A stretch of 64,000 nucleotides of DNA from the NCBI GenBank assembly GCA_963791045.1, contig CAWBQK010000007.1, positions 192,001-256,000 on the forward strand, read 5' to 3'. The notes under the pieces were generated by a model. The model worked only from the letters and a program-made list of their open reading frames with translations. It searched no databases and was not told where the DNA came from. Positions 1 to 64,000 of this stretch are shown here, in pieces; position 1 is the first letter of the stretch; each line of letters begins with the position of its first letter. Both the position numbers and the translations under genes were made by a program. This stretch comes from Candidatus Latescibacterota bacterium. GTDB lineage: Bacteria; Krumholzibacteriota; Krumholzibacteriia; WVZY01.

Positions 1-82
1 ACACATAGGTGGGCCCGGCGCAAGATCAGGTGCGATGAAAGTGTATGTCCGGGCGGAATTTCGGCCGGCCGCGGGGCAGTTG

Positions 83-112
83 TTGACAGTCGTCGAAGCG
101 GGGTGATACGTT
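83..112 (+). promoter_or_regulatory. Putative sigma70-type promoter for the M23-dnaE operon
   Basis: TTGACA (83-88), 18-nt spacer, TG-n-TACGTT (104-112), upstream of the ATG at 136. Confidence 0.45.
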
Positions 113-135
113 TGCCCCGTTTTAAGGGGTTAACC

Positions 136-2163
136 ATGAAATCACGGCTCAATATTTTGATTCTGGCAGTCGCTGCGGCCGCCGCGGGCATGTTCGGCGT
201 ATCGGCTGGCGGCGCCATGGGGGGGCAGGATCCGGCCTCACGGATGTGGCCACTCGATGTGAGGATCAACCTGTCATCGAGCTTCGCCGAGTTCAGGTCC
301 GGACACCTTCATGCCGGCCTGGACATTCGCACGTTCGGGCGCGAGGGGATTCCGTGCAGGGCTGTCGACGACGGGTACGTGTCGAGGCTGCGGGCGTCAC
401 AGTTCGGGTATGGCAAGGCGGTCTATCTAAAGCTGGCCACCGGCGAAACGGTGGTTTACGCCCACCTGGCGGAGTATACGGCGCGGATAGACAGCGTGGT
501 ATTTGAGGCACAGCTGAAATCGAACGGCTACCGTGTCGATGTTCATCTGGATCCGGTTGATTTGCCCGTCAAACGCGGTCAGATTATTGGCTACACGGGA
601 CGCACCGGGTCGACCGCGCCGCATCTTCACTTCGAGGTTCGCAATGTGCGCGAACAACCCATAAACCCGCTCGACGCCGGGTGGGAACTTAAGGACGAGA
701 TCCCGCCGCTGCTGAGAAGAATAAAATGGTACCCGGTATCGAAGGACTCTCGGGTCAATGGGTGGTGCGCGGCGGATGTAGTCGAGCTTAGTCAGGTCGA
801 TTCAAAGACCTCCGTAACTGAAGACACGATGAAGGTTGCGGGCCGGGTCGGTCTCGCCGTCGACGTTATCGATCGGCTGACCACGGCTTCCGGCAAACTT
901 GCCCCTTACCGTGTCGAGTTGAGTATCGACGGGCGGCTGGTCACTTCTTTGGAACTCAAACGGTTTTCGTACGATCACACGCGTGAGGTGGAGCTCGCGT
1001 ACGACATGGGAACGGCCAGAACCCTCGGGCGGCACTACCTCTTTTTGTTCAAGAGAGAGGGAGAGACTCTTTGGAACCGCGAATTCGTCGAGGATGGGAT
1101 CATCGACGCCGATTCGCTCGCCGCGACGGGACGGATACACCACGCGATTGTTCGTGCGTACGACAAGTGGGGCCACGTGTCGACTGCCACACTTCCGTTT
1201 GTGGTGGTTTCTGGAACGGGCGTTGGTGGGGATTCCTCGAATCCAGGAATCAAACAGGTCCGTCACGACGACCCGGGGACGGGAGAGCTGCCCGGCTGTT
1301 ATTTTTTCGGCGCCGTGGCGAGTATCGAACGTCTTTCGGCCGTTGGAGGGGCCGCCGATGGGGCGCCGTCTGGCAAGGTGATCGGCTGGGGAGACATTCC
1401 CGACGCGGGGACGACATTCCGGATCGCGGACCCGGGGTATCCGATCGACATTCATATATTTCCCGTCCGCGCCGGCGAAGCTCTCGTGAGGGATTTTCCC
1501 GAAATCGGCGTCGGCATGTCGACGAAGGGCGGGTCGTTCTACTCGGATACGCACGTTTATCTCGCGCGTTGGGAAGGCGACGTCGGGCGAACATCGTTTC
1601 CCAGAGAAGCGATCTCGCCGTCTTCACGGGCGGTCAGGCTCGGACCCATGTCGCTCGCGCTCAAAGGGTCGGTCGAAGTACGCTTTCCACTCGAGCGTGA
1701 TGTTGCCGACAACGAAGCGGTGTTTCATTTCGACGAACGGAAAAAGCGCTGGTCTTTCCAGTCGTCGTTTGTCCGCGGCGACACGGTCAGCTCGTTCGTC
1801 CGCCAGCCGGGTGTTTACGCTGTGTTCGTGGACTCGGTTGCGCCGGAGATTTCAGCGCCGCGAATTGAATTTCAAAAGAGTTACGATACAGGATATTCGC
1901 TTCCCGCGATTGTTGTGCCCATAGCCGAGGAGGGCAGCGGTCTCGATGTCGAGAAAACAGAAATATACATCGATGCAAACAAACAAATTGCGAGATGGGA
2001 CGGTTTTTTACAAAAGATGTTTATTCTGATTCGAAACCAAAATATAATCGGTAAACGCGATATCTCCGTCATGGCGGTGGATCGGGTAGGAAACGTTTCC
2101 AGAACAAATGCTCGAATTGACATACCGGCGGGTGTGCCGACGCCCGGTGGAAGGACCGAATAG
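136..2163 (+). CDS. M23 family metallopeptidase with signal peptide and long C-terminal Ig-like extension
   Basis: HxxxD (HLHAGLD) and HxH (APHLHFEVR) zinc motifs; GYGKAVYL and YAHL; N-terminal signal peptide; ATG at 136 follows AAGGGG. Confidence 0.85.
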   Translation: MKSRLNILILAVAAAAAGMFGVSAGGAMGGQDPASRMWPLDVRINLSSSFAEFRSGHLHAGLDIRTFGREGIPCRAVDDGYVSRLRASQFGYGKAVYLKLATGETVVYAHLAEYTARIDSVVFEAQLKSNGYRVDVHLDPVDLPVKRGQIIGYTGRTGSTAPHLHFEVRNVREQPINPLDAGWELKDEIPPLLRRIKWYPVSKDSRVNGWCAADVVELSQVDSKTSVTEDTMKVAGRVGLAVDVIDRLTTASGKLAPYRVELSIDGRLVTSLELKRFSYDHTREVELAYDMGTARTLGRHYLFLFKREGETLWNREFVEDGIIDADSLAATGRIHHAIVRAYDKWGHVSTATLPFVVVSGTGVGGDSSNPGIKQVRHDDPGTGELPGCYFFGAVASIERLSAVGGAADGAPSGKVIGWGDIPDAGTTFRIADPGYPIDIHIFPVRAGEALVRDFPEIGVGMSTKGGSFYSDTHVYLARWEGDVGRTSFPREAISPSSRAVRLGPMSLALKGSVEVRFPLERDVADNEAVFHFDERKKRWSFQSSFVRGDTVSSFVRQPGVYAVFVDSVAPEISAPRIEFQKSYDTGYSLPAIVVPIAEEGSGLDVEKTEIYIDANKQIARWDGFLQKMFILIRNQNIIGKRDISVMAVDRVGNVSRTNARIDIPAGVPTPGGRTE

Positions 2164-2164
2164 A

Positions 2165-5100
2165 ATGCCCCGTGATTTTGTGCACCTCCATGTTCACTCT
2201 GAATACAGTCTCCTCGATGGCGCGATAAGAGTCGATAAGCTTGTCAAGCGAACCAAAGAACTGGGAATGAAATCCGTCGCGCTTACCGACCATGGAAACA
2301 TGTTCGGAGCAGTGCGGTTTTATCGTACGGCGCGGCAGGAGGGAATCAAGCCGATCCTGGGTATGGAAGCTTATGTTACGCGCGGGAGCCGTTCGGACAA
2401 GGCGAAGAAGAAGGGCGAACTCGCTCAGATAAACCACCTGATCCTCCTCGCATACAACAACGCCGGTTACCAGAACCTGATGAAGTTGAGCTCGGTTGGT
2501 TACCTCGAGGGTTTCTATTACAAGCCGCGCATCGATATGGAGATCCTTTCCGAAAATTGCGACGGATTGATCGCAATGAGTTCGTGTCTCCGCGGAGACA
2601 TCCCGCAGACGGTACTCCACGAAGGTGTCGACGCGGCGAAAGCGAAGGCAGAACGCCTCCAGGAACTCTTTGGAAAAAACAATTTCTATCTCGAACTCCA
2701 GGACCATGGGATCGATGATGAAATAAAAGCCAAAGACGGGATCATAAAACTGTCCCGGGACACGGGCATCCCGCTGGTTGCGTCGAACGATGCTCACTAC
2801 CTGCACAAGGATGATGCCGAGGCGCACGAAGTTTTGCTCTGCCTCCAGACGGGGAGTGATTTCGATGATCCGCGGCGGTTTCGTTTCCGTACAAACGAGT
2901 TGTATTTCAAAACACAGGACGAAATGTACGAACTCTTCGGCGAAGTTCCCGAAGCGCTGGAGAACACTCTTGATATCGCCGAGCGATGTAACGTCGAACT
3001 CGATGAGGATACCTTTCACCTGCCGCAGTTTCCGCTCCCCGACGGGGTGGAATCCAATTCGCACTACCTGAGAAAGCTTGCCGACGATGGAGTTCGCGAG
3101 CGTTTCGGCGAGCCGACCGATGAGATCACGGACCGTCTGGACTTCGAACTCTCCGTTATCGACCGCATGGACTACGGTGGTTACTTTCTTATCGTGAGGG
3201 ATATCGTCAACCATGCACGGAGCGAGGGAATCCCCGTGGGGCCGGGAAGGGGAAGCGCGGCGGGAAGCCTGCTTTGTTACGTTCTCGGAATCACCGACGT
3301 TGATCCGCTCGATCAACACCTTCTCTTCGAGAGGATGCTCAACCCGGAACGTGTGAGTATGCCGGACATCGATATCGACTTTTGCTTCGAGCGGCGCGAC
3401 GAGGTTATTCGCTATGTCATCGACCGCTACGGCAAGGACAAGGTTTGTCAGATAATCACCTTCGGCACCATGGCGGCACGCGGGGTTGTGCGCGACGTTG
3501 GGCGTGTGCTGGGGCTGTCCTATTCCGAAGTGGACCGGATCGCAAAACTCATTCCCAGTTTGCCGGGGACGTCTTTGGAAGAAGCGATCTCGTCGATCCC
3601 CGATCTGCAGCGGATGACGGCGGACGATCACCCCTATAAGAAACTCATGAGTCTCTCACTGACCCTCGAAGGGATCACGCGGCACGCGTCAATTCACGCC
3701 GCCGGAATGATTATTACTCCGACCGAGTTAACAAACCACGTCCCACTTTATCGTACGGCCAAAGGCGAAGTGACAAGCCAGTTCGATATGAAGAGCGCGG
3801 AAGCGGTGGGGCTTCTCAAGATCGATGTTTTGGGGTTACGGACACTGACGGTGATCGACAAGGCGATCCGCATGATCGAAAAAAATCACGGGATAAAGAT
3901 CGATCCCGCCCGGATACCGGTCGACGACGTAAAGACTTTTGAACTGCTCAGGGAGGCGGGGACGGTTGGAGTTTTCCAGTTGGAAAGCTCGGGGATGCGC
4001 GAACTTCTCAAGAACCTCCAGCCCGAATTCTTCAGCGATATCGTCGCGGTCAACGCGTTGTACAGACCGGGCCCGCTCGGGAGCGACATGCACACGCTGT
4101 TTGTCGACTGCAAACACGGCCGCAAAAAGGTCAGGTTCGAGCATCCGCTGCTCGAGCCGATACTCAAGGAGACCTACGGCGTTATCCTTTACCAGGAACA
4201 GGTGATGAAGATCGCCAGCACGCTTGCCGGCTTCAGCCTCGGCGAGGCGGATTTTCTCCGCAAGGCCATGGGCAAGAAGGACAAGGCCGCGATGGCGAAG
4301 CAAAAAAAGAAGTTCATGGAGGGGGCAACAAAAGCCGGTATCGCGCAGAAAAAATCTGAGAAGATCTTCGGCCAGGTCGAGAAGTTTGCCAGCTACGGTT
4401 TTAACAAATCGCACAGCGCCGCTTACGCCGTGATTTCCGTCCGTACGGCGTATTTAAAAGCCAATCACCCGCCCGAGTTTATGGCTGCGAACCTGACGAG
4501 CGAAATCGACGACAGTGACCGGATTCTGATTCTTCTCGAAGACTGTAAAGAATTGGGGATCGAATGTATCACCCCCGACATCAATCGCTGCGATGCCGAG
4601 TTCAAAGCCGAAGACGGGACGATTTTCTTCGGATTGGCGGCGGTCAAGAATGTTGGGATGAACGCGATTACTCATATAATCGCGGAACGAGAGGCGAACG
4701 GCCCATTCAAGTCTCTCTTCGACCTCTGCTCGCGGATCAGTTCCAAGATGGTGAACCGCCGGGTTATCGAAAGCCTGATCCAGTCCGGCGCGCTCGATCA
4801 GATTCCGGGGCACCGGGCGCAGAAGTTCCAGAGCCTCAATGGCGTTCTCGAGAAAACTTCAAGGAATTCGCGCGACGCGGAAAGAGGCCAAATCGCTCTG
4901 TTCACCGGTGAACAGGCCCTCGTCGACGACCGTCTCGAAGAATGTGAACCGTGGAGTTCTCCGGAGAAGCTGCGGAGAGAGAAAGAATCTCTCGGTTTCT
5001 TTCTTTCGGGGCACCCGCTCGATAAGTACAAAGGGTGGCTCGACGTTCTCAGCACCGCCACGACATCCAAGCTGAAGGCAAGCTCGAATGGGAAGCACGT

Positions 5101-5605
5101 CGTCATCGGCGGCGTTGTTAGCGGTGTGAAGAATACTTTCGACAAAAAACAACAACCGATGGCGTTCGTTACGCTCGAAGATACTGAAGGCCAGGCCGAG
5201 GCGGTCATGTTTTCGGATATTCTCGAAAAAAACAAGCAACACATATCGCCCGACCGTGTGCTCTTGTTCGAGGGGAAAGTGTCGAACCGGAACGGCGAAG
5301 GCAAAATACTGGTCAACTCGGTCAAGCCTATCGATGACGAGAGTCCGCCGGAACCCAAGGAAGTACACATCACCCTCGACGTCGCTAAAATGAAAGAGCA
5401 AGACGTCGAACGGATGAAAACTCTTTTGTCAAAAAACACCGGTGACGCGCTCTTGTTTTTTCATGTAAAGAACGAAGGCAAGGACGAGTGTATTGTCAGG
5501 TCGAAGTCGCTGAGCGTAAAACTCGATTATGACGGGCTCGCCGAACTCTCCGGATCGGTGGGCGCAAACAACATCGAACTCATCCCGGGTGTGTCCAAAA
5601 AGTGA
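2165..5605 (+). CDS. dnaE: DNA polymerase III subunit alpha
   Basis: PHP domain FVHLHVHSEYSLLDG; GPGRGSAAGS; MPDIDIDF; YGFNKSHSAAY; C-terminal OB fold. Confidence 0.97.
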   Translation: MPRDFVHLHVHSEYSLLDGAIRVDKLVKRTKELGMKSVALTDHGNMFGAVRFYRTARQEGIKPILGMEAYVTRGSRSDKAKKKGELAQINHLILLAYNNAGYQNLMKLSSVGYLEGFYYKPRIDMEILSENCDGLIAMSSCLRGDIPQTVLHEGVDAAKAKAERLQELFGKNNFYLELQDHGIDDEIKAKDGIIKLSRDTGIPLVASNDAHYLHKDDAEAHEVLLCLQTGSDFDDPRRFRFRTNELYFKTQDEMYELFGEVPEALENTLDIAERCNVELDEDTFHLPQFPLPDGVESNSHYLRKLADDGVRERFGEPTDEITDRLDFELSVIDRMDYGGYFLIVRDIVNHARSEGIPVGPGRGSAAGSLLCYVLGITDVDPLDQHLLFERMLNPERVSMPDIDIDFCFERRDEVIRYVIDRYGKDKVCQIITFGTMAARGVVRDVGRVLGLSYSEVDRIAKLIPSLPGTSLEEAISSIPDLQRMTADDHPYKKLMSLSLTLEGITRHASIHAAGMIITPTELTNHVPLYRTAKGEVTSQFDMKSAEAVGLLKIDVLGLRTLTVIDKAIRMIEKNHGIKIDPARIPVDDVKTFELLREAGTVGVFQLESSGMRELLKNLQPEFFSDIVAVNALYRPGPLGSDMHTLFVDCKHGRKKVRFEHPLLEPILKETYGVILYQEQVMKIASTLAGFSLGEADFLRKAMGKKDKAAMAKQKKKFMEGATKAGIAQKKSEKIFGQVEKFASYGFNKSHSAAYAVISVRTAYLKANHPPEFMAANLTSEIDDSDRILILLEDCKELGIECITPDINRCDAEFKAEDGTIFFGLAAVKNVGMNAITHIIAEREANGPFKSLFDLCSRISSKMVNRRVIESLIQSGALDQIPGHRAQKFQSLNGVLEKTSRNSRDAERGQIALFTGEQALVDDRLEECEPWSSPEKLRREKESLGFFLSGHPLDKYKGWLDVLSTATTSKLKASSNGKHVVIGGVVSGVKNTFDKKQQPMAFVTLEDTEGQAEAVMFSDILEKNKQHISPDRVLLFEGKVSNRNGEGKILVNSVKPIDDESPPEPKEVHITLDVAKMKEQDVERMKTLLSKNTGDALLFFHVKNEGKDECIVRSKSLSVKLDYDGLAELSGSVGANNIELIPGVSKK

Positions 5606-5612
5606 CGAAGTC

Positions 5613-6377
5613 ATGACAAAAAAAACCGCTCTTGTGATTGGTTTCGCGGTGTGGGTCTTGTGTCTTGGAAGTGCGGGACCGGTGGGCGCCCAGCCAAACG
5701 AACCGCTGTACGTCATTGATCATCCGACCGCTGGTCTCCTGCCGCATGGATTCTACGAGGTGAGGGGCAAGATCGGCCCCGAAACCAGTTTCCTGGGCGG
5801 GTTCAGGGTGGGCTTCAAGGATCGGGTTCAGATCGGCGTATCATTCGGCGCCCAGAATGTTCTCGGGTACGGAAACCCGGATTTGAACGACAAGCTCGGG
5901 TTTCAGGCACGATTGAGGGTGATCGAAGAGTCAAACGCTCCGGCACTGGCCGTGGGGTTCGACTCGCAGGGTCAGGGGCGGTATCATGGGGATCTCAAAC
6001 GATATGATCGAAAGTCGCCCGGGCTCTATGTCGTTGTCACTAAAAACTATACATTTGCTCTCGGGCAGTTGACCCCCAACGGGGGTGTGTCATTCACGAC
6101 GGAGAGGGAAGACGACAACGATCCCAACTTATTCTTCGGATTGAACTGGACGATCGCGAACCAGTTCTCGATATTGTTAGATATAGACGCGGCGCTCAAC
6201 GACAACGCCAACGACAGCGATTTCGGTCAGGGTGGAATCTATATAGACGCCGGGATGAGATGGTACTATGGTGAGAACCTGTTGATGACATTGATATTTC
6301 GCGATCTCTCTGGGAATTTTGGAATGAGCAGTGGCGTGGGTCGGGAGTTCGAGATCGCTTTCATCGAAGCATTTTGA
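5613..6377 (+). CDS. Putative outer-membrane beta-barrel protein (YjbH-like domain)
   Basis: Signal peptide, IDHPTAGLL N-terminal motif, amphipathic beta strands, terminal Phe. Confidence 0.6.
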   Translation: MTKKTALVIGFAVWVLCLGSAGPVGAQPNEPLYVIDHPTAGLLPHGFYEVRGKIGPETSFLGGFRVGFKDRVQIGVSFGAQNVLGYGNPDLNDKLGFQARLRVIEESNAPALAVGFDSQGQGRYHGDLKRYDRKSPGLYVVVTKNYTFALGQLTPNGGVSFTTEREDDNDPNLFFGLNWTIANQFSILLDIDAALNDNANDSDFGQGGIYIDAGMRWYYGENLLMTLIFRDLSGNFGMSSGVGREFEIAFIEAF

Positions 6378-6398
6378 TTTGTTGACGAGGAGATTGTG

Positions 6399-7397
6399 AT
6401 GGCGGCGGACGACAACCGGGTGGCGGGAGGCTCGGCAGGCCAGTATCTCGATTTCGAAAAACCGATAGTCGAGCTGGAAGGCAAAATTGCCGAGCTGAAA
6501 CAGCTGGCGTCGGTTCAAAACATCTCCGTTGAAGACGAGGTGAAGAAGCTCTCCGAAAAGGCGGAGAAGCTTCGCAAGGACATCTATTCCAAGCTCGGCC
6601 CCTGGCAGCATGTTCAGCTCGCCCGGCACCCCCTTCGCCCGTATACCACGGACTACATTCGGGAGATGAGCGACGATTTTATCGAGCTCCACGGCGACCG
6701 TTCTTTCGCCGATGATCCGTCGATTATCGGCGGGCTCATGACGCTCGAGGACAAGCGAATCGTTATCATCGGTCACCAGAAGGGCCGCAATACAAAAGAA
6801 AACATCCACAGAAATTTTGGAATGCCCCACCCTGAGGGGTACAGAAAAGCGCTCAGGTTGATGAAGCTCGCGGAGAAGTTCAACCTTCCCGTGGTGACGA
6901 TGATCGATACCCCCGGCGCGTACCCGGGTATAGGAGCGGAAGAACGTGGACAGGCAGAGGCGATAGCCAGGAATCTCCGGGAGATGTCGGGTCTGTCCGT
7001 GCCGATTCTTTCGATTGTTATTGGTGAGGGGGGGAGCGGTGGGGCGCTCGCTCTTGGAGTGGGGGACCGGATACTTATGCTCGAATATTCGATTTATGCG
7101 GTGATTTCTCCGGAGGGGTGCGCCGCGATTCTCTGGAAAGACCAGGCCAAGAACAAGGACGCCGCCGAGGCGTTGAAATTGACCTCAAAAGATCTCTTGT
7201 CGCTCGGGGTAATTGACCGAGTGATCAACGAACCCGACGGGGGAGCGCACAGGGATATGAAGACGATGGCGGCGGAGCTCGGACGGGTGATGTACGAGGA
7301 ACTTGATTATTTGCAGCACTTTGACTCGACGAAACTTATTGAAAAAAGAAGAAAAAAGTATATGAACATGGGCTTCTTTCACGAAAATTCGGCTTGA
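6399..7397 (+). CDS. accA: Acetyl-CoA carboxylase carboxyltransferase subunit alpha
   Basis: LDFEKPI, ARHPLRPYT, ELHGDR, NFGMPHPEGYRKA, IDTPGAYPG, GEGGSGGAL. Confidence 0.97.
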   Translation: MAADDNRVAGGSAGQYLDFEKPIVELEGKIAELKQLASVQNISVEDEVKKLSEKAEKLRKDIYSKLGPWQHVQLARHPLRPYTTDYIREMSDDFIELHGDRSFADDPSIIGGLMTLEDKRIVIIGHQKGRNTKENIHRNFGMPHPEGYRKALRLMKLAEKFNLPVVTMIDTPGAYPGIGAEERGQAEAIARNLREMSGLSVPILSIVIGEGGSGGALALGVGDRILMLEYSIYAVISPEGCAAILWKDQAKNKDAAEALKLTSKDLLSLGVIDRVINEPDGGAHRDMKTMAAELGRVMYEELDYLQHFDSTKLIEKRRKKYMNMGFFHENSA

Positions 7398-7423
7398 CAT
7401 GAGGCCCGGAATTGACTTAATAT
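7394..7423 (+). promoter_or_regulatory. Putative sigma70-type promoter upstream of the Trm112-like gene and porU
   Basis: TTGACA (7394-7399) overlapping the accA stop, 18-nt spacer, TAATAT (7418-7423). Confidence 0.45.
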
Positions 7424-7503
7424 CTTGTTACCAGCCAATAGCTTCTGAGGATTTGATTGCTGATAACTTTCCCCACCACCCCTGTCCCTAGGGAGTCTTA
7501 GGC

Positions 7504-7677
7504 GTGATCAAACCTGAACTGCTCGAAATTCTGGCCTGCCCGAAGTGCAAAGAGAAGGTCGTACTGGATGAGGCCGGGAAGTATCTCAACTGTCATAGTT
7601 GTAAGCTGAAGTATCCGATAAACGAGCAGGACATTCCTATCATGCTCATCGACCGTGCCGAAAAGTTGGAGTTGTAG
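7504..7677 (+). CDS. Trm112/YcaR family small zinc-ribbon protein (57 aa; absent from the ORF track)
   Basis: Hand translation MIKPELLEILACPKCKEKVVLDEAGKYLNCHSCKLKYPINEQDIPIMLIDRAEKLEL; LLEILACPxCK...CxxC..YPI..DIPIML signature; GGGAG ribosome-binding site (RBS). Confidence 0.9.
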   Translation: MIKPELLEILACPKCKEKVVLDEAGKYLNCHSCKLKYPINEQDIPIMLIDRAEKLEL

Positions 7678-7737
7678 TATTACCCACGACTGCTAACGAA
7701 CCAACAACCCTGGGACCTTTGGATAACAAGACATCGA

Positions 7738-10700
7738 ATGTTTAAAGCATACGTATATCTAATCGTGACCGTGTTGGGCGTTTTCCAGTTTGGGAACGTC
7801 ACCGCGGGTGTTGAGATCCTGCAGGAAGAGAACGGCAGGATAGTAGTCGACGTTCGTTTCGGCGCGCCTGGCCCCACGGGGGTCCCCGGCTCGTCATCGA
7901 AACTCAACACGCCGGGGCTGCCGCCTTTGGGTTACGAACGTTTCTACGTGGCGATCCCCGCGGGCGGGGTTTTCCGCGTCTCCCGGATTGACGGAGTGGC
8001 GAACGAACGTGTCGGGAATTTACCTCTGCCCGTTGAGAACCACGATAAACGGGGTATTCTGCCCACAATCGAGCCCGGCCCGGGCTATTATCCCGAAAAT
8101 CCAATCGTCGTAACGGGCCCTTTCACCTTTCGCAAGACGAGGGTGATAGCCGTTGATTGTTATGTTTCGCAGGTTGACCGGGCTGCCGGTGTTGAGAGGG
8201 TCTGGCAGGGTTACCGGGTGGAAGTGTCGTATCCGGCGCACCGCTCGTATCTCACGGCGGATCGGGCCGATCCGCTGGTTGCCGGCACCGTCATAAACAA
8301 GTCTTTTTTGCCGGTTCCCGGAACCCCCGCTACTGCGCCGGATGGGCTTGCCTCGGGGGCGAGTCCCGCCGGGAATCCCGACCCGCATTTCTCACTCTCC
8401 CAAAACTGGATGAAGATTCGCGTCGACACCGCGGGCGTGTACGCGCTGGACGCGGTTGATTTTGCCGCGCTGGGCGTGGATCCGTCGTCAATCAATGATC
8501 CCGGGAGCTTCAGGCTCTTCACTCACGGGGGCACAGAGCTCGAACGGCGTGACGCGATGCGCCGCCCGTACCAGGATATGGACGGGACGTGGCGCCCGGG
8601 GAACTGGATGAATGAGTGCGACATTTTTGTCGATTACGGTGGCGATGGGACATTCGATCCGGGTGACAAGGTTATTTTCTATGGTGTGGGCTCCAGGGGG
8701 TGGCGCGATTTCTACGAGCGGGGAGCCCCGAGATACGAGTTCCACGATCATCTCTATACAAAGGGCAATTACTATTACCTGACGTGGGATGATACTCCGG
8801 GTTTCTCCGGGGTGCCGGGACGTATGGCGCTGGTGAACTCCGCTCCCCAGCCGGCCAATCCCGACGTGATCGATTTTGAAGAGCGCTTGTTTTTCGAGAG
8901 AAATCAGGTTGAGGCCTTGTCGTTCGGCGGGGACGGATGGCTCTGGATCGAAGTATCAGAAAAGACGGGGCCTGAGACGATCACGTTCCAACCGTTCGAG
9001 ATTTACAATTTCGTGGACTCGCGCCCACAAACATTCCGGACTCTGGCGCTGGCGCCGTATATCTACGGGGAAAGCAACAGGAATCATCATGCGGTGTACC
9101 GGATGAACGGTGCGCAAATCACCGACAGCGTTTTCGACAATCCAAACAACGCGGGTTACGAGAACGCAATCCCGGTCGAAAAGGCGGGCTCGTTCTTGCT
9201 CCCCGGCACCAATACTTTCCAGCTCAACATACCACGCGATCTCAATCCTTCGGATTTTATGTATTTTGATTTGTACTCGGTCTTCTATTACCGCCAGTTG
9301 ACGACGCGGGGTGGAAGTATTTCTTTTGGCTCACCCGACACAACGGGCTCGGTCAATTTCCGAGCGACCAACTTCTCGCCGGGGAGTCCCATTTATCTCT
9401 TCGATGTATCCGATCAGTTCAAACCACGTTTTCTTTCGAGTTTCGAACGGAGCGATGTTGGCGGCCGCGACCAGATCCGGTTCTCCTCGCAGATAGGTGG
9501 GGGGCGCGAATACTACTGGGCGGGCAACGAGGAAGCGCTTCGCAAGCCCGCTACGATGATCAGGCATTTCCCGAGAGATTTGAGAAACGTGACGTCGTCT
9601 CCGAACATGCTCATCGTCAGCCACCCGGATTTCATGGCGGCGGCGACGCGGTTGAAGCAGCACAGGCAGTCTCACTATCCGTACGGGACGAATCCGGATA
9701 TTGAAATCGTAACAACGGTGGACGTGTTCGATAATTTCTCGGGCGGTATGATTGATCCAATCGCGATCCGGAACTATTGCAAGTTCCTCTACGATAATTA
9801 TGATGATGGGAACGGTAATACTCCGCTCTCGTTCCTGCTTTTGCTCGGCGATGCGAATAATGATTACAAAAACAACATCACGAACCAGGAAAACTTTGTT
9901 ACGACCAATCTGAACCTCGCGCCTGGCAGTCTCGACGCTTACGCGACCGATGACTGGTTTGTCGAAATGGAACAACCCGATTCGACGGGTGCTTCCTATA
10001 TGCAAATAGCCGTCGGGCGCATTCCGGCGGGGTCGTCGCAGGACGCGATGTTCCTCGTTGACAGGATTGTCGACTACCAAACGGCCGCGGAGTTCGGCCC
10101 CTGGCGGAACCGCGCGATCCTCGTGGCCGACGACGAAGTCACTCCGTCGCACCCGCCGCAGCCGATGTTTGTAAGCCAGACCGAAAGCATCGCGCATGGG
10201 TACATGGCGAATTTTCATGAAGCACGCAAGATCTATTTGACCGAGTATCCGTTCGTTGGATCGATCAAGCCGGCGAGCCGTCTCGAATTTCTTAACGAAT
10301 GGAACGACGGTGCGCTGATGATCAACTACATCGGGCACGGCAGCTCGGTGCAGATGGCGGACGAACAGGTGTTTCTTGGGAGCGACGTCGCCAACCTTCG
10401 AAACGGTCTCCGTCTCCCTCTCTTTATGGCGTTCAGTTGTACGATAGGCGATTTCGGGCGCGCACAGACGGTGAGTCTCTCCGAAAAGCTACTCCTGTGG
10501 ACGCAGGGAGGAGCGATCGCGACGATTACCGCTTCTGAGGTGTCACTCATCGATCCCAACGCCTCGCTCAATACGAGGTTTTTCTTGGAAGTGTCTCCCC
10601 GGACACCGGGGCCACCGGAACCGCTTGGTGTCGCGCTTCTGCGGGCCAAGACATCGGCGCTGAGCGTATCGGTGAGCAAACGAATCGTTGAGGAAAACAG

Positions 10701-11790
10701 CCACAAGTACAATTTGCTGGGCGATCCCGCCCTCCAGCTGGTTATGCCGACACGGAGCGTGAAATTCAACGTTAACGATGTAGATACGATGACGACGGGC
10801 AAGCGGCAGGTTGTGAGGGGATGGATTTACCGGGATGGACAAACGGATACGGGCTTCAACGGCAATGTGAATCTCGTTGTTCGTGAGCCCGACGACGGCA
10901 GCGGGTACACGAGTGAAGACGGAGTGACGTTTATACCGTACAGGTACGCGAGGGGGACCGTGTACGAGGGCACCGCGGATGTCCGGCAGGGCGAATTCGA
11001 ATTCAATTTCAAGATTCCGAGGTCCGCCGGTACGGGGCCTGTGGCCTTCGAGCGCGCGTATGTGGATGATGGACAAATGGACGCTATCGCACTGTGTGAT
11101 ACGACCGTCTTTTCCGCCCCATCACCGGGGGACACCACGGTCTTGACCCCGATCGACGGATCGCCCCGTGTGGATTTTGGATTCAAAGGGGGGCAGACGA
11201 TCGTCAAACCGGGGGCAATTCTCCAGGCGCGTGTCAACGACCTCGATGGCGTGAACATACTCAACACGACACCGGAGGGGAAGATCGCGCTCGTATTCGA
11301 CCAAACAAACCTGCCCATCGACGTGACCGATTCGTTCCAGTTCGATCACGGTGGCACCGATACCTCCGGGACCCTCGGCTTCCCTCTGCCCGAACTCAGT
11401 GTCGGAGGGCACCGGGCGATTCTGAAGGTGGCGGATAGCTTCGGACAAGTCACACTCGACACGTTGGAATTCTCGATGACCGATCCCCAGGATTTCGTCG
11501 CGCAGGTCGTCTTGAATTACCCAAACCCATTTACAACAACAACTTATTTCCTTGTGAACCTGACCGACAGGGCGGATATCCAGATTGACTTGTTTACGAT
11601 TTCCGGCAAAAGAATCAGAAGGCTCGAACAGATGGGCGATCCGGGAGAGGTTTGGATCAACTGGGATGGAAAAGACTCTGTTGGCGATAGCATCGCCAAT
11701 GGCACATATTTATATGTAGCACGCGTGAGTTTTGTAGGGCTCGATCGTGCGCCGGTCGTTTTGAGAGGAAAAGTCGCGAAAATTGAATAA
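7738..11790 (+). CDS. porU: Type IX secretion system sortase PorU-like protein (peptidase C25) with C-terminal FlgD-Ig/CTD-like domain
   Basis: W-K-I-x-V-x-x-x-G-V-Y start of the PorU body; FDNFSGG..DPIAIRNY; LLLLGD; AVGRIP; catalytic NYIGHG and AFSCTIG; YNLLGDPAL; C-terminal NYPNPF..ISGKRIR..WDGKD..GDSIANGTYLY. Confidence 0.85.
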   Translation: MFKAYVYLIVTVLGVFQFGNVTAGVEILQEENGRIVVDVRFGAPGPTGVPGSSSKLNTPGLPPLGYERFYVAIPAGGVFRVSRIDGVANERVGNLPLPVENHDKRGILPTIEPGPGYYPENPIVVTGPFTFRKTRVIAVDCYVSQVDRAAGVERVWQGYRVEVSYPAHRSYLTADRADPLVAGTVINKSFLPVPGTPATAPDGLASGASPAGNPDPHFSLSQNWMKIRVDTAGVYALDAVDFAALGVDPSSINDPGSFRLFTHGGTELERRDAMRRPYQDMDGTWRPGNWMNECDIFVDYGGDGTFDPGDKVIFYGVGSRGWRDFYERGAPRYEFHDHLYTKGNYYYLTWDDTPGFSGVPGRMALVNSAPQPANPDVIDFEERLFFERNQVEALSFGGDGWLWIEVSEKTGPETITFQPFEIYNFVDSRPQTFRTLALAPYIYGESNRNHHAVYRMNGAQITDSVFDNPNNAGYENAIPVEKAGSFLLPGTNTFQLNIPRDLNPSDFMYFDLYSVFYYRQLTTRGGSISFGSPDTTGSVNFRATNFSPGSPIYLFDVSDQFKPRFLSSFERSDVGGRDQIRFSSQIGGGREYYWAGNEEALRKPATMIRHFPRDLRNVTSSPNMLIVSHPDFMAAATRLKQHRQSHYPYGTNPDIEIVTTVDVFDNFSGGMIDPIAIRNYCKFLYDNYDDGNGNTPLSFLLLLGDANNDYKNNITNQENFVTTNLNLAPGSLDAYATDDWFVEMEQPDSTGASYMQIAVGRIPAGSSQDAMFLVDRIVDYQTAAEFGPWRNRAILVADDEVTPSHPPQPMFVSQTESIAHGYMANFHEARKIYLTEYPFVGSIKPASRLEFLNEWNDGALMINYIGHGSSVQMADEQVFLGSDVANLRNGLRLPLFMAFSCTIGDFGRAQTVSLSEKLLLWTQGGAIATITASEVSLIDPNASLNTRFFLEVSPRTPGPPEPLGVALLRAKTSALSVSVSKRIVEENSHKYNLLGDPALQLVMPTRSVKFNVNDVDTMTTGKRQVVRGWIYRDGQTDTGFNGNVNLVVREPDDGSGYTSEDGVTFIPYRYARGTVYEGTADVRQGEFEFNFKIPRSAGTGPVAFERAYVDDGQMDAIALCDTTVFSAPSPGDTTVLTPIDGSPRVDFGFKGGQTIVKPGAILQARVNDLDGVNILNTTPEGKIALVFDQTNLPIDVTDSFQFDHGGTDTSGTLGFPLPELSVGGHRAILKVADSFGQVTLDTLEFSMTDPQDFVAQVVLNYPNPFTTTTYFLVNLTDRADIQIDLFTISGKRIRRLEQMGDPGEVWINWDGKDSVGDSIANGTYLYVARVSFVGLDRAPVVLRGKVAKIE

Positions 11791-11815
11791 GAGTATTCGA
11801 GTTACGTTTGGTTGC

Positions 11816-11844
11816 TTGACCCCACCGGTGAAACTTAGTATCAT
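11816..11844 (+). promoter_or_regulatory. Sigma70-type promoter upstream of porV
   Basis: TTGACC (11816-11821), 17 nt, TATCAT (11839-11844); GGGAGG RBS before the ATG at 11870. Confidence 0.65.
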
Positions 11845-11869
11845 TTAATCGAATGGGAGGCTTTAGCTT

Positions 11870-12859
11870 ATGCGTTTCAGGTTAATCGGTGGCATTGCCA
11901 CTATTATTGTGCTTGTTTCATCGGCCACTGTTTTCGCCGTTGGTGAGGCGGGTGTACCGTCGCAGATCATTCCCCCCGGCGCGCGGGCAAACGGTATGGG
12001 CGAGAGCTTCGTCGCTATCGCCGATGATGCAACTGCGGCCTGGTGGAACCCTGGTGGGGTGGCGTTTCTTCGCGGCCGTAATCTTGCGCTCATGCACAGC
12101 CAGCTCGTACCAGATCTGGCCAGTGACGTTTACTATGAGTACCTGGGGTATACCAATGAAATTGAAGGAGTGGGGTCGTTGAGTTTCGGATTGGTCTATT
12201 TGACCTACGGGACCAGTGTCGCCACCAACACCCAGGGCGAAAAAACAGGAGAGTTCAAGAGTTGGGAAGCGTCTGCCGTCGTCACGTTTGCCATCCCCCT
12301 CGGTGAGAACATCGGTGTGGGTCTGTCGGGAAAATTCATTCACGCGGATCTGGCGCCGGCCGACCTGACCCTCGAGAAGCTCGACGGCACCGGGTCGTCT
12401 GTTGCGATTGATGCCGGTATGTTGTGGAAGATTCCGCGCTACAGAATCAATTTTGGGACGTCGCTTACAAATCTTGGTCCGGACATCACGTTTATCGATC
12501 AGGAACAGAGCGACCCTCTGCCCCTGACGCTTCGTGTTGGTGTCGCATGGACGGCGCTTTCGAGCGAGGTAAACAACTTTATCGCTACGGTTGATTTCGA
12601 ACAGAGTCTTGTGTGGCTCATCGACAGCGCCACGCAGACACGCCGGAGTGAGATCTACCATCTAGGTATGGAATATCGCTATATAAACCTGCTCGCCGGA
12701 CGTCTTGGTTATGTCTACGACCAGGATGGTGATTTCAAAGATTTTACTTACGGTCTGGGGTTCATTTATAAGGGCAAGGTTGCACTCGATTACGCCAACG
12801 TACCGCAGGCGACGACGCTCGACCGCGTTCACCGCTGGTCGATTTCTGTGTCGTTCTAA
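11870..12859 (+). CDS. porV: PorV/PorQ family outer-membrane protein (FadL-like barrel, T9SS shuttle)
   Basis: IPPGARANGMGESFVAIADDATAAWWNPGG; TNLGPDI; DPLPLTLRVG; terminal Phe; directly follows porU as in Bacteroidota. Confidence 0.85.
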   Translation: MRFRLIGGIATIIVLVSSATVFAVGEAGVPSQIIPPGARANGMGESFVAIADDATAAWWNPGGVAFLRGRNLALMHSQLVPDLASDVYYEYLGYTNEIEGVGSLSFGLVYLTYGTSVATNTQGEKTGEFKSWEASAVVTFAIPLGENIGVGLSGKFIHADLAPADLTLEKLDGTGSSVAIDAGMLWKIPRYRINFGTSLTNLGPDITFIDQEQSDPLPLTLRVGVAWTALSSEVNNFIATVDFEQSLVWLIDSATQTRRSEIYHLGMEYRYINLLAGRLGYVYDQDGDFKDFTYGLGFIYKGKVALDYANVPQATTLDRVHRWSISVSF

Positions 12860-12941
12860 AACCGCGGAGACTGAGGCGTCTTCCCCTGATAATCTCCATA
12901 GGTCGGTCATCTGACCGCCGTCACACGAAAAGGGTTACCCC

Positions 12942-13883
12942 GTGCGGTTAGGGTTCATCTTTGCATTGGCATTCTTTGTGTTGGCCGGCCCCTGCTCGCT
13001 TGCAGCTGAGCCGTCAAACGTTCCTGGTTCGTCGGGACCGCCGGACGGCGAGCTGAAAGATCTGATCCCGCTATCCATAATGTCATATCAGGGTCCGAGA
13101 GACCCGGAACTCGAGTTACCCACCATCAGAGTTGAAGATGGGGAACGCGGTCTTCGTCTGTATCACCCCGGTGCCGCGGAGCCGAGATTCCTGGACACGG
13201 GAGACCATGAATCCCCGGGTGGCAGAACGTATCTTCCCGTATTGTTTTCGTTGCTCGTGCCTGGAACGGGCGAGATGTACATGGGGTACTGGGTTCGGGG
13301 TGGTGTTCTCCTCGGTCTCGAAATCGCCGCGTGGACGGGATATACGCACTATCACAATCAGGGGCTCGACGGCCGGACCGCGTACGAACAGTTTGCCGAC
13401 GACCACTGGGACTACGACCGGTGGGTGTACGATCATCCGGCGAATGAGAGCGTCAATCCCGACGACCGCACATTTGAAACGCTGGATGAGATTGGCCGGA
13501 CCACCTGGGACGGATGGCCGGGGTATCACACCTGGCATTCCAAAGAGGAAGAAAAGCAGAATTACTACGAAAACATCGGCAAATACGATTGGTTTATTTC
13601 AGGTTGGGAAGACTGGGATTCGGTTGCCAAGCCCAGGGATACCGACCTCAGAACCCAGTACAGGCAGATGCGGATATCGAGCAACGATGATCTCGACACG
13701 GCGAACAAGTTCATATATCTTAGTATCGCCACTCGCGTCGTGTCTCTGGTGCAAACTTACTTCCTGGTCCGGCGGGACATAAATCGTGAGGCGGAATTGA
13801 ACCAGGCAAAAACGTTTTCGATCGACGCTCATGCAACGGGGCTTGCCTCCGGGCGGGTATCGCTGATTTACCGTTTCAAATAA
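12942..13883 (+). CDS. Exported/membrane hypothetical protein (DUF5683-like), paralog 1
   Basis: Signal peptide; FSLLVPGTGEMYMG helix-hairpin motif; NYYENIGKYD. Confidence 0.6.
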   Translation: MRLGFIFALAFFVLAGPCSLAAEPSNVPGSSGPPDGELKDLIPLSIMSYQGPRDPELELPTIRVEDGERGLRLYHPGAAEPRFLDTGDHESPGGRTYLPVLFSLLVPGTGEMYMGYWVRGGVLLGLEIAAWTGYTHYHNQGLDGRTAYEQFADDHWDYDRWVYDHPANESVNPDDRTFETLDEIGRTTWDGWPGYHTWHSKEEEKQNYYENIGKYDWFISGWEDWDSVAKPRDTDLRTQYRQMRISSNDDLDTANKFIYLSIATRVVSLVQTYFLVRRDINREAELNQAKTFSIDAHATGLASGRVSLIYRFK

Positions 13884-13885
13884 CT

Positions 13886-14725
13886 ATGACTAATCGAATT
13901 GTATTACTGATTCTTGTGTTTGTGATTGCGGCGATGCCGCTCTCCCTGCATGCGCAGGATGCGCAAACATCCACGCTTCGAAATTCGCAGCCAACCACCG
14001 ACACCGACTGGCAGAGCGCGACAGGGTTGGCCGGGAATGACAATTTTGGCGGGATGTTCCAAACCGTGCCGACGGACGCACCCATATACGAACAGAAATC
14101 AAAATCAAAGGCTTTCTTTTACTCACTGCTTCTCCCTGGGCTCGGCCATGCTTACGTGGGCGACAAGCAAGGCGCAAAAACGTTTTTTATTATCGAGGCG
14201 GCGATCTGGACGTCTTTCATATTTTTTGAGGTTCAGGGTTATATTCGAGAGGAAAATTATCAGGATTACGCCCAGGTTTTTGCCGGAGTGTCCGGCACCA
14301 ATAAATCCGATGATTATTACAGTCTCATCGGCCAGTACGATTCCTGGGTCGATTACGAGGCGTATCTGAAGAACGAAGGACGGTTCGCGCTATACCCGGA
14401 TGCGGATTCGCAAACTCTCGACGAGTACTTTATTGACAATCGTGTATCGGATTATGAGCCGTGGGTGTGGCGGAGCGTCGATGAACGGCGGACTTTCAGA
14501 GGCAACCGTTCGGACAGTAAGCTTTCGTACCGCCGGGCCCTTTACGCTGTGGCGGTCGCTATGGGGAACCGCGCGGCGGCGGCATTTTTCTCGCTGGGTG
14601 CGACAAACAATGCCAATGAAAAGCTCGATGGGAATTCGATCGGCTACGGGTTGGAGTTTGGAGCGCCGGTGGATCATCCCGGGGATGATTTCGAAACCGG
14701 GGTATCGTTTATCGCGACCTTTTAA
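13886..14725 (+). CDS. Exported/membrane hypothetical protein (DUF5683-like), paralog 2
   Basis: Signal peptide; KSKSKAFFYSLLLPGLGHAYVG; DYYSLIGQYD; terminal Phe; starts 2 nt after paralog 1. Confidence 0.6.
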   Translation: MTNRIVLLILVFVIAAMPLSLHAQDAQTSTLRNSQPTTDTDWQSATGLAGNDNFGGMFQTVPTDAPIYEQKSKSKAFFYSLLLPGLGHAYVGDKQGAKTFFIIEAAIWTSFIFFEVQGYIREENYQDYAQVFAGVSGTNKSDDYYSLIGQYDSWVDYEAYLKNEGRFALYPDADSQTLDEYFIDNRVSDYEPWVWRSVDERRTFRGNRSDSKLSYRRALYAVAVAMGNRAAAAFFSLGATNNANEKLDGNSIGYGLEFGAPVDHPGDDFETGVSFIATF

Positions 14726-14782
14726 TTTCCGTTGACCTTCGGTCTCTCACAAACCAGCCTGCCCACCGACCGAAGAGACTCC

Positions 14783-15709
14783 ATGTATAAGTATATCGTT
14801 ATTGGAATATGGTTCGTGTTGACGCTCTTTCTCCTGGGAAGTTGTGCTTCCCAGGGGGGCGCAGCCAATGCGGCGGACTTACCCGTGGAACGCGAGGTTC
14901 CGGTCAAGGTGTACCACGAAGTTGCCGGGCTGGCGTTGGGTGAACCTCTCGCCGTTACCGTTGATATTGAAGGCAATATGTACATCGGGGACGGGATTCC
15001 GGGCCGGATCGTGTGCTGGCGCGCCGGCGGATCGGGCTCGCTCGAGTTCCAGAAGCCGAATCAGCAACCGGGGTTTTATCCGGCCGACATCGAACTAAGC
15101 GGCTTTTTTATATACGCAATCGATCCCGTCGAGAGAACTCTCCTGCGTTTCGACAACCGCGGCGCGTATCGGGACATCCTTGTCAAATTCGAGGACGTGG
15201 TTAGCGGCCGGAGAATTACACCGGTGGGCCTTGATGTCGACGATTCCGGGCGGATCCTCGTTGCGGATTCGGAGAATCACCAGGTCCTCCTTCTCGACTT
15301 GTATCTGTCCGTAGAGCTCGCATTTGGAAGTTACGGAACCCATCCTGGAAAATTCGACTCGCCGAAGGGTGTGACGTTTGTTGGCAATGGAGACATGCTC
15401 GTGGTGGATACGGGCAACCGGCGAATCCAGATCTTCGACGCCGGCGGAACTTATCTGAAAACAATACCATCGGAGAAATCGAATCCGATGATTAGTCCAA
15501 GGAGGGCGGATATCGACAAAATCGGTAATGTGTATGTTGCGGATCCCGAGGCGGGACGTGTGTTCGTGTTTGACGAGGATGGAGCGCTGATCAGGTCAAT
15601 CGTGCCCGACGGCGTGACCGATTTCAGGCCGACGGACATCGACGTGGATCGTACGGGTCTTATATACGTTACCGATGAGGCGAACAGTTCTCTTTTTGTT
15701 TTCAGGTGA
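14783..15709 (+). CDS. NHL-repeat six-bladed beta-propeller lipoprotein
   Basis: Lipobox LGSC; repeated P-x-G/D-(I/L/V)-x-V-D..G.(I/V)YV(A/T)D blades (FDSPKGV..VVDTGNRRIQIFD). Confidence 0.85.
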   Translation: MYKYIVIGIWFVLTLFLLGSCASQGGAANAADLPVEREVPVKVYHEVAGLALGEPLAVTVDIEGNMYIGDGIPGRIVCWRAGGSGSLEFQKPNQQPGFYPADIELSGFFIYAIDPVERTLLRFDNRGAYRDILVKFEDVVSGRRITPVGLDVDDSGRILVADSENHQVLLLDLYLSVELAFGSYGTHPGKFDSPKGVTFVGNGDMLVVDTGNRRIQIFDAGGTYLKTIPSEKSNPMISPRRADIDKIGNVYVADPEAGRVFVFDEDGALIRSIVPDGVTDFRPTDIDVDRTGLIYVTDEANSSLFVFR

Positions 15710-15721
15710 TGTCGTATTCGT

Positions 15722-18700
15722 GTGTCTCTGTGGAAAATATTCATTACCGCCGCGACTCTGCTGCTCGCCGCCGCGGTCAGCCACGCGCAGGAGGCATCCT
15801 ACGACTGGCAGGCGTGGGGCGCGGTCACGGACACGCTCCGTGCGGTCAAGAGGGGACAGCGCGTTGGGCTGAGTTCCTCGTTTATTAAGACGGGGAGCGA
15901 AAAAGTCGTAGTCAACGACGTCGTTCTCTCCCCGGTTGATTACGAAATCAACTATCAGCGCGGTCTGATCCGTATCGATGCATTGATCGGCGATGACATG
16001 CCGGTCATCGTTTCCTACACGAGGCTTCCTTTTCTTCTCAAGTCGGTGTATTCCCTCCGGCCCATCGAATTTGCCGAAGGAGAGGGCGACCGCGCCGTGG
16101 TTCCGAGACCGGAACCTCCGCCCGACTCCGCTTCCAAATCATATTTCAACCCCACGGGCAATCTCGCGTTCGGCGGCATGAAGTCGATCAGCTTCACGGT
16201 CGGTTCAAACAGGAGCGCGTCGCTTGACCAGGCTCTGAGGGCGACCGTCGAGGGGGATCTCACTTCATCGATAAAGGTCAAGGCGCTCCTTTCCGACGAT
16301 AACCTGCCGATCCAGCCTGAGGGCAACACCCAGGAACTCGAATATCTGGACAAAGTCTATGTCGAGATCACAGGGCCGAAAGCCGGAGCGACGCTCGGTG
16401 ATTTTGCGTTTGCAAACGACTATTCCGATTTCAATTTGTTCCGCCGCGAACTCAAAGGCGCGATGGGCAGCGTCAACCTGACCGACAAGTCGAGGGTCGA
16501 GGTTGCGGGCGGGTCGAGCAAGGGTGTGTTCCGCGCGGTCAAATTCCGTGGAATTAACCAGCTCCAGGGACCGTACGATCTTCTCGCCCAGGGCGGGTTT
16601 TCCAATGACGTGATCATAGCCGGTACCGAAAAGGTGTTTTTTGACGGTGAGCGGCTTCTGCGCGGACAGAACCGGGACTACGTGATCGACTACGATCGCG
16701 GGACGATTACGTTTACGACTCGGCGATCGGTTACGGCGGACACAGAGATAGCCGTCGATTTCGAAGCCACCCAGGAGAAATACGACAGGACGTCGTTGTT
16801 CGCAAATGCGATGACTCGAAATCTTCCCGCGGGATTTCGACTGAGCGCGCTCGCGGCGACCGAAAAAGACGATTCGAACAGACCCAAGTCGATAACGCTC
16901 AGCGATGAAGAGCGGGAGATCATCGCGGAGGCGGGGGACAATCCGACAAAGGCCATCGCGGGCGGAGCGACGTTTGTCGGCGAGGGGAGGGGATTATATC
17001 GTTGTGCCGGCGGATTCGATCCTGGGGACGCCGGAGTATTATGAGTTCAGCGATTCGTTGGGTACGTACAACGTTATCTTTGTCGATGTTGGCTTTCTCC
17101 AGGGCGATTATATCCTCGCGGGTATAACTGTCGCAGGCCGGACGATCTATCGATTTGTCGGGGAAGGCCAGGGGCGGTATATCGTCGGCAAGGCACTTCC
17201 GCTTCCCCAGGCGCACTCGATTTACACGGGCCGTTTGACGAGGGCCGGGGGGCGGTTTCTCGATGTCGATCTCCAGTACAATATCAGCGACTTTGACGCA
17301 AATACGCTCTCGCCCCTCGACGACCGGAACAATGTCGGGGACGCCGGCGAAGCCAGAATTCGGTTGAAAGCAATCCCTCTTCTTGTGGGAACACTCGATC
17401 TCACGGGGACGATGAGCACGATCGAAGACACCTATCGAAGCCTCGAGAAAACCCGACCGACTTACTTCTACCGCGACTGGAACCTGGAAAACGAACTGCT
17501 CGTCGGGAGGGAAGTTCTCCAGGAGGGAACGACGACATTCAAACGGAACGATTCGATCAAGCTCGACTACTCGATGGGCAAGATCCGGCGGGATAACTTC
17601 GATGGCACCAAGCAGGAAGTGCGCGCGTCCGTGGTCGCCGCCGCCGATCGCAAGCTCACCGGTCGCGCGTTTACGACCGACACCGACGGCGATCGCGACA
17701 AGAGAACACGTGAGCACGGAGATGTTGCCGTCTCGTACGGGTTGTGGAAATTTGTTCCCGCCTTCGAATACACAACCGAAGAGTACCTGGTCACGTCAGA
17801 GGTAACGGCGGACAGCGGGATTGCGTTCGATCGCTATGTGGCCCGGGTGGGCAGCCGCAACACCGGGCGGCTTTCATATTCTATATTTGCCGAGCAGAGG
17901 GATACTGAGGAGTTTGCGGATACCGGCCGGGTGTGGGTAGAGACGAGGACCGACCAGGCGATCGGGGGTTCTCTCTCTTCGCGTCGTTACCGGTCGCTCC
18001 AGGGAGAGGTTCGATATACGCACCGGATCCGCGATGACAAGGTGTTCAACTCGAAGAGCACATCGGATCTCGCCCGATTGAACGGGCTCGTCCGGCTCGA
18101 ACCGCTGGGTGTGCGTTCGACTCTCGATTATGAGATCAGCCAGAACCGGCAGCGCGCGCAACAACGGTCAGTAGTATTCGTGGGCGAGGGCCAGGGGGAC
18201 TACAACGAACTCGGCGAGCCGGTTGGAAAGGGCCGCGGCGCGTTCACGATAGTCTATCTGCCGACAACGCTCACCGTGCCGACGAGTACGCTCGACTTTA
18301 CATGGAATCTCACCTGGAAGATGAAGAAGAAAAGCAGGGGCCGCGGACCGTTCTCGTGGATCCTGTCGAATGTATCGCTCAATCAATCTTTCCGGGTGAG
18401 GGAGGAGACCACGGCTCGTGATGCGTACAAGGTGTACCTTCTTTTTCCGTCCGCGCTCCAGCGGGATGAATCGACGCTTGCCGGGATCGTGTCCCTTCGG
18501 CAGGAGTGGTCGCTTCTTGATTCCTACCCGAACTGGTCGCTGTCGGTCAAATACCAGAGGGATGACGAGGAGGAGAACAGATTCAATAACGTTAATGAAG
18601 AGCGGCTTTTCGAGCAGCAGCTTGTGAGGCTGGACCGTTCGCTGACTTCCAGGTTGAGCGCGAACATCGAACTGCGGCGTGAGATTAAACAACGTGGAGG

Positions 18701-19136
18701 CCGGGGGCTAACCGTCGGCGTTGGGAGCACGTTCGACGTGCTCGGGCTTGCCGCCGCGGCGGGGTGGGGGCTTCGGTTTTCGGCGGGGAGCACACTCGAT
18801 GGAGAAATCGAATACCGGCAACAGGAGGACTCGGAGTCCGGCGCGCGCGAGGTTGCGATTACGTTTCGCCCGCGTTTCGTTTGGCGCCTGACCAAGTCGC
18901 TGAACCTGTTTGGGCGCTATGAAGTCACACAGTTTACTTTAAGTGATGAGACAGGGATCAAGCCTTTCTATTTCGCGAATCCGGGCACCACGCACCGTTG
19001 GGCGCTGACGCCGAATTTGCGGTTGTCCAAAGTAATTTCGCTGCTCGGCACCTACCAGGGGCGGAGTGAAGAAACATTTTCAGGATCCAGGATTGTCGAC
19101 CATGAACTCACCGTGGAAACACGCGCATATTTCTAA
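15722..19136 (+). CDS. Large (~1138 aa) outer-membrane protein with SprA/Sov-like motifs; one frameshift at ~16990
   Basis: ORFs 15722-17044 and 16905-19136 join at a G run (GAGGGGAGGGGATTAT); adding 2 G restores VGEGRGDY, matching later VGEGQGRY/VGEGQGDY motifs; signal peptide; two G(S/T)EKV..DY.I(N/D)Y.RG.I motifs; beta-strand-rich C-terminal half ending RAYF. Confidence 0.7.
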
Positions 19137-20847
19137 GGCGATCTTGTTCGTGATTCTCGCCGTGCTGGCCCTCGGGTGGGGGCTGCTGGAACCGGTGTGG
19201 GCGGACGGAACGAGGGTCGAGATCAACGGCAACCGGGAATTCAGCGACGAGCAGATCCGCGGGTGGTGTAATTCTCGAAGTCCCGAGTCGTGTGTACGCG
19301 AGATTCAAACGGCGTACATTTCGCTTGGGTATATGCGGGTCACTATTGGCGTCGAACGCAGCACGGCGGATTCGACAATCGTACTCAATATCAGCGAGGG
19401 TGAGCCGGCGCGGTACCGGAGTGTATCGGTCGAGGGTGGAGAGGTCGCCCCCGCGGATAAGATAGGCGAGTTGATCGGGGTTCGTGAAGGGGACCGGTAT
19501 CTTCCGGATGAACTTCAACGCGGCGTTAACCGGCTTCTTGAATATTACGACCGGTACGGATATCCGTTTGCCCAGGTGTGGGTCGACAGTCTCGGCCTGG
19601 ACATGGCCGAAAACGTAATCGATCTGAATCTTTTTGTTGTTGAGGGCGGGCGCAAGGATATCGGCCGCGTGAAATTCGAGGGGCTCGAGCATACACGCGA
19701 GGACCTTGCCATAAAACTATCCGGCCTCAAACCCGGCGAGCCGTACAACGGCGAAAAGGTGAGGGAATCGTATCTGAGGCTCACCAGCAGCGGTGTTTTC
19801 AGGTCGGTGTCTTACCCCGAGGTTCGGATGGCGCCCGACGGAAGCGGAGTGGAAACACTTATCAAGGTTATCGAACCGGCGCAGAGCAACAGCTTCTCCG
19901 GTGCGTTGGGATATGCGGATCGCGAAGCCGATAATGAAAAGGTTATAAGTGGCCTTGTGCGTCTCGATCTCGTGAATATAGGCGGAGCGCTCAGGGATCT
20001 CCATATTTTCTGGAAGAATGACGGTCAGGGCAGAAGCGAAACATCGCTGTCATTTCGCGAGAGATTCCTCTTCGGGCATCGTGTGGGCCTGGGTGTGATG
20101 CTCGAACAGATCGGTCTCGATACGTTGTATACCTGGCAATCCGCCGGCCTGGAATCCTCCATCCCCATCGGGCGTTTGTGGGACGGACTTCTTGGGATCG
20201 ACGGCGCTGTGTACGGTGACAGAAATACACTGAGCGAAGGCGACATATCGAGCACTGTGCGTTACCGGCTCGCCGGCGGGATTTCTTTTGTCGAAGGGTA
20301 CGAGGAGAGAGGGACATTTATCGATCTTGGAACTCGTTACACTCTCGGTTACAAAAAGATACAAAAACGCGAAGACGATTCGGACGGAGGGTCCGTGTCG
20401 CAACATGTTTTCGAGGCGCGGATGCGGGGGCTGGTCGATGTTGGCCGAAGCGTCCACGGTTCGATCCAGGTGGTGTACAGAGGGTTGGAGAGTTCCGAGG
20501 AATTCGTGCCGCTTGCCGAGCAGTTCTACGTCGGGGGCGCGTCGACCATCCGCGGCTACAGGGAAAATCAGTTTCACGGAAGACGCGTGGCGTATTTGCG
20601 TTCGGAACTGCGGCTCGGCGGCAGCCGAAGGGAGAACGGATACCTGTTCGTCGACGGTGGTTATATCCTCCAGGAGACGCAAGATTCGGAGGGGATTGTG
20701 TCGCAGCGTGACGAGTATCCGGTGGGCTATGGCTTTGGTCTTAGAACGGCGTCACCCGCCGGAAACGTCGACATCAGTTTTGGCATCGGCGAAAAACTGT
20801 CTCTCAGGCAGACAAAAGTCCACGTGATTCTCAACAGAAACTTCTGA
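19102..20847 (+). CDS. Omp85 superfamily (BamA/TamA-like) protein with POTRA domains
   Basis: POTRA-like [29 protein letters not shown]; barrel loop-6 motif [19 protein letters not shown]; terminal Phe. Confidence 0.85.
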
Positions 20848-20971
20848 TCTGGATCCGGCGGTCCGGGTCTCCACGCTACTCTTCGTAACGAAGAATCAGC
20901 AAACGACTGCGTCAAAAACTTGTTTTCGCCGCGACTGTCCAGGTGATAGAATCCACGAAGGAGGAACTATC

Positions 20972-22639
20972 ATGTCAATAGATATTGCTAACAAGGTTGT
21001 TCGCGCCCCGCGGGGCATGTCATTGAGCTGTCGTGGATGGTACCAGGAAGCGGCGCTGAGAATGTTGTGCAACAACCTGGACCCTGAAGTGGCGGAGGAT
21101 CCAAAGAATCTTGTTGTCTACGGGGGACGTGGCAAGGCGGCGCGGAACTGGGAATCGTTTGCGCGAATAGTGGCGAGCCTGAGAGACCTTAAGGACGATG
21201 AAACGTTGCTCGTTCAGTCGGGAAAACCCGTCGCGGTGTTCAAGACCCATCCGGGCGCGCCGCGTGTTCTTATCGCCAATTCACTGCTCGTGCCGAAGTG
21301 GGCGACGTGGGAGCATTTCTGGGAGCTCGAGAGCAAGGATCTCATGATGTACGGGCAGATGACGGCGGGAAGCTGGATGTACATCGGTACGCAGGGGATT
21401 CTCCAGGGTACGTACGAGACGTTCGCCGCGTGCGGCGACAAGCACTTTGGCGGAACGCTCGCGGGAAGGCTCGTTCTGACCGGCGGTCTGGGTGGGATGG
21501 GTGGTGCGCAGCCGTTGTCTATCACGATGTGCGGTGGAGTTTGTCTCGCAGTCGAAGTTAACCCCGAATCAATACGGCGGCGGCTCGAAACGCGCTACCT
21601 CGACGTGATGGTAGAAGATATCGACGAAGCGGTCGAGATGGCGCTGGACGCGAGATCAAAAAAGAAGGCGCTGTCGATCGGACTTCTTGGAAATACCGCG
21701 GAGGTTTTCCCCGAGCTGCTAAAGAGGGGAATCGACATCGACGTCGTGACCGATCAGACATCGGCCCACGATCCTTTGAACGGATATATTCCCGAGGGGT
21801 TGAATCTGCAGGAAGCGGCAACCCTGCGTGAAAAAGACCCAGAAACATATATATCTCGCGCGATGAGTTCCATGGTCAAGCACGTAACGGCGATGGTCGG
21901 TTTCAGCCGGGCGGGATCGATCGTTTTCGACTACGGGAACAACATACGTGGGCAGGCCGACAAGGCCGGCTATGAGGACGCATTCGAATTTCCCGGATTC
22001 GTTCCCGCTTTCATCCGTCCGTTGTTCTGCGAGGGAAGCGGTCCCTTCCGCTGGATCGCGCTCTCGGGCGATCCCAAGGATATCGCGGTTAGTGACGATT
22101 TGATTCTCGAGTTATTCCCGCAGAAAGAAGCGCTCCAGCGGTGGATTCGCATGGCACGGGAGCGCGTGGCTTTCCAGGGGCTGCCGTCGCGGATTTGCTG
22201 GCTCAAGTACGGAGAGCGCGCCGAGTTTGGTTTGGCTCTCAACGACCTGGTCAAGAGAGGGAAGATCAGTGCGCCGATAGTCATCGGACGCGACCATCTC
22301 GATAGCGGGTCGGTGGCCAGCCCTTACCGGGAGACCGAGGCGATGAGGGACGGGAGCGACGCGGTGGCCGATTGGCCGATTTTGAACGCGCTGCTTAACG
22401 CGGTGAACGGTGCCGCGTGGGTTTCGGTTCACCATGGTGGTGGTGTGGGAATCGGTTTGTCGATCCATGCGGGCCTCGCCGTTCTCGCTGATGGAACCTC
22501 CGAAGGAGGGGAGCGGCTCGAGCGCTGCCTGACGGGGGACCCTGGCACGGGGATTGCAAGACATGCCGATGCTGGTTACGACATTGCGATAGACAGCGCA
22601 AAAGAAAACGGTGTCAAAATCCCGTTTCTCGAAAGCTAG
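20972..22639 (+). CDS. hutU: Urocanate hydratase
   Basis: [52 protein letters not shown]. Confidence 0.97.
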
Positions 22640-22685
22640 TCGCCGATCATTCAAATCGAATTCAGCTTCAAACGCAAGAGGAGCG

Positions 22686-23969
22686 GTGTTGAAACGGGAA
22701 GCCGATCTTATCGTCAAAAATTGTGGCCAGCTGCTTACGCTCGCAAAACCCACGAAGGAACCCCGAAAAGGAAAATCGCTCGCTGATTTAGGCCTTGTCG
22801 AAGGCGGCGTCATCGCGTCGATGAACGGGCGTATTGTCGCGGCCGGTCCGGCCGATGCCGTCATGGCAGAAATACAGCCGGTGGAGGGGTGCGCCGAGGT
22901 GGACTCGGACGGGGCGGTGGTCATGCCGGGATTTGTCGACTGCCACACCCACACGGTTTTCGCCGACTATCGACTCGATGAATACGAGAAACGTGTTCGC
23001 GGTGTACCCTATGCAGAAATAGCAAAGGCAGGGGGAGGAATCGCAAAAAGCGTCTCGGACATCCGTGAAATGGACGAACCGACCCTATTTTCCGTCAGCA
23101 GCGAACGTCTTGCGGGTTGTGTGAGGCATGGGAGCACAACAGTAGAAATAAAAAGCGGTTACGGGCTTGACCTCGACAATGAACTTAAGCAATTGCGGGT
23201 GATAAGGGATCTGTCGGAGATTTCGCCCGCATTGGTCGTCGCGACGTTTCTCGGAGCACACTCGGTACCGCCCGAATACCGCGATAAACGCGGAGAATAC
23301 ATCGATCTGGTGATTGAAGAGATGATTCCGGCGGTCGTGAAAGAGGGGCTCGCTGAATTTATCGATGTGTTTTCAGAGGTTGGGGTCTTCGACATCGAAG
23401 AAGCGGAACGGATTTTGCGGGCGGGTGAGAGTGCGGGTCTCCGGGCGCGGGTTCATGCCGACGAGCTCTACGATACATCCTCGGCGGAAATGGCCGTGCG
23501 CGTTGGTGCCGTGTCGGCGGACCACTTGACAAAGATCAGCCCCAGAGGAATGTCGCTCATGGCCGATTCAGCTGTGATTGGAGTCCTGCTCCCGGGAACT
23601 AGCTTCGGACTGCCGTCGCTTCACTTTGCTCCGGCGCGGGAAATGATCGATCACGGAATGGCCGTTGCGATCGCGTCCGATTTCAACCCGGGGAGTTCGC
23701 CCAGCGAGTCAATGCCGATGATGATATCGATCGCGTGCTCGCATTTGAGACTTAGCGCTGCCGAAGCTATCGCCGCGGCGACATACAATCCGGCGTTCGT
23801 GGTTGGACGGGAGAACGAGGTTGGGAGCCTGGAGCCGGGCAAGCGGACGGATTTTCTGATACTCAACTGCGAAGATTACCGAGAGGTTCCATACCGGTTC
23901 GGCGTAAATCCGGTTAGTCGGATTTTTGTCGAGGGAGCCGAGTGGGACGGAAAGTTTTTACACGACTGA
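22686..23969 (+). CDS. hutI: Imidazolonepropionase
   Basis: PGFVDCHTH, EIKSGYGL, TFLGAH, HADEL, SADHL, ASDFNPGS. Confidence 0.95.
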   Translation: MLKREADLIVKNCGQLLTLAKPTKEPRKGKSLADLGLVEGGVIASMNGRIVAAGPADAVMAEIQPVEGCAEVDSDGAVVMPGFVDCHTHTVFADYRLDEYEKRVRGVPYAEIAKAGGGIAKSVSDIREMDEPTLFSVSSERLAGCVRHGSTTVEIKSGYGLDLDNELKQLRVIRDLSEISPALVVATFLGAHSVPPEYRDKRGEYIDLVIEEMIPAVVKEGLAEFIDVFSEVGVFDIEEAERILRAGESAGLRARVHADELYDTSSAEMAVRVGAVSADHLTKISPRGMSLMADSAVIGVLLPGTSFGLPSLHFAPAREMIDHGMAVAIASDFNPGSSPSESMPMMISIACSHLRLSAAEAIAAATYNPAFVVGRENEVGSLEPGKRTDFLILNCEDYREVPYRFGVNPVSRIFVEGAEWDGKFLHD

Positions 23970-23989
23970 GAAACTAACAGGAACAGCCC

Positions 23990-25515
23990 TTGGCCAAGCC
24001 AAACAGCATAAGAAAAAAGGCGCTCGACTTTGCTCGAAAGCGCCAGTGGGACAAGGCCCTCGCCGAATTCGATAAACTTGTTGAGATCGAGTCGCACAAT
24101 CCCAACCTGTTCAACGAAATTGGCGACCTCCACATCAAACTCGACAACAAACGCGAGGCGTACAAGAGCTTTCACAGGGCGGTCGACGCTTACACGAAAG
24201 TTGGGCTTCATAACAATGCTGTCGCCGTGTGCAAGAAAATCATCAGGCTCAACCCCGGCGACCATGTTGTTTACGGAAAACTCGCGAGACTCAGACACCA
24301 GCAGGGATTCCACAGGGAAGCGGAAACATACTCGCTCGACTTTTTTGGCAATGCGGCACAAGGGCCGGACGTTGCCTCCGACGACCTGCGCGAGCTGGCC
24401 GTTGATATCGCTCTCGCCGCTGAGAAATCACCCGCCGTTCTGGAAATGGCGGCCGATTATCTCATAAACTGCGATCTTCGGCAGGATGCGGGGAGTGTTC
24501 TCGAAAAGCTATACCACCACCACTCCACCGAAGGCAACTCGTCGGAAGTCGACAAGGTAAAAGCTCGGATGGAGTCCATTGGATTCGTTCCGGCGCCGCC
24601 GCCGGATTCCGGGCAAACCGAAAAGCTCGAAACGATCGAGTCTCACAGAGAGAGTTCGGATGGTTTCCGTGATGACGAATTCGGTTCGTCGAACGATGCG
24701 GCGCTCCCGCCACATATTCGCAGCGATCAGGGAGCGGATGTCGCGAGCGATTTCGGCGTGATCGATATGCCGGGGCCGAGCGACGCCTCCGATACAGAAG
24801 TCCAAATGGAATCGGTGGACGAGCAAGAAGAACCGATACGGCCAATGCGGATGCTCCGTTCGACCCGGACACAACGAGCGATGTTTTTGACGGACCGGCG
24901 TCGCAGCAATCGGATTGTGACAGCGAACCGATCGACGAAGGGGCGGATGTTGTGGATGCCGGCGCGAACGAGCACGTGGATGAAAATGATTCCGCCGCAG
25001 GCCTGGAGGAATATGTTATCCCCGTGACCGGTGCGGATGAAGAGATCGAAGCGACCGATCCGGAAGAGCCCGCCGATCCATTCGCGGAAGATGTTTCGGG
25101 TGACTCCATTCTGGGAGGTCTTGCCAGCGAAGTTACCGCCGATGTGGCGGAAGACGACCATCGAAGCCACTATGATCTTGGAATGGCGTATCTCGAAATG
25201 GCCCTTCTCAACGAGGCGATCCGCGAGTTCCAGTTCGCGGCGAAGTCGGCGCCCTACCAGGTCCGATGTCTCGAGATGATCGGTCAGTGCTTCATCCAGC
25301 AGGATAACCCGCAGCTGGCGATCAAACAGCTTACGCGCGGTCTCGCTCTCGTCGGCGATGACGACAGCGACGCAATGGGTATCAAGTACAATCTCGGCCT
25401 GGCGTACGAAATGATCGGCGATGACGAGAAGGCCCAGTCCTTTTTCGAGGACGTGTATGTTATCGACGTCACATTCAGAGACATCGAGAACAAGGTCAAG
25501 AAATACGCCACGTGA
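23990..25515 (+). CDS. Tetratricopeptide-repeat protein (N-terminal TPRs, acidic linker, C-terminal TPRs); one frameshift at ~24831
   Basis: ORFs 23990-25027 and 24952-25515 join if one A is added at GAAGAA(A)CCGAT; C-terminal HYDLGMAYLEMALLNEAIREFQ and KYNLGLAYE TPRs. Confidence 0.75.
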
Positions 25516-25681
25516 AGACCCGCTTTTGCCACCCCGGTAATTGTTGACTGAAACGACACGGTTCCTCTACCATTCATCGACTCCGGCGACCTGCTCGACC
25601 CGAGGCGGCTCCTCCATTTACGGCGAACCTGTCGATCCGGACGAAAATGTCGTCGTTTTCACGTTTACAGAATTCCTCCCG

Positions 25682-26230
25682 ATGCATCAAACCCGACGTG
25701 TACTCCTGACCTGTTTGCTCATTGCCGTGGTCGTTACCCTCGGGTATGCGCTTGCCGGAGTGCCCAATATCGAATTGATGACCGTTGCCGTGTTCGTGTC
25801 GGGATTCCTGCTGGGGCCGGGATTGGGTGCGGTGGTCGGTGCGGTTTCGGCGACGATGTTTTCGGTATTCAATCCGCTCGGTGCGGCGCTGCCGCCGCTG
25901 CTGATCGCGCAGGCCCTCTCGCAGGCGCTTGTCGGGGTGGCCGGAGGGTGTGTCGGACCGGTGTTAATCAATTGTGGTAAACGCTGGATATCATTTGCCG
26001 GAGCGGGCATACTTGGACTCCTCCTCACCCTGGTTTATGACATCGCGACCAATGTGGGCGCATTTGTAGTATTTTCCGGGGAGCGGACGCTGGGGAATCT
26101 AGTAAAATTTGTTGGAGCCGGGATCGTATTTATGGTGCTTCACCTTGTGTGGAACACGTTGGTGTTTGCGGTCGTGCTCACACCTGTTTTGATGGTGTTG
26201 GACCGCTACAGACGGGAGATTTCCGGGTGA
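25682..26230 (+). CDS. ECF transporter S-component (CbrT-like, substrate uncertain)
   Basis: About 180 aa with 5-6 hydrophobic helices; PNIELMT..VSGFLLGP..GAVVG signature. Confidence 0.75.
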   Translation: MHQTRRVLLTCLLIAVVVTLGYALAGVPNIELMTVAVFVSGFLLGPGLGAVVGAVSATMFSVFNPLGAALPPLLIAQALSQALVGVAGGCVGPVLINCGKRWISFAGAGILGLLLTLVYDIATNVGAFVVFSGERTLGNLVKFVGAGIVFMVLHLVWNTLVFAVVLTPVLMVLDRYRREISG

Positions 26231-28200
26231 CTCGGATCAAGTCGATGTTTTGGCTGATGGTGATCGTGATGACCGTGCTGTGGACAACGGACGGCGCGGC
26301 TCAAGATGCCGAGGCTGAAGCGGATACAACAAAAGCGGCGCCCACACCCGAGTCCCCCAAGCGACATGTGGTGACCGAGGACGGCAACGTCGCACCCACC
26401 GTGCAGCCGCCGGCGCGCGCTCCGGCGTCGCGGATCGAAGTGCCCCATAGTCCGACGGACACCATCAACGGAGACACATTTCGACGACGCCACGCTTTTT
26501 CCCTCGATCATTTTTTTGAGATGTGGCCCCGGACCGTCATCGGGCGGCAGGGTCCGATCGGCGCGGAGGCCAACTACTCTCGTTATGGGGTAGGGTATGG
26601 CCGGGGTGCATTCTATCTTGGGAGCGTCCCGCTGAACGATCCCCAGGATGACCGCATGCCACTGGGACTTGTGCCGACGACACCGATCGGCGAACTCAGC
26701 GCCAAAGGCCAGTCGAGACTGTTTCTGCCGGCGCGGTCCAACATAGAAGGCGTCTACCAGATTGTCGAGCCTCCCATGCCGACGGACAAGCCGGTCACCT
26801 GGGTCGAGTTGTCGAAGGGTGATCGAAATCTTCGACAGAGACGTTTGAAGTTCTCATCGATTGTCGGCCCCGTGGGAATCGATTTTTATTTTGACGAACT
26901 CTTGAACGACGGCTACGCCTTCGATGGCCGTGAGAAGGTAAACGGATCGGACTACGGAAAGTCGACCACACGGACACAGGGAGGCAACATAAGGGGACGG
27001 ATCCCGGGCGGTGAGGGTTACCTGTTTTCATTCCGGAGGTTCACCCACACTTTCGAGGGGGACCTGATTTCGGCGGACCGCGTCCACCGAAGGGACGGTC
27101 ATTACGCATTGTTGAGAAGTGGTTTTGGCGCGGTGGACTTGTCCGTGTTCGAAAGGAGCCACAAGACTCAAGCCGAAGAGGCGCGTGATCTATCCGGTAA
27201 TATTGCGGCGGTGGATTCGAGCTCGGCCAACCATACCGCCGGCGCATTTTTGTCCTGGCCGTTCTCTCTTGGTGGTGGTAGCGGGGTGACGCTCGGTGCG
27301 GGTTACGAGGACGTTCACTCGAAACAGGAAATCGGCGACGTTACGGCGAGTAACAGACTTCAAAAGGCGCACCTGGGCGTGACGGGAAGCACGAGGGCGC
27401 CGTGGGGATTCGCCCTGAAAGCGAACGCAAATACCACCTATTATGTCGACTCTTTTGCCGGCTGGGGCGCGGACCTGACTTTTGGCCGGTCGTTGGGTTC
27501 GAGCAACCGGTTTATTGTAGAACTCAAGCGCGGTTTCAGGATGCCCAATCTTTCGGAGCTTTACCAACCTCTCCACAGTGTGTTCATGGAGCCGACGATC
27601 AAACTTACAGGCAACCGCTACGTAAAGGACGAACACTCGCTCGAAGCAAGCGCTGCCTGGTACACCCGGTTCGGGATTCTTGAGAACGAAATCCGCGGGA
27701 CCGGGATACGCATGCAGAATCCGATAGTCTTCAACCGCGTCGAAGGGGAAGCCGTTAACTTGCGCAGCGCTCAGAACGGTGTTGTCGAGGATCTTTTCGT
27801 TGTCGAAGAGCGATTGGGAATTCGCGAGTCGGTGTTGACTATGGATGTTGAACTCTCGGGGGGAATCGAGTACTGCCCAAGCGTGCGGGAACGGTACTTC
27901 GCGTCGGTTCCCGGAGTTCGTGCAAGCGCCGTGGCGTCAATCGGACGCGATATTTTCAAGAACACAAGCGGCTTTAGATTGAGCGCGGAATACAAGTACG
28001 GAGGTTCGCGCAAGGCGGGGTCGACCCACGAGCTGCCGTCGTACAACGTTGTCAATGTCAAGCTCGTCTTTCGTCTCATTGATGCTAACATTTATCTTCA
28101 GTGGTTGAATGTATCCGACACCAAGTACGTGACGGTGTGGCCCTTCCTGATGCCGCCGCGGACGTTTGTCTATGGTATAGAGTGGAGCATTTTCGATTAG
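26227..28200 (+). CDS. TonB-dependent-receptor-like / putative porin outer-membrane protein
   Basis: Signal peptide; Pro-rich linker; degenerate plug-like segment (GRQGPIG..YLGSVPLNDPQ); GFRMPNLSELY; C-terminus SYNVVN..NVSDTKY..PPRTFVYGIEWSIFD; GTGA overlap with the S-component stop. Confidence 0.65.
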   Translation: MTRIKSMFWLMVIVMTVLWTTDGAAQDAEAEADTTKAAPTPESPKRHVVTEDGNVAPTVQPPARAPASRIEVPHSPTDTINGDTFRRRHAFSLDHFFEMWPRTVIGRQGPIGAEANYSRYGVGYGRGAFYLGSVPLNDPQDDRMPLGLVPTTPIGELSAKGQSRLFLPARSNIEGVYQIVEPPMPTDKPVTWVELSKGDRNLRQRRLKFSSIVGPVGIDFYFDELLNDGYAFDGREKVNGSDYGKSTTRTQGGNIRGRIPGGEGYLFSFRRFTHTFEGDLISADRVHRRDGHYALLRSGFGAVDLSVFERSHKTQAEEARDLSGNIAAVDSSSANHTAGAFLSWPFSLGGGSGVTLGAGYEDVHSKQEIGDVTASNRLQKAHLGVTGSTRAPWGFALKANANTTYYVDSFAGWGADLTFGRSLGSSNRFIVELKRGFRMPNLSELYQPLHSVFMEPTIKLTGNRYVKDEHSLEASAAWYTRFGILENEIRGTGIRMQNPIVFNRVEGEAVNLRSAQNGVVEDLFVVEERLGIRESVLTMDVELSGGIEYCPSVRERYFASVPGVRASAVASIGRDIFKNTSGFRLSAEYKYGGSRKAGSTHELPSYNVVNVKLVFRLIDANIYLQWLNVSDTKYVTVWPFLMPPRTFVYGIEWSIFD

Positions 28201-28271
28201 CTTGAGTGGGGTGTAACGATCGATGGGTCGTGGCGGTGAGGGGAACGCCGTCCAAAATGGGAGGTGTGGTG

Positions 28272-28703
28272 GTGAGGAAAGTAATCGGAGCGTTTGTTGT
28301 CTTGTCCGTCGCCGTTGTTCTCAGGGGCGGCGATATTTTTTATGGGCCGGCGTGGAAAGCGTTGTCGGCTTTTGGCGGGTCCACCGCATCATCTGTTTCT
28401 CGTGACGGGGCTCTTGACCGATCACCCTCGAACCCGGACGGCGCTGCCCTCCCGAAGCCCGCTCAGCATCGGCCGCTCACGGGTAAGAAAAACCTGCCCC
28501 CTGATTTCATTGACCATCCGCTTCTGTTCCTCTCAACAGCCCCTGCGGACTCGCTCGTGCTGCTTCCGGGCATTGGTCCGGTACTTGCTGAACGCATCGT
28601 GGGTGTTCGAACCGGTAAAAGGTCATTCACCAGGTGGGATGATCTTTTGGTCGTCAAGGGTATCGGACCCAAGACGCTCGATCGGCTCAAGGGACTTAAG
28701 TAA
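28272..28703 (+). CDS. comEA: ComEA family helix-hairpin-helix DNA-binding protein
   Basis: N-terminal hydrophobic anchor; LVLLPGIGPVLAERIV and DLLVVKGIGPKTLDRL HhH motifs; GGAGG RBS. Confidence 0.8.
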   Translation: MRKVIGAFVVLSVAVVLRGGDIFYGPAWKALSAFGGSTASSVSRDGALDRSPSNPDGAALPKPAQHRPLTGKKNLPPDFIDHPLLFLSTAPADSLVLLPGIGPVLAERIVGVRTGKRSFTRWDDLLVVKGIGPKTLDRLKGLK

Positions 28704-28957
28704 TCCACCGCCGGTCGAAAACCGTTCAGTCTAGTCGCATTTTGCGGTTTTTCATTTAAATGCAGGTAATACGCGGTCGGGTTATTCCAGCCGTACCAAG
28801 GCGGGTCGCAGACCCGGAGATGCCCGGATTGCCGGTGCGCCTTTGGGGTGCAAGGAGCGATAACTTTCTTATGGACATGCGGTTAGATAGTATCTTCAAG
28901 CCCCGCTCCATGGAGCTTTCTGCGGGGTGTTTCAACGTCGCCCGGGCCGGGGCGCCG

Positions 28958-28972
28958 TGGCATAAGACTTGC
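28958..28972 (+). promoter_or_regulatory. Sigma54 (-24/-12) promoter upstream of pilB
   Basis: TGGCATAAGACTTGC, i.e. GG-N10-GC in the TGGCA...TTGC consensus. Confidence 0.75.
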
Positions 28973-29060
28973 GGAAAAACCGCAGTTCGATGTGCGATTC
29001 GGCAATCAAATAGTCAACTTACAAAATATTCTGATCTGATCGGTTCTGGAGGATCCACCG

Positions 29061-30743
29061 TTGACGGATAGAATCGCTAAAAAACTCCTGGATTCAAGCC
29101 TAATAAGCCAGGAGCAAATGGGTCGCGCGCTCGAGGTCCAGAAGACCGAGGGCGGTTCTCTTGGTTACAATCTCGTCAAGACCGGCGCGATTTCGGAGTT
29201 GGCCTTCGCCGAATTCATGGGGCAGGTGTTCAATGTTCCGGCGATCAACCTCGATGAAGCCGATCCCAGCGGCGACGCGGTCGCGTTGATTCCAACCGAG
29301 GTAGCCACCAAGTTTCAGGTCGTCCCCATCCAACGAGAAGGCAGAATCCTCACCGTTGCGATGGCCAACCCGGACAATATCTTTGCGATCGACGACATCA
29401 AGTTCATTACCGGTCTTGAGGTGCGGCCCGTAGTCGCGACGGAATCCTCGATCAAGAAGGCCATCGATCGCCTGTACGACTCGGCGGACTCGCTGGCCAG
29501 CATTATGAGGGACATGGAGGAGGACTTCGAGATCGTCGATGACATCGACGAGGACATTTCACTCGAAGAAGTCCAGTCCACCGATGCGCCGGTAGTCAAG
29601 CTGGTGAACAGCCTCATCGCCGACGCCGTCGCCAAGCACGCGAGTGATATTCATATTGAACCATACGAAAAACAGGTGCGCGTTCGCTACAGGATCGACG
29701 GAATGCTCCACGAGATGATGTCCCCGCCGTTCAAGATGAAGGGCGCTATCATTTCGAGACTCAAGATTATGGCCGAGCTGGACATCGCCGAGAAACGAGT
29801 TCCGCAGGACGGCCGCATAAAGATTCGGATCGGCAGCAAATCAATCGACCTTCGTGTCAGTTCGCTTCCGACGATTTATGGCGAGAAAGTCGTGATGCGT
29901 ATCCTCGACAAAAGCAATCTCCAGATCGATCTCTCAAAACTGGGTTTCGACGAGAAAGCATTGGCGAGATTTCTCGATGCGATTGAGAGTCCCTATGGAA
30001 TGGTGCTCGTAACGGGACCGACGGGTTCGGGTAAAAGTACAACTCTCTACAGCGCGCTGAATCGAATCAACAAACCTTTCACGAACATCATGACGGCCGA
30101 GGATCCCGTTGAGTACAACATCGACGGCATCAACCAGGTCAACGTAAACGACGACATCGGACTGTCGTTTGCTGCCGCGTTGAGGGCATTCCTCCGCCAG
30201 GATCCCAACATCGTAATGGTAGGTGAGATTCGTGACCTCGAGACGGGATCGATCGCGATCAAGGCGGCTCTGACGGGTCACCTCGTTTTGAGCACGCTTC
30301 ATACGAACGACGCTCCCAGTTCGGTCAACAGAATGATCGACATGGGAATCGAACCGTTCCTTGTGTCGAGTTCGGTAATCATGATCATCGCACAGCGTCT
30401 TGTTCGCAAGCTCTGCGCGAAGTGCAAACAACCGGTCAAGCTCCACGAGGAGACACTCCGGGAGTTGGGAATCGAGGAATCCCCCGAGGAATTGACGTTG
30501 TTCGAAGCGAGGGGTTGCATCGACTGTAACGATACGGGCTACGCGGGCCGGCTCGGACTCTACGAGGTTATGCCGATCTCGGGGACGGTCAAAGAAATGA
30601 TTATCGATCGGAAATCGGTGACTGATTTGAAGACCCAGGCCGTTAAAGAAGGAATGCTTACGCTACGGACTGACGGTCTAGAAAAATTCAAACGTGGAAT
30701 TACATCACTCGAAGAAATTCTCCGAGAAACAACCGAGTTTTAA
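29061..30743 (+). CDS. pilB: Type IV pilus assembly ATPase PilB
   Basis: MshEN-like N-terminus; ASDIHIEP; PQDGRI; GPTGSGKST; AFLRQDPN; LSTLHTNDA; tetracysteine CxxC..CxxC. Confidence 0.96.
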   Translation: MTDRIAKKLLDSSLISQEQMGRALEVQKTEGGSLGYNLVKTGAISELAFAEFMGQVFNVPAINLDEADPSGDAVALIPTEVATKFQVVPIQREGRILTVAMANPDNIFAIDDIKFITGLEVRPVVATESSIKKAIDRLYDSADSLASIMRDMEEDFEIVDDIDEDISLEEVQSTDAPVVKLVNSLIADAVAKHASDIHIEPYEKQVRVRYRIDGMLHEMMSPPFKMKGAIISRLKIMAELDIAEKRVPQDGRIKIRIGSKSIDLRVSSLPTIYGEKVVMRILDKSNLQIDLSKLGFDEKALARFLDAIESPYGMVLVTGPTGSGKSTTLYSALNRINKPFTNIMTAEDPVEYNIDGINQVNVNDDIGLSFAAALRAFLRQDPNIVMVGEIRDLETGSIAIKAALTGHLVLSTLHTNDAPSSVNRMIDMGIEPFLVSSSVIMIIAQRLVRKLCAKCKQPVKLHEETLRELGIEESPEELTLFEARGCIDCNDTGYAGRLGLYEVMPISGTVKEMIIDRKSVTDLKTQAVKEGMLTLRTDGLEKFKRGITSLEEILRETTEF

Positions 30744-30758
30744 GAAGGCGGATGGATC

Positions 30759-31835
30759 ATGATCAACCTGCGGGATCTTTTGCACGAAATGATCGAGAAA
30801 AAGGCGTCTGACCTGCACATCACCGCGGGATTGTCTCCACAGTTGAGAATAGACGGACAAGTGACGCCGACACCGCATGAGAAAATGACGCCCGAAGACA
30901 CATTGCACATCACCTACAGCGTGCTCAACGAAGAACAGCAGAAACGGTTCGAGGCGGAAAAAGAGCTCGACTTCTCGTTTGGCGTCAAGGGACTTAGCCG
31001 GTTTCGCGCAAACGTATTTCTGCAGCGCGGAGTGGTTAGCCTCGCGATCAGGCAGATTCCGTACGAGATTCTGGACATGAGAACGCTGGGATTGCCGCAA
31101 CGTCATCGAGAGACTTGCGGAAAAACAACGGGGCATGATCCTCGTTACCGGGTCCAACAGGATGTGGCAAATCGACAACACTTGCCAGCGTCATTGACAA
31201 GGTGAACAGGGAGAGAACCAGTCACATCATCACGATCGAAGACCCCATCGAATACATCCATCAACACAAGCGGTGCATTGTAAACCAGCGAGAGGTAAAG
31301 GCGGATACGGAGAGTTTTTCCGTTGCCCTCAAACACGTGCTTCGCCAGGACCCCGACGTCATTCTGATCGGCGAGATGCGCGACCTTGAGACGATGGCCG
31401 CCGGACTGACAATCGCGGAGACCGGTCACTTGACCCTGGCGACACTCTCACACGAACTCCACATATGAGTCCATCAACCGTATCGTCGATTCCTTCCCGG
31501 CGTCGCAGCAGGGGCAGGTTCGAGCCCAGCTGGCGTTTGTTCTCGAAGGTGTCGTTACGCAACAGCTCATCCCGCGGGCAAACGGGAAGGGTCGGGTCCT
31601 TGTCTGCGAGGTGATGGTTTGTACGCCGGCCATCCGCGCGACGATCAGGGACGACAAGGTTCACCAGATCTATGGCTTGATGCAGGCCGGACAGAAATTC
31701 GGGATGCAGACGATGAACCAGGGTCTGTTCAACGCAGCAATCAAAGGTGATATCACCACCAACGAAGCTTTGAGAAGAAGTGCGGATCCGGAAGAGCTCG
31801 CCAACATGCTCGGGACAAAAGTGCCGGTTTGCTGA
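30759..31835 (+). CDS. pilT: Type IV pilus retraction ATPase PilT (three apparent 1-nt insertions at ~31098, ~31151, ~31447)
   Basis: [70 protein letters not shown], spread over shifted frames. Confidence 0.9.
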
Positions 31836-31871
31836 TTAGGACCCGCGGTACCGGCTTAAGGGGGATCTACA

Positions 31872-33085
31872 ATGGCCACGACATTCGTATGGAAGGGACG
31901 GAGTCCGACAGGAGAGATCCTTTCCGGTGAATACGTAACCGAGAACAAGCAGGAACTCATTGGGCACCTGCGCAAAAAGAAAGATCATTGTCACTTCTCT
32001 AAAACAGAAGTCCAAGGATATCAATATCCCGCTTCTGACCGAAAAAGGGCGTGTCGACAAAGGATCTTGGTGTTTTCACCAGACAGTTCTCGACAATGAT
32101 CAACGCAGGGTTGCCCCTGGTCCAGTGCCTCGAAATTTTGTCGGCACAGATGGACAAACCGCACTTCAAGCAGATCATCACGACTGTGACCAGTGATGTT
32201 GAGGGCGGTACAACGCTTGCCGAAGCTCTCGGCAAGCATAAGGAATTCAGCCAGCTGTACGTCAACATGGTCGAAGCCGGCGAGGCCGGAGGTATTCTCG
32301 ACACGATTTTGATGAGACTCGCTGTTTATCTCGAAAAAGCCGAGGCCTTGACGCGAAAAGTCAAGACGGCGATGACCTATCCCACTGTTGTTGCCGTTGT
32401 GGCGCTTGGCGCGACGATTTTCATGTTGATGTTTATCATTCCGACATTCGCCAAAATGTTTACCGACTTTGGCGGCGAACTGCCGCTTCCGACGGAAATT
32501 GTCATGGGGCTCAGTGAGTTTTTCAGGTACTACTGGTACATTCTCCTGCTCGGGACCGGAGTCTCGATATTTGCTTTCAAAAGATTTTACGCGACCGATT
32601 CCGGCAAGTTCAAGATAGATACGATTTTATTGAAGGTGCCGGCGCTTGGAAACGTTATTCGCAAAGTCGGCGATCGCGCGTTTTACGCGGACACTCGGTA
32701 CTCTGATTTCGAGCGGTGTTCCCATTCTGAACGGTCTGGACATAACGGCCCGTACGGCGGGGAACAAGGTTGTCGAAAAAGCGATTTTTGCCACACGCGA
32801 CAGCATCAGCCAGGGTGAAACAATTGCCGAACCGCTCAAGGCAAGCGGCGTGTTTCCCCGATGGTCACGCAGATGATTGGCGTCGGCGAGCAAACCGGCG
32901 CACTCGACGAGATGCTCGACAAGATTGCCAATTTCTATGACGACGAAGTTGACACCGCCGTGGAACAGCTGACAGCGATCATCGAGCCCGTGATGATTGT
33001 TGTCATGGGTGTCATCGTCGGTGGAATGCTCATTTCGATGTACCTTCCGATGTTCAAACTCATCAACGTGGTATCGGGAGGCTAG
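31872..33085 (+). CDS. pilC: Type IV pilus platform protein PilC (T2SS F family; several apparent frameshifts)
   Basis: FTRQFSTMINAGLPL; AGEAGGILD; AMTYP; RFTRTLGTLISSGVPI; VGEQTGALDEML; MYLPMF. Confidence 0.9.
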
Positions 33086-33089
33086 GGTA

Positions 33090-34824
33090 ATGAGGGGCGA
33101 TCACGTCCCGAGGGAATTCCGTTGAGTTCCAGAACGTACGACCAACGCATTCCTCGGGCTGCGAGCGATCGCGCTCGCGCTCATTGTGGGCGCGGGAATA
33201 ATGATCCTGCAACTCACCGACGGCGACATCTCGTTGAGACGCTCTGTACGTATTGCTCATTGTCGGAGTCATGGGCGGAGGATTGCTTTACGCCGGTGTA
33301 CAAATGGGTATGTCACCCCGTGCGTGCTTTTGGTCATAATGGTGGCGGATGTCGTTCTCGAGACGTCGATCGTCCATTACAGCGGCGGGATGATGAGCCA
33401 GTTCTCGCTCGTTTTTTGTCTCTCCATTATAGCGGCGGCATTTTTTCTGCAGGTATACGGCGGGCTTGGAATCGCGCGTGTTTGCGTCCTTTTGTTTTGC
33501 ATGTTACGGAATCCTTGAAACTCAGGGTGTTCTTCAACCGGTCGGGGCAAGAGTTGTCGGAAGCGGGCTCGTTGACGGGCGGCGTCCTTCACCTGTACCT
33601 CCACGTGTCCCTCTTTTTCGTGGTCGGCGCCGTTTCAGGTTATCTGGCGCAGAGGACGAAGACCGAAGGGCGGCAGCTTCATACCGCCCAGACAAAACTC
33701 AGACAGCTGCGAATTGATACGGAACGAGATTCTCGAACAACATGAGCAGCGGAATACTCGTCGTCGATCGGGATGGCAAGGTTTTGACCGTAAATCCCAT
33801 GGCGGAGCAAATCCTGGGTGTCGACAAGCTCGACATCGTTGGCCTTCATGTGGAAGCGGCTTTCGATCCTCTGACCCCCGAATTTGCCCGCGAAGTTCTC
33901 GAGGCTCTCGATTCCAACCAGGGAAAACTCCGCAACGAAATAAGCGTTTTGCGGGCAAGAGGCATAGAAATCCCGCTGGGTATGAGCATATCGATTCTAA
34001 AGGATGACAGCGAGGAAACACGCGGCGTGATTGCCGTATTCCAGGATCTCACCGAAGTTCGCGAAATGCAGGAACGCGTCAGAAAAGCGGACCGGCTGGC
34101 GGCGATCGGCGAGATTTCCGCTGGAATCGCGCACGAAATTCGGAATCCCCTCGCATCGATAAGCGGAGCAATCGAGATGCTCTCCAACGAGCTGGAGTTG
34201 AAGGGGGAAAACCGCCGGTTGATGGAATTAGTGATGAAAGAATCCGATCGTCTGGATCGGATTATAAATGACTTTCTCGAGTTTGCGCGGCTTCGGCCGC
34301 CGACGAGAGGAAAGGTGTCGGTGTCGAGATGTCTGGATGAAGTGCTCATGCTCCTGGGCAACACACCCGGCCTTGAAGTGCGGTATTCGAGACGGAGAGT
34401 CCGGCCATCACGGATGGGGAGGTATGATGGTGCGAATTCGACGAGGAACAGATGAAGCAGGTTTTATTCAATCTGACCATCAACGCCTGTCGAGGCGATG
34501 CAGGGATCAGGAACCCTTTCCGTCCGGACTGGGAACGGTTCGGTGGACGACACCATGCAAGATCATCATTCGCCGGACGAGGGCAGCGGAATTGGCGACG
34601 TCGGAACGACGAAAGACTCTTCGAACCATTCTTTACGACAAAGGACGGCGGGACAGGACTCGGGTCTGGCGATCGCAAATAAAATTGTTGAAGCGCACAT
34701 GGGGCCGGATTCGGTGTCCGGAACCGGGCGCGAAGGGGGAGCGGAAGTCTCGATAGTGATACCCATTAGAGGGGCACTGTCGAAGACCAGGTCAACCTCG
34801 AAGATATTGGAATCCAGTAGTTGA
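33090..34824 (+). CDS. pilS: PilS-like membrane sensor histidine kinase with PAS domain (multiple apparent frameshifts)
   Basis: Hydrophobic N-terminal fragments; PAS (MSSGILVVD..VNPMAEQIL); H-box AGIAHEIRNPL; KQVLFNL..NA; FEPFFTTK.GGTGLG; lies between pilC and pilR. Confidence 0.8.
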
Positions 34825-34864
34825 AGGTCGACAAATCGGTACAAGCTAACTGGGGGAATACTGA

Positions 34865-36251
34865 ATGGCCGGAGAGAAAATACTTATTGTAGACGATGAA
34901 AAGAGCATGTGCCAGTTTCTGTCCATCATGCTCCGCAAAGAGGGTTACCAGATAACCGCGGTGCACAACGGCAAGAAAGCGCTCGATCAGTTCAAGGTAG
35001 GCAAGTTCGACCTGGTAATCACCGATATCAGAATGTCGGGGATGGACGGTATCGAACTCCTCAGTGAACTCAAAAAAGTGGACCAGGCCGTCCCGGTTAT
35101 AATTATGACGGCGTACGCCTCGCAAAAGACCGCGATCGACGCGGTAAACCATGGGGCGTTTCCATTACCTCATCAAGCAGGCCAAAAACGACGAGATCAA
35201 GATGGTCGTAAGGAACGCATTGGACATGAAGCGTGTCCGAGCGGAGAACATGAGTTCTGAAGAAGCAGCTCAAGAAGTCGAGCGACCTCAAAACCATCAT
35301 CGGTAAGAGTGAGGAGATGGAAAAGGTCTACAAGCTCGTCGACAAGGTGGCTGAAACCGACAGCACGATTCTGATCTGCGGTGAAAGCGGCACGGGCAAG
35401 GAACTGATCGCGCGCGCGATCCACTTCAGGTCGAATCGAGCAAATAATCCGTTCGTTACCATCAACTGCGGCGCGCTCCCCGAGAATCTTCTCGAGAGCG
35501 AGCTCTTTGGCCATGTGAAGGGTTCGTTCACCGGTGCCATCCGTGACAAGGAGGGGCTGTTCAAAGTTGCCCAGGGCGGGACGTTTTTCCTCGACGAGGT
35601 GGGGGAGACCTCGCCGACGATTCAGGTCAAGCTCCTCAGGGTTCTCCAGGAACGGGAGATCATCCCCGTCGGCGGAACCAATCCAATAAAAGTCGATGTC
35701 CGCCTGGTTGCGGCCACCAACGCCGACCTCGAAAAGGCCGTTGGTAACGAGAAATTCCGTGCGGATCTTTACTATCGCCTCAATGTAATTCCGGTCCATC
35801 TTCCGCCTCTGCGAAAGCGGAGGGACGATATCCCTCTGCTCGTGACCTATTTTCTCAAGAAGTTCAACGACCGCGTCGCGGCCGACGCGCAGAAGTCCAT
35901 TGCAAAGAAGCCATGGACGTCCTGTCGGGTACGGCTGGCCGGGAAATGTGAGGGAACTCGAAAACGTGATCGAACGCGCCGTGATTCTCGAGGAATCATC
36001 TGAGATCCAGAACGAATCGCTCCCGGAAAAACTGCTGCTTCGGGACCATGGCTCAGTCGAGTCTGATCACCGAAAGAGCACAGGTTACGCTCGAGGAGCT
36101 CGAGAAGGAGTATCTGCTCAAGGTTCTCGAAGACACAAACTGGCAAAAAAAGCGGGCCAGTTCGATTCTTGGTATCAATGCCTCAACCCTGTACCGGAAA
36201 ATCCAGCGCTACGGACTGGAAAAATGCCGGTCAGCGGAACTCGTCGAGTAG
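34865..36251 (+). CDS. pilR: PilR-like sigma54-dependent response regulator (REC-AAA+-HTH; multiple apparent frameshifts)
   Basis: ILIVDDE..ITDIRMS REC domain; [62 protein letters not shown]. Confidence 0.88.
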
Positions 36252-36392
36252 GCTTTCGACAATGCCAATTGCAAAAACGGCCAAATGATACACGGTGTGG
36301 CAAATGGCAATAGTGTCGGATTTGTTTGACAGGTAGTCGTAAGTGTCGGTTGTGAATCAACTTAGCCTGGCGCCGGCACAGTAAACGACGTT

Positions 36393-36407
36393 TGGCATAT
36401 TAATTGC
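36393..36407 (+). promoter_or_regulatory. Sigma54 (-24/-12) promoter of pilA
   Basis: TGGCATATTAATTGC (GG-N10-GC), directly downstream of pilR, about 80 nt before the pilA ATG. Confidence 0.85.
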
Positions 36408-36488
36408 CAATTCGTTGGACAGGATCGGGAAGACGGTCGGATCGACTAAGCGCCGACTCAGCCAACAACTAAAAGGGAGGTTTGTCCG

Positions 36489-36921
36489 ATGAATAACAAA
36501 GGTTTCACACTGATCGAACTTATGATCGTAGTGGTCATCATCGGTATCCTCGCAGCGATCGCTATTCCGAACTTCATCAGCATGCAGGCGCGTGCTAAGG
36601 AAGCTTCGACGAAGTCGAACTGTCATACAGTTCAGCTCGCTGCCGAGGATTTTTCAGTCCAGAATAACGGCGTATACGCCGCGAACATTGGAGCCGACGC
36701 GACACCGTCCGGTGACACCATCACCGATTTGCTGCCCGGTGCCGTTCTCCTCGAGAACTCGTTCACCAAGGCCGCGACCGAGCCGGTTAACGGCGTTGCC
36801 GCGACACCAGGACAGGCCGGCTATGCTCCTATCAGTGGATTTGGCCGGTACGAACGTTGGTTACTCGATTACGGGTTGGGGTAAAGACGCTTTGATCCTT
36901 ACCCTCTCAAGTGGTTCCTAG
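36489..36921 (+). CDS. pilA: Type IVa major pilin (~143 aa; apparent 1-nt insertion at ~36834)
   Basis: MNNKG/FTLIELMIVVVIIGILAAIAIPNF class III signal; C-terminus ..VDLAGTNVGYSITGWGKDALILTLSSGS in the shifted frame; GGGAGG RBS; own promoter and terminator. Confidence 0.92.
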
Positions 36922-36944
36922 TCGATTCTTCGACCAGGGAATTG

Positions 36945-36981
36945 AAAAAGGCGGGAGTCAGTGAGCTCCCGCCTTTTTTTT
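36945..36981 (+). terminator. Intrinsic terminator after pilA
   Basis: AAAAAGGCGGGAG-TCAGTGAG-CTCCCGCCTTTTTTTT. Confidence 0.9.
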
Positions 36982-37048
36982 GCTCCAGACCGGTACGAAT
37001 TCTGCAATATGCATGGCTATCAAACCCAAAACTGGCAGGCAATTAACC

Positions 37049-38039
37049 ATGTGCGTACTCGACTTACAGAATATTTCCAAATCGTATTCCGCGGGAATTC
37101 TCGGGAAGAAACGGTTTGTCCTCTCCGATCTCTCTTTGAAAATCGAGAAAGGTGAGGTGTTCGGGCTCCTCGGGCACAACGGAGCCGGGAAAACCACCAC
37201 AATGCGCGTGATCCTCGGCCTCCTGCGCCCCGGAAACAGGCCGCGTTCGCCTCTTCGACCAGGAGGGGGTCACAAACGGACGGATTGTCCCGCGTTGGTT
37301 ATCTCGGCGAGGAGATCGGGGATGTACCCGTTTCTGAACGCGGAAGAAATGCTTCAGCTCACCGGCGAGTTATTCAGACTGACCCCGGACGACGATTCTC
37401 TCCCGAAAAAACAGTCTGATCGAAGCCGTGGGTCTTGGCCCGAAGAGGGAAATCAAAATCAAGAAATACTCGAAAGGGATGCGTCAGCGTCTGGGGATTG
37501 CCATCGCGTTGATGAACGACCCTGATTTCCTGATTCTCGATGAACCCTACAGCGGTCTCGATCCCGTGGGGCGCCGCCAACTGAGACAGCTACTGCTGTC
37601 GCTCAAGGAGCAGGGAAAGACGATCCTGCTCAGTTCACACATCGTCCCCGACGTCGAAGCGGTTTGCGATCGCGTCGGAATCATCAGCGGCGGAAGGATC
37701 CAGCGCTGCCTGTCGTTGCGTGATATTTACCGGCAAAAATCGACCCCCGTGGAGATTACCGCTTCGGGCGTCCACCGGGATACATTCGACAAACCGGAAC
37801 GCGGCGTAGAGCTTGTCTACGGCAACGAAGAGGCGATCGTCCTCAAGTGCGTGGGCAGCGGCAACGTCAAAACCGTGATTTCAAAGGTTTACGCGTACGG
37901 TGGCGAAGTTCTTGAAGTCAAACCTCTCAAGTTCAGCCTTGAAGACTATCTTCTCGAGGCTCTTTCGGACGCGGCAAAAGATGGCGCGGACACACTGGCA
38001 TCAGAAATAGAAGAGATGATACATGCGAATTCCCGATAA
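37049..38039 (+). CDS. ABC transporter ATP-binding protein (Myxococcus PilH-like; apparent frameshifts)
   Basis: GHNGAGKTT Walker A; YSKGMRQRLG signature; LILDEP; LSSH; position after pilA. Confidence 0.85.
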
Positions 38040-38820
38040 ATTCAACGTTTCCGGCATTGACTATCGCGAAGTACACGATAAAGGGATACCTCAAGGAGCG
38101 TATTCTCCTCGTGGTGCTCGTCTTTGCGTTTCTTCTGATGGTTTCGTCGTATGTTCTGGCTCCGCTGGCTGTCGGCGCGCAGCAAAAAATAATCGTCGAT
38201 ATCGGTCTCGGTTCGGTGTCCATTTTTGGAGTCCTGCTGGTTATCCTGATGGGGGCCGGGTCGTATTCGCGGGAACGAGAAAGAGGGATACTCCCGAGTA
38301 TCCTGTCCAAGCCGATAAGCCGTGTGGACTTCATCCTCGGAAAGTTCCTCGGTACCTGGATTACGATAACGGTGATCATGGCCTGCATGTCGGTGGTATA
38401 CCTCATCGTGATGGTCGATGAGCCGGACGGCTTTCAATAGCACGATATTTATCGCACTGCATCTGTCCGTCGTGGAGGTGGCGCTTTGATTACCGGCGGT
38501 GCTGACATTCTTCTCTACATTCACATCGCCTTTGATGAGTTCGCTTGTTCACACTGTGTGTATTCATATGCGGGCACTTGAGCGGAGATCTTCTCGACTT
38601 CGCCACGCATTTCGGTGGTATGGGGTTGAAGATCGTTTCTTCGATTGGTTACTACATGCTCCCCAATTTGGCATTGTTCAACGTAAGGTCCGAGGCGGTT
38701 CATAACCTGCCACTCATGGATCAATACGTGTATTCGGCGACGATCTACGCGATGTTTTATGCCCTGGTTCTTCTGTTCGTGAGTTCGATTATTTTCAAAC
38801 GCAGGGATGTTGTTCAATGA
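38023..38820 (+). CDS. ABC transporter permease (Myxococcus PilI-like; apparent frameshifts)
   Basis: Hydrophobic helices; SRERERG..SILSKPISRVDFILGKFLG; YYMLPNL; C-terminal IFKRRD. Confidence 0.8.
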
Positions 38821-39489
38821 TGAGGGGCCTCAATCGGAAAATCATCATTGGGCTCGTCGGTGTGACCATGGTCGCGGGCCTGGTTCTGTCGACGGTATGG
38901 GTGCAGAAGTTCCGTTATCGGCCATATCTTCACGAGAAGCTCTATCTGCCGTCGGGAAAATTTGTCAAAGAGATGTCGATCGGTTACCGGGAAGTGGTGG
39001 CGGATGTGTTGTGGTTGTCGGCCATCCAGTACTACGGTGATTTCCGAAAGGGCAACCACGACCTGCGGTACTTTCGGGGTCTGATCGATCTCGTAACGAC
39101 ACTTGACCCGCATTTTTCATTCGCCTATCGCTTTGGCGCGCTCGTCATATCAGAGGACATCGGGGCGTTCGAAGAAGGGATGGATCTCCTCAAGCTCGGA
39201 ATGGCCCGGAACCCACGATCCTGGCAGCTGCCGTTCGAAGTCGGTTTCCTCAACTATGTCAACGGCGGGGACCGCCAGGTCGCCGGCCGATATTTTGAGC
39301 TTGCCTCCAGAATGCCCGAGGCGCCAGAATTTACCGAGCGCTTCGCCGCGTTCGTATATTCGAAGGCGGGCGACAGGGAGTCGTCGATGCGAATCTGGGA
39401 AGAGTACATGGAGACCACCGACAACCCCCACCTCAAGGAACTCGCCGAGAGGTATATCGAAAAGATCAAGACAATCCGAACCCCAATAA
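38817..39489 (+). CDS. Membrane-anchored TPR-like pilus accessory protein (Myxococcus PilG-like); true 3' end uncertain
   Basis: N-terminal transmembrane (TM) segment; LYLPS..GYREVVADVLWLSAIQYYG; TTLDPHF..AY; WQLPFEVGF; the called ORF runs on into pilD, probably through a frameshift. Confidence 0.65.
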
Positions 39490-39502
39490 GAGGCGACATC
39501 GG

Positions 39503-40287
39503 ATGTTCAATGATCTGGTCTCCCTGTATCCTGCTCGTTCGTTCTCGGACTCATGATCGGCAGCTTTTTCAACGTTCTGATATATCGATTGCCGCTCGGA
39601 CAGTCCGTCGTCGTCGGGCCGATCCAAATGCACCCAGTGCAACAACACAATCGCCTGGTACGACAATATCCCCGTTTTCAGTTATCTGATTCTCGGCGGG
39701 AAGTGCCGCCATTGCGGAGAGTCGATTTCTGCGAGATATCCTGTTGTCGAGTTGTGTACCGGCTGCTTGGGCGTTGTCGCCGGATGGCGTTCGGCATCAC
39801 GCTCGAAGCGATGTGGGTGTTTATCTTTCTTGCCGTTCTCCTCGCTATTACGCTTATCGATTGGTCGCACCAGATCATCCCCGATGTTCTCTCCCTCGGA
39901 GGGATCGTGTTCGGCTGGATCGGGGCCATCGTTTGTCTCGATATAACTTCGTTCGAGTCTCTGATCGGAACCTTCGTCGGCGGAGGGCTTTTGTTTGCGG
40001 TTGCCGGCATCTACGGATCGTAAGAAAGGTCGACGGCATGGGCGGCGGAGATGTCAAGCTGATGGGAATGATCGGCGCGTTCGTTGGTTGGCAGATGATA
40101 TTTCCCGTTCTTATCCTGGCCTCTTTTTTCGGCGCCGCTACGGCGTGTACCTTCTGCGCCAGCGGAGCTACTACCCAGACCGCCGTTGCTTTTGGGTCGT
40201 TTCTCGCCCCCTCAGCGATGGTTATTTTTCTCGCGGGGGCCAGCTCTTTGGCGTTTGTACCTCGAGTTTTTCCTTGGAAAATCCTGA
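39503..40287 (+). CDS. pilD: Prepilin peptidase / N-methyltransferase (multiple apparent frameshifts)
   Basis: [12 protein letters not shown]; Cxx[55 protein letters not shown]. Confidence 0.88.
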
Positions 40288-40404
40288 ATTGCACGTGAAG
40301 CCAGCATAGTGCAAAACGCTTTCCCCTTTCGGGTCCTCCTCTGTGTCGCTTGGCTAAACCACATAATAACAACTGGTTATACGATGCGCACGGGTTCAAA
40401 AACC

Positions 40405-40419
40405 TGGCATATTTGTTGC
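40405..40419 (+). promoter_or_regulatory. Sigma54 (-24/-12) promoter upstream of pilMNOPQ
   Basis: TGGCATATTTGTTGC (GG-N10-GC) in the pilD-pilM intergenic region. Confidence 0.75.
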
Positions 40420-40534
40420 GACGGGGTTCCTCGCAAGGTTCAAAGTCCCGTTTTAATGTGTCCCGAATCACGGGTGTATTGTGTCGCAACCGTGCTACAA
40501 GTACGAAATCCGTGATAGAAGGCTGGTGCTGAAG

Positions 40535-41605
40535 ATGAAGCTTTTTTCCAGAAAAGAATAAATCGTCGGTCGGCCTGGATATCGGTTCGAGCTTGGTCAA
40601 GATCGTCGAGATCGACCATTCCAAAGACGATGCCGGTTCTGAAGAACTATGGCATCGTAAAGCTTCCGCCCGAAGCGATCGTCGAAGGCGAAATCATGGA
40701 CCGCAGTCTGGTGATCGAAGGAATCCAGGAGTGCATGGCCAAGGCGAATATCGAAAGCAGCGATGTCGTGACGGCCGTATCGGGCCGCGCCGTCATCGTT
40801 AAGAAGATCGTGATGGACAAGATGAATCCCGACGATGCCAAAGAGGCAATCTTCTGGGAAGCGGAACAACACGTTCCGTTCGACATCGATGATGTTTGTC
40901 TCGACTTCGAGATTCTCAAAGAGGATGTCGGCGCCAACCAGATGGAGATCCTCCTCGTCGCCGCAAAAAAAGAAATGGTGGACACCCACGCCAACTTGAT
41001 CAGGGACGCCGGGTATACAGCCCGACGATCATCGATGTCGATTCGTTCGCCGTTCAGAACGCGTACGAGTTGACCGAGGAAGACCAGGCAACCGGGTAAC
41101 GGGACTGATCAACATCGGATCAGATGTGACCAATATCAACATCATCCAGAATAACATTCCGCTCTTTACACAGGGACCTCAGTGTTGGAAGCAACGTGTT
41201 CATCGAAGCCCTCCAGCGTGAGCTTGGGGGTGAGCTTCGAGGAAGCGGAGGCGATGGTGAGTGGAGAGTCGGAAATCGAGGACGAAGATCGATGCCGGAA
41301 GATCATCGCGGACGCCTGCGAGGATCTGTCCATGGGTATCGAAAGATCGATATCATTTCTCAAGACCGCCGGCGATGCCGAAGCAACTCGACGAAGTGGT
41401 CTTGAGCGGCGGAGGCGCCCGGGTTCCCTGGCTCAGAGAAATTCTGGGTGAAAAGCACGACGTCGAATTCAAAGTGAACGACTCCGTGAGCCGGATCAGT
41501 CCGGACGAGAAAATGGATTGCCGGAAGCGGTCGACGAATCTGGAGAAAGTGGCTCCGATGCTCACCGTCTCACTCGGGCTCGCCCTCAGAAGGGAGGGGA
41601 ACTAA
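40535..41605 (+). CDS. pilM: Type IV pilus assembly protein PilM (apparent frameshifts)
   Basis: VGLDIGSS.VKIVE; AVSGRAVIVKKI; EAEQHVPF; IDVDSFA; INIGSDVTN; VLSGGGA; VSLGLALR. Confidence 0.9.
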
Positions 41606-42183
41606 ATGATAAGGATTAACCTGCTCCCACCGGAAGAGAGAAAACGGTCACGGCGTTTGAAGATGCCGTCGTTTTCGGGCGGCGGAGGCGGCGGACCCAA
41701 GACCATATGGCTGCATTGCCGGTCTCGTGGTTTATGTCGGAATGATCGTGGCTATAGCGAGCCTTCAGGCGAAGTCGATAAATGATTTCGACACAAAAAT
41801 AGCGGAGGCAAAAGAAGAATCCAAGAGACTTGCGCCGCAGCTCGAAAGAATCAGAAAGCTCACAAAGGAGAGGGAAGAGGTCGACCGGAGACTGGCAGTT
41901 ATCGCGTCCCTCGATCGTGAGCGTTATTTCAGGGTTGCGTTGCTCAATGATATCAGCGCCACAACTTCCGGCGAACTCCTGGCTCACTTCGGTCAAGGAA
42001 GTCGGCGGAACTCAAATCGCAATCGACGGTGTGACGTTTTCGAACTACTTGATTGCCGACTTGATGAACAACCTTGAGAAGTCCGATCGCTTCAATAACG
42101 TGAGCCTCAATATAGCGCAGGAGGGTCACATGATGGATAACAAGGTGATCAAGTTTACTTTGAATTCGAGGATAGCACCCTAG
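41606..42183 (+). CDS. pilN: Type IV pilus assembly protein PilN (apparent frameshifts)
   Basis: MIRINLLP start; TM segment; coiled coil; WLTSV..IDGVTFSN..IADLMNNLEKSDRF. Confidence 0.85.
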
Positions 42184-42214
42184 CAGGCGTGACGGTTACG
42201 AAGAAAGGTCTGTC

Positions 42215-42838
42215 ATGAATCTGAGAGATCCGAAAATACAAAAAATCCTCGTGGTGGCGATTGCGATTATTGCCGTGAGCTATGTCTATTTCGGGACCAC
42301 GCTGCTTCCGTTCTGTTACCAGGTTCGGAAGAATCATATTGCACAACTCGAGGATGAGTATACCAAGCTCAACGCAGAACTCGAAAAAGCGCAGAAGATG
42401 GTAGGAAACCTTGCAAAGCTCGAGGCCGAGTACGAGCGCCTGCATCTGCAGTGGATGTCGGCCCAGGAACTTCTGCCTCTCGAACAAGAAATGCCCGACC
42501 TGTTGAGGAAAGTGACGACAGCGGGGAACAAGGCCGGGGTAGAGTTCATGCTTTTCCAGCCCAGGGCGGTTGTCGTGCAGGAGCTTTTCAAGGAACACCC
42601 CGTCAATGTCCGCGTAAGGGGCGGATACCACCAGCTGGGGATTTTCCTGAGCAGGTTGGCCAACATGTCACGAATAGTCAATGTCCAGGAACTAAAAGTC
42701 AACGCTCTCGCCACAAATTCCGAGGGTAAAAAGAACAAGACGGACCGATACCGCGGGACCGTCGTCGCTGATTTTTCGCTGAGCGCCTACACCCTGCTCG
42801 AAGGAGCCCAAAATGAGACTGCGCCTCAAGAACAATAG
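42215..42838 (+). CDS. pilO: Type IV pilus assembly protein PilO
   Basis: TM segment, coiled coil, LLPLEQEMPDLL, PVNVRVRGGYHQLGIFLSRLANMSRIVNV. Confidence 0.9.
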   Translation: MNLRDPKIQKILVVAIAIIAVSYVYFGTTLLPFCYQVRKNHIAQLEDEYTKLNAELEKAQKMVGNLAKLEAEYERLHLQWMSAQELLPLEQEMPDLLRKVTTAGNKAGVEFMLFQPRAVVVQELFKEHPVNVRVRGGYHQLGIFLSRLANMSRIVNVQELKVNALATNSEGKKNKTDRYRGTVVADFSLSAYTLLEGAQNETAPQEQ

Positions 42839-43283
42839 CAGAGCGGCACTTGGATCGATTGTGGCGGCCGCCGTGGCCGCGGCGATCCTCTTCCAGTCCG
42901 CGACACCGCTTGCTGATTCGAACCAGCCGGCGCCAAAGAAAAAGGTCAAGCTGAGAGACAACAGCTACTACTACAGCGCTTTCAACAAGAGAGACCCGTT
43001 CGAGTCTCTCATCGTCGGCAATTTCGTCAGCGAAAAGAAAATGCCGGTCGTGGATGTTGGCCGCGTCGTTCTTGTTGGGGTCGTCAAGGGTGAGTTGGAT
43101 CGATTCGCTCTGCTCGAAGACGACAAGGGATTTAGTTACATCCTCCGCGTCGGCGACGAAGTCAAGAATGGCTCCGTAGTCGCCATAGGTGACCGGTCTG
43201 TGGTCGCGCGAGTGACCAACTTTGGTCAGACCAAAAAGTTCACTCTGCATCTTGCCAAACGAGAAGAAGGAGAGCTGAAATGA
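42813..43283 (+). CDS. pilP: PilP-like pilus assembly protein
   Basis: YYY..KRDPF motif; LVGVV..ALLED..YILRVGD..NGSVVAI; lies between pilO and pilQ. Confidence 0.75.
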   Translation: MRLRLKNNSRAALGSIVAAAVAAAILFQSATPLADSNQPAPKKKVKLRDNSYYYSAFNKRDPFESLIVGNFVSEKKMPVVDVGRVVLVGVVKGELDRFALLEDDKGFSYILRVGDEVKNGSVVAIGDRSVVARVTNFGQTKKFTLHLAKREEGELK

Positions 43284-45226
43284 GAAAGATTTTCGTGACT
43301 CGTCGTTCCGTTGTCACTGCGTTGCTGCTGGGGGTGCTCATAATGGGTACTTCTGTGCAGGGTGACACATCTCAAATCTGTGCTCTCGATGTCGTGAAGG
43401 ATGCAGAAGGCTCGTCGAGCTATGTCATCTCAAAGACGGGGGCCGTAGAAGTCCAGGAATTCATGATGGACGATCCTCCTCGCCTCGTTGTTGATTTCAT
43501 CGGTGCGACGTACCAGATGACGGAGATGTCCTTTGAGGGCGACGGAGCTGTCGTCGACCGCGTGAGGTCGAGCCAGTTTTCCGAGGACCCAAATCTCGTC
43601 GTTCGTGTCGTATTCGACTTGAAATACAAAGCGGAATACACGCTCGTCAAGGAAGATGACGCGGTTCGTATCCGGTTTGTCTCGAAGGTTAAGCCGACAC
43701 TCAAACCGACGAGCGTCGAGCCCGTTGAGCAGGCCGCCGCCCCGGCGACACAGCCGGCGACACAGCCGGTGCAGCCGGCGCCTCAGCGACGGGTGATGCA
43801 GAGCTCGATGGAACCCGTTGGCAGTCTGACGCCGCTGGTCGAGCAAAAACCGGCGCCGGTCAAGAGCGAGACGGTGAATCCGCTGTTCGCCAGCTCGAAG
43901 CCGGCCGAGACAGTCAAGCCCGAGCCCGCGAAGGCCGTCCCCGTCAACGCAACCGAAAACGTTTCGATGCGCTCGTGGGACACTAAGAACACGGCAAGCA
44001 ACAGCCAGCCCGTTACCACGGTACAGCCCCTTCCGGCGTACGCGGCGAGCAGCGGTCTGGTCAAAAACAAGAGTATTACTATAGATGTTCAGGACGCTGA
44101 TATTCAGACCGTCCTCCACAGCCTCTCCGAGTTCTCCGAGATGAACATCATTGCGGGTCCGGAAGTAGAGGGCGAAGTGACCGCGCATCTCAAGAACGTT
44201 CCATGGCAGCAGGCGATGGACATCATTCTCAAGGCGCACGGATTCGGATACCGTGAAGAGTACGGAATGATCCGCGTGTCGACCGTCGAGAAGCTCACCA
44301 AGGAAGAGCTGGAGATCCAGGCCGCGGAGCGCCAGAGAGATGAATTGCTCCCGCTCGAAACAAAAATTATCGAGATCAGTTTTGCCAACGCGGGGGAGAT
44401 GAGGGATGCGCTCAAAGAGATCCTCACCCAGCGCGGAAGTATGGAAATCGAGTCGGGCGCCAACGCGCTGATCGTTACCGATATTGCTAAGAATATCGAA
44501 AAGATCGGGGCGATGGTTGCGGAGCTCGACAAGAAAATCAAACAGGTCGAGATCGTCGCCAAGCTCGTCGACGTGGACTTCGAAGCCACACGCGAAATGG
44601 GCGTCCAGTGGAATCTCCTGAACATCTCTAACAAAGACGTCAATGGCGTTGGAGATCTCAGAATCCACGCGCCTGCCGCGTCGCCGACCGGGCAGCTCCG
44701 CATAGGAACCGTCCAGTCGTGGGGTGAAGTGCAGGCGATCATCGACATGATGGAGAAAGAAAACAAGGCGAACATCATCTCGAACCCTAGAATCGTAACC
44801 GCCGACAACCGTGAAGCGAGCATTCTAGTAGGTAAAGAGATTCCATTGATCGTATCCGACGAAGCGGGTAACCCGATTACCGAGCTGACAAAGATCGGTA
44901 TCATTCTTCGCGTGACCCCGCACGTCAACTCGGATCGGACCATCACGCTGGACCTTCATCCCGAAGTCAGTGATCTCGCCTCCCAGGCTACCGTCCAGGG
45001 TGGTGTTGTCATCGTGCTCAGCGAGGCGGATACCCGAGTCGTCGTGGGCGATGGAGACACAGCGGTTATCGGTGGACTCATCAGCGAAGTCGAAAGCAAG
45101 TATGTAAACGGCGTGCCGATCCTTAAGGACATTCCGCTTCTCGGTGGTCTGTTCAGGCTCACAAACGACGTAAAGAAAAAACGCGAACTGGTTATCTTCG
45201 TGACACCGAAGATCATCGACAGTTAA
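43280..45226 (+). CDS. pilQ: Type IV pilus secretin PilQ (AMIN domain, Pro/Ala-rich linker, secretin)
   Basis: DPPRLVVDF AMIN domain; ITIDVQDADI; NVPWQQA; IISNPRIVT.DNREASI..GKEIP; LRVTPHV; VPILKDIPLLGGLF; ELVIFVTPKI. Confidence 0.93.
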   Translation: MRKIFVTRRSVVTALLLGVLIMGTSVQGDTSQICALDVVKDAEGSSSYVISKTGAVEVQEFMMDDPPRLVVDFIGATYQMTEMSFEGDGAVVDRVRSSQFSEDPNLVVRVVFDLKYKAEYTLVKEDDAVRIRFVSKVKPTLKPTSVEPVEQAAAPATQPATQPVQPAPQRRVMQSSMEPVGSLTPLVEQKPAPVKSETVNPLFASSKPAETVKPEPAKAVPVNATENVSMRSWDTKNTASNSQPVTTVQPLPAYAASSGLVKNKSITIDVQDADIQTVLHSLSEFSEMNIIAGPEVEGEVTAHLKNVPWQQAMDIILKAHGFGYREEYGMIRVSTVEKLTKEELEIQAAERQRDELLPLETKIIEISFANAGEMRDALKEILTQRGSMEIESGANALIVTDIAKNIEKIGAMVAELDKKIKQVEIVAKLVDVDFEATREMGVQWNLLNISNKDVNGVGDLRIHAPAASPTGQLRIGTVQSWGEVQAIIDMMEKENKANIISNPRIVTADNREASILVGKEIPLIVSDEAGNPITELTKIGIILRVTPHVNSDRTITLDLHPEVSDLASQATVQGGVVIVLSEADTRVVVGDGDTAVIGGLISEVESKYVNGVPILKDIPLLGGLFRLTNDVKKKRELVIFVTPKIIDS

Positions 45227-45353
45227 TCGCAAAGGTTGATCGTCGTCCGGTCCGCAACAGGCGGCGGGGCAAGACACAGTGCTTGCCTCGCCGCCTTCTT
45301 GCGTTTATGGTCGATAGGGGACGGATGCCGCGTTGGTTTCTCAAGGAGTCAGA

Positions 45354-45929
45354 ATGGTGGCGCATCGATATTTGAAAACGAGGGTACTCGCGGGGACATT
45401 GAAGGGCAGGGTGCTGTCCTATCCCGACGATCGGCGCCTGCGCCCGACAATGCAGCGGACCAAAGACTCGGTGTTCGAATCGCTCGGGAATCGTGTCGCC
45501 GGCGCCGTATTTGTCGACCTGTACGCGGCGGCCGGTGGAATCGGTCTCGAGGCTCTGAGCCGGGGAGCCGCGCAGGTTCATTTTGTCGAGAACGACAGGA
45601 CGGCTCTCGGTTGTCTAGGGGAGAACCTCGCCGCTTGTGACATCCCCGCCGAGGGGGGAATTGTCCACCCCGGTCCGGTGATGGATTTTCTTCTGTCCGG
45701 CGGCTTGCGTGATACGGACCCGCATATTGTTTTTGCCGACCCTCCCTACGCATCCGGGGACACGCGTCTTTTGCTGGAGTTCTTCGCCGGCATAGATTAC
45801 CCTGTGAAGGCTCTGCTGATTCTTGAGCATCACAAAGATGCCGTGGACGACAAGTCCGTCGAGAATCTGGGGCGCACAAAGTTCAAGAAATTTGGCCAGA
45901 GTTGCGTGAGTTACTTCGAATTGATGTGA
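45354..45929 (+). CDS. rsmD: 16S rRNA (guanine966-N2)-methyltransferase RsmD
   Basis: LRPT..KDSVF; DLYAAAGGIGLEALSRGA; FADPPY; adjacent to coaD. Confidence 0.88.
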   Translation: MVAHRYLKTRVLAGTLKGRVLSYPDDRRLRPTMQRTKDSVFESLGNRVAGAVFVDLYAAAGGIGLEALSRGAAQVHFVENDRTALGCLGENLAACDIPAEGGIVHPGPVMDFLLSGGLRDTDPHIVFADPPYASGDTRLLLEFFAGIDYPVKALLILEHHKDAVDDKSVENLGRTKFKKFGQSCVSYFELM

Positions 45930-45940
45930 GGAGGCAAGTG

Positions 45941-46429
45941 ATGACGAAAGCCCTCTACCCGGGAACCTTCGATCCCGTCACGAATGGGCATGTGGATGTG
46001 ATCAGGAGGGCGAGCAAGCTGTTCGGGAAGCTCGTCGTGGCGGTGGCAAAAGGGGTACACAAGGACACGACCTTTTCGCTTGCAACGAGGAAGCGTCTCC
46101 TCACGGAGTGCACAAAAGATTTGAAGAACGTCGAAGTTGTTTCGCTTCCCGGGCTTCTTGCCGAACAGTGCAAAAAGATGGAAGTCGATGTTGTTATTCG
46201 AGGGCTGAGAGCCTTGTCTGATTTCGAGTACGAGATGATGATGGCCCTTATGAACCGAAAGCTCTATCCCAACTTCGAGACTATATTTCTAATGCCGAGC
46301 GAACAGTACGTTTATCTCCACAGCTCGACGGTCAAGGAAGTGTTCGCGCTCGGTGGGGACGTTTCGGAGTTCGTGCCGCGGCCGGTTTATGAAGCGTTCA
46401 ACCGCCGTAAACGAAGTCTGCGAAAATAG
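45941..46429 (+). CDS. coaD: Pantetheine-phosphate adenylyltransferase
   Basis: YPGTFDPVTNGH; IRGLRALSDFEYE; SSTVKE. Confidence 0.96.
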   Translation: MTKALYPGTFDPVTNGHVDVIRRASKLFGKLVVAVAKGVHKDTTFSLATRKRLLTECTKDLKNVEVVSLPGLLAEQCKKMEVDVVIRGLRALSDFEYEMMMALMNRKLYPNFETIFLMPSEQYVYLHSSTVKEVFALGGDVSEFVPRPVYEAFNRRKRSLRK

Positions 46430-46444
46430 CGGCGAACGGGGGCG

Positions 46445-46473
46445 TTGACGTACAGGTGCGGGGCTGCTATGAT
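46445..46473 (+). promoter_or_regulatory. Sigma70-type promoter upstream of obgE
   Basis: TTGACG (46445-46450), 17 nt, TG-n-TATGAT (46468-46473). Confidence 0.7.
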
Positions 46474-46582
46474 GGTCGTCCCGTCATTAGATTTCCTCCC
46501 TATTTAAATTGATTCGCCCGACGTGGGTTCAGTCGAACTGTCGCTCCGCGGTTGAGAAAATGAACACCGCTCGGGTCGATGA

Positions 46583-47572
<990 letters not shown>

Positions 47573-47579
47573 TTTTGTA

Positions 47580-48683
47580 TTGGGGGTGGTGTGTGTGGGT
47601 CGGTCTTACTATCCTGTTCTTGCGTTGTTGTTGTCGGAGGGTATTGGCGGGACGGATTGTTTTCGTCTTCCGAAGGATCCTTGCCGAATATTCGATCTTC
47701 TCCAGACGGTGGAGGGGAGGCGAGAGCTCTCTTTTATCCTCTGCAAACCCGTGCTCGATATTCCGTGGAAACTTTTTGATGCCCACCTGGAAGCAATAGA
47801 GAGGTCGGGCGCGGGAGTGATCACCTGTCTCGACGACGATTACCCCGTTTGCTTCGGGGAAATACCGGAGTCGCCGGCGATCCTGTTTTTCAAGGGTGAT
47901 GCGTCGTTGCTTTCACACAGGGGTGTTGCGATCGTGGGGAGCCGTAATGCGTCGGTTCGAGGGGTGGCATTCACGCGCTCTCTTGCCGCCGATCTCGCGC
48001 GTCTCGATATCCCGGTGGTGAGCGGAGCCGCACGAGGGATCGATGCCGCCGCCCACAGGGGCGCTTTGGACGGGAAAGGTGACACGGTCGCCGTCGTCGG
48101 TACGGGTATCGACGTGCCGTATCCGCCGGAGAACGTGGAACTTCTTGAGTCGATTGCGGAGGATGGGTGTGTCGTCACGGAGCAGCTGACCGGGGGGCTT
48201 CCGTTCAAACACGTGTTCCCGCGGAGAAACCGCCTGATAAGCGCGCTTTCGCACGTTGTGGTCGTTGTGGAGGCGGCTCGGCGCAGCGGAGCGTTGATCA
48301 CGGCAAACTGGGCCCTCGAGCAGGGACGTGACGTTGGGGTGGTCCCGGGATTTCCCGGGGACGACCGGAGCCGGGGCGGCAACCTTTATCTCAAAATGGG
48401 GGCCTTCCCGGTTGAGGGAGTCGATGATATCATTTCTGCGGTTCCGGCGCTGAAACCGCGGGGCGGGCTGCGTCCGGCGAAGCCGGGGAGAGTCGCGGCG
48501 CCCGACCTTCCGGGTAACACGCGCGGTGTCTTCGACGCACTGGGTTCGAGTCCGGCGGACCCGGATTCGATCGCCCGGCACCTGGGTTTGTCCGCGTCGG
48601 AGGTTTTGCAGGCGCTGCTCGACCTGGAGATGAAAGGGCTGGTTGACCGAGAACCATCGGGTCTCTATGTGAGATTGGTTTGA
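47580..48683 (+). CDS. dprA: DNA-processing protein DprA
   Basis: AIVGSR; VVSGAARGIDAAAHRGAL; FPRRNRLISALS; VVEA..SGALITA; C-terminal winged helix; start uncertain. Confidence 0.92.
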   Translation: MGVVCVGRSYYPVLALLLSEGIGGTDCFRLPKDPCRIFDLLQTVEGRRELSFILCKPVLDIPWKLFDAHLEAIERSGAGVITCLDDDYPVCFGEIPESPAILFFKGDASLLSHRGVAIVGSRNASVRGVAFTRSLAADLARLDIPVVSGAARGIDAAAHRGALDGKGDTVAVVGTGIDVPYPPENVELLESIAEDGCVVTEQLTGGLPFKHVFPRRNRLISALSHVVVVVEAARRSGALITANWALEQGRDVGVVPGFPGDDRSRGGNLYLKMGAFPVEGVDDIISAVPALKPRGGLRPAKPGRVAAPDLPGNTRGVFDALGSSPADPDSIARHLGLSASEVLQALLDLEMKGLVDREPSGLYVRLV

Positions 48684-48771
48684 TTGGCGTCGCTTCGGAC
48701 GGAGGGATGAGAAGGGCTGAGGAGAAGCGAGATGTAATCGGCGGGGACGAACTCGAGCCAAAGAGGGAATT

Positions 48772-49728
48772 GTGATCGCGGATATGGGAAAGAACCAGCC
48801 GGGCAATGAAAAATCGCGGTTGAGCGTCGGTAAACGTTTATCGCACAGGATCGAATGGGTTCTCACGATATTTCTCATTGGCGTGTGTTCGATCGTTCCG
48901 CTCGGCGCGCTAAGACGCGGTGGTGCGGGGATTGGCTGGTTCGCATATCGGGTTCTCAAGGCAAGGCGCAAGGTCGTCGTCGGCAATATCGAGAAATCAT
49001 TCCCCGGCATGCCCGCGAAAGAAGTGGATGCCGTCGCTCTCGAATCATATCAGCAGTATGGAATGGCGCTGATGGAGTTCGGCGCGTTCCACTCGATCAC
49101 GAGAGAAAAACTTTTTGACATGGTCGATGTAGAAGGTATCGACAACCTCGACAAGGCGCTCGATCACGGCAAGGGCGCGGTTCTCTTTACCGGGCATTTT
49201 GGAAACTGGGAGCTTTTGGGCGCCGTTATCGGGCAGAGCGGATACCCTCTCCATGTGACGGACACGAATCACAGCAACAAGATCGTTCACAAACTGATAT
49301 CCGGGCTGCGGATCAAACAGAAAATGAAAATCATTTCTGTGACCGAACCGTTTTCACGCTTCAACGATCTGCTGTTGTCAAATTGTTTTGTCGCATATCT
49401 CGCCGATCAGGACGCGCGCAACCACGGGATCTTTGTCGACTTTATGGGAAGGCCGGCGTCGACGGTTCGAGGTCCCGCGATTTTTGCGATAAGGAACGGC
49501 TCTCCCATCGTCGCAACTTTTATGATTCGTGATGGATACGACAAACACAAAGCGGTGTTCGAGGAGCCGATATGGCCCGATCCCGCCCTGACCGGGCGTG
49601 AGGCGGTCGAGGATTTGACCCAACGGTTCACCGGTGTTCTTGAAAAATATGTGCGGGAGTATCCCGGTCACTATTTCTGGATGCACCGGCGGTGGAAGAC
49701 CGCGCCGCCGGTGCGGAAGAACGGATAA
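48772..49728 (+). CDS. Lipid A lauroyl/myristoyl acyltransferase family protein (LpxL/HtrB-like)
   Basis: GHFGNWE; LADQD..GIFVDFMGRPA; PGHYFWMHRRWK. Confidence 0.88.
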   Translation: MIADMGKNQPGNEKSRLSVGKRLSHRIEWVLTIFLIGVCSIVPLGALRRGGAGIGWFAYRVLKARRKVVVGNIEKSFPGMPAKEVDAVALESYQQYGMALMEFGAFHSITREKLFDMVDVEGIDNLDKALDHGKGAVLFTGHFGNWELLGAVIGQSGYPLHVTDTNHSNKIVHKLISGLRIKQKMKIISVTEPFSRFNDLLLSNCFVAYLADQDARNHGIFVDFMGRPASTVRGPAIFAIRNGSPIVATFMIRDGYDKHKAVFEEPIWPDPALTGREAVEDLTQRFTGVLEKYVREYPGHYFWMHRRWKTAPPVRKNG

Positions 49729-49741
49729 CCCGGGACCGCGG

Positions 49742-50065
49742 TCAAGTTTTGGGCTGGTCGTCGTCCGTGGGAGCCGTCTGGAATCCGATGGGCGCCTTGC
49801 TCGGATCCATCGGCGCGACGGGGATCTTCCCATGCTCTCCTTCATATTTTGAGATGTTGTTCTGGAGCGTCGTCATGAGGGCCTTGGCGCTCTGCGGTGT
49901 CATCAGAATACGCGAAAAGACCTTCGCCTTTTTGACCCCGGGGAGCATCCGGGCAAAATCGACGATAAACTCTGAGTTGGAGTGGGTGACGATCACGAAG
50001 TTCGAATAAATGCCTTCCCACTCTTTGTCGCCAATTTCGATATTGACGGTGTGTTGCTGGTTCAC
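49742..50065 (-). CDS. DUF3467 domain protein
   Basis: EGIYSNFVIVTHSNSEFIVDF..KAKVFSRILMTPQSAKAL..L..NISKYE; GGAGG RBS before the GTG at 50065. Confidence 0.85.
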   Translation of the reverse strand: MNQQHTVNIEIGDKEWEGIYSNFVIVTHSNSEFIVDFARMLPGVKKAKVFSRILMTPQSAKALMTTLQNNISKYEGEHGKIPVAPMDPSKAPIGFQTAPTDDDQPKT

Positions 50066-50215
50066 GGACAACCTCCTATAGGCCTGTTTCAGGTGTCGGA
50101 CCCCCAATCTACCACAAAGAACAGGGTGACTCAACAGGGGAGCAAGAATGGAGCGCGCCGGACGGGGTAAAGCGTCGACACGACACCCGTCAGGGCGGGA
50201 AGAACGCCAAACCAC

Positions 50216-50245
50216 TTGACACTGTTCGCACCCGTATGCTAATGT
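50216..50245 (+). promoter_or_regulatory. Putative sigma70-type promoter upstream of rfaE1
   Basis: TTGACA (50216-50221), 18 nt, TG-n-TAATGT (50240-50245). Confidence 0.5.
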
Positions 50246-50328
50246 GACTTTCCAATTTACGGCGACGAAGGTATTTCGTTAGGGGCTTCACTCCGAAGGT
50301 CCTTAATTTTTTTTCGCGATATTCTATC

Positions 50329-51321
50329 ATGTTTACGACCGGTTTAAATAGAACCCGCGTTGAGGCGTATCTTGATCGGTTTGCCTCTTGTCGTGTGGCC
50401 GTTCTCGGTGATGTCATGCTGGACCGGTACTACTGGGGCAGGGTTGATCGTATTTCCCCCGAAGCTCCGGTGCCCGTCGTACGCGTAACTCGTCGAAGCG
50501 CGCATCTCGGCGGCGCGGCCAATGTAGCGTCGAACCTCCGCGCGCTCGGCGTGCAGGTAACGCTGGTCGGTTTGGCGGGCGACGACGCGGCGTGCGGCGA
50601 GATCCGTTCTCTTCTCGATGCGAACGAAATAGGGCACACGTGTCTTCGCGCCGAGGGTGGGCGGGAGACCACGGAAAAGGTGCGTATAATCGCCCAGAGC
50701 CAACAGGTCGTCCGCGCCGATTTCGAGGCTGAAACACCGCTCTCCAACCAAAGCCGGGACGCATTTTTGGAGCGTCTTGTAGATGGCGTGGACGACTTCG
50801 ACGCGCTGATCGTCTCTGATTATGGAAAGGGAGTTGTCCAGGAAGATTATCTCGGCGAAATCATCCGGCTTTGGCGTACCAAGGACAAACCCGTACTCGT
50901 CGATCCACACATCGGTCACTTCACGTGGTACCGGGGCGCCGCCGTGATGACGCCCAACACAAAGGAAGCGGCGAGTTTCTACGGAATGAAACTCGATCTG
51001 GAGGAGATGCTTTCCAGTGTCGGGTTCCGGATGCGCGAAGAGCTCGAACTCGGAGCGCTGTTGATAACGCGGGGCGAGGATGGGATGAGTCTATTCGTAG
51101 AGGATGACAAACAGATACACATTCCGACGGTAGCCGAGGAGGTGTACGATGTCACGGGCGCCGGCGATACGGTGATCAGTATCCTGGCGGCGGCCATCGG
51201 TTCCGGGACGCCCATGATCGACGCGGTGGTTATCGCAAATCATGGCGCCGGCGAGGTGGTCAAGGATGTCGGGACGTCAACGGCAACTAGAGATAAGATT
51301 TCTAAGTCATTTGAATTATAG
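50329..51321 (+). CDS. rfaE1: D-glycero-beta-D-manno-heptose-7-phosphate kinase (RfaE domain I)
   Basis: GDVMLDRY..RISPEAPVPV; GGAANVA; VSDYGKG; TPN; YDVTGAGDTV. Confidence 0.93.
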   Translation: MFTTGLNRTRVEAYLDRFASCRVAVLGDVMLDRYYWGRVDRISPEAPVPVVRVTRRSAHLGGAANVASNLRALGVQVTLVGLAGDDAACGEIRSLLDANEIGHTCLRAEGGRETTEKVRIIAQSQQVVRADFEAETPLSNQSRDAFLERLVDGVDDFDALIVSDYGKGVVQEDYLGEIIRLWRTKDKPVLVDPHIGHFTWYRGAAVMTPNTKEAASFYGMKLDLEEMLSSVGFRMREELELGALLITRGEDGMSLFVEDDKQIHIPTVAEEVYDVTGAGDTVISILAAAIGSGTPMIDAVVIANHGAGEVVKDVGTSTATRDKISKSFEL

Positions 51322-51349
51322 CGTATAAGGCGATCAGGTGATGTTGGTT

Positions 51350-51820
51350 ATGAGGCGATTGATCCCGAGGGACAATCTGGCAGTGACGTTTGAAGGGCTT
51401 CGGCGGGATGGGAAGCGAATCGTTTTTACCAACGGTTGTTTCGATCTGCTGCACCCGGGACATATTAGCTTGTTGTCGCGCTCTGCCTGTGAGGGCGACG
51501 TGCTGCTCGTCGCGATAAACGACGACGCTTCGGTCCGTGCTCTCAAAGGTGATACCCGGCCCATTTACCCCGCCGAAGAACGCGCGGAAATCCTTCTCGC
51601 GCTCCGGTGGGTGGATTATGTGACGGTGTTTCCCGAGGCCACGCCGCTCGAGACCATCGAACAAGTCAAACCCGACGTTCTCATCAAGGGTGCTGAGTAC
51701 AAACAAGATGAGATAGTCGGCGCCGATTTCGTCAAAAGAAACGGCGGGTGTGTGGTGAGGATTCCAATGAAAGCGGGTCATTCGACGCGCGGGCTCGTGC
51801 GGCGGATGGCGGAGCCATAA
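51350..51820 (+). CDS. rfaE2: D-glycero-beta-D-manno-heptose-1-phosphate adenylyltransferase (RfaE domain II)
   Basis: VFTNGCFDLLHPGH; NDDASVRALKG..RP; PDVLIKG. Confidence 0.93.
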   Translation: MRRLIPRDNLAVTFEGLRRDGKRIVFTNGCFDLLHPGHISLLSRSACEGDVLLVAINDDASVRALKGDTRPIYPAEERAEILLALRWVDYVTVFPEATPLETIEQVKPDVLIKGAEYKQDEIVGADFVKRNGGCVVRIPMKAGHSTRGLVRRMAEP

Positions 51821-51930
51821 AACGATTTTTGTCGGTGGGCGGATTTGTTCTCGCCCTGGTTTTTAATAAATCACTCAGAACAACGATTTCAAAATGGCAA
51901 CGTCGTTGCCGAAAGAAAAGGAAGGCCGAG

Positions 51931-53262
51931 ATGAGTAAAGAACGCGTTCTAATTATGGGTGCCGCTGGCAGGGATTTTCACAATTTCAACACGTTATATC
52001 GGGAGAACAACGACGTTGAAGTCGTCGCGTTCACGGCGACGCAGATCCCCAATATCGATGGACGACGCTATCCTGCGGAGATCGCGGGAGGAAATTACCC
52101 GAACGGGATACCCATCATTGCTGAAGACGATCTTTCGGAATTTGTTAAGAAAGAAAAAATCGACACGGCGGTGTTTTCGTACAGCGACGTTTCTTATGAA
52201 TACGTCATGCGGATGAGCGCAAAGGTCAATGCTCTCGGCGTCGACTTCAAACTCATTGGCAACGAGGCGACGATGCTCAAGAGCGACAAACCCATCATCG
52301 CGGTTTGTGCCGTTAGAACTGGAGCCGGCAAGAGTCAAACCACGCGCCGTGTGGCGGAAATACTACGCGAAAAGGGTTACAGCATTGCGGTCGTCAGACA
52401 CCCGATGCCGTACGGCGATCTGGTCAAGCAGGTCGTACAGCGGTTCGGCTCGCTCGAAGATCTCGATCTTCACGAATGCACGATTGAGGAACGCGAAGAA
52501 TACGAACACCACATCGAAGTCGGGCATGTCGTGTTCGCCGGCGTTGACTACGGCAAGATCCTCGCCGAGGCGGGGAAGGAGGCCGATGTTGTTTTGTGGG
52601 ATGGCGGAAACAACGATCTGCCTTTCTATTACCCTGACCTTTGGATCACGGTCGCTGATCCGCACAGACCCGGCCACGAAATCAGCTACTACCCGGGCGA
52701 GGTCAATGTGTACAGAGCCGACGTCGTCGTTGTTAATAAGGTCGATACGGCGGAAGAATCGGGTATTCAGACTGTCATCGCCAATGTTAAGGATCGTAAT
52801 CCCAACGCGGAAATCATCCTCGCCGCATCGCCAATAACGCTCGAGGGCGAGTCGACGGACATCAAGGGTAAGCGTGTGCTCTGTGTCGAGGACGGACCGA
52901 CATTGACCCACGGTGGGATGCAGTACGGCGCCGCCGTGGTTGCGGCCAAGAAATTTGGCGCGGCGGAAATCATCGACCCGAGACCGTTTGCCGTCGGTGA
53001 GATCAAGAAAACATTCGAGATCTATCCGGGAATCGGCAAACTCCTTCCCGCGATGGGTTACGGCGACCAGCAGATCGAGGATCTGACAAAAACCATCGAT
53101 GCGTCGGACGCGGAAATGGTTGTCGTCGGAACTCCGATCAAACTCGGCCGTGTGGCGAAATTCTCGAAACCATACGTTCAGGTTGGATACCATCTTGAGG
53201 AGCAGGGCAAACCGACGCTGAATGAAGTGATGGACAAGTTCATTTCGGAGCATTTGAAGTAG
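51931..53262 (+). CDS. COG2403 P-loop enzyme (annotated cyclic 2,3-diphosphoglycerate synthase / GTPase; arginine synthetase ArcE-like)
   Basis: IMGAAGRDFHNFN; VVAFTATQIP; AVRTGAGKSQT; RHPMPYG; CTIEEREEYE; WDGGNND; VEDGPTLTHGGM. Confidence 0.85.
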   Translation: MSKERVLIMGAAGRDFHNFNTLYRENNDVEVVAFTATQIPNIDGRRYPAEIAGGNYPNGIPIIAEDDLSEFVKKEKIDTAVFSYSDVSYEYVMRMSAKVNALGVDFKLIGNEATMLKSDKPIIAVCAVRTGAGKSQTTRRVAEILREKGYSIAVVRHPMPYGDLVKQVVQRFGSLEDLDLHECTIEEREEYEHHIEVGHVVFAGVDYGKILAEAGKEADVVLWDGGNNDLPFYYPDLWITVADPHRPGHEISYYPGEVNVYRADVVVVNKVDTAEESGIQTVIANVKDRNPNAEIILAASPITLEGESTDIKGKRVLCVEDGPTLTHGGMQYGAAVVAAKKFGAAEIIDPRPFAVGEIKKTFEIYPGIGKLLPAMGYGDQQIEDLTKTIDASDAEMVVVGTPIKLGRVAKFSKPYVQVGYHLEEQGKPTLNEVMDKFISEHLK

Positions 53263-53335
53263 TAAGCCGGCTGGGGCGCCGGCGTCGGCGCCAATCGGGC
53301 GGGCAAAGAGTAAGTAGTTAAGAAGGGGCGAACCA

Positions 53336-54466
53336 ATGAAGATCCACGAATACCAGGCCAAGGAGCTTTTCCGGAGCGAGGGGATACCGGTGCCGCGTGG
53401 CGAGGTCGCGAAGACTCCCGAGGAGGCTTTCGAGATCGCCAAGAAATACGGCACGCAGGTCGTCGTGAAATCGCAGGTTCTCGTTGGCGGCAGGGGCAAG
53501 GCGGGCGGGGTCAAGCTCGCCGATGACGCGGCCGAGGCAAAGACGCACGCCGAAGCGATTCTCGGGATGGACATCAAGGGTCTTACGGTAGACAAGGTAC
53601 TTGTCACGGAGGCCGTCGACATCGCGAAGGAGATCTATCTCGGCGTCATCATGGATCGCAAAACCCAGATGCCGCTCATCATCGCGTCCGCGGCGGGTGG
53701 CGTCGAAATCGAGGTCGTGGCCCGCGAGAATCCGGAAGCGATTCACCGCGTGGCCATCGATCCGCGGTACGGCGTGATGCCGTTCCAGGCCCGCGGGCTT
53801 GCCGGCGCGCTGCACGAGGATTTTGCCGTGGCGCGGCAGATCGCATCGATTCTCGACAAACTCTACCGTGTGTTTGACAAGACCGATTCGAGCCTCGCCG
53901 AGATCAACCCGCTGGTTGTGACGCCCGAGGGAAACGTAGTCGCGATCGACGCGAAGATCAATATCGACGACAGCGCGCTTTACCGGCAGAAAGCGATCGA
54001 GGAATTGCGCGATGTGTCCGCGGAAGATCCGGGCGAGGTTGACGCAAGGGAGGCCGACCTCTCGTTCGTTAAGCTGGAAGGGACCGTTGGGTGTGTTGTC
54101 AACGGAGCGGGACTTGCGATGGCCACCATGGATCTGATCAAAACGTACGGCGGTCAGCCTGCCAACTTCCTCGACATCGGCGGGAGTTCGAATCCGCAGA
54201 AAGTGGTTACGGCTCTCAATATCATTTTGCGCGATCCCAATGTGAAATCCATTTTCATAAATATTTTTGGAGGGATCACCCGGTGTGACGATGTTGCGCG
54301 CGGACTCGTTACGGCCTTCAAGGAACTAAACCTCGAACTCCCCGTCGTGGTCCGGCTTACCGGGACAAACGAGGAAGAGGCGAGGGTAATTCTGGCCGAG
54401 ATGAGTTTCCACACGGCTTCAACCATGGATGAAGGCGTCAACAAGGCCATCGAACTGGCGCGCTAA
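53336..54466 (+). CDS. sucC: Succinate--CoA ligase beta subunit
   Basis: [54 protein letters not shown]. Confidence 0.96.
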
Positions 54467-54480
54467 AGAAGGAGTCTACG

Positions 54481-55356
54481 TTGAGTATTTTTATCAATGA
54501 AAACACGCGGCTTGTCGTCCAGGGTATCACCGGCCGGGATGGATCGTTCCATTCCGCTCAGATGCTCGAGTTTGGAACAAAACTAGTATCCGGTGTGACT
54601 CCCGGCAAAGGCGGACAACTTTTCGAGAAAAGTGTTCCCATTTTCAACACTGTAAAAGAAGCGGTTGACACGACGGGCGCCAATACATCGGTGATCTACG
54701 TTCGTGCGCCGTTCGCCGTCGACGCGATATGCGAGGCGTCCGACGCCGGCGTCGATCTTGTTGTCTGTATCAGCGAGGGCGTGCCCGTCAGGGACGTGGC
54801 GAAAGCGATACCGTTTCTCGCGGCCAGGAACACGAGGCTCATCGGACCCAACTGTCCCGGCATCATCGCGCCGGGGAAGAAGGCCAAGGTCGGTATTCTT
54901 CCGGCGAGCATTTTCAAACCGGGATCGATCGGAGTCGTTTCGAGAAGCGGAACGCTTACTTACGAAGTCGTGTTCCAGCTGACAGAGAACGGCTTTGGGC
55001 AGTCGACTTGCGTCGGTATCGGAGGGGACCCTCTCATCGGGACCAACTTCATCGATTCGCTCGACGCGTTCGAGAAGGACTCTGAGACCGAAGCGGTAGT
55101 CTTGATCGGGGAAATTGGCGGGACCGACGAACAGGAAGCCGCCGAATTCATCACAAGCAACATGTCCAAGCCGGTTGTCGGTTTTATCGCGGGGCAGACC
55201 GCTCCGGAGGGAAAACGGATGGGTCATGCCGGCGCGATCGTTTCGGGGTCGGAAGGCACCGCGAAGGAAAAAATCGAGACATTTGAAAAGGCGGGCGTCC
55301 CTGTGGCAAAAGTGCCCTCGGACATCGCAGGCCTTGTAAAAAGCGTCCTTGCTTGA
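54481..55356 (+). CDS. sucD: Succinate--CoA ligase alpha subunit
   Basis: [43 protein letters not shown]. Confidence 0.96.
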
Positions 55357-55466
55357 GGGCGTACCGGCCCTCGGACATCGCAGGCCTTGTAAAAAGCGTC
55401 CTTGCTTGAGGGCGTACCGGCCCTCGGACATCGCAGGCCTGGTAAAAAGCGTCCTTGCTTGAGGGC
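55314..55466. repeat. Tandem direct repeat, period 53 bp, about 2.9 copies, duplicating the sucD 3' end and stop codon
   Basis: Core GCCCTCGGACATCGCAGGCCTTGTAAAAAGCGTCCTTGCTTGAGGGC at 55314, 55367 and 55420 (one mismatch at 55441), joined by GTACCG. Confidence 0.95.
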
Positions 55467-55517
55467 CGAATGACCGGGTTGCGGTCCGGCGCCGTGAACA
55501 CAAAACAAAGGCTGGAA

Positions 55518-55919
55518 ATGAACACACTTCTGATGATCAAACCGGACATCGTGGCCGACGGGCGGTATGGGGAAGTCCTCGCTTTCGTTCTTAAGAACCG
55601 CTTCGAGGTAAAGAGCCTCCGCATGGTACATATGGATCGGAGCCGTGCCGAAGATTTTTATGGTGTCCACAAAGGAAAAGAGTTTTTCGAAGCGCTGATC
55701 GAGTACATAACCAGTGGTCCGGTGGTTGCCATCGAGATCGTTGGCGAAGACATCATTCCCAGGATTCGCGCGTTCGTCGGTGCGACGGATCCGGCCAAAG
55801 CGGAGCCGGGAACGATCAGGTATATGTATGGTAACTCTATACAAAACAATGCCGTACACGCATCCGATGCGCCGGAGTCAGCGAAAAAAGAACTTGCAAT
55901 CGTGTTCGGTGCCTCCTAA
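55518..55919 (+). CDS. ndk: Nucleoside-diphosphate kinase
   Basis: TLLMIKPD; FYGVHKGKEFF; SGPVV; GATDP..AEPGTIR; NAVHASD. Confidence 0.95.
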   Translation: MNTLLMIKPDIVADGRYGEVLAFVLKNRFEVKSLRMVHMDRSRAEDFYGVHKGKEFFEALIEYITSGPVVAIEIVGEDIIPRIRAFVGATDPAKAEPGTIRYMYGNSIQNNAVHASDAPESAKKELAIVFGAS

Positions 55920-55969
55920 ATTCGGTTCTGCGGCGTCCTCAAGCCCTGATAGACAAATGGGGTAGTGCG

Positions 55970-56488
55970 ATGAACATCGTTTTTGAAAGCCTCACCCCGG
56001 GGACACAGCATATATCAGGGGACGAAGTAATACAATTTGAGGACGTCGGAGGTAATGAGAATAAAATCGATTGCCACGTAGATCTGACCGTTCGCAAGAC
56101 CAACGATGCCATTTATGTCCACGCGGATTTAACGGGCGAGATGTCGACGTTTTGTCACAAGTGCCTCGAGCCTGCGAAATGCCGTGTTGAACCGTCTTTC
56201 GATGTCGTCTTTCGGAAGATGGACTCGGTGACAGAAGCGAGTCAAGCGACCGGTGATGAAGATTTGATCTTTGTCTCGCCCGATGATAACCAGATATCGC
56301 TGGACGGGCAAATCTACGAAAATTTGTTGGTCAACATGCCGATTCGCGTCGTTTGCAAGGACGATTGCAAAGGGCTTTGTTCGCGCTGCGGCGCGAACCT
56401 CAATTCCGGACAGTGCGATTGCGCCGAGGATATCGATCCGAGGTGGGAAGCGCTGCGAAAAATGAAAGACGACATATCAGATAAATAA
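55970..56488 (+). CDS. yceD: DUF177/YceD family protein
   Basis: CHKCLEP; CKDDCKGLCSRCGANLNSGQCDC..DPRWEAL; directly upstream of rpmF. Confidence 0.9.
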   Translation: MNIVFESLTPGTQHISGDEVIQFEDVGGNENKIDCHVDLTVRKTNDAIYVHADLTGEMSTFCHKCLEPAKCRVEPSFDVVFRKMDSVTEASQATGDEDLIFVSPDDNQISLDGQIYENLLVNMPIRVVCKDDCKGLCSRCGANLNSGQCDCAEDIDPRWEALRKMKDDISDK

Positions 56489-56507
56489 AGGATCAAAGGA
56501 GAATCCG

Positions 56508-56693
56508 ATGGCTGTTCCCAAGAGACGAACCTCAAAAGCCAGGAAGAACAAGAGAAGAGCAAACTGGAAGCTCATCAGCCCGACGTTGGGCCGTTGTTCG
56601 CACTGTCACCAATTGAAACCGCCGCACAGCGTGTGCCCCAACTGTGGTTTCTACGCAGGGCGCGAAGTCATAAAGATCGAAGAAGAGCTTTAA
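56508..56693 (+). CDS. rpmF: 50S ribosomal protein L32
   Basis: MAVPKRRTSKARKNKRRA..CSHC..PHSVCPNCGFYAGR. Confidence 0.97.
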   Translation: MAVPKRRTSKARKNKRRANWKLISPTLGRCSHCHQLKPPHSVCPNCGFYAGREVIKIEEEL

Positions 56694-56705
56694 GGCGGTG
56701 ATGAT

Positions 56706-57725
56706 TTGAGAATCGCTGTTGACGCGATGGGGGGAGACCGTGGTCCCGAAATCGTCGCAAGGGCCGCCGTTGAAGCGGCTAAAAGCGATCCGTCAAATCT
56801 CACCATGGTAATTGTTGGTGACGGACAACGTCTCGAATCGATTCTCGGCGATATCGCGTCTGTGCCGGCGAATGTCGAGATCGTCCACGCGTCGGAAACT
56901 GTTGGAATGTCCGAAGCGCCCGCCCTTGCCATCCGCAAAAAGAAAGACTCGTCGATAGCCGTCGCGCTCGGACTCATGAAAGATCGCTCGGTCGATGGTA
57001 TCGTGAGCGCCGGCAACACCGGGGCCATGGTCGGCGGATCGCTGGTGACACTCGGGCGCCTTCACGGTGTGACGAGACCGGGGCTTGCGATGTTCTACCC
57101 AACCAAATCGGGGTGGGTTGTCGTTCTCGACATCGGGGCCAACTCAACTTGCGTTCCCCAGAATCTCTACCAGTTCGGAATTATGGGCTCGATATTCGCG
57201 GAATGTCATCTCGATGTCAGTAATCCGCGGGTTGGGCTACTGAACATCGGGGAAGAGAGCAGCAAGGGGACGGAGATCGTCAAAGAAGCCTATCAGCTAC
57301 TCAAACACGGCAATTTGAATTTCGTCGGCAACGTCGAAGGTGGGGATGTGTTCGGAGGAGGTGTGGACGTTGTGGTTTGTGACGGCTTTGTCGGCAATAT
57401 TCTCCTCAAGTTTGGTGAAAGTATCGTGGGGATCACGACAAATTTGCTCCGCGAGGAAATCAAGCGAAGCCTCCTGGCAAAGCTCGGAGCGGTTCTCATG
57501 AAACGTGTGTTCTCGACATTTCGCTCTCGACTCGATTACGCGGAGTTTGGCGGCGCGCCGCTTTTGGGTATCAACGGAGTGATTATTATTTGTCACGGCA
57601 AAAGTTCGGTCCGCGCGATTCGCAACGGGATAAACATGGCGCGACGGTTTGTCGAATACGATGTCAACAAACATATAGAAGAACGTTTTATAAAAACGGC
57701 GGATAACGTTGCAAAAGAGTCTTAG
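56706..57725 (+). CDS. plsX: Phosphate acyltransferase PlsX
   Basis: IAVDAMGGD; SAGNTGA; LDIGAN; GLLNIGEESSKG; DGFVGNI; GGAPLLG. Confidence 0.96.
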   Translation: MRIAVDAMGGDRGPEIVARAAVEAAKSDPSNLTMVIVGDGQRLESILGDIASVPANVEIVHASETVGMSEAPALAIRKKKDSSIAVALGLMKDRSVDGIVSAGNTGAMVGGSLVTLGRLHGVTRPGLAMFYPTKSGWVVVLDIGANSTCVPQNLYQFGIMGSIFAECHLDVSNPRVGLLNIGEESSKGTEIVKEAYQLLKHGNLNFVGNVEGGDVFGGGVDVVVCDGFVGNILLKFGESIVGITTNLLREEIKRSLLAKLGAVLMKRVFSTFRSRLDYAEFGGAPLLGINGVIIICHGKSSVRAIRNGINMARRFVEYDVNKHIEERFIKTADNVAKES

Positions 57726-58704
57726 GGGATCAAAGATAACCGGGACGGGGCGCTACACTCCGGAAAAGGTGCTGACCAACTTCGATCTGGAGAAGATGGT
57801 TGATACCACCGACGAGTGGATCGTGACCCGGACGGGGATCCGCGAGCGTCGAATCGCCGCGCCTTCCCAGGCAACGTCGGATATCGCCATCCCCGCAGCG
57901 AGGGCGGCGCTCGAAAGCGCCGGTGTCGATGCGAGGGAACTCGACGGGATCATCCTCGCGACCGTCCTCGGTGACATGGTGTTTCCCGCCACCGCTTGCC
58001 TCGTCCAGAATGCCATTGGAGCGACGAATGCCGCCGCGTTCGATATCAATGCGGCGTGCAGCGGATTTATCTTCGGAATCAACCAGGCCCATGCACTGAT
58101 TTCATCCGGACAGATGGATAAAGTTCTCGTCATCGGCGTGGAAGTTTTGAGCAAAATTACGGATTGGTCGGACCGGGCCACTTGCGTGCTGTTCGGTGAC
58201 GGCGGTGGGGCGGTGGTCGTCGAGGCGTGTCCGGCGGGCGAGGGAATTCTCGGAACGTTTATGAAGAGTGACGGAAACCTCGCCGAGCTTCTCCACATTC
58301 CCGCCGGCGGGACGCGGATTCCGATTTCCAGCGACGCGATCGATCGGCGCGACCATCTGATAAAAATGAAGGGCGACGGTGTTTTCAGGTACGCCGTGCG
58401 CGCGATGGAGGACGCGACGAGTCATGTTCTCGATCAGGCGGGCCTGTCGATTGAGGACCTGGATTTGTTCATTCCGCACCAGGCCAATGTAAGAATTATA
58501 GATGCCGTTCGAAGGCGGCTCAAACTGCCGAACGAAAAAGTGATTGTAAACATAGACAAATATGGAAATTCATCGGCTGGGACTATTCCGATAGCCTTAG
58601 ACGAGGTGGCGCGGAACCGGGGACTCAATGAGGGAGACCTCGTGCTACTCGTCGCCTTTGGCGGCGGCCTCACATGGGGCGCCGTGCTTTTTCGAAACGT
58701 GTAG
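57709..58704 (+). CDS. fabH: 3-oxoacyl-ACP synthase III
   Basis: WIVTRTGIRERR; DINAACSGF; LFGDG; PHQAN; YGNSS; FGGGLTWG. Confidence 0.96.
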   Translation: MQKSLRGSKITGTGRYTPEKVLTNFDLEKMVDTTDEWIVTRTGIRERRIAAPSQATSDIAIPAARAALESAGVDARELDGIILATVLGDMVFPATACLVQNAIGATNAAAFDINAACSGFIFGINQAHALISSGQMDKVLVIGVEVLSKITDWSDRATCVLFGDGGGAVVVEACPAGEGILGTFMKSDGNLAELLHIPAGGTRIPISSDAIDRRDHLIKMKGDGVFRYAVRAMEDATSHVLDQAGLSIEDLDLFIPHQANVRIIDAVRRRLKLPNEKVIVNIDKYGNSSAGTIPIALDEVARNRGLNEGDLVLLVAFGGGLTWGAVLFRNV

Positions 58705-58764
58705 CCGGAACGCAGCGAGTCGGCTGACGGACGATTCAACCAGAACTTCAGGAGAAATATCTCA

Positions 58765-59694
58765 ATGGATTGTGCGATGCTTTTTCCCGGACAGGCGTCC
58801 CAGTACGTCGGAATGGGCCGGGACTACTATGATGCTTGCGAGAACGTGCGCGCCACGTATGACGAGGCCAACCGTGCGCTCGGGTTTGACATCAGGGGCC
58901 TTTCGTTCGAGGGTGACCTCGAAGAGCTTACAAAGACACACAATGCGCAGCCGGCGATTCTGGTCCACAGCGTCGCCGTATATCGCGCACTCGTCGAGAA
59001 GGGATTCAATCCAAAAGTGGTCGCCGGGCACAGCCTCGGCGAGTTTTCGGCGCTGGTCGCCGCGGGTTACTTCGAGTATCTCGATGCGCTTCTCATCGTA
59101 AGAAAGAGGGGCGAGTTGATGTACGAGGCCGGTCTCGAGAAGCCCGGTACGATGGCGGCGATAATCGGGATGAACGAAGAGCAGGTCCGGGAATGCGTCG
59201 AAGAGGCGTCGAGCACCGGGGTTGTCGTTATCGCCAACCTCAATTCGCCGGCCCAGTACGCGATCTCGGGAGAGGTCGATGCGATAGACAAAGCGGTGGA
59301 GGTTGCCAAGGAACGGGGAGCCAAACGCGCGATGCGGCTGCAAGTTAGCGGGGCATTCCATTCGCCGTTGATGGGGAAAACGTCGGAGGCCCTGACGGCC
59401 TACATCCAGAAATTTAAAAAGGGCCGTCTTGGCGTGTCGTGGATCGCGAATGTTACCGGAACCGCCGTGACGGACGACCAACGCGTGCCGGAACTGCTTT
59501 CAAAACAACTTTCATCGCCGGTCCAGTGGGTCAAGAGCATGCAGACGCTCTCCGATATCTACGAGGGATCGGTTTTCGAGGTAGGCCCTGGAAAGGTGCT
59601 CACGGGGCTGATGAAGAGGATATGCGGCGAACTGCCCGTTGTTTCCCTGACCGATGTCGGGAGCCTTCAGGCCGCGCTTGAGATGCGGAAATAG
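58765..59694 (+). CDS. fabD: Malonyl-CoA:ACP transacylase
   Basis: FPGQASQ; QPAI; GHSLGE; VSGAFHS; EVGPGKVL. Confidence 0.96.
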   Translation: MDCAMLFPGQASQYVGMGRDYYDACENVRATYDEANRALGFDIRGLSFEGDLEELTKTHNAQPAILVHSVAVYRALVEKGFNPKVVAGHSLGEFSALVAAGYFEYLDALLIVRKRGELMYEAGLEKPGTMAAIIGMNEEQVRECVEEASSTGVVVIANLNSPAQYAISGEVDAIDKAVEVAKERGAKRAMRLQVSGAFHSPLMGKTSEALTAYIQKFKKGRLGVSWIANVTGTAVTDDQRVPELLSKQLSSPVQWVKSMQTLSDIYEGSVFEVGPGKVLTGLMKRICGELPVVSLTDVGSLQAALEMRK

Positions 59695-59790
59695 TCTTTT
59701 CTGTGTCGCGCCCCCGGCGATTCAACAACTTTTTGTTTGACCGGGAGGGCATGTTCTGATTATAAAATGGCGAGAAATCGGGAGGAATCC

Positions 59791-60534
59791 ATGGAACACT
59801 CGGGAAAAATCGCGTTCGTCACAGGCGGGTCGCGCGGTATCGGAAAAGAGATTTCACTGTCTCTGGCAAAGGCCGGAGCCGATGTTGCGATCGCTGATAT
59901 AATGGAATCCGAGGCCCAGGTCACGGCCGGTGAACTCGGCGAGCTCGGCATCCGCGCAAAAGGGTATGGATGCGATGTGTCGTCGTTCGAAGATGTCGAA
60001 CGGGTCGGCAAGGCGGTCCTCGATGATTTCGGCAAGGTTGATTTTCTGGTCAACAACGCCGGCATCACCAGGGACAAGCTCCTTCTCCGGATGAAACCCG
60101 AGGATTGGGGCCAGGTTATCGATGTCAACCTCACCGGCGTTTTCAATGTTGTCAAAGTGTTCTCGCCGTCCATGCTAAAGCAAAAGACGGGCAAGATCGT
60201 CAACATCAGTTCGGTGATCGGTCAGATGGGGAACGCCGGACAGTCGAATTACTCGGCGAGCAAGGCCGGTGTTATCGGTCTGACAAAATCGCTCGCCCGT
60301 GAATTCGCTCCGCGCGGGATAACGGTTAACGCCGTCGCTCCCGGGTTTATCCAGACGGCCATGACCGACAAACTCAGCGATGAGGTCAGAGAGCAACTTC
60401 TTGGTTCGATCCCATTGGGCCGTCTCGGTACCGTCGAAGATGTGGCGAATATAGTTATGTTTTTGTTTTCTGAAATGGCTGATTATGTTACCGGTCAGGT
60501 CGTCAACTGTGACGGCGGAATGGTAATGGCGTAA
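59791..60534 (+). CDS. fabG: 3-oxoacyl-ACP reductase
   Basis: TGGSRGIG; VNNAGITRD; NYSASKAG; VAPGFI; GGAGG RBS. Confidence 0.96.
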   Translation: MEHSGKIAFVTGGSRGIGKEISLSLAKAGADVAIADIMESEAQVTAGELGELGIRAKGYGCDVSSFEDVERVGKAVLDDFGKVDFLVNNAGITRDKLLLRMKPEDWGQVIDVNLTGVFNVVKVFSPSMLKQKTGKIVNISSVIGQMGNAGQSNYSASKAGVIGLTKSLAREFAPRGITVNAVAPGFIQTAMTDKLSDEVREQLLGSIPLGRLGTVEDVANIVMFLFSEMADYVTGQVVNCDGGMVMA

Positions 60535-60561
60535 ACTGTATATTCAGGAGGTGTCTGTTAC

Positions 60562-60798
60562 ATGTCGAGCAACGAAGAAAAAGTCAAAAAGATCATCGAG
60601 GAAAAACTTTCGGTTAACGCCGATCAGATCACACTCGAAGCCAAGTTCGCCGAAGATTTGAAAGCCGACTCCCTCGACACGGTCGAGTTGGTTATGGCGC
60701 TCGAGGATGAGTTCGGGCTTGATATCCCCGATGAAGAAGCCGACAAAATCAAGACCGTTGGTGACGCGATCAAATATATCGAAAGTAAACAAGGCTAG
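60562..60798 (+). CDS. acpP: Acyl carrier protein
   Basis: [26 protein letters not shown]. Confidence 0.97.
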
Positions 60799-60848
60799 TA
60801 TATCGGCGCCGAGGATAGCGGCGCCAAAAACCCACCGGGAGTTGGGAT

Positions 60849-62099
60849 ATGAGCGATTCAGGCGGATCCAAACGCGTCGTTATCACTGGGATGGGAACCG
60901 CGACCGCGGCGGGCCTGTCCGTCGATGACATGTGGTCTGGTTTTCTGGCGGGGAAGAGTTCGGTTTCAAGGATCGAATGTTTTGACACGACTGCTTACGC
61001 GTCAAAAATCGGTTCGGAGATCAAGAATTTCGACCCGATGGATTTCATGGATCCCAAGGATGCGAAACACACGGATCGCTCCGTCCACCTGGCCGCTTGC
61101 GCGGCGCGAGAGTGTCTCAAGGACCACCCGATCGATAAATATGACCGCAACCGGGTGGGTGTTGTCATCGGTTCGGGTATTGGTGGAATCGCCACGCTCG
61201 AACGCCAGCACAAGATTCTTCTCAAGCGCGGTCCGGGGAAACTGAGCCCGTTTTTTATTCCGATGATGATCGCGGACATGGCGTCGGGCCACGTCTCGAT
61301 CGTCTATGGGTTCAAGGGTCCGAATTATGCGGCCGTGTCGGCGTGCTCGTCCGCCGGGAATGCGATTGCTGATTCCTTCATGCTCATCAAGTCGGGATTG
61401 GCCGACGCCGTTTTGACCGGTGGGACGGAGGCGGGCATCACCGAGACATCGCTCGGCGGCTTTTGCGCATTGAGGGCGCTGTCAACACGGAACGACGAGC
61501 CCGAAAAAGCGTCACGCCCGTTCGACGCCGAGCGCGATGGATTTGTTCTTGGAGAAGGGTCGGGAATCATATTTCTCGAAGAACTCGAACATGCCAGAAA
61601 ATACGGGTCCCCTATACTTGCCGAACTTGTCGGGGTTGGTTTAACCGGTGACGCATACCACATGACATCGCCGCCGCCTGACGGAGACGGCGCGATAAGG
61701 GCGATGAAGGCCGCGCTGGACGTCGCCGGTATCGGGCCCGCCGAGATCGGATATATCAACGCGCACGGAACGAGTACCAAACTCAACGACGCGGCTGAAT
61801 CCGCCGGGATAAAAAAAGTGTTTGGTGAGCACGCCAGGTCTCTCAAAGTGAGTTCGACCAAGTCGATGACCGGGCACCTTCTGGGCGCCGGCGCCGCGGT
61901 CGAACTTATCGCGTGCATTCTGGCGATTCGCGACGGCAAGATTCCTCCGACGATCAATTATGAGAATCCCGATCCCGAATGCGATCTCGAGTATGTGCCG
62001 AACCAGGCGATCGATTGCGATTTTGATACCGCGCTCTCGAACTCGTTTGGATTTGGCGGTCATAACTGTTCTCTCATTGTAAAACGCTTCGTTCCCTAG
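60849..62099 (+). CDS. fabF: 3-oxoacyl-ACP synthase II
   Basis: SACSS; SRPFD..RDGFV; INAHGTST; STKSMTGHLLGA; SNSFGFGG. Confidence 0.96.
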   Translation: MSDSGGSKRVVITGMGTATAAGLSVDDMWSGFLAGKSSVSRIECFDTTAYASKIGSEIKNFDPMDFMDPKDAKHTDRSVHLAACAARECLKDHPIDKYDRNRVGVVIGSGIGGIATLERQHKILLKRGPGKLSPFFIPMMIADMASGHVSIVYGFKGPNYAAVSACSSAGNAIADSFMLIKSGLADAVLTGGTEAGITETSLGGFCALRALSTRNDEPEKASRPFDAERDGFVLGEGSGIIFLEELEHARKYGSPILAELVGVGLTGDAYHMTSPPPDGDGAIRAMKAALDVAGIGPAEIGYINAHGTSTKLNDAAESAGIKKVFGEHARSLKVSSTKSMTGHLLGAGAAVELIACILAIRDGKIPPTINYENPDPECDLEYVPNQAIDCDFDTALSNSFGFGGHNCSLIVKRFVP

Positions 62100-62104
62100 C
62101 TCGA

Positions 62105-62899
62105 ATGTCATTCTTCAACTTTGATTTTACGCGACGAATTCTGGCGCGTTTCCAACGCGCAAAAGGGCATCGTATCGATGCCGATTCGTTGTCAAGGTTA
62201 GAGACGATCCTTGAGTATACCTTCCAGAACCGCTCGCTTCTCGTCGGCGCGTTGATGCACCGTTCTTATTTGTCGCGCGATGGCGTCGATACCGGTGATT
62301 TGAGTTCCAACGAACGCATGGAGTTTCTCGGAGACGCCGTCCTCTCCCTCGTGGTTAACGAGTATCTCTACCGCTCGTACACGGAGAAGCGGGAGGGCGA
62401 GTTGACGAAGATGAAGTCGGTTATCGTCAGCGAATCGATTCTCTCTCACTATGCGCGGATTCACAGGCTCGGCGAGTTCATTCTCTTGAGTGAAAACGCT
62501 CTCAAGGCGGGTGTCGACGAGACGGATAGCGTGCTTGCCGATACGCTGGAGGCGATTTTTGGCGCCGTGTTCCTCGACGGCGGTTTTGCCGCGGCCAGGG
62601 CGTGTATTCGCCGGCTCCTTCTGTCCGATGTCGGCGAAATCTTCGAGGGCGAGGACAACATCAACTTCAAAAGCCTCCTCCAGGAGTATATACAGGCTCT
62701 CCACAAAATTCCGCCTCGCTACCGGGTGGACTCCACGGCTGGGCCGGAACACCAGAAAGAGTTTTCCGTTGAGGTCAGTGTGCGCGGCCAGGTGCTGGGG
62801 GCGGGAAACGGGAAAACGAAGAAACTCGCCGAGCAAGAGGCGGCCAAGACGGCCTACAAAAAGCTGATGAATACTGATGGTATCGTAGAACCCCACTGA
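62105..62899 (+). CDS. rnc: Ribonuclease III
   Basis: ALMHRSY; NERMEFLGDAVL; ADTLEAIFGA; dsRBD KSLLQE..GPEH..G.GKTKKLAEQ. Confidence 0.96.
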   Translation: MSFFNFDFTRRILARFQRAKGHRIDADSLSRLETILEYTFQNRSLLVGALMHRSYLSRDGVDTGDLSSNERMEFLGDAVLSLVVNEYLYRSYTEKREGELTKMKSVIVSESILSHYARIHRLGEFILLSENALKAGVDETDSVLADTLEAIFGAVFLDGGFAAARACIRRLLLSDVGEIFEGEDNINFKSLLQEYIQALHKIPPRYRVDSTAGPEHQKEFSVEVSVRGQVLGAGNGKTKKLAEQEAAKTAYKKLMNTDGIVEPH

Positions 62900-62941
62900 T
62901 GCCGCAGAGCGGCGGCACGGTTAATGCAGGTTGGGGATAAT

Positions 62942-63430
62942 ATGGGCAGACCTGAGATAAAGATCCCCAATCCCCGGTTCGTTTACGGTGGTGAACTGGA
63001 GGGTTTGTGCCGCGAGTGCCAGCTCCCGTGCACGCTTGAAGAAACGAGCATCGATTGTCTCCGCCGCTTTTTTCTCCAGGGTTTTCTCCAGTGCACCTAT
63101 TTCGTCGGTGGGCACTGTTTCCTCATCGACACGCCCGGTTGTGTTTTTGACAACGGGGGAAACCACGAAAACTACTGGATGAATTTGCTCAACCAGTATT
63201 ACCACAATGTTGGGGATGTTGAAACTCGCGATCCGGACTTCGTCCGGCGAATCGAAGATCTCAAACGTCTCGTGACCGATCAGATCGATGGCCGCCGGGT
63301 GTCGCTTTGCCGTTACCTCGAAGAAATCTATAACCGGATCATGGAGACGGGGGGTGGTATGGGTGAAGAAATGATGGAGAAGCTCGACGAGGCATACATG
63401 GCGCTTCTCGCGGGAAGGTCGAGGAAATAG
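62942..63430 (+). CDS. Cys-rich hypothetical protein
   Basis: Intact ORF with typical codon usage between rnc and a terminator; CRECQLPC plus five more Cys; an alternative start at 62924 is possible. Confidence 0.65.
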   Translation: MGRPEIKIPNPRFVYGGELEGLCRECQLPCTLEETSIDCLRRFFLQGFLQCTYFVGGHCFLIDTPGCVFDNGGNHENYWMNLLNQYYHNVGDVETRDPDFVRRIEDLKRLVTDQIDGRRVSLCRYLEEIYNRIMETGGGMGEEMMEKLDEAYMALLAGRSRK

Positions 63431-63455
63431 CGGGCAACAAAACGAGCGAGAGACG

Positions 63456-63482
63456 GCGACCCCCATAGGGGCGCTTTTTTTT
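63456..63482 (+). terminator. Probable intrinsic terminator between convergent genes
   Basis: GCG(A)CCCC-CATA-GGGGCGC followed by T8. Confidence 0.65.
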
Positions 63483-63486
63483 GTGT

Positions 63487-64000
63487 CTAGAACCGGTATG
63501 ACCCCGAGAGGATCAGACGGTCGCTGGTTCTGTTGTCAATGAGGGTGTCAATGGTCCGTTTGCCGATCTGGTGTTCGTAGGAGGCGTCGATCGACAATAC
63601 CCGTCCCACGAGAACTCCCATCCCCAGCGTCACCTTCTGCCGTTCCGTTTCTATTTCGGCTTTTTGGATGCTGTCGCCCGATATCCGGTCAGCCTGGAGA
63701 TATTCCAAAGCATACGGAATGATTGCGTAACCCGCACGGATTCGGACCGGTATGACGGGCAGCAGAACCTCGCCGCCGATTCGCAGGTTCAAGACCTCGC
63801 GAAATACGGGGTTAAGGTTTTCGTCCTTCAACTGCACGCCGTTGGACTCGGTTTGTCTCCAGTCGGCGTATTCGGCATCCAGGCTCACGACAAGATGCGG
63901 GGGCGTAATGCTAAGACCCGCGGCAACACGAAGCGGCAGCTTGTAGTCGGTGTCGATGTAAAACTGTTCGGCGTAATATTCGTCTTCAGCGTTTACGTAG
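63487..64000 (-). CDS. OmpP1/FadL-like outer-membrane barrel, C-terminal part (5' end outside the window)
   Basis: Frame open to the window edge: ..YKLPLRVAAGLS..SLDAEYADW..LRIGGEV..VRIRAGY..ILSGSYRF. Confidence 0.7.
   Translation of the reverse strand, partial: YVNAEDEYYAEQFYIDTDYKLPLRVAAGLSITPPHLVVSLDAEYADWRQTESNGVQLKDENLNPVFREVLNLRIGGEVLLPVIPVRIRAGYAIIPYALEYLQADRISGDSIQKAEIETERQKVTLGMGVLVGRVLSIDASYEHQIGKRTIDTLIDNRTSDRLILSGSYRF

Follow-up and report, generated by a model that had tools for sequence, protein, structure and literature searches.

Knowledge of type IX secretion systems (T9SS) comes almost wholly from Bacteroidota, where the PorLM motor and the PorKN ring are taken as core components and the translocon barrel, SprA, has 36 strands. 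Our literature searches on type IX secretion in Latescibacteria found no report, and searches combining T9SS with FCB phylum names gave none on T9SS among the matches listed. Further T9SS searches yielded Bacteroidota-centred reports only, besides a mention of CTD proteins in SAR406 in the available part of one paper (PMC5596340); the accessible text of a Krumholzibacteriota paper (PMC11495043) contains neither "T9SS" nor "type IX".

The locus described here lies in a window of 64,000 nucleotides, by which we mean the whole stretch of DNA that was analysed. The closest homologues come from sources labelled Candidatus Latescibacterota or Krumholzibacteria, so that the host is not a typical member of Bacteroidota, as a first-pass annotation of the window had already held. 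The seven envelope genes listed in that annotation as co-oriented are all on the plus strand:

7738..11790, +, porU, T9SS sortase; C25 peptidase domain at residues 624–1001, CTD-like tail present but weak
11870..12859, +, porV, PorV/PorQ-family barrel of the outer membrane (NF033709, Pfam PorV)
12942..13883, +, g3, DUF5683-like protein of 313 aa; g4 paralogue with a signal peptide, a conserved S..PG.GE motif and an aromatic C-terminus
13886..14725, +, g4, DUF5683-like protein of 279 aa; DUF5683 match below cut-off, orthologue matches, AF2 model
14732..15709, +, NHL-repeat beta-propeller protein (PF01436), probably a lipoprotein (LLGSC)
15722..19136, +, gene for a giant barrel of the outer membrane, about 1137 aa; two ORFs in the window, 15722–17044 and 16905–19136
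19066..20847, +, Omp85-family protein of 593 aa with POTRA domains; POTRA, Omp85 and ShlB matches

The locus and its gene order

From porU to the barrel gene the intergenic gaps are 79, 82, 2, 6 and 12 nt, and the barrel and Omp85 genes overlap, in agreement with the earlier description of the last five genes as tightly packed or overlapping. Scans of the locus for promoter-like sites (11 found, 7.3 expected) and terminator-like sites (9 found, 15.6 expected) were uninformative.

PorU and PorV are genuine. PorU matched the NCBIfam equivalog NF033707 at 554.3 bits (cut-off 420) and Peptidase_C25 (PF01364) with an E-value of 1.5e-74, and it was found in 121/121 genomes of the phylum. Residues H867 and C901 are invariant in the 25 aligned orthologues (25/25) and form a putative catalytic dyad, assigned from their position in the C25 domain. 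The His/Cys pair is thus intact, as had been noted; the CTD-like tail claimed along with it is present yet weak, matching TIGR04183 at 18.1 bits alone and 23 bits together with its neighbours. PorV reached 217 bits against the PorV/PorQ family model NF033709 (cut-off 90) and 58.4 bits against the Pfam PorV model, and scored best among 14 PorV-family matches in the genome, 6 of them above cut-off. Its match to the PorV equivalog NF033710, at 135.4 bits, fell short of the 250 cut-off. As in the PorU–PorV(–PorQ–PorZ) complex of Porphyromonas gingivalis and Flavobacterium johnsoniae, porU and porV are adjacent and PorU has the His/Cys pair and a CTD-like tail. The present locus differs in having five additional conserved operon genes and in missing the PorV and PorQ equivalog cut-offs, and no PorZ was identified in the comparison.

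The order porU–porV–(M6-like CTD protein)–g3–g4–NHL–barrel–Omp85 is conserved across the phylum. It was kept in 30/30 informative loci with protein identities of 25–50%, comprising 10/10 informative loci among 13 relatives and 20/20 further genomes from six families; the sampled phylum appears to hold one class only. One genome (G012, locus L021) appeared to lack porU and porV beside the module; since it is interrupted by five scaffold gaps of 100 N each, with g3 hit by one, it was set aside as uninformative. Apparent g3–g4 and barrel–Omp85 fusions in two relatives turned out to be long wrong-frame ORFs in high-GC DNA.

Conserved order may also be read differently. The five genes downstream of porV could be a module that works independently in outer-membrane biogenesis or in export, for instance as a giant-barrel exporter of a lipid, glycan or protein equipped with an Omp85 and plug proteins of its own; it would have no mechanistic role in T9SS and would merely be co-transcribed, as envelope genes, with porU and porV. 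The flanking housekeeping genes dnaE, accA and hutU are syntenic too within the taxonomic order, which favors such a reading. Against it, the flanks differ across the wider set, while the order from porU to the Omp85 gene survives in all of the informative loci down to 25–35% identity. In addition, 22/30 loci carry a CTD-bearing M6-like pseudo-protease, a cargo-type gene, in the middle of the block between porV and g3, which adds a further T9SS-type component to the operon. We consider an independent module somewhat unlikely.

The M6-like CTD protein matches NF052323 at 198–203 bits (cut-off 600), and the window's own locus has lost its gene. Elsewhere in the same genome, an inactive M6-like protease that carries a CTD forms a pair with a paralogue of PorV, an arrangement reminiscent of the PorZ–PorQ pair. 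The models NF052323, NF052324 and NF052325 (M6-like inactivated metalloprotease, putative PorU2 and putative PorV2) cover the same trio of protein kinds that is present in most of the phylum, whereas the scores stay well below the cut-offs (PorU2 177 versus 450, PorV2 43 versus 325, M6-like about 200 versus 600). From their names and consecutive numbers, our guess is that the three models describe one gene neighborhood.

SprA, cargo and the search for motor components in the genome

A canonical SprA is encoded on another contig (C15; TIGR04189, 543 bits), and SprA was found in 41/41 genomes of the phylum that were searched. The locus is therefore not a self-contained secretion system, and its initial description as a compact one had to be abandoned. 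The number of CTD-tailed proteins, which it had been suggested to count, came to 99 matches to the type-A CTD model TIGR04183, 97 of them above cut-off.

The absence of recognizable gldK/L/M/N (porK/L/M/N) genes, first reported for the window, extends to the whole genome (80.9% complete), where none of GldK, GldL, GldM or GldN was detected at cut-off. The GldL and GldM motor models TIGR03513, TIGR03517 and PF12081 had no match in the genome, as models trained on Bacteroidota that also matched no control genome. Across the phylum, GldL was above cut-off in 0/121 genomes and GldM was found in 0/121 at E ≤ 0.01, again with Bacteroidota-trained models that matched no control genome. GldK, likewise searched with a Bacteroidota-trained model, was above cut-off in 0/121; only generic FGE-sulfatase-domain matches appeared, at ≤100.5 bits compared to the required 350, and the genome of the window has a single such match, formed by the tail of a peptidase-like protein of 967 aa. 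GldN gave no match in the genome. Judged from sequence, the genome has a canonical SprA and CTD cargo matches numbering about 100, but no recognizable PorK/L/M/N. As for the linkage on which the first-pass annotation had staked its proposal, along with the lack of a full gldKLMN/sprA set elsewhere, the five downstream genes are joined to porU/porV in all 30 informative loci.

The giant barrel and its likeness to SprA

In the window, the two ORFs of the barrel gene are in different frames, and the break falls inside the run GGGGAGGGG (a G-run near 16984). Omitting one base at 16984 gives 1137 stop-free codons, and in a related strain one low-depth contig is without that base. In relatives, the barrel is encoded in one frame of 1134–1151 aa. 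Most likely, the +1 frameshift in this copy is an assembly error. The outer-membrane protein of about 1138 aa with SprA-like motifs that had been annotated here thus agrees in length with its relatives and does contain a short SprA-type motif, while in the window it is split into two ORFs. A scan of genome contigs with the barrel yielded a single locus.

The AF2 model of a barrel orthologue (pLDDT 84.3, pTM 0.72) predicts a giant beta barrel of about 36–38 strands, and we take this fold class as established by the model. In a Foldseek search with the model, ranks 1–4 were all SprA chains (E 8.5e-12 to 6.6e-9), though with low TM-scores (TMq 0.23–0.27), and LptD ranked 42nd. The VIA comparison with SprA gave a Z-score of 14.7 over 731 aligned residues, the longest alignment among the matches listed; ordinary porins scored Z 15–17 over about 280 residues. 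In sequence, the SprA model TIGR04189 (cut-off 200) scored 34.6 bits for the N-terminal ORF in the window and 23.9 bits for an intact orthologue. Alignment of the barrel and SprA profiles by hhalign gave probabilities of 90–96%, limited to 52–65 columns that cover a SprA-type motif occurring twice, and found no barrel-wide homology. When the PDB was searched by sequence with the profile of the barrel, only a chance antibody match came up (E 0.3).

The barrel thus looks like a stripped-down SprA in its predicted fold and has in common with it, at the sequence level, only a short SprA-type beta motif. Like SprA/Sov (PDB 6H3I, 6H3J, 8GL6, 8GL8), it would be a single-chain giant beta barrel, whereas at about 1137 aa it is half the size of the phylum's own SprA (2070–2330 aa), is without the large inserted domains, falls far below the SprA cut-off (24–35 bits versus 200), and coexists with true SprA in the same genomes.

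These observations raise the question of whether some CTD proteins use the barrel as an additional, smaller T9SS-type translocon, from which PorV would collect cargo as it does from SprA. The top Foldseek ranks, the long SprA alignment, a strand number near that of SprA, the common motif, an operon shared with porV and the many PorV paralogues in the genome are all consistent with this. Set against them, the canonical SprA in every genome searched means that an extra pore is not needed, the barrel has none of SprA's large inserts, and the likeness reaches the fold class only. We regard a second translocon as very unlikely.

The barrel family is very large: it comprises 4365 representative clusters, and 2307 reach E ≤ 1e-30. 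Beside the barrel relatives of 40 Ignavibacteria-type metagenome loci (≥9 kb), tblastn detected no porU, g3, g4, NHL or Omp85 gene; in one of the loci (L116), a PorV-like gene lies 5 kb upstream. Searches with Pfam on 29 neighbor proteins from 6 of these loci identified housekeeping genes. Since these barrels stand alone among housekeeping genes, the barrel can do without a T9SS context, and its tie to T9SS would be lineage-specific and is read from gene order only. The size of the family, the lone Ignavibacteria-type barrels and the lack of barrel-wide homology to SprA all speak for the independent outer-membrane module. A role in LPS export is an unlikely form of it, since a separate frame of 1229 aa with an LptD_N domain is present on contig C6. 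(The LptD model PF04453 had no match in the genome; this is uninformative, as the model also missed a Bacteroides control.) There is a parallel to the LptD–LptE plug-and-barrel pair, in that a large barrel is encoded together with a lipoprotein that could occupy its lumen, while the barrel has no sequence relation or specific fold relation to LptD.

The accompanying proteins and a proposed module

The proteins g3 and g4 are paralogues (hhalign probability 99.7%, E 2.6e-26), as had been suggested. Their description as two DUF5683-like proteins fits less evenly: in the window, g4 matched DUF5683 (PF18935) below the Pfam gathering cut-off (19.4 bits versus 26.7, E 0.0011), and g3 had no match in Pfam or NCBIfam. 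Among g4 orthologues, 21/34 matched DUF5683 at E ≤ 0.01 (best 2.1e-8), and the clusters nearest to g3 in the Atlas are DUF5683 proteins, with scores of 0.96–0.97. Conservation of g3 extends over 31 aligned orthologues. Both proteins have signal-peptide-like N-termini, and a beta-signal-like aromatic C-terminal residue is present in all sequences extracted (32 of g3, 33 of g4). An outer-membrane-vesicle proteome lists a P. gingivalis DUF5683 protein with its localization given as "unknown"; in the available part of that report (PMC13744359), the protein is not called a T9SS component, a point in favor of the independent module.

The AF2 model of g4 (pLDDT 81.9) consists of a signal helix, a disordered linker, a helical bundle at residues 73–247 and a C-terminal beta hairpin; it is mainly helical, and its helices are hydrophobic. 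One of these carries an acidic residue, E104, whose conservation is 90% of sequences or more; the corresponding g3 consensus is AxDxxxW. Foldseek found no significant fold match for the model (best E 0.49), and the best match in the wide VIA search (Z 7.5) was to generic helical hairpins. PorM/GldM entries appeared at Foldseek E-values of 1.3–3.1 and were not counted as evidence. The predicted complex of g3 and g4 scored 0.00, a value that speaks neither for nor against binding.

A more far-reaching interpretation is that g3, g4, the NHL protein and the barrel stand in for the missing PorK/L/M/N as an element that spans the envelope or couples energy to SprA. It would account for the phylum sample in which no PorK/L/M/N model reaches cut-off, and it draws on the hydrophobic helices of g3/g4 with their conserved acidic residue and on the presence of two very long helices. 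The termini of g3 and g4 point instead to the outer membrane, the g4 model has no significant fold match, and we consider this interpretation extremely unlikely.

The fifth gene of the locus encodes an NHL beta-propeller protein (PF01436, 79 bits across three stretches) that, with its lipobox-like LLGSC, is probably a lipoprotein, in line with its original annotation. By tblastn, NHL orthologues lie between g4 and the barrel gene in 9 of the 10 loci that were informative in the first set, and in 17/20 of the second. The Omp85 assignment was likewise upheld: POTRA (PF07244, 82 bits) and Omp85 (PF01103, 42 bits) are both above cut-off, with an additional ShlB match at 32 bits. The protein resembles TamA and BamA in having POTRA domains and an Omp85 barrel, and at 593 aa it is of TamA-like size; it differs from them in falling below both cut-offs (BamA 115 bits versus 297, TamA 53 bits versus 625). 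The housekeeping BamA of the genome is encoded on contig C4 (498.7 bits), making the locus Omp85 a distinct paralogue, and no TamB (DUF490) gene is found beside it in the locus.

We favor a reading in which the locus encodes an outer-membrane module, joined to PorU–PorV and accessory to a variant T9SS without a recognizable motor, and judge it about evenly poised between right and wrong. The tie of the five genes to PorU and PorV would follow from gene order within one phylum. According to this proposal, a conserved operon of the Krumholzibacteriota/Latescibacterota-type lineage couples PorU and its carrier, the PorV barrel, to an outer-membrane module of five proteins, centered on the barrel of about 1137 aa and including the NHL propeller lipoprotein, the two DUF5683-type helical proteins that end in beta hairpins and the TamA-like Omp85. 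The module would act at the outer membrane with PorU–PorV once cargo has left SprA, the barrel providing either a platform in the membrane or a second conduit for cargo hand-over and attachment. By analogy with LptE in LptD, and with the cap, Plug protein and PorV on SprA, the lipoprotein and the helical proteins may close or gate the very wide lumen of the barrel, and the Omp85 protein could be its dedicated insertase. The variant T9SS with uncharacterized accessory subunits envisaged in the first-pass annotation survives in part: PorU and PorV are real and the linkage is consistent, while the locus is not self-contained, SprA being elsewhere.

A bolder version takes the locus as a PorK/L/M/N-free attachment and secretion machine, in which the barrel is a minimal SprA-type conduit or hub gated by the DUF5683-type and NHL proteins and inserted by its own Omp85, its family of more than 4000 unnamed sequence clusters being a widespread, so far unrecognized class of giant outer-membrane translocons in FCB-type bacteria. 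This is quite unlikely in our estimation; if true, it would let us see how a T9SS of simpler and possibly older architecture is built.

The sample of this uncultured phylum has SprA, PorU and PorV with no recognizable motor or ring, and PorU–PorV share their operon with a second giant barrel. To our knowledge, the barrel and the four further envelope proteins have been named by nobody. If the module does not act with PorU–PorV, there is still, in the barrel family, a large class of outer-membrane proteins that calls for an explanation. If it works with PorU–PorV, it would define new T9SS accessory subunits, give the first functional handle on the very large family of barrels of about 1150 aa, and open to testing the question of which minimal part of the system is independent of energy.

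Gene content of the locus

The window contained eight ORFs between 7738 and 20847, all in the same orientation, and the ORF listing together with the family scans bore out the co-oriented cluster of porU, porV, a paralogue pair, an NHL gene and an Omp85 gene described in the first-pass annotation. Both flanks are housekeeping in nature, with dnaE, an unknown gene and accA upstream and hutU and an amidohydrolase gene downstream. PorU scored 554.3 bits against NF033707 (cut-off 420) and matched Peptidase_C25 at E 1.5e-74. The intact C25 His/Cys pair was confirmed, with H867 and C901 invariant across an alignment of 25 PorU orthologues. The next gene encodes a PorV/PorQ-family barrel, with 217 bits against NF033709 (cut-off 90) and 135 bits against the equivalog model, below its cut-off of 250. 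The NHL-repeat protein bears a lipobox-like LLGSC, and the last gene encodes an Omp85 protein with POTRA domains, TamA-like in size and separate from the genome's BamA, which is on contig C4.

The two proteins between PorV and the NHL protein, g3 and g4, had no reliable family in the scans; g4 matched DUF5683 at E 0.0011, under the cut-off. They are paralogues, as first proposed, and by sequence appear to be of the DUF5683 type. Each starts with a signal-peptide-like segment and contains a conserved S..PG.G motif as well as a hydrophobic helix that includes a conserved acidic residue, and all sequences extracted (32 of g3 and 33 of g4) end in an aromatic residue. A model of g4 (pLDDT 81.9) predicted a bundle of helices, two of them very long, with a beta hairpin at the C-terminus; structure searches found no significant relative of this model.

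The giant barrel

The barrel region was split between an ORF of 440 aa and one of 743 aa, neither with a Pfam match; the two lie in different frames and overlap at a GGGGAGGGG run. With one base left out at position 16984, the frame runs for 1137 codons to a stop, and exactly one base is missing there from a related strain's contig (151 bases, depth 2, 9 other differences). Of the 38 relatives that matched, 29 have the protein as a single open frame of 1134–1151 aa; in the remainder, the frames are mostly truncated by contig ends or longer. A similar break was found in another gene of the same genome (G000):

G000:C15:123805–129927 (L034:10805–16928), minus strand: canonical SprA gene, split into ORFs of 1780 and 396 aa

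The 396-aa ORF corresponds to residues 1661–2070 of a relative's 2070-aa SprA (40% identity, E 5e-93). Because two such breaks occur in one 21-contig assembly, they probably reflect indel errors rather than decay. Of the outer-membrane protein of about 1138 aa with SprA-like motifs noted at first pass, the motifs gained support from a local SprA match of 34.6 bits in the 440-aa ORF, whereas the gene itself is split here.

An AF2 model of an intact orthologue, made with 42 aligned homologues (pLDDT 84.3, pTM 0.72), predicted a small N-terminal beta domain and, from residue 145 onward, ≈36–38 long strands that extend to the C-terminal Phe. The best four Foldseek matches in the PDB were SprA chains (E 8.5e-12 to 6.6e-9), with low TM-scores of 0.23–0.27, followed by TonB-dependent receptors from 1.8e-8. 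With VIA-align, many porins reached Z 15–17 over ≈280 residues, and SprA, at Z 14.7 over 731 residues, gave the longest alignment among the matches listed. The barrel protein has two copies of an SprA-type beta motif, at residues 39–103 and 292–345 (hhalign 90% and 95.7%). Since this short motif is all that the two proteins have in common by sequence, the protein falls outside the SprA family by SprA's own model, and can be described as a giant barrel that bears SprA-type motifs. Its family comprises 4365 representative clusters (E ≤ 0.001), mainly 1100–1200 aa long; the names given at source are all "hypothetical protein" except for one odd JGI label. The sources of the closest full-length homologues are named Candidatus Latescibacterota or Candidatus Krumholzibacteria; Krumholzibacteriota is its own phylum in the NCBI listing.

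Gene order within and beyond the phylum

The window's proteins were searched by tblastn against the loci of 13 relatives. All seven genes were contiguous in seven loci, and in three more distant ones porU–porV was followed by a 3.5-kb insert and then g3–g4–(NHL)–barrel–Omp85; two loci were cut by contig ends and one had scaffold gaps. A second, non-random set comprised 20 further genomes from six families, picked for PorU on long contigs. The order porU–porV–...–g3–g4–...–barrel–Omp85 was found on one strand in 20/20, at 25–50% identity, with the insert present in 19 and NHL detected by tblastn in 17. Linkage of the downstream five genes to porU and porV was therefore kept in the 10 informative loci of the first set and in every locus of the second.

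The insert encodes a CTD-bearing M6-like protein (198–203 bits against NF052323, cut-off 600, plus Por_Secre_tail). In the window's genome, this gene lies elsewhere:

G000:C10:96687–100680, minus strand: 1178-aa M6-like protein with a CTD (NF052323, 148.7 bits)

It is directly upstream of the genome's second-best PorV-family gene (171 bits), an arrangement that pairs a cargo-like M6 protein with its own PorV paralogue. Because most of the phylum has the M6-like gene between porV and g3 and the window's genome has it on C10, the ancestral unit likely had eight genes; in the window's order, the M6-like gene would have been relocated together with its PorV-like partner.

Barrels also stand alone in other lineages. 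In 40 loci of at least 9 kb, from Ignavibacteria-type or "Bacteroidota bacterium" metagenome contigs, no porU, g3, g4, NHL or Omp85 gene was found beside the barrel, and Pfam matches of 29 neighbours were to NUDIX, PfkB, RecO, UvrD and similar families. A PorV-like gene was nearby in one of the 40:

L116:1050–5670, Ignavibacteria-type locus: 1190-aa protein without a Pfam match, then a PorV-family gene, 5 kb upstream of the barrel

The solitary barrels favor the main rival explanation, that the downstream genes are an independent envelope module merely sharing a transcript with porU–porV, but the phylum-wide persistence of the gene order, with a CTD protein within the block, speaks against it.

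T9SS components and the proposed role of the locus

The window's genome (3.66 Mb, 21 contigs, 80.9% complete, 5.8% contamination) has 99 type-A CTD (TIGR04183) matches, 97 of them above cut-off, and 14 PorV-family matches, six above cut-off. Its canonical SprA (543 bits) is flanked by rimP–nusA–infB and lptF/lptG. PorU was found in 121/121 genomes of the phylum sample (100 above cut-off) and SprA in 41/41. Related genes were also observed:

G000:C3:97479–100811, plus strand: PorU-like paralogue, 1152-aa frame (NF033707, 154 bits), CTD match at the end
G089:C85:55881–63600, in one relative: tandem full-length PorU genes upstream of the conserved operon (538.5 and 535.6 bits)
G000:C11:258545–261416 (L036:8545–11416), minus strand: fragmentary second SprA-like gene
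G000:C6:341625–341993: LptD_N (OstA-like) domain inside a 1229-aa open frame

Second PorU-like copies resembling the C3 paralogue occur in many phylum genomes. The C11 gene, which adjoins phospholipid-synthesis genes, has a 388-aa frame with 49.5% identity to SprA residues 348–674, followed by short frames, one matching an Omp85 family model. The C6 frame is likely the LPS exporter, and the genome had no match to the Pfam LptD barrel model.

The first-pass annotation recognized no gldK/L/M/N in the window, and this now extends genome-wide: GldL, GldM (NCBIfam and Pfam) and GldN had no match, and the sole FGE-sulfatase domain makes up the tail of a peptidase-like protein of 967 aa. Across the 121 phylum genomes, no GldM was found, GldL had four weak matches (≤21 bits) and none at cut-off, and GldK had none above cut-off, with generic domain matches only (≤100.5 bits) in 104. 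The Gld models matched 0/14 control genomes, none from a T9SS-bearing species, and PorK/L/M/N are therefore to be read as "not recognisable" by these models.

A review places T9SS in the FCB superphylum (PMC11205867). Our literature searches found no paper on a T9SS in Latescibacteria or Krumholzibacteriota, nor on this porU–porV–g3–g4–NHL–barrel–Omp85 operon. The analysis shows the gene identities, folds and linkage, whereas the roles are inferred: most economically, the downstream genes would serve a variant T9SS as an accessory module at the outer membrane. CTD cargo would exit via the canonical SprA and be processed and carried by PorU and PorV, while the operon-linked barrel, lipoprotein and helical partners, with the barrel presumably inserted by the Omp85 protein, may form a platform or second conduit for hand-over or attachment.
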